Shown piece by piece: positions 1-15,803 of a stretch of 15,803 bases of DNA (positions within the stretch are counted from its first letter, which is position 1; every line of letters starts with the position of its first letter). Where the stretch lies: positions 1 to 15,803 of the forward strand of contig NW_021825386.1 in NCBI RefSeq assembly GCF_006345805.1, in the 5' to 3' direction. The notes under the pieces are model-generated. The model saw only the letters and a list, made by a program, of their open reading frames with translations, did not search any database and was not told the DNA's origin. The position numbers and the translations under genes are program-made. The stretch comes from Octopus sinensis. Taxonomy: Eukaryota.

Positions 1-1557
1 TGCCGGTGGCACACAAAATCCATCCGAACATGCCGTAGTCAGTACCGCTCACTGGCCATCGTGCTGTGGGCACATAACAAACACCATTCGGTCGTGGCCG
101 TTCGCCAGCTCATCTAGCACCTGTGTCGGTGGCACATAAAAACACCATCCGAAGACCCGGCAAGACTAGTCAGGCCATAAACCATGGCCCCTACCTGGGA
201 CGTAGTCAGTCCACCTGCATACCTTCCTCCTTGTGATACTTGTGAAGGCCTGTTGAGGCAAGTGAAAATCAAAATCAAAATCAAAGCAAATCAAAATAGA
301 TGAACATCAATGGAATTTGTATCTTTGTGGTACCGTGCCGGTGGCACACAAGAGAAAACCACCGAAAGTGGCTGTACCCAGTACCGCATCGACTGGCTCC
401 GTGCTGTGGGCACATAACAAACCCCATCCGATAGTGGCCGTTCGCCAACCTCATCTAGCACCAGTGTCGGTGGCACATAAAAACACCATCCGAACCGGCA
501 AGCTAGTCAGGCATAACCCATGGCCCCTACCTGGGACGTAGTCAGTCCACCTGTGCTACCTTCCTTCTGTGACACTTGTGAAGACCTGTTAGGCAAGTGT
601 GAAAATCAAAAATCAAAACAAAATAGATGAACATCAATGGAATCTGTATCTTTGTGGTACCAGTGCCGGTGGCACACAAGAGAACCATCCGAACGTGGCC
701 GTAGCCATTCCGCATCGACCGGCCTCCGTGCTGTGGGCACGTAACAAACACCATCCGATCATGCCGTTCGCCAACCTCATCTGGCACCTGTGTTGGTGGC
801 ACATAAAACACCTTCCGAAGACCCGGCAAGACTAGTCAGTCCACTGTGCATACCTTCCTCTTGTGACACTGTGGAACCGGTTGAGGCAAGTGAAAATCAA
901 AAATCAAATCAATCAAATCCAAATAGACAAAATAGATGAACATCAATGGAATTTGTATCTTGTGGTACCAGTGCCTGTGGCACACAAGAATCCATCAGTG
1001 CTGTAGGTCAGTGCGGTGGGCACATGACAAACACCATCCGATCGTGGCCGTTCGCCAGCCTCATCTAGCACCTGTGTCGGTGGCACATAAAAACACCATC
1101 CGAAGAACCCGGCAAGACTAGTCAGGCCATAACCCATGGCCCCTACCTGGGACGTAGTCAGTCCACCTGTGCATACCTTCCTTCTTGTGACACTTGTGAA
1201 GACCTGTTGAGGCAAGTGAAAATCAAAACAAATCAAAATAGATGAACATCAATGGAATTTGTATCCTTGTGGTACCAGTGCCGGTGGCACGTGGCACACA
1301 AGAAAACCATCCGAACGTGGCCGTAGCCAGTACCGCATCGACTGGCCTCCGTGCTGTGGGCACGTAACAAGCACCATCCGATCGAGGCTGTTTTGCCAGC
1401 CTCATCTGGCACCTGTGTCGGTGGCACATAAAAACACCATCCGAGCGTGGCCGTCTGCCAGCCTCGTCTGGCACCTGTGTCGGTGGCAAAAAAAAACACC
1501 ATCCGAGCGTGGCCGTTTGCCAGCCTCGTCTGGCACCTGTGTCGGTGGCACATAAAA
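1..1557 (+). repeat. Tandem array of ~290-335 bp units derived from the RTE LINE ORF end plus 3' UTR; the last unit has extra ~55-60 bp sub-repeats
   Basis: Marker AGGCAAGTG..AAAATCAAAA recurs at about 256, 591, 884 and 1210. Most units carry GAAGACCCGGCAAGAC..CCATAACCCATGGCCCCTACCTGGGA, matching the end of the minus-strand RTE ORF (KTRQDK*) and its UTR at 2180-2310. The array runs off the window start. Confidence 0.85.
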
Positions 1558-1562
1558 TCACC

Positions 1563-1733
1563 CACTACACTCTCGGAGTGGTTGGCGTTAGGAAGGGCAT
1601 CCAGCTGTAGAAACACTGCCAGATCTGACTGGACTGGTGCAGCTTTCGGGCTCCCCAGACCCCAGTTGAACCGTCCAGCCCATGCTAGCATGGAAAGCGG
1701 ACGTTAAATGATGATGATGATGATGATGATGAT
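1563..1733 (+). mobile_element. 3' terminus of an RTE-type LINE with (GAT)n tail
   Basis: CACTACACTCTCGGAGTGGTTGGCGTTAGGAAGGGCATCCAGCTGTAGAAAC...GGACGTTAAA(TGA)n. It is the reverse complement of the tail of the RT-bearing copy at 1744-1909. Confidence 0.8.
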
Positions 1734-1743
1734 ATATATATAT

Positions 1744-3389
1744 ATCATCATCATCATCATCGTTTAACGTCCGCTTTCCATGCTAGCATGGGCTGGACGG
1801 TTCAACTGGGGTTTGGGAAGCCAGAAGGCTGCACCAGACTCAGTCTGATCTGGCAGTGTTTCTACAGCTGGATGCCCTTCCTAACGCCAACCACTCCATG
1901 AGTGTAGTGTGTTCTTTTTACGTGCCACCAGCACAGGTGCCAGATGAGGCTGGCAAACGGCCACGAACAGATGGTGCTTTTTACTTGCCACCGGCACAGG
2001 GGCTAGAAGAGGCTGGCCACGGCCCCAATCGGATGGTGCATTTTACATGCCACCGGCATGGAGGCTAGTCGGGGGGGGGGGGGGCGCTGGCAACAGCCAC
2101 GTTCAGATGGTTCTCTTACATGCCACTGGCACTGGTATCACAACTACAATTTCCATTTATGTTGATTGATTTTGATTTTCACTTGCCTCAACAGGTCCTC
2201 ACAAGTAGAGTTTTGTGTCCCAAGAAGGAAAGATATGCATAAGTGGACTGGCAACATCCCAGGTAGAGGCCACGGGTTATGGTCTCACTTGTCCTGCCGG
2301 GTCTTCTCATGCACAGCATACTTCCAAAGGTCCCGGTCACTAGTCATTTCCTCGGTGAGACCTAATGTTCGAAGGTTGTGCTTCACCACCTCATCCCAGG
2401 TTTTCCTGGGTCTACCTCTTCCACAGGTTCCCTCAACCGCTAGGGTGTGGCACTTTTTCACACAACTATCTTCATCCATTCTTGCCACATGACCATACCA
2501 GTGCAAATGTCTCTCTTGCACACCACAACTGATGCTGCTTAGGTCCAACTTTTCTCTCAAGGTACTTACACTCTGTCGAGTATGAACACTGACATTACAC
2601 ATCCATTGGAGCATACTGGCTTCATTTCTTGCGAGCTTACACATATCCTCAGCAGTCACAGCTCATGTTTCACTACCATGTAGCATGGCTGTACGTACAC
2701 ATGCATCATACAGTTTGCCTTTTACTCTGAGCGAGAGGCCTTTTGTCACCAGCAGATGTAAGAGCTCTCTGAACTTTGCCCAGGCTATTCTTACTCTAGC
2801 AGTTACACTTTCAGCACACTCGCCCCCGCTACTGACTTGGTCACCTAGGTAACGGAAGCTATCAACTATTTCTAGTTTTTCTCCCTGGAATGTGGCGGAA
2901 GTTGGTCTCTGTGCATTTTCAGTGTTTATTGCTCCTGAGCATCTGCCACAGATAAAAACTATTTTCCTAGTTAGTCTTCCTTTGACATTACTACATCTCT
3001 TATGTGTCCATAGCTTACACTTGATGCATCTTATAGAGTTTCTACCTACGCCTTTTTTACAGATCGAGCAGGGCCATCTAGCTGAAGGCGTTTGTGATTT
3101 GTCTACCTTCCAACTTATTAAGACTTTGGTTTTGGCTAGATTGATTCTAAGGCCCTTTGATTCTAAACCTTGCTTCCACACCTGAAACTTCCCCTCCAGT
3201 TCTGATAGAGACTCAGCAATTACAGCAAGGTCATCAGCATAGAGGAGCTCCCAGGGGCATCTTGTCTTGAATTCCTCCGTTATTGCCTGGAGGACTATGA
3301 TAAATAGGAGGGGACTGAGGACTGAACCTTGGTGGACCCCAACCTCTACCCGGAATTCTTCACTGTACTCGATGCCAACCCTCACCTTA
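1744..3389 (-). mobile_element. 5'-truncated RTE-clade non-LTR retrotransposon (RT C-terminal half, 3' UTR, (GAT)n tail)
   Basis: RT motifs GVHQGSVLSPLLF and LLYADDL, RTE-type C-terminal WYGHVARM and GRGRPRKTW, then UTR and microsatellite tail. Homology starts abruptly at about 3389. Confidence 0.92.
2285..3388 (-). pseudogene. RTE reverse transcriptase remnant with one in-frame nonsense codon
   Basis: ORFs 2663-3421 and 2285-2659 share a frame. They are separated by TGA at 2663-2665 (GSET*AVTAED), where Trp is expected. Confidence 0.9.
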
Positions 3390-3639
3390 ATAAATGTTGT
3401 TATCGTACACTGCCTGTGCAAGAAGATTTTTTTTTAAAGTGAGGAAAGGCTGTGCACTGAGTCAATCCCACTCACTAAGCAACAGCAGCCATAATCCGAA
3501 AAGAAGAACAAGTCAACATCATCGGTAACCACTGTGTCGCAGGTTTTATGTGGGAGTTATCCCAGTTACCTGAATTACCTTCTCCTAGAAGGATACCCTA
3601 ACAATGGCTAGAAGTCCTTCACTCCCAATGGTTTAACTG

Positions 3640-3885
3640 CGCAATCGGGTATTCAATCCGATTATTTCTATGTCCCCGCGCATGATACAGCCTTAAGACA
3701 TTTATCGGATGGCCGTTGACTCACAAGAGTTCCTCCGCCCTTTGACGGGTTTTGTTTATCATCCTGCAGGGTGTCCAATAAACACCCTCCTCACCAAGCG
3801 AGCTTGGTGGGGTTGCCGGTTTAGTCGCTGACGACCCGACCATACAACAGGTTGTACTGGATTACATGTTACCAGTAGCACTCGA
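3640..3885. other. Hairpin-dense segment, possibly a retrotransposon 5' UTR (unclassified)
   Basis: Short inverted repeats at 3643-3663, 3768-3788, 3792-3809, 3824-3835, 3843-3856 and 3855-3877. Family not identified. Confidence 0.35.
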
Positions 3886-3891
3886 AATATG

Positions 3892-4166
3892 CATACATAC
3901 ATAATTGCATACATACATACATACACACATACATACACACACATACATACATACATACACGCATACATACACACACACATACATACATACACATACATAC
4001 ACACATACATACATACACACATACATACATACACACACATACATACACACACACATACATACATACATACATACACATACATACACATACATACATACAT
4101 ACATACACACACATACATACACACACATACATACACACACATACACACATACATACATACACACAT

Positions 4167-4197
<31 letters not shown>

Positions 4198-4679
4198 TAC
4201 ACACATACATACACACATACATACATACATACATACATACACACACATACATACATACATACATACACACATACACACATACATACATACACACACATAC
4301 ATACACACATACATACATACACACATACATACACACATACATACATACATACCTACATACATACACACATACATACATACATACATACATACATACATAC
4401 ATACATACATACATACATACATACATACATACACATATACATACATACATACATACACCATTTACACACATACATACATACAAACATACATACATACATA
4501 CATACATACACATACATACATACATACATACATACATACCTACATACATACATACATACATACATACATACACATACATACATACATACATACATACATA
4601 CACACATACATACATACCTACCTACATACATACATACATACATACATACCTACATACATACACACATACATACATACAT

Positions 4680-4731
<52 letters not shown>

Positions 4732-5416
4732 ACATACATACATACATACATACATACATACATACATACATACACGCATACATACCTACATACATACATA
4801 CATACATACATACCTACATACATACATACATACATACATACCTACATACATACATACATACATACATACATACATACATACATACATACATACATACATA
4901 CTACATACATACATACATACATATACATACATACCTACATACATACCTACTACATACATACATACATACATACATACATAACATACATACATCACATACA
5001 TACATACCTACATACATACATACATACATACATACATACATACATACACACATACATACATACATACACACATACATACACGCATACATGCATACATACA
5101 TACAATACATGCATACACATACATACATACATACATACGATACATACATACATACATACATACATACATACATACATACACACACACACACCATACATAC
5201 ATACACACATACATCACACATACATACATACATACATACATACATACCTACATACAATACATACACATACATACATACTACCTACATACATACATACACA
5301 TACACACATACATACACACAATACATACATACATACATACATACTACTAATACATACATACATACATACACATAACATACATACATGCATGCATACACAC
5401 ACACATACACACATAC

Positions 5417-5451
<35 letters not shown>

Positions 5452-5476
5452 TACATACATACATACATACATACAT
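3892..5476. repeat. ~1.6 kb compound (TACA)n/(CA)n microsatellite
   Basis: Direct inspection. It generates the spurious YVCM/HTYI ORFs. Confidence 0.99.
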
Positions 5477-5499
5477 AAACAACATCGATATGCGTATAA

Positions 5500-5731
5500 A
5501 AAATAGAAAAGAAAGCGGACATTCATGAAACATTGATAAGGTGTTTGCAAATCCAGTCCCCAAGTTACACTTTCAGCTTTGTATTATTGGAGCAAGAGGA
5601 TGTGTACCGACCAGTCTGGAGTGAATTTTGGCTGAACTGGAAATCTTAAAGAGAGAATGTAAATCTTTCTTTCAGACCCATTATCCGGAACTATAAAATT
5701 TGTAAGACATTTGTATGATTACAAACGATGA
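5500..5731 (+). pseudogene. Degenerate C-terminal fragment of an RLE-type (R4/Dong-like) non-LTR retrotransposon
   Basis: Across frameshifts and stops it reads KIEKKADIHETLIRCLQ / LCIIGARGCVPTSLE*ILAELEI / LSGTIKFVRHL. This resembles the IIGAxG and LxGTxKIxRxxL terminal motifs of RLE LINEs. Confidence 0.5.
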
Positions 5732-5786
5732 TTAACAAAGCAAGAGGCTTTCCCTCACAAACTAGCTTCCAAACAGATGATTTATA

Positions 5787-5940
5787 GGCGCAGGCGTGGC
5801 TTTCCAACCACATGGTTCCGAGTTCAGTCCCACTGCGTGGCATGTTCGGCAAGTGTCTACTACTATAGCCTACTACTATAGCCTTACAAAGTCTTGTAAG
5901 TGGATTTGCTAGATGGAAACGGGGCGAAGACCATCGTATA
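5787..5940 (+). mobile_element. tRNA-derived SINE, 5' part
   Basis: GGCGCAGGCGTGGC...CCACATGGTTCCGAGTTCAGTCCCACTGCGTGGCA...GGATTTGCTAGATGGAAAC is homologous to the copy at 10273. Confidence 0.85.
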
Positions 5941-6174
5941 CATCTACATATCTATGTGTGTCTATCTTTCTAACCCAAAATTCGCATGCGCTTGCTTTAT
6001 TAAATTTAAAACTGAAGATCGGTTACAGCGAGAAAATTGTTTCTAGTTCATTCTTCACGTGTAAACGGTAAGTTGAAATAATATTCAGTCTCTTTTCCTC
6101 TCAGGATCTCTTTCTTCTTCACATTCAATTTCTCCAACTGAACCATAATTGTCTTCCCATCTCGATGAGACTAG

Positions 6175-6906
6175 TCAATTTTTGTAAATTTGGGTATCTC
6201 TTCGACCAATAAATTTACGTAGAAGTATACTGGAGTTAGGCTGAGCATGAAGAACCATAGCCATACCGTTATAACTATGTTGAGGAAATGCTTTGTTTGG
6301 ATTTTCACCGAAAGGAGCTGGTGCCATATCCCATCGTTGTGAACCTCTAACGATCGTATTAGGATATGGGTTAGGGTCACCTTCATCATTACTTTTATCG
6401 TGTGTAATCCAAGTCCATCTTGGACGATAGGAAACTTTAACTCTTCTGTTTTCTCTTAATATGTTAAATATTTCTGAGTCATCTATATGTTTGCCTTGAA
6501 TATCTCGATCGTAAGTGTAATATAGTCTTGGGATAATTGCACCAGCTTTTTGTTTTTTATATACTTCAAATACATATCGGAAACGTAGAACCTGCCACTG
6601 ATCGAATAGCGTTCTCCATATGTTAGCTTTTACATTCTCAATTGAATCATTCATTTGTGCCCATGTACATGATATTGTCATAGGAGTTTTTTCATCTTTA
6701 ATTTTTAGTTGTTCCACTTTAAAAAAAGATTGAACTGATGATTGTCTAACACGGGGGGGGGGGTAGAGGATAAATAGTGTATCTTCCATTACGGCGACGA
6801 CGATACTGCCGACGGCGTCGATAACGTCTCCGATTACGTAATACATTCCTCTTCCTAAAAAACTCTTTCGCCTGCCTATAATGCGTGGGCGTCTCCTGTA
6901 CAGCAT
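6175..6906 (-). CDS. CRESS-DNA virus (circovirus-like) capsid protein, probable endogenous viral element, 243 aa
   Basis: Basic start MLYRRRPRIIGRRK, then LFDQWQVLRFRYVF (cf. LFDQYRI), PRLYYTYDRD (cf. PxxYYxxDxD), RVKVSYRPR, RWD and PQHSYNG (cf. WxD...PHYG). Order and spacing are those of circo-like jelly-roll capsids. By-eye recognition only. Confidence 0.75.
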   Translation of the reverse strand: MLYRRRPRIIGRRKSFLGRGMYYVIGDVIDAVGSIVVAVMEDTLFILYPPPRVRQSSVQSFFKVEQLKIKDEKTPMTISCTWAQMNDSIENVKANIWRTLFDQWQVLRFRYVFEVYKKQKAGAIIPRLYYTYDRDIQGKHIDDSEIFNILRENRRVKVSYRPRWTWITHDKSNDEGDPNPYPNTIVRGSQRWDMAPAPFGENPNKAFPQHSYNGMAMVLHAQPNSSILLRKFIGRRDTQIYKN

Positions 6907-6964
6907 AATGCTGACTGACGACTGCTAGGATGTTGCAGGCTATTACGTCATAGGCAGCAGGCAT
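6746..6964 (-). CDS. Overlapping frame carrying the capsid-type arginine-rich arm (RKRNVLRNRRRYRRRRQYRRRRNGR)
   Basis: From the ORF track. The Arg-rich block lies between the A6 run at 6857-6862 and the G11 run at 6753-6763. Probably part of the capsid gene rather than an independent CDS. Confidence 0.5.
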   Translation of the reverse strand: MPAAYDVIACNILAVVSQHYAVQETPTHYRQAKEFFRKRNVLRNRRRYRRRRQYRRRRNGRYTIYPLPPPPC

Positions 6965-7081
6965 TCTATGCGGCGGTAGCGCTGCTGCTGATTAATGCTG
7001 CTATTTATTTCAGGCACTGTTTCTTTGTCATCTTGAAATTCAAATGCAGGTCTTTCTTTCGAACCTGATATACATAAGTGG

Positions 7082-7139
<58 letters not shown>
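7082..7139. repeat. (TA)n microsatellite
   Basis: Direct inspection. Confidence 0.98.
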
Positions 7140-7142
<3 letters not shown>

Positions 7143-7392
7143 GGTTATGAGAGGTAATGGTGTCAAGAAGACCCAAAGGTGTCAGGTAATGCTGAGTAAA
7201 TGGTATGGACAGACTATAGTGAAGCTCCAGGTTCGATGATTATAGGAATGAGGTTCCAACGTAGGTCATATATCAGCATGTGTATATATAAAAAAGGTCA
7301 CAGAATGCGATAAAAAAAAAATCCAAGGCTATGAAAGATTTCAGAACATTTATAAAGAGAATGTTTATAAAAGAGAACATTTATAAAAACCG

Positions 7393-7575
7393 AAGTTGGT
7401 GCGTTTTAGTCACCGTAACTAACTTAGCAGTTCGGTAAAACAAACGATAGAGTAAGCACTACGCTTACAAAGAATAAGTCCTGGGGTCGATTCCTTCGAC
7501 TAACACACTTTAAGGTGGTGTTCCAGCATGGCCGCAGTCAAATGACTGAAACAAGTAAAAGAGTAAACGAATAAA
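7393..7575 (+). mobile_element. SINE 3' half
   Basis: CTTACAAAGAATAAGTCCTGGGGTCGAT...CCAGCATGGCCGCAGTCAAATGACTGAAACAAGTAAAAGAG matches the tail of the copy at 10273-10670. Confidence 0.85.
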
Positions 7576-8056
7576 ATAATATATGAAATGTTCAGCTTTC
7601 TTTAGTTGCTGTTTTGCACTTAACAAAGACGGATCAATATAATCGGTCTGATCAGGAATAAACATCAATTCGATTTCTCGACCAAGGACCTTCCAATTTC
7701 GAGACGAATTATTACGTGAAATGTACGTTGGCAAAAAACGGAATGCTTTATAAGACGATTGAGCTGGCGTGTTCATTGTTTTGAAAGCGGAGTGCCTGGG
7801 TGATATAAAGATGAAAAAATGTGACTTCAGAATATGATACCAACTGAATAACAAATGGATGTTGGGAAAGTGAAAGAATGTGTTTTAAATATCTTAAAAA
7901 AGATTCATGTTTCATCAGATGCCAAATAGCTTCCAATGTAAGATGAACGAACAATTCATATATTGACACAAATCATATCAGTTACATGTTTCCTACGATA
8001 AAATAAAGAATATACATAGTCAAGGGGTTTGTATATATAAAAGGGCTTCCTTTATT

Positions 8057-8281
8057 TATAAGAAATCTAGAAATGGAGCTTATATATCTATTAATCTAGA
8101 AACCAAAGTGTTTGCAACAAAACTACAAATAGATGATAGGATAGACTATCTGGCACGCACGACCCTCTTTTCCAACGGTGAAGGACCATAAAGTAAACTT
8201 AGAGAATAAACCTTAGTGTAGATTGCTTAACCCAGCAAAGACTGAGTTAGCTGTGGTGTGGAAAGAAATATTAGAAAGGAC
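8057..8281 (+). pseudogene. Penelope-like element RT fragment
   Basis: YKKSRNGAYISINLETKVFATKLQIDDRIDYLART, then a frameshift to TVKDHKVNLENKP*CRLLNPAKTELAVVWKEILER. Matches the recalled PLE motif TLKDHKxNFxNxPxCRLINPAKSE. Confidence 0.75.
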
Positions 8282-8395
8282 CATTTTCAGAGAAAAGGTA
8301 GGTTCCTTTATAGACTAGAAGAAAAAGCCCGCTCCGCACAAACCATAGAAGGGATTGATCATGTCAGAAGTTAGGCATGGAGGAGCGATTAATTT

Positions 8396-8551
8396 ATGAC
8401 ATCCCACTTTGAAAGCTATCTCCATGCAATTCAAAATCAAGACATCTCCGCCAACTACCTACAGAATAGAAGGCAAAACACACTGACACACAACAAATGT
8501 AGGCCGTACAAAAGCAAGACTGAACAGATCAACCACATTATTGTCATTTGC
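8396..8551 (+). pseudogene. Degenerate zinc-knuckle region fragment of an RLE-type (R4/Dong-like) LINE
   Basis: LHAIQNQDISANYL...KCRPYKSKTEQINHIIVIC resembles AIQDQxIxTxxY...CRxCxxxxExIxHIxxxC. Confidence 0.65.
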
Positions 8552-8749
8552 GATACATATTTTCTTATTTCGCTTAGGAATAGCAATACTACTAACCCGA
8601 TCTTACAACGTAATATACATATGCTTCAGAGAAAAGCGCCATTAAAGTGGAGGGAGTAACCAGTGTTGATATAAGTTACAATGGGAAAAAGCAATTATCT
8701 GATGAAATCCATAAATCCATTTGATTTCAGCCACTCCTGCGCCTCACAT

Positions 8750-8913
8750 TTTTTCTCCCCTTGTTTCTCTCCTTTTTTTTCTGTGTCCCTTTCTGTAGAA
8801 GAGCGTAGGCTCGAAACGTAAAACACTTTTTTTTTATTCCTAAGCGTTATACTAATACATCTGTTTGTTTTCTACACCACCTGTCTTTGTCTTTTGTTTT
8901 TTTCGTAAACTCT

Positions 8914-8917
<4 letters not shown>
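8750..8917 (+). mobile_element. Probable Penelope-like terminal repeat with a hammerhead-like motif
   Basis: CTGTAGAA-GAGC-GTAG-GCTC-GAAACGT at 8793-8819, about 500 bp downstream of the PLE RT fragment on the same strand. It abuts an (AT)n tract. Confidence 0.4.
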
Positions 8918-8968
<51 letters not shown>

Positions 8969-9066
8969 GTATATGTTATATATATATATAATATATATAT
9001 TATATATATATATATACATACTACAATAATATCATAGTATATTATATATATTTATTATTTTATATG

Positions 9067-9114
<48 letters not shown>

Positions 9115-9129
9115 CACATATATATATAT
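8918..9129. repeat. (AT)n-rich microsatellite
   Basis: Direct inspection. Confidence 0.97.
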
Positions 9130-10238
9130 TGTTGTGAGTTCAACTTAAGGACAGAGCTGGCGACCTACTTTTGGGAATGAATCCATTGTTCTGCCAGATG
9201 CGGGTTGATAATTAGCTCTGGGGAAACCCCCCGACCCTTTCAGGTGAATTAAGGTTCATTTGAGGGCTACCCCTTTAAGTGAGCAGTTCAGTTTGTGAGA
9301 GGCAGTCGGCATTTGGGATTCAAGGCAAGCAGTCGGCAGTTGGGAGTTTGTGAGAGACAGGCAACAGTTGGGATGATACAGCGAGTTAGTAATGGTTTGT
9401 TCTGCTGTGGCAGAGGAAGACAGGCAGAGAAGATTAAGGGACTGGGAGAGATTACGGCGAGAAGGCATGGCTATTTGTAGTGAGAGTTTGTAAACGAAGA
9501 ACTTACGGTATATGTTTTGTTTATGTTGTTGATGTGTTATAAAGAAAAGGCTAAAGAAATGTATAAAGACATTGTGAATTAAGGAAATGTAAAAGAGTTG
9601 TTGTGCGGAGTAAAGGACTTGTTGATGTGTTAATGACTTAATGTGAAAAGAAATGAGACAGTATAAAGACATTATGTTAAACAATCGAACATTGTGAATT
9701 GTGTTGATATGTGAATTATGTAAAAAGAATTGTATTGATACGTGTTACAAAAAAAAGAGAAAGAAGGAAAAAGACAAGAAAGACTCTGTTGTTGTCTGAA
9801 AAGAATTTAATAAACATTGAACGTATATGTGTTAATTGTCCTCTGAACTGTAACGTTAATGTGATTTGAGACAGAACTGTTGTCTCCGGACTGTATATTG
9901 CATCAATCTGAACCGTTATTGTATCCGAATGCTTTGATGTGTTGTTCTTGCATGTATTTCCTCTTTGATGTACCTGATATGTATCTTGATTTATTTGATG
10001 TTGTAACAATTAAAAAGTGTTATAAACTAGTAGGTTAAATGCAAGCCGATTGCCTCTGTGTCTCTTCCTGCTGCTGTTGTTGTTGTTGTTGTCTCTCTCC
10101 TCTCTGGGCTCCGTGGCGAACTTGCGTCGATCAATCGAGCCTGATCAATCGTCGTCGCTCGACTTGTTGGGATCCCGGGTTCGAGTTCGAGCGACGGCAG
10201 GTGGGATTCTGTAGCAGCTTTCGGGGGATTCCGTAACA
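9130..10238 (+). mobile_element. Probable solo LTR (1109 bp)
   Basis: Starts TGTTG and ends TAACA (TG...CA, 4/5 terminal inverted match). ATAT lies on both sides (9126-9129, 10239-10242). AATAAA at 9809-9814; no coding remnants. The TSD is weak evidence because the target is (AT)n. Confidence 0.6.
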
Positions 10239-10271
<33 letters not shown>

Positions 10272-10272
10272 A

Positions 10273-10670
10273 GGCGCAGGAGTGGCTGTGTGGTAAGTAG
10301 CTTGCTAACCAACCACATGGTTCCGGTTCAGTCCCACTGCGTGGCACCTTGGGCAAGTGTCTTCTGCTATAGCCCGTGAGTGGATTTGATAGACGGAAAC
10401 CGAAAGAAGCCTGTTGTATATATGTATATATATATATGTATGTGTGTATATGCTTGTGTGTCTGTGTTTGTCCCGCTAGCATTGCTTGACAACCGATGCT
10501 GGTGTGTTTATGTCCCCGTCACTTAGCGGTTCAGCAAAAGAGACCGATAGAATAAGTACTGGGCTTACAAAGAATAAGTCCCGGGGTCGATTTGCTCGAC
10601 TAAAGGCGGTGCTCCAGCATGGCGCAGTCAAATGATTGAAACATGTAAAAGAGTAAAGACTAAAAGAGTA
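10273..10670 (+). mobile_element. Near full-length tRNA-derived SINE
   Basis: Head GGCGCAGGAGTGGCTGTGTGGTAAGTAGCTTGC...GGTTCAGTCCC (A/B-box-like), central GGATTTGATAGACGGAAAC, internal (TA/TG)n, tail ...CCAGCATGGCGCAGTCAAATGATTGAAAC..AAAAGAG. Confidence 0.9.
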
Positions 10671-10679
10671 TATATAGAT

Positions 10680-10950
10680 ATGGTTCGGGGTTCAGTTACA
10701 TTGCTTGCCACTTTGGCAAAATGACCTCTACTATAGCCTCGGGATGACCAAATCCTTGTTTGTGTGTCTGTGTTTGTCCTCTCATCATCGCTTGGCAACC
10801 GATGTTGGTGTGTTTGTGTCCCCGTAAATTAGCGGTTCGACAAAAGGAACCGATAAAATAAGTACTGCACCAGTACAGAATAATTTCTGGTGTCGATTTG
10901 TTTCACCAAAAGACACCGCTCCATCATGGCCGCGGTCAAGTAAAAGAGTA
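10680..10950 (+). mobile_element. Older, internally deleted SINE copy
   Basis: Diverged match to 10318-10670. Confidence 0.75.
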
Positions 10951-11110
10951 TACATACATACCTATATACAAACACACATACATACATACATACATACATA
11001 CATGCATGCATGCATGCATACATACATACATACATCATACATACATACATACATACATACATACATACATGCATACATACATATATGCATATATGTGTAT
11101 ATATATATAT
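10951..11110. repeat. (TACA)n/(TA)n microsatellite
   Basis: Direct inspection. Confidence 0.95.
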
Positions 11111-11370
11111 GGGTGGGGGTGGAAGAAAAGCTGTATCTTATTCACACAATTCGTTTCACAATTCTACATCTTACTCATTGGATATTACAAAAATACTTAT
11201 TTTTTTTCTCATATGTTCACACTGTCTCTCTCTCTCTCCTCCTCATCTCTCTCTCTCTCTCCTCTCAGTTCCCCACGTATTTCTAACATAACCTGTATAC
11301 CGTAACCCTTAAACCTAACCAATACCTACAACTTAAACCCTAACCTAAAAACTCAAACGCTTGGCCTCTC

Positions 11371-11759
11371 TTTTAAACCCTTCTCTCGTTCTAAATCCCT
11401 AATAAAAGAATTTTTTCTGATACATTTGTCAACTGCTGTTTCTGTAGGTTTAGCCATATCAAATGTCCCTTCGTTTGTCCTGTTCCCCTAAACTTTATTA
11501 AAATAAGTTTCAAATGCAGTTGATTATGGAACCTGTAAATGTGAGAATACCCATAGCTACAACTGATATTTTAAACCTTTCCTATTTCTCGTCCTAAATC
11601 TTTATACGAATTCCAAACGATCTTTTCCTGGCATATTTGTCAACTGCTATTTCTGTTAGGCTTAGCGATACCAAAAGTCTCCTTCAATTGTCCTGTTCCT
11701 CTAAATATAAATGAAATATAAAATGCAGTTGATTATGGCACCTCTAAATGGGAGAATAC
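11371..11759 (+). repeat. Diverged tandem duplication of ~190 bp (11371-11550 and 11569-11759)
   Basis: Shared blocks TTTTAAACC, ATTTGTCAACTGCT.TTTCTGT, TTGTCCTGTTCC, AAATGCAGTTGATTATGG.ACCT.TAAATG.GAGAATAC. Confidence 0.8.
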
Positions 11760-12259
11760 AAGGTGAGATGAGAGGGTAATAATGCCTTTCCAGATATATA
11801 ATAATCTCGTAAATGAAATAAAGAATAGTTTTTAAATATGAACAGGCTGAAATTAAGCGTGTGAGCAGTAAAGCACTTTGAAATTGCATAATTACAGCTA
11901 ATTAGAAGTAATTAAAGATATAATTACTATGTTTATGTTGTATCCTCAATTTGTCTAAACTGGGAAATTTAGGATGTATTTTATAAATACCAAGAATTTA
12001 TAATTTGCTCCCTTCCTCCCACTTTCTTTCTCTCTCTCTCTCTTTATGCACAAACTTCTACACATAGGTGTACATACACACACACACACACATGCATGCA
12101 TACAGTTTGAGCCGGCAGAACCGTTACTGTCGCCTGGGTTGCTGTTACATGTCATCGTTTCGCTCGATAAAATAAATACTTATTAAGCACAAGGGTTGAT
12201 ATAATCCACTTAAATCCTGACTTGAAATTGCTGGTCGAGTGCCAAAGTTTAAATCCAAT

Positions 12260-12431
12260 GTGTGTGTGTGTGTGTATGCCTGTATGTGTATGTATGTGTG
12301 TGTGTATGTGTATGTTGTGTATGTGTGTGTATGTGTGTGTGTATGTGTGTGTATGTGTATGTATGTGAGTATGTGTGTGTGTATGCGTGTGCATTTGAAA
12401 GTGTGTGTGTATGTGTGTGTGTTTGTGTGTA

Positions 12432-12466
<35 letters not shown>

Positions 12467-12480
12467 TGTGTGTGTGTGTC
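12260..12480. repeat. (TG)n/(TGTA)n microsatellite
   Basis: Direct inspection. Confidence 0.97.
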
Positions 12481-12514
12481 ATTATGAATACCGTTATATT
12501 ATGTATGTCTGTGT

Positions 12515-12784
12515 TTGTTCGGTTTGCAAAAAACTTTCTAGCATTTTGTAAGTAAAATTTTTTAATAGTCTTTAGATTGCCGTGCATAGCTTTACTCAAA
12601 TCAAATATTTCCCATTTTGTTCCCCTACCTTTCGCCATCTTTGAGGCAGCTTCATGACCCTGTCCTTCCAGAACTTGCTATATTTCTGGGTCATTAACTT
12701 GTCTAAGTAGCTTCTACACTCTTTTAAACAATCAAAGTTCTCCCCATTAAGAGAATTCTGCAAGGATCCCAATAAATGATAATT
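12515..12784 (-). mobile_element. Mariner transposon 3' fragment (transposase C-terminus plus degenerate TIR)
   Basis: [62 protein letters not shown] matches the mariner DYHLF..LQNSLNG...KLP.RW.KV.EQNG.Y tail. A TIR-like TGTTCGGTTTGCAAAAAACTT lies at about 12515-12536. Confidence 0.85.
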
Positions 12785-12804
12785 TATCTCCCTAAGCCTG
12801 TCTG

Positions 12805-12878
12805 TCTCTCGTTCCCTCTCTCTCTCTCCTCTCAATCTATCTATCTGTCTATTTCTCTCTCTCCTCGTCTCTCCTCTC

Positions 12879-12912
<34 letters not shown>

Positions 12913-12938
12913 TATATATGTATATATTATATATTATG

Positions 12939-12989
<51 letters not shown>

Positions 12990-13040
12990 TATATATATTA
13001 TGTATATATATTATATATATATGTATATATATATTATATA

Positions 13041-13081
<41 letters not shown>

Positions 13082-13200
13082 GTATATATATATGTATATA
13101 TATATGTATTATATATGTAGTATATATATATGTATATTATATATATGTATATATATATGTATATATATATGTATAATATATGTATATATTATATATATAC

Positions 13201-13238
<38 letters not shown>
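12805..13238. repeat. (CT)n followed by a long (AT)n-rich microsatellite
   Basis: Direct inspection. Confidence 0.97.
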
Positions 13239-13240
<2 letters not shown>

Positions 13241-13587
13241 TTGAATATGGAAATTTTTTCACAATTTTTCCAGATCCTCATCTTTCAATAAACAGAAAGA
13301 AAAAATATCCGGGAAAAGTGTAAAAATAAAGAGAGAGGGATGAATTTTTGAGATTTTATTTTCAGATCGAATCCCCCACCTGCTGCTTCATTTTACACTT
13401 TTTCCAGATTTTCTCTTCTTACTTATTTTTTATTTTCTATTTTATTATTATTTTTTTGGGTGGGGCCAAATACGTAAAAAATACAAAGATTTGAACTCTG
13501 ATAATAATTTTTTCTTTAATTTTAACCACAACTTCGTTAACCAACCACATGTTTCCGGGTGGCACCTCGGGCAACAGATTTGTTTCA

Positions 13588-13716
13588 CAGTCATTTACCT
13601 GTGGCCATCATGCTGGAGCGCTGCCATTAGTCGAGCAAATCGACACCAGGACTTATTTTTTTTGTAAGCCTATTGCTTATTCTATCGGTCTCTATTTGCT
13701 GAACCACTAAGTACGT
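13588..13716 (-). mobile_element. SINE tail fragment
   Basis: Reverse complement of the SINE 3' region (CATGCTGGAGC...GTCGAGCAAATCGAC...CTTATTCTATCGGTCTC). Confidence 0.75.
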
Positions 13717-13717
13717 T

Positions 13718-14670
13718 ATGTTATCGTAGTTTTGTTAGCTTTGGCTGCTATTTCTCTAGCGTATGGATACCCTGCTTGAAGGGCTGAAGTGTATATATAT
13801 ATATATATTATATATATATATATATATATTTTTATATATGTTCTTTTATTTTACTTGTTTCAGTCATTTGACTATGGCCATGCTGGAGCACTGCCTCTTG
13901 TCGAGCAAATCGACCCCAAGACTTATTCTTTTAAGTCCAGCGGTTCTTGACAAGCCGCTAATTGACGGGGATGTAAACACCCCAGCATCGGTTGTCAAGC
14001 GATGTTGGAGGGACAAAAAGGCACACACACTCACACACACATACACACACATTAAGTTTTAATTTATAGACACACATTAATTTACAGGGTACAACCTAAG
14101 ACGAGTGGTCCCGGTGCGCGCAATCGCGTACAAGCGCATCCGAGCAAGCTAGTCGTGACTAGTCGATCCTTACTTTGTGTTTTTGTGTTTCATTTACTTT
14201 GCTAGGTAGTGGTTGTAGGATCGACTAGTCACGACTATCTAGCGCGTGTGCGCGAGTAAACGAGTGCGCGCACCGGGACCACTCTTCTTAAATAAACGGT
14301 ACCCAGATTCCACAGCGGTGAAATCCACCCTTGTTAAAACATATACACAAAGCCCTACCATTTCATGTTATCGTAGTTTTGTTAGCTTTGGCTGCTATTT
14401 CTAGCGTATGGATACCCTGCTTGAAGGGCTGAAGGGTATATATATATATATTTATTTTTATATATGTTCTTTTATTTTACTTGTTTCAGTCATTTGACTA
14501 TGGCCATGCTGGAGCACCGCCTCTAGTCGAGCAAATCGACCCCAAGACTTATTCTTTTTAAGTCCAGCGGTTCTTGACAAGCCGCTAATTGACGGGGATG
14601 TAAACACCCCAGCATCGGTTGTCAAGCGATGTTGGAGGGACAAAAAGGCACACACACTCACACACACATA
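13718..14670 (+). repeat. Direct duplication: 13718-14043 and 14365-14670
   Basis: Both start ATGTTATCGTAGTTTTGTTAGC and share the locus-specific SINE variant AAGTCCAGCGGTTCTTGACAAGCCGCTAATTGACG. They differ by a few substitutions and in (AT)n length. Confidence 0.93.
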
Positions 14671-15573
14671 TATGTATATATATATTTATATACGACGGGC
14701 TTCTTTCAGTTTCCATCTCCCAAATATATTCATACACACACACACGCACATATATATATATATATATGTACATATTTACGACGGGGCTTCCTTCAGTTTC
14801 TGTCTACCAGATTCACTCACAAGGCTTTGGTCGCCCGAGTCTATAGCAGAAGTCACTCGCTCGGGACTGAACCCGGAACCATGTGCTTGGTTCGCAAGCT
14901 ACTTAACGCACCGCCAACCCCGCCTCTATTTCGAGAGTTATCTCCACTTACTTGCCATCTCCTATTCCAACTTAATCTACTTCCGGCATCAGTAAATTTG
15001 AAATTATTTGGACCCCGGATCCGTTGCAAGCGTTTAAAACTAAACTGAGGTAAGGCAGGCTTTTTATTTCATTTGGGACCATTTAACGCTTGAATGAACA
15101 TCCTTTCATCTTAAACTCTGTCTGTGTGTCTATAAATTAATGATACGATATTAATTATCGTAAAGTGCGTGATCCAATTATGAGATCAGGAATTAATGCT
15201 TTTGTTTTTCGTTACGAAACTTACAAGGGCGTGGCCGCTTGTGGGGGACAGAGATGGAGGTAACACAGAGTAGGGTCTCTGTTAAGTCAGCCTGAAATGG
15301 TGGGGTTTTGTGTAGATGTTTTAACAAGGGTGGATTTCTCCGCTGTGGAAACTAGATACCATTTAATTAAGAAGAGTGGTCCTGGTGCGCGCACTCGTTT
15401 ACTCGCGCACGCGCGCTAGATAGTCGTGACTAGTCGATCCTACAACGACTACCTAGCAAAGTAAATGAAACACAAAAACACAAAGTAAGGATCGACTAGT
15501 CACGACTAGCTTCCTCGGATGCGCTTGTACGCGATTGCGCGCACCGGGACCACTCGTCTTAGGTTGTACCCTG
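14085..15573. mobile_element. Non-autonomous TIR/foldback element, Tc1/mariner-like ends, 281-bp inverted arms (14085-14365, 15293-15573)
   Basis: TA|CAGGGTACAACC...GGTTGTACCCTG|TA. The arms are colinear without indels, with about 13 substitutions by hand count (~95%). No transposase inside. Confidence 0.75.
14468..14916 (-). mobile_element. SINE copy inside the TIR element
   Basis: Tail at about 14468, internal microsatellite, and head GGGACTGAACCCGGAACCATGTG...GCAAGCTACTTA at 14863-14905. Confidence 0.85.
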
Positions 15574-15803
15574 TAAAAGAAAACTGAATATGTGTGTGTG
15601 TGTGTGTGTGAAAAGTGATAAAGTCAAGTTTCATGTATTTAGTGTCTGTAACTGTAACTCCCTCCCACTCCTTTTGCTGTTTTAGCTTTCTTTCTGACCT
15701 GTCCATAAATTATCTTTACAACTTCCACACTTCCGAACTTCAAATTGTAAACCCAGTGTTTATTTCAATACCTCGCTTCCTCCATTTCCTCTCTCTCTTA
15801 TTC

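What the first reader, a model, noticed from the sequence alone, without database searches (positions are those of the whole stretch)
5968..7080. Probable endogenous CRESS-DNA virus capsid with an intact 243-codon frame in a mollusc-like genome
Seen: a stop-free 243-aa minus-strand ORF with a basic N-terminus and ordered LFDQW, YYTYDRD, VKVSYRPR, RWD and HSYNG motifs. It sits in about 1.1 kb of non-repeat sequence between a SINE and a (TA)n tract. The other coding relics here carry stops or frameshifts or are short fragments. Known: these motifs typify Circoviridae/CRESS capsids, and CRESS EVEs are mostly reported as Rep fragments. Inference: a recent insertion or a retained (co-opted) capsid from an uncharacterised virus lineage. 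Whether it is already described cannot be judged here.
Basis: partly seen in the sequence, partly recalled or inferred. Interest (0 to 1): 0.85.

Follow-up and report, generated by a model that had tools for sequence, protein, structure and literature searches.

The report
Endogenous CRESS-virus capsid gene relic
This is a fossil of a small circular single-stranded-DNA virus, consisting of its capsid gene and a decayed replication origin, inserted in a repeat-rich and probably cephalopod genome; it comes from a virus lineage with no named relatives and looks like a fairly young dead insertion, not a working host gene.

Summary
The 243-codon minus-strand ORF (6175..6906) is real and not chance: 0 of 2000 shuffles reach that length.

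The window ORF has no hit in Pfam, PHROGs or the PDB, and two AlphaFold runs failed (pLDDT 34-36). So neither motifs, profiles nor fold show it to be a circovirus capsid.

Genomic linkage does identify it:
- Its few relatives come from an octopus metatranscriptome, one unidentified sequencing project and one 2.47-kb NCBI contig labelled Erwinia amylovora.
- In these, the same gene lies opposite a CRESS Rep (PF02407, E=2.8e-18; PDB circovirus Reps, E~1e-14).
- The circovirus-type origin nonamer sits in a stem-loop between the two genes.
- The intact relative's 262-aa protein has an in-frame arginine-rich arm and a sub-threshold Circo_capsid match (E=1.4e-6).

The window holds only part of the virus, about 6035..6996: a degenerate origin stem, the capsid gene and a conserved post-stop segment. 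There is no Rep.

The "intact" frame hides two compensating frameshifts that put the arginine-rich arm out of frame, plus two in-frame deletions. There are no stops.

Copies differ with dN/dS 0.1-0.3 at saturated synonymous sites, so they diverged as viruses and integrated independently.

Verdict: a young, probably non-functional, cap-derived CRESS endogenous viral element. It is a new member of a known kind. Co-option is not supported.

The parts
6175..6906 (-). Capsid (cap)-derived gene. It is an open 243-codon frame, but broken relative to intact relatives: 2 compensating frameshifts, 2 in-frame deletions (7 and 5 codons), 0 stops, 0 insertions.
   Evidence: ORF. Family relatives. Frame comparison with L001, L002, L016 and L017. 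Deletions seen in alignments A1 and A6. Not chance.
6953..6990 (-). Degenerate relic of the replication-origin stem-loop. The outer stem is kept; the loop nonamer is not recognisable.
   Evidence: Aligned with the stem-loops of L005, L008 and L001, which carry the nonamer. No match to the relatives' 11-mer within 3 mismatches in this region. The fold is not better than shuffles (z = -1.2).
6907..6952 (-). 5' leader between the origin relic and the cap start codon, conserved with L001.
   Evidence: DNA alignments A1 and A7.
6058..6174 (-). Conserved segment just after the cap stop codon, of unknown role. It reads as a conserved peptide in the cap frame, and is shared with L001 and L016.
   Evidence: About 70% nucleotide identity with L001 in 30-column blocks. 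tblastn E=6.6e-6 (L001) and 2.6e-4 (L016). Translations. Third-position excess of mismatches is not significant (4, 7, 11).
6035..6996 (-). Whole virus-derived element (approximate bounds): origin relic, cap and 3' segment. No Rep.
   Evidence: The extent of homology with L001 and L005 ends near these coordinates. tblastn with Rep pieces and with the intact Rep finds nothing in the window.
5691..5870 (.). Neighbour: short interspersed repeat (SINE-like). Its core is repeated elsewhere in the window and in L016.
   Evidence: blastn. No tRNA or Rfam match.
7089..7139 (.). Neighbour: (TA)n microsatellite bounding the element's upstream side.
   Evidence: Tandem Repeats Finder.

Best explanation
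A partial genome of a CRESS-DNA virus entered the germline of the host, probably a cephalopod, by illegitimate recombination. The virus belongs to phylum Cressdnaviricota and is circovirus/cyclovirus-like, but of an unclassified lineage. What remains is a pseudogenised endogenous viral element of about 960 bp: a decayed origin stem-loop, the capsid gene and a short conserved 3' segment. In the virus, this gene would have encoded a capsid protein of about 250-260 aa. By analogy with Circoviridae, its arginine-rich N-terminal arm binds the ssDNA genome and its body forms the shell; this was not shown here. In the window the gene has no Rep partner and no recognisable origin nonamer. Two compensating frameshifts put its arm out of frame, and two short in-frame deletions affect the body. 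The long open frame is best read as a sign of youth (little neutral decay since insertion), not of function. Shown: homology family, Rep and origin linkage in relatives, break counts, absence of Rep. Inferred: capsid fold and function, germline status, mode and age of integration, lack of present function.
For: 1) Only about a dozen proteins among billions are related. All are short fragments except one.
2) In L005-7 and L008-13 the cap-like frame lies head-to-head with Rep relics. Pfam PF02407 hits L008 at E=8.2e-6, 26.4 bits against a cut-off of 26. tblastn with the intact Rep gives E=6e-44 and 4e-55.
3) L017 is a 2467-bp NCBI contig labelled Erwinia amylovora. It has an unbroken 262-aa homologue with an in-frame basic arm. 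Its unbroken Rep hits PF02407 at E=2.8e-18 and PDB circovirus Rep nuclease domains at E~1e-14, and it has HUH and P-loop motifs.
4) The L017 cap protein hits Pfam Circo_capsid below threshold: E=2.7e-5 at 25 bits, and E=1.4e-6 at 29.3 bits for residues 23-262, spanning profile positions 1-199 of 224.
5) The nonamer TAGTATTAC, given as the Circoviridae origin motif in PMC5656780, occurs exactly once, upstream of cap, in 12 relative loci. In L002 it sits in a stem-loop with z = -3.9.
6) dN/dS between the window body and relatives is 0.12-0.29, with synonymous differences saturated (pS 0.59-0.86). The copies therefore diverged under protein-level selection, as viruses, and integrated separately.
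7) Relatives are visibly broken: L001 has 2 frame changes and 2 stops; L002/3 has 1 frame change; L008-13 has 1 frame change and 4 stops; L016 has 7 stops. They sit next to host-type repeats: a Tc1/mariner HTH relic in L001 and the SINE core in L016.
8) The window flanks are host-like: an RT relic, microsatellites and interspersed repeats.
9) The stop-free state is expected with probability 0.16-0.48 after 2-5% neutral divergence. The body departs from unanimous family columns no more often (3 of 28) than the intact relative does (5 of 30).
Against: No profile or structure search links the window ORF itself to any known capsid. The Circo_capsid hit of the relative is below Pfam's cut-off (36.2 bits) and disappears when the basic arm is trimmed off. 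Both structure predictions failed, so the jelly-roll fold is untested. Every indel in the window copy leaves the frame open, through two compensating shifts and two in-frame deletions; this is mildly unexpected under pure neutrality and leaves some room for selection on the ORF. Integration rests on one assembly, and reads were not available. The host species was not identified. The frameshifts could be assembly errors.
Confidence: 0.8

Rival explanations
1. Co-opted host gene. The capsid-derived ORF, having lost its DNA-binding arm, is kept by selection, for example as a decoy subunit that interferes with assembly of related viruses. Alternatively the locus is kept as a template for antiviral small RNAs.
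For: The 243-codon frame is open with no stops. All four indel events leave the frame open. The body is as well conserved at family-unanimous columns as the intact relative. A related locus (L001) was recovered from an octopus RNA data set, so such loci can be transcribed. The setting is transposon-rich, as in small-RNA clusters.
Against: The open frame is compatible with neutral decay of up to about 5%. The arm is lost by frameshifts and two conserved body segments are deleted. No identical or near-identical protein is on record in 15 billion sequences. No orthologue is known, and there is no expression evidence for this locus. All other integrated copies are plainly decaying. The low dN/dS is explained by evolution as viruses, because synonymous sites are saturated.
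Confidence: 0.08
2. Not endogenous. A fragment of a free (possibly defective) virus genome, or a contaminant, was joined to host sequence by misassembly.
For: An apparently free relative (L017) turned up as a contaminant contig in a bacterial assembly. No reads were available to check the junctions.
Against: The segment lacks Rep and a usable origin and carries frameshifts. It is embedded between more than 5 kb of host-type repeats on each side of one contig. Several relatives are likewise adjacent to host repeats.
Confidence: 0.04
3. The ORF is virus-derived or transposon-derived but is not a capsid. It could be another protein of a Rep-encoding element (for example a movement-like or accessory protein), or a host or transposon protein that merely neighbours Rep.
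For: The window ORF has no significant profile or structure match to any capsid. No fold model is available.
Against: In the intact relative it is the only other large ORF of a two-gene, roughly 2.5-kb Rep-encoding genome. It has the size, the arginine-rich arm and the position opposite Rep across the origin that are typical of CRESS capsids. The sub-threshold Circo_capsid match spans nearly the whole profile. It has no transposon or host family hit.
Confidence: 0.05

Closest known systems
Endogenous circoviral / CRESS-DNA elements (CVe) in animal genomes, including molluscs (Dennis et al. 2018, PMC6069186)
   Same: A non-retroviral ssDNA virus fragment integrated in an animal genome. It derives from an uncharacterised invertebrate CRESS lineage, occurs as multiple copies per genome in relatives, and most copies are decayed.
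   Different: That survey found only rep-derived elements in invertebrates, including four mollusc species, and no new cap-derived ones. This element is cap-derived with no Rep, and its relatives point to a cephalopod host, a group not in that list.
Family Circoviridae, genus Cyclovirus (ICTV profile, PMC5656780)
   Same: In relatives: two divergent genes (Rep and Cp), the origin nonamer at a stem-loop between their 5' ends, the nonamer on the cp-coding strand as in cycloviruses, and a Rep with an HUH nuclease that matches circovirus Rep structures.
   Different: The intact relative is at least 2.47 kb (family range 1.7-2.1 kb). Its Rep is over 400 aa, and it has a 139-nt 3' intergenic region where cycloviruses have little or none. 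The capsid does not reach the Pfam Circo_capsid threshold and matches no solved circovirus capsid. The window copy itself has none of the genome-level features.
Unclassified CRESS-DNA viruses from marine invertebrates and environmental viromes
   Same: Small ambisense Rep+Cap genomes with highly divergent, arginine-rich-armed capsid proteins that usually lack detectable sequence similarity to classified families.
   Different: No relative of this capsid was found in IMG/VR viral contigs, JGI metagenomes or GTDB genomes. The family is known so far only from integrated fragments and one mislabelled contig.

Membership tests
Circoviridae (ICTV) | Two major ORFs, Rep and Cp, with 5' ends facing each other across the origin | tested here: not met
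   The window has cap only. tblastn with Rep pieces and with the intact Rep finds nothing. The feature is met in relatives L005-7, L008-13 and L017.
Circoviridae (ICTV) | [quoted passage not shown] | tested here: not met
   The window keeps only a degenerate stem at 6953..6990, with no nonamer within 3 mismatches. The feature is met in 12 relative loci; the L002 stem-loop has z = -3.9.
Circoviridae (ICTV) | Circular ssDNA genome of 1.7-2.1 kb | tested here: not met
   The intact relative contig is 2467 bp and still lacks the Rep start. Circularity is not shown: there is no terminal overlap. This cannot be tested for the window fragment.
Circoviridae (ICTV) | Capsid protein homologous to circovirus Cp (Pfam PF02443) | tested here: inconclusive
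   The window ORF and family members give no hit even at E<=10. The intact relative scores 25-29.3 bits, E=2.7e-5 to 1.4e-6, below the 36.2-bit cut-off, and the hit is lost when the arm is trimmed. No PDB capsid hit.
Circoviridae (ICTV) | T=1 icosahedral shell of single jelly-roll subunits | not testable with these tools
   Both AlphaFold2 runs gave pLDDT 34.4 and 35.6. A fold search on such models would be meaningless and was not run.
Cressdnaviricota (CRESS-DNA viruses) | Rep with an HUH endonuclease domain and an SF3 helicase P-loop | tested here: met
   Met for the lineage, not for the window. L017 Rep hits PF02407 at E=2.8e-18 and PDB circovirus Reps at E~1e-14; nuclease motifs and a P-loop can be read. 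Rep relics occur in L005-13.
Endogenous viral element | Virus-derived sequence contiguous with host chromosomal DNA and inherited | tested here: inconclusive
   It is contiguous in the window with an RT relic, microsatellites and interspersed repeats. Reads, other individuals and orthologous loci could not be examined, and the exact protein is not on record elsewhere.
Co-opted (exapted) viral gene | Open frame maintained by purifying selection in the host lineage, and expressed | tested here: inconclusive
   The frame is open but hides 2 frameshifts and 2 deletions. The open state is compatible with neutrality. Low dN/dS reflects the viral phase. No orthologues or expression data were available.

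The most novel reading that the evidence does not exclude
The arm-less but otherwise well-preserved capsid ORF is a domesticated gene of a cephalopod. It would be kept open by selection (all four indels preserve the frame) and would act against related CRESS viruses, either as a defective capsid subunit or, through transcription of this transposon-rich locus, as a source of antiviral small RNAs. It would be the first cap-derived CRESS co-option in a mollusc.
Probability: 0.07. Interest if true: 0.75.

Novelty: new member of a known kind. Interest (0 to 1): 0.4.

Why it matters
CRESS-virus fossils in invertebrate genomes have been reported almost only from rep, because capsids diverge too fast to recognise (PMC6069186). 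Here a capsid fossil is recognised through its relatives' linkage to Rep and the origin. This defines a capsid family with no Pfam model and no named member.

The family ties together three things:
- several independent integrations in what look like cephalopod genomes;
- a transcribed relative in an octopus data set;
- one apparently complete Rep+Cap genome deposited as a contig of a bacterial assembly.

That gives a testable host assignment for an otherwise orphan CRESS lineage, and a probe set for finding cap-derived fossils that rep-based screens miss. The claim that would have made the finding striking, an intact and possibly co-opted capsid gene, is weakened. The frame is open, but the arginine-rich arm is out of frame, and neutrality explains the rest.

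Tried and rejected
- Pfam, PHROGs and NCBIfam scans of the window ORF gave no family.
- PDB sequence and profile searches with the ORF, two family alignments and the intact relative gave only chance hits: Scm, tRNA synthetase, toluene monooxygenase and a Dpr-interacting protein, all at E>=0.07.
- AlphaFold2 was run with an 8-row and an 11-row alignment. It gave pLDDT 34.4 and 35.6, so no Foldseek search was run.
- Scans of IMG/VR, JGI metagenomes and GTDB genomes with the ORF, the intact relative and a conserved-block alignment confirmed no relative.
- A search for a Rep relic in the window by tblastn found nothing.
- An exact look-up of the window ORF and of a neighbouring RT-relic ORF, to name the host, found neither on record.
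- Paper searches for the SRR118693xx runs found nothing, so that species stays unidentified.
- The post-stop conserved segment was considered as the C-terminus of Rep on the opposite strand. This was rejected because the antisense reading matches only L001, while the sense reading also matches L016, and no similarity to any Rep tail was found.
- Host duplication as the origin of the copies was considered. It was rejected because synonymous sites are saturated while the protein is conserved.
- A Rep-nick-site end for the element was considered. It was rejected because sequence on both sides of the nonamer position is retained.

Full report
**Observation.**
- The ORF is not a chance product. With this composition a stop is expected every 14-15 codons, so P(243 open codons) is about 3e-8. 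None of 2000 shuffles of the region reaches 243 open codons (mean longest 82, maximum 189).
- The right-hand neighbour is a (TA)25 tract at 7089..7139.
- The left-hand neighbour, about 5691..5870, is a short interspersed repeat. Its core recurs twice more in the window and once in a relative's contig. Neither ARAGORN nor Rfam recognises it.
- The rest of the window is typical metazoan repeat landscape: a split reverse-transcriptase relic (RVT_1, E=6e-15), a 1.6-kb (CATA)n array, other microsatellites and 62- to 327-bp tandem repeats.

**What direct searches say.** That is not borne out.
- The ORF hits no Pfam, PHROG or NCBIfam family, even at E<=10.
- It hits no solved structure beyond chance.
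- Profiles built from its relatives also find no capsid in the PDB.
- Two AlphaFold2 runs, with 8 and 11 aligned sequences, gave mean pLDDT 34.4 and 35.6. The proposed jelly-roll test could therefore not be made, and I ran no Foldseek search on those models.

**Relatives.** The family is very small.
- An exhaustive HMMER pass over 1.84 billion representative proteins found nine hits, two of them spurious repeats.
- Word-indexed searches over 5.8 billion proteins, with the ORF, with a family profile and with the intact relative, added three more.
- Nothing was found in IMG/VR, JGI metagenomes or GTDB genomes.
- The relatives come from three sources. One is a Logan contig of run SRR3401912, described as an octopus metatranscriptome in PMC11662614. 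The second is many short contigs of runs SRR11869379-94, one project whose organism I could not identify. The third is a single 2467-bp NCBI contig (L017) deposited in an assembly labelled Erwinia amylovora.

**Why it is a CRESS-virus capsid gene.** The decisive evidence is linkage.
- In L017 the homologue is an unbroken 262-aa ORF. Its first ~50 residues are an arginine/lysine-rich arm in frame with the body.
- The only other large ORF in L017, on the opposite strand, is a Rep. It hits Pfam Viral_Rep at E=2.8e-18 and PDB circovirus Rep nuclease domains at about 1e-14. Its nuclease motifs and a helicase P-loop can be read in the translation.
- In two further, mutually divergent groups of contigs (L005-7 and L008-13), the cap-like frame lies head-to-head with broken Rep relics. 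tblastn with the L017 Rep gives E=6e-44 and 4e-55. One L008 piece reaches the Pfam cut-off on its own.
- Between the two genes, on the cap-coding strand, twelve relative loci carry exactly one copy of TAGTATTAC. [quoted passage not shown] In L002 it sits in the loop of a clean hairpin (z = -3.9, 0 of 200 shuffles as stable).
- The L017 protein gives a sub-threshold match to Pfam Circo_capsid: 25 bits at E=2.7e-5, and 29.3 bits at E=1.4e-6 for residues 23-262 over profile positions 1-199 of 224. The cut-off is 36.2 bits. The arm alone and the body alone give nothing. I count this match as suggestive only.

**Anatomy of the window element.**
- DNA homology with L001 runs from about 6960 down to about 6035, and stops in unrelated flanks.
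- Alignment with L005 and L008 extends the upstream end to about 6996.
- At 6953..6990 the outer stem of the origin hairpin survives. The loop motif does not: there is no match within three mismatches, and the fold is no better than shuffles.
- There is no trace of Rep anywhere in the window.
- Downstream of the cap stop, 6058..6174 is about 70% identical to L001. It reads, in the cap frame, as a peptide also recognisable after the cap stop of L016. Its role is unexplained.

**State of the gene.**
- The intact relative (L017) and the near-intact L002 carry the basic arm in the same frame as the start codon and the body, and L016 joins the end of its arm to the body in one frame. In the window the start codon and the body share one frame, but the arginine-rich arm is encoded in another. 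The window copy therefore contains two frameshifts that cancel each other.
- It also lacks two short segments (7 and 5 codons) that every relative covering those regions has.
- It has no stops.
- Whether the frame changes are real mutations or assembly errors cannot be decided without reads.
- At columns where at least four other family members agree, the window differs at 3 of 28. This is no worse than the intact L017 at 5 of 30. The body is barely decayed.

**History.**
- Pairwise Nei-Gojobori comparison of in-frame pieces, as they stand, gives dN/dS of 0.12-0.29. Synonymous differences are at or near saturation (pS 0.59-0.86), both between the window and the relatives and among the relatives.
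- Divergence therefore accumulated under selection on the protein, which means as replicating viruses. The copies are independent integrations, not host duplications.
- The other integrated copies are visibly dead: L001 has two frame changes and two stops; L002/3 has one frame change; L008-13 has one frame change and four stops; L016 has seven stops. They abut host-type repeats.
- The window ORF has 110 possible stop-creating substitutions. Staying stop-free has probability 0.48, 0.33 and 0.16 after 2, 3 and 5% neutral divergence.
- A young neutral relic explains the open frame. Selection is not needed, although all four indels leaving the frame open keeps a small probability for it.

**Comparison with known families.**
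- The lineage works like a circovirus or cyclovirus: Rep and Cp diverge from a nonamer-bearing hairpin, with the nonamer on the cp strand as in Cyclovirus.
- It fails family criteria, however. The intact relative is at least 2.47 kb against a family range of 1.7-2.1 kb. Its Rep exceeds 400 aa. It has a 139-nt 3' intergenic region. Its capsid does not reach the Circo_capsid threshold.
- It is best called an unclassified Cressdnaviricota lineage.
- As an endogenous element it belongs to a known kind. Dennis et al. 2018 found CRESS-derived elements in four mollusc genomes, but all were from rep and none from cap (PMC6069186). My paper searches found no report of cephalopod CRESS elements; this is a limited search, not proof of absence.

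**Verdict.** The element is a real, cap-derived CRESS endogenous viral element. It is young, probably non-functional, and comes from an orphan virus lineage. It is a new member of a known kind. "Intact" needs qualifying, and co-option is unsupported. Interest is moderate (0.4).

I did not build or search a frame-corrected capsid, and I did not close or print the 2.47-kb relative as a genome.

Noticed in passing
L017 (NCBI JBFBPM010000001.1, assembly GCA_044652805.1), whole 2467-bp contig: A contig deposited under Erwinia amylovora carries an unbroken CRESS Rep and an unbroken capsid homologue. It is almost certainly a small eukaryotic ssDNA virus genome contaminating a bacterial assembly. The annotated 'hypothetical protein' starts at an internal Met of the 262-aa capsid ORF. 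The Rep reading frame runs into a poly-G stretch at the contig end and has no start codon.
   Followed up: partly
window 6058..6174 (-); L001 about 850..960; L016 about 808..864: A segment directly after the capsid stop codon is conserved in three copies. In the capsid's own frame it reads as a conserved acidic peptide of about 25-30 residues. It could be a readthrough extension, a small extra ORF or a constrained 3' non-coding signal. The codon-position pattern of mismatches is not significant.
   Followed up: partly
L001 1001..1352 (-): The octopus metatranscriptome contig with the closest relative also carries a Tc1/mariner-type transposase relic (HTH_Tnp_Tc3_2, E=3.7e-9). A repeat-rich locus containing a capsid relic therefore appears in RNA data.
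   Followed up: no
L002 894..902 and flanks; L002 1..890: Like the window, L002 has origin plus capsid but no detectable Rep upstream of a well-preserved origin hairpin. Two independent integrations may thus share an 'origin-capsid only' architecture.
   Followed up: no
window 3892..5477: A 1.6-kb imperfect (CATA)n microsatellite (406 copies, 85% matches) with extreme strand asymmetry (GC skew about -1). It generates all the long low-complexity 'ORFs' in both strands.
   Followed up: no
window 1..843, 1359..1562, 1914..2058: Tandem arrays with periods of 327 bp and 62-63 bp (83-89% matches) in the GC-richer left end of the window. They are satellite-like or derive from a repeated element, and were not identified.
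   Followed up: no
window 2285..3421 (-): A retrotransposon relic split into two ORFs. It has the C-terminal part of an RVT_1 reverse transcriptase followed by a PHD/C1-like zinc-finger (PHD, E=1.5e-4).
   Followed up: partly
window 5857..5884: A perfect 13-bp tandem duplication (2.2 copies) lies between the interspersed repeat and the virus-derived segment.
   Followed up: no
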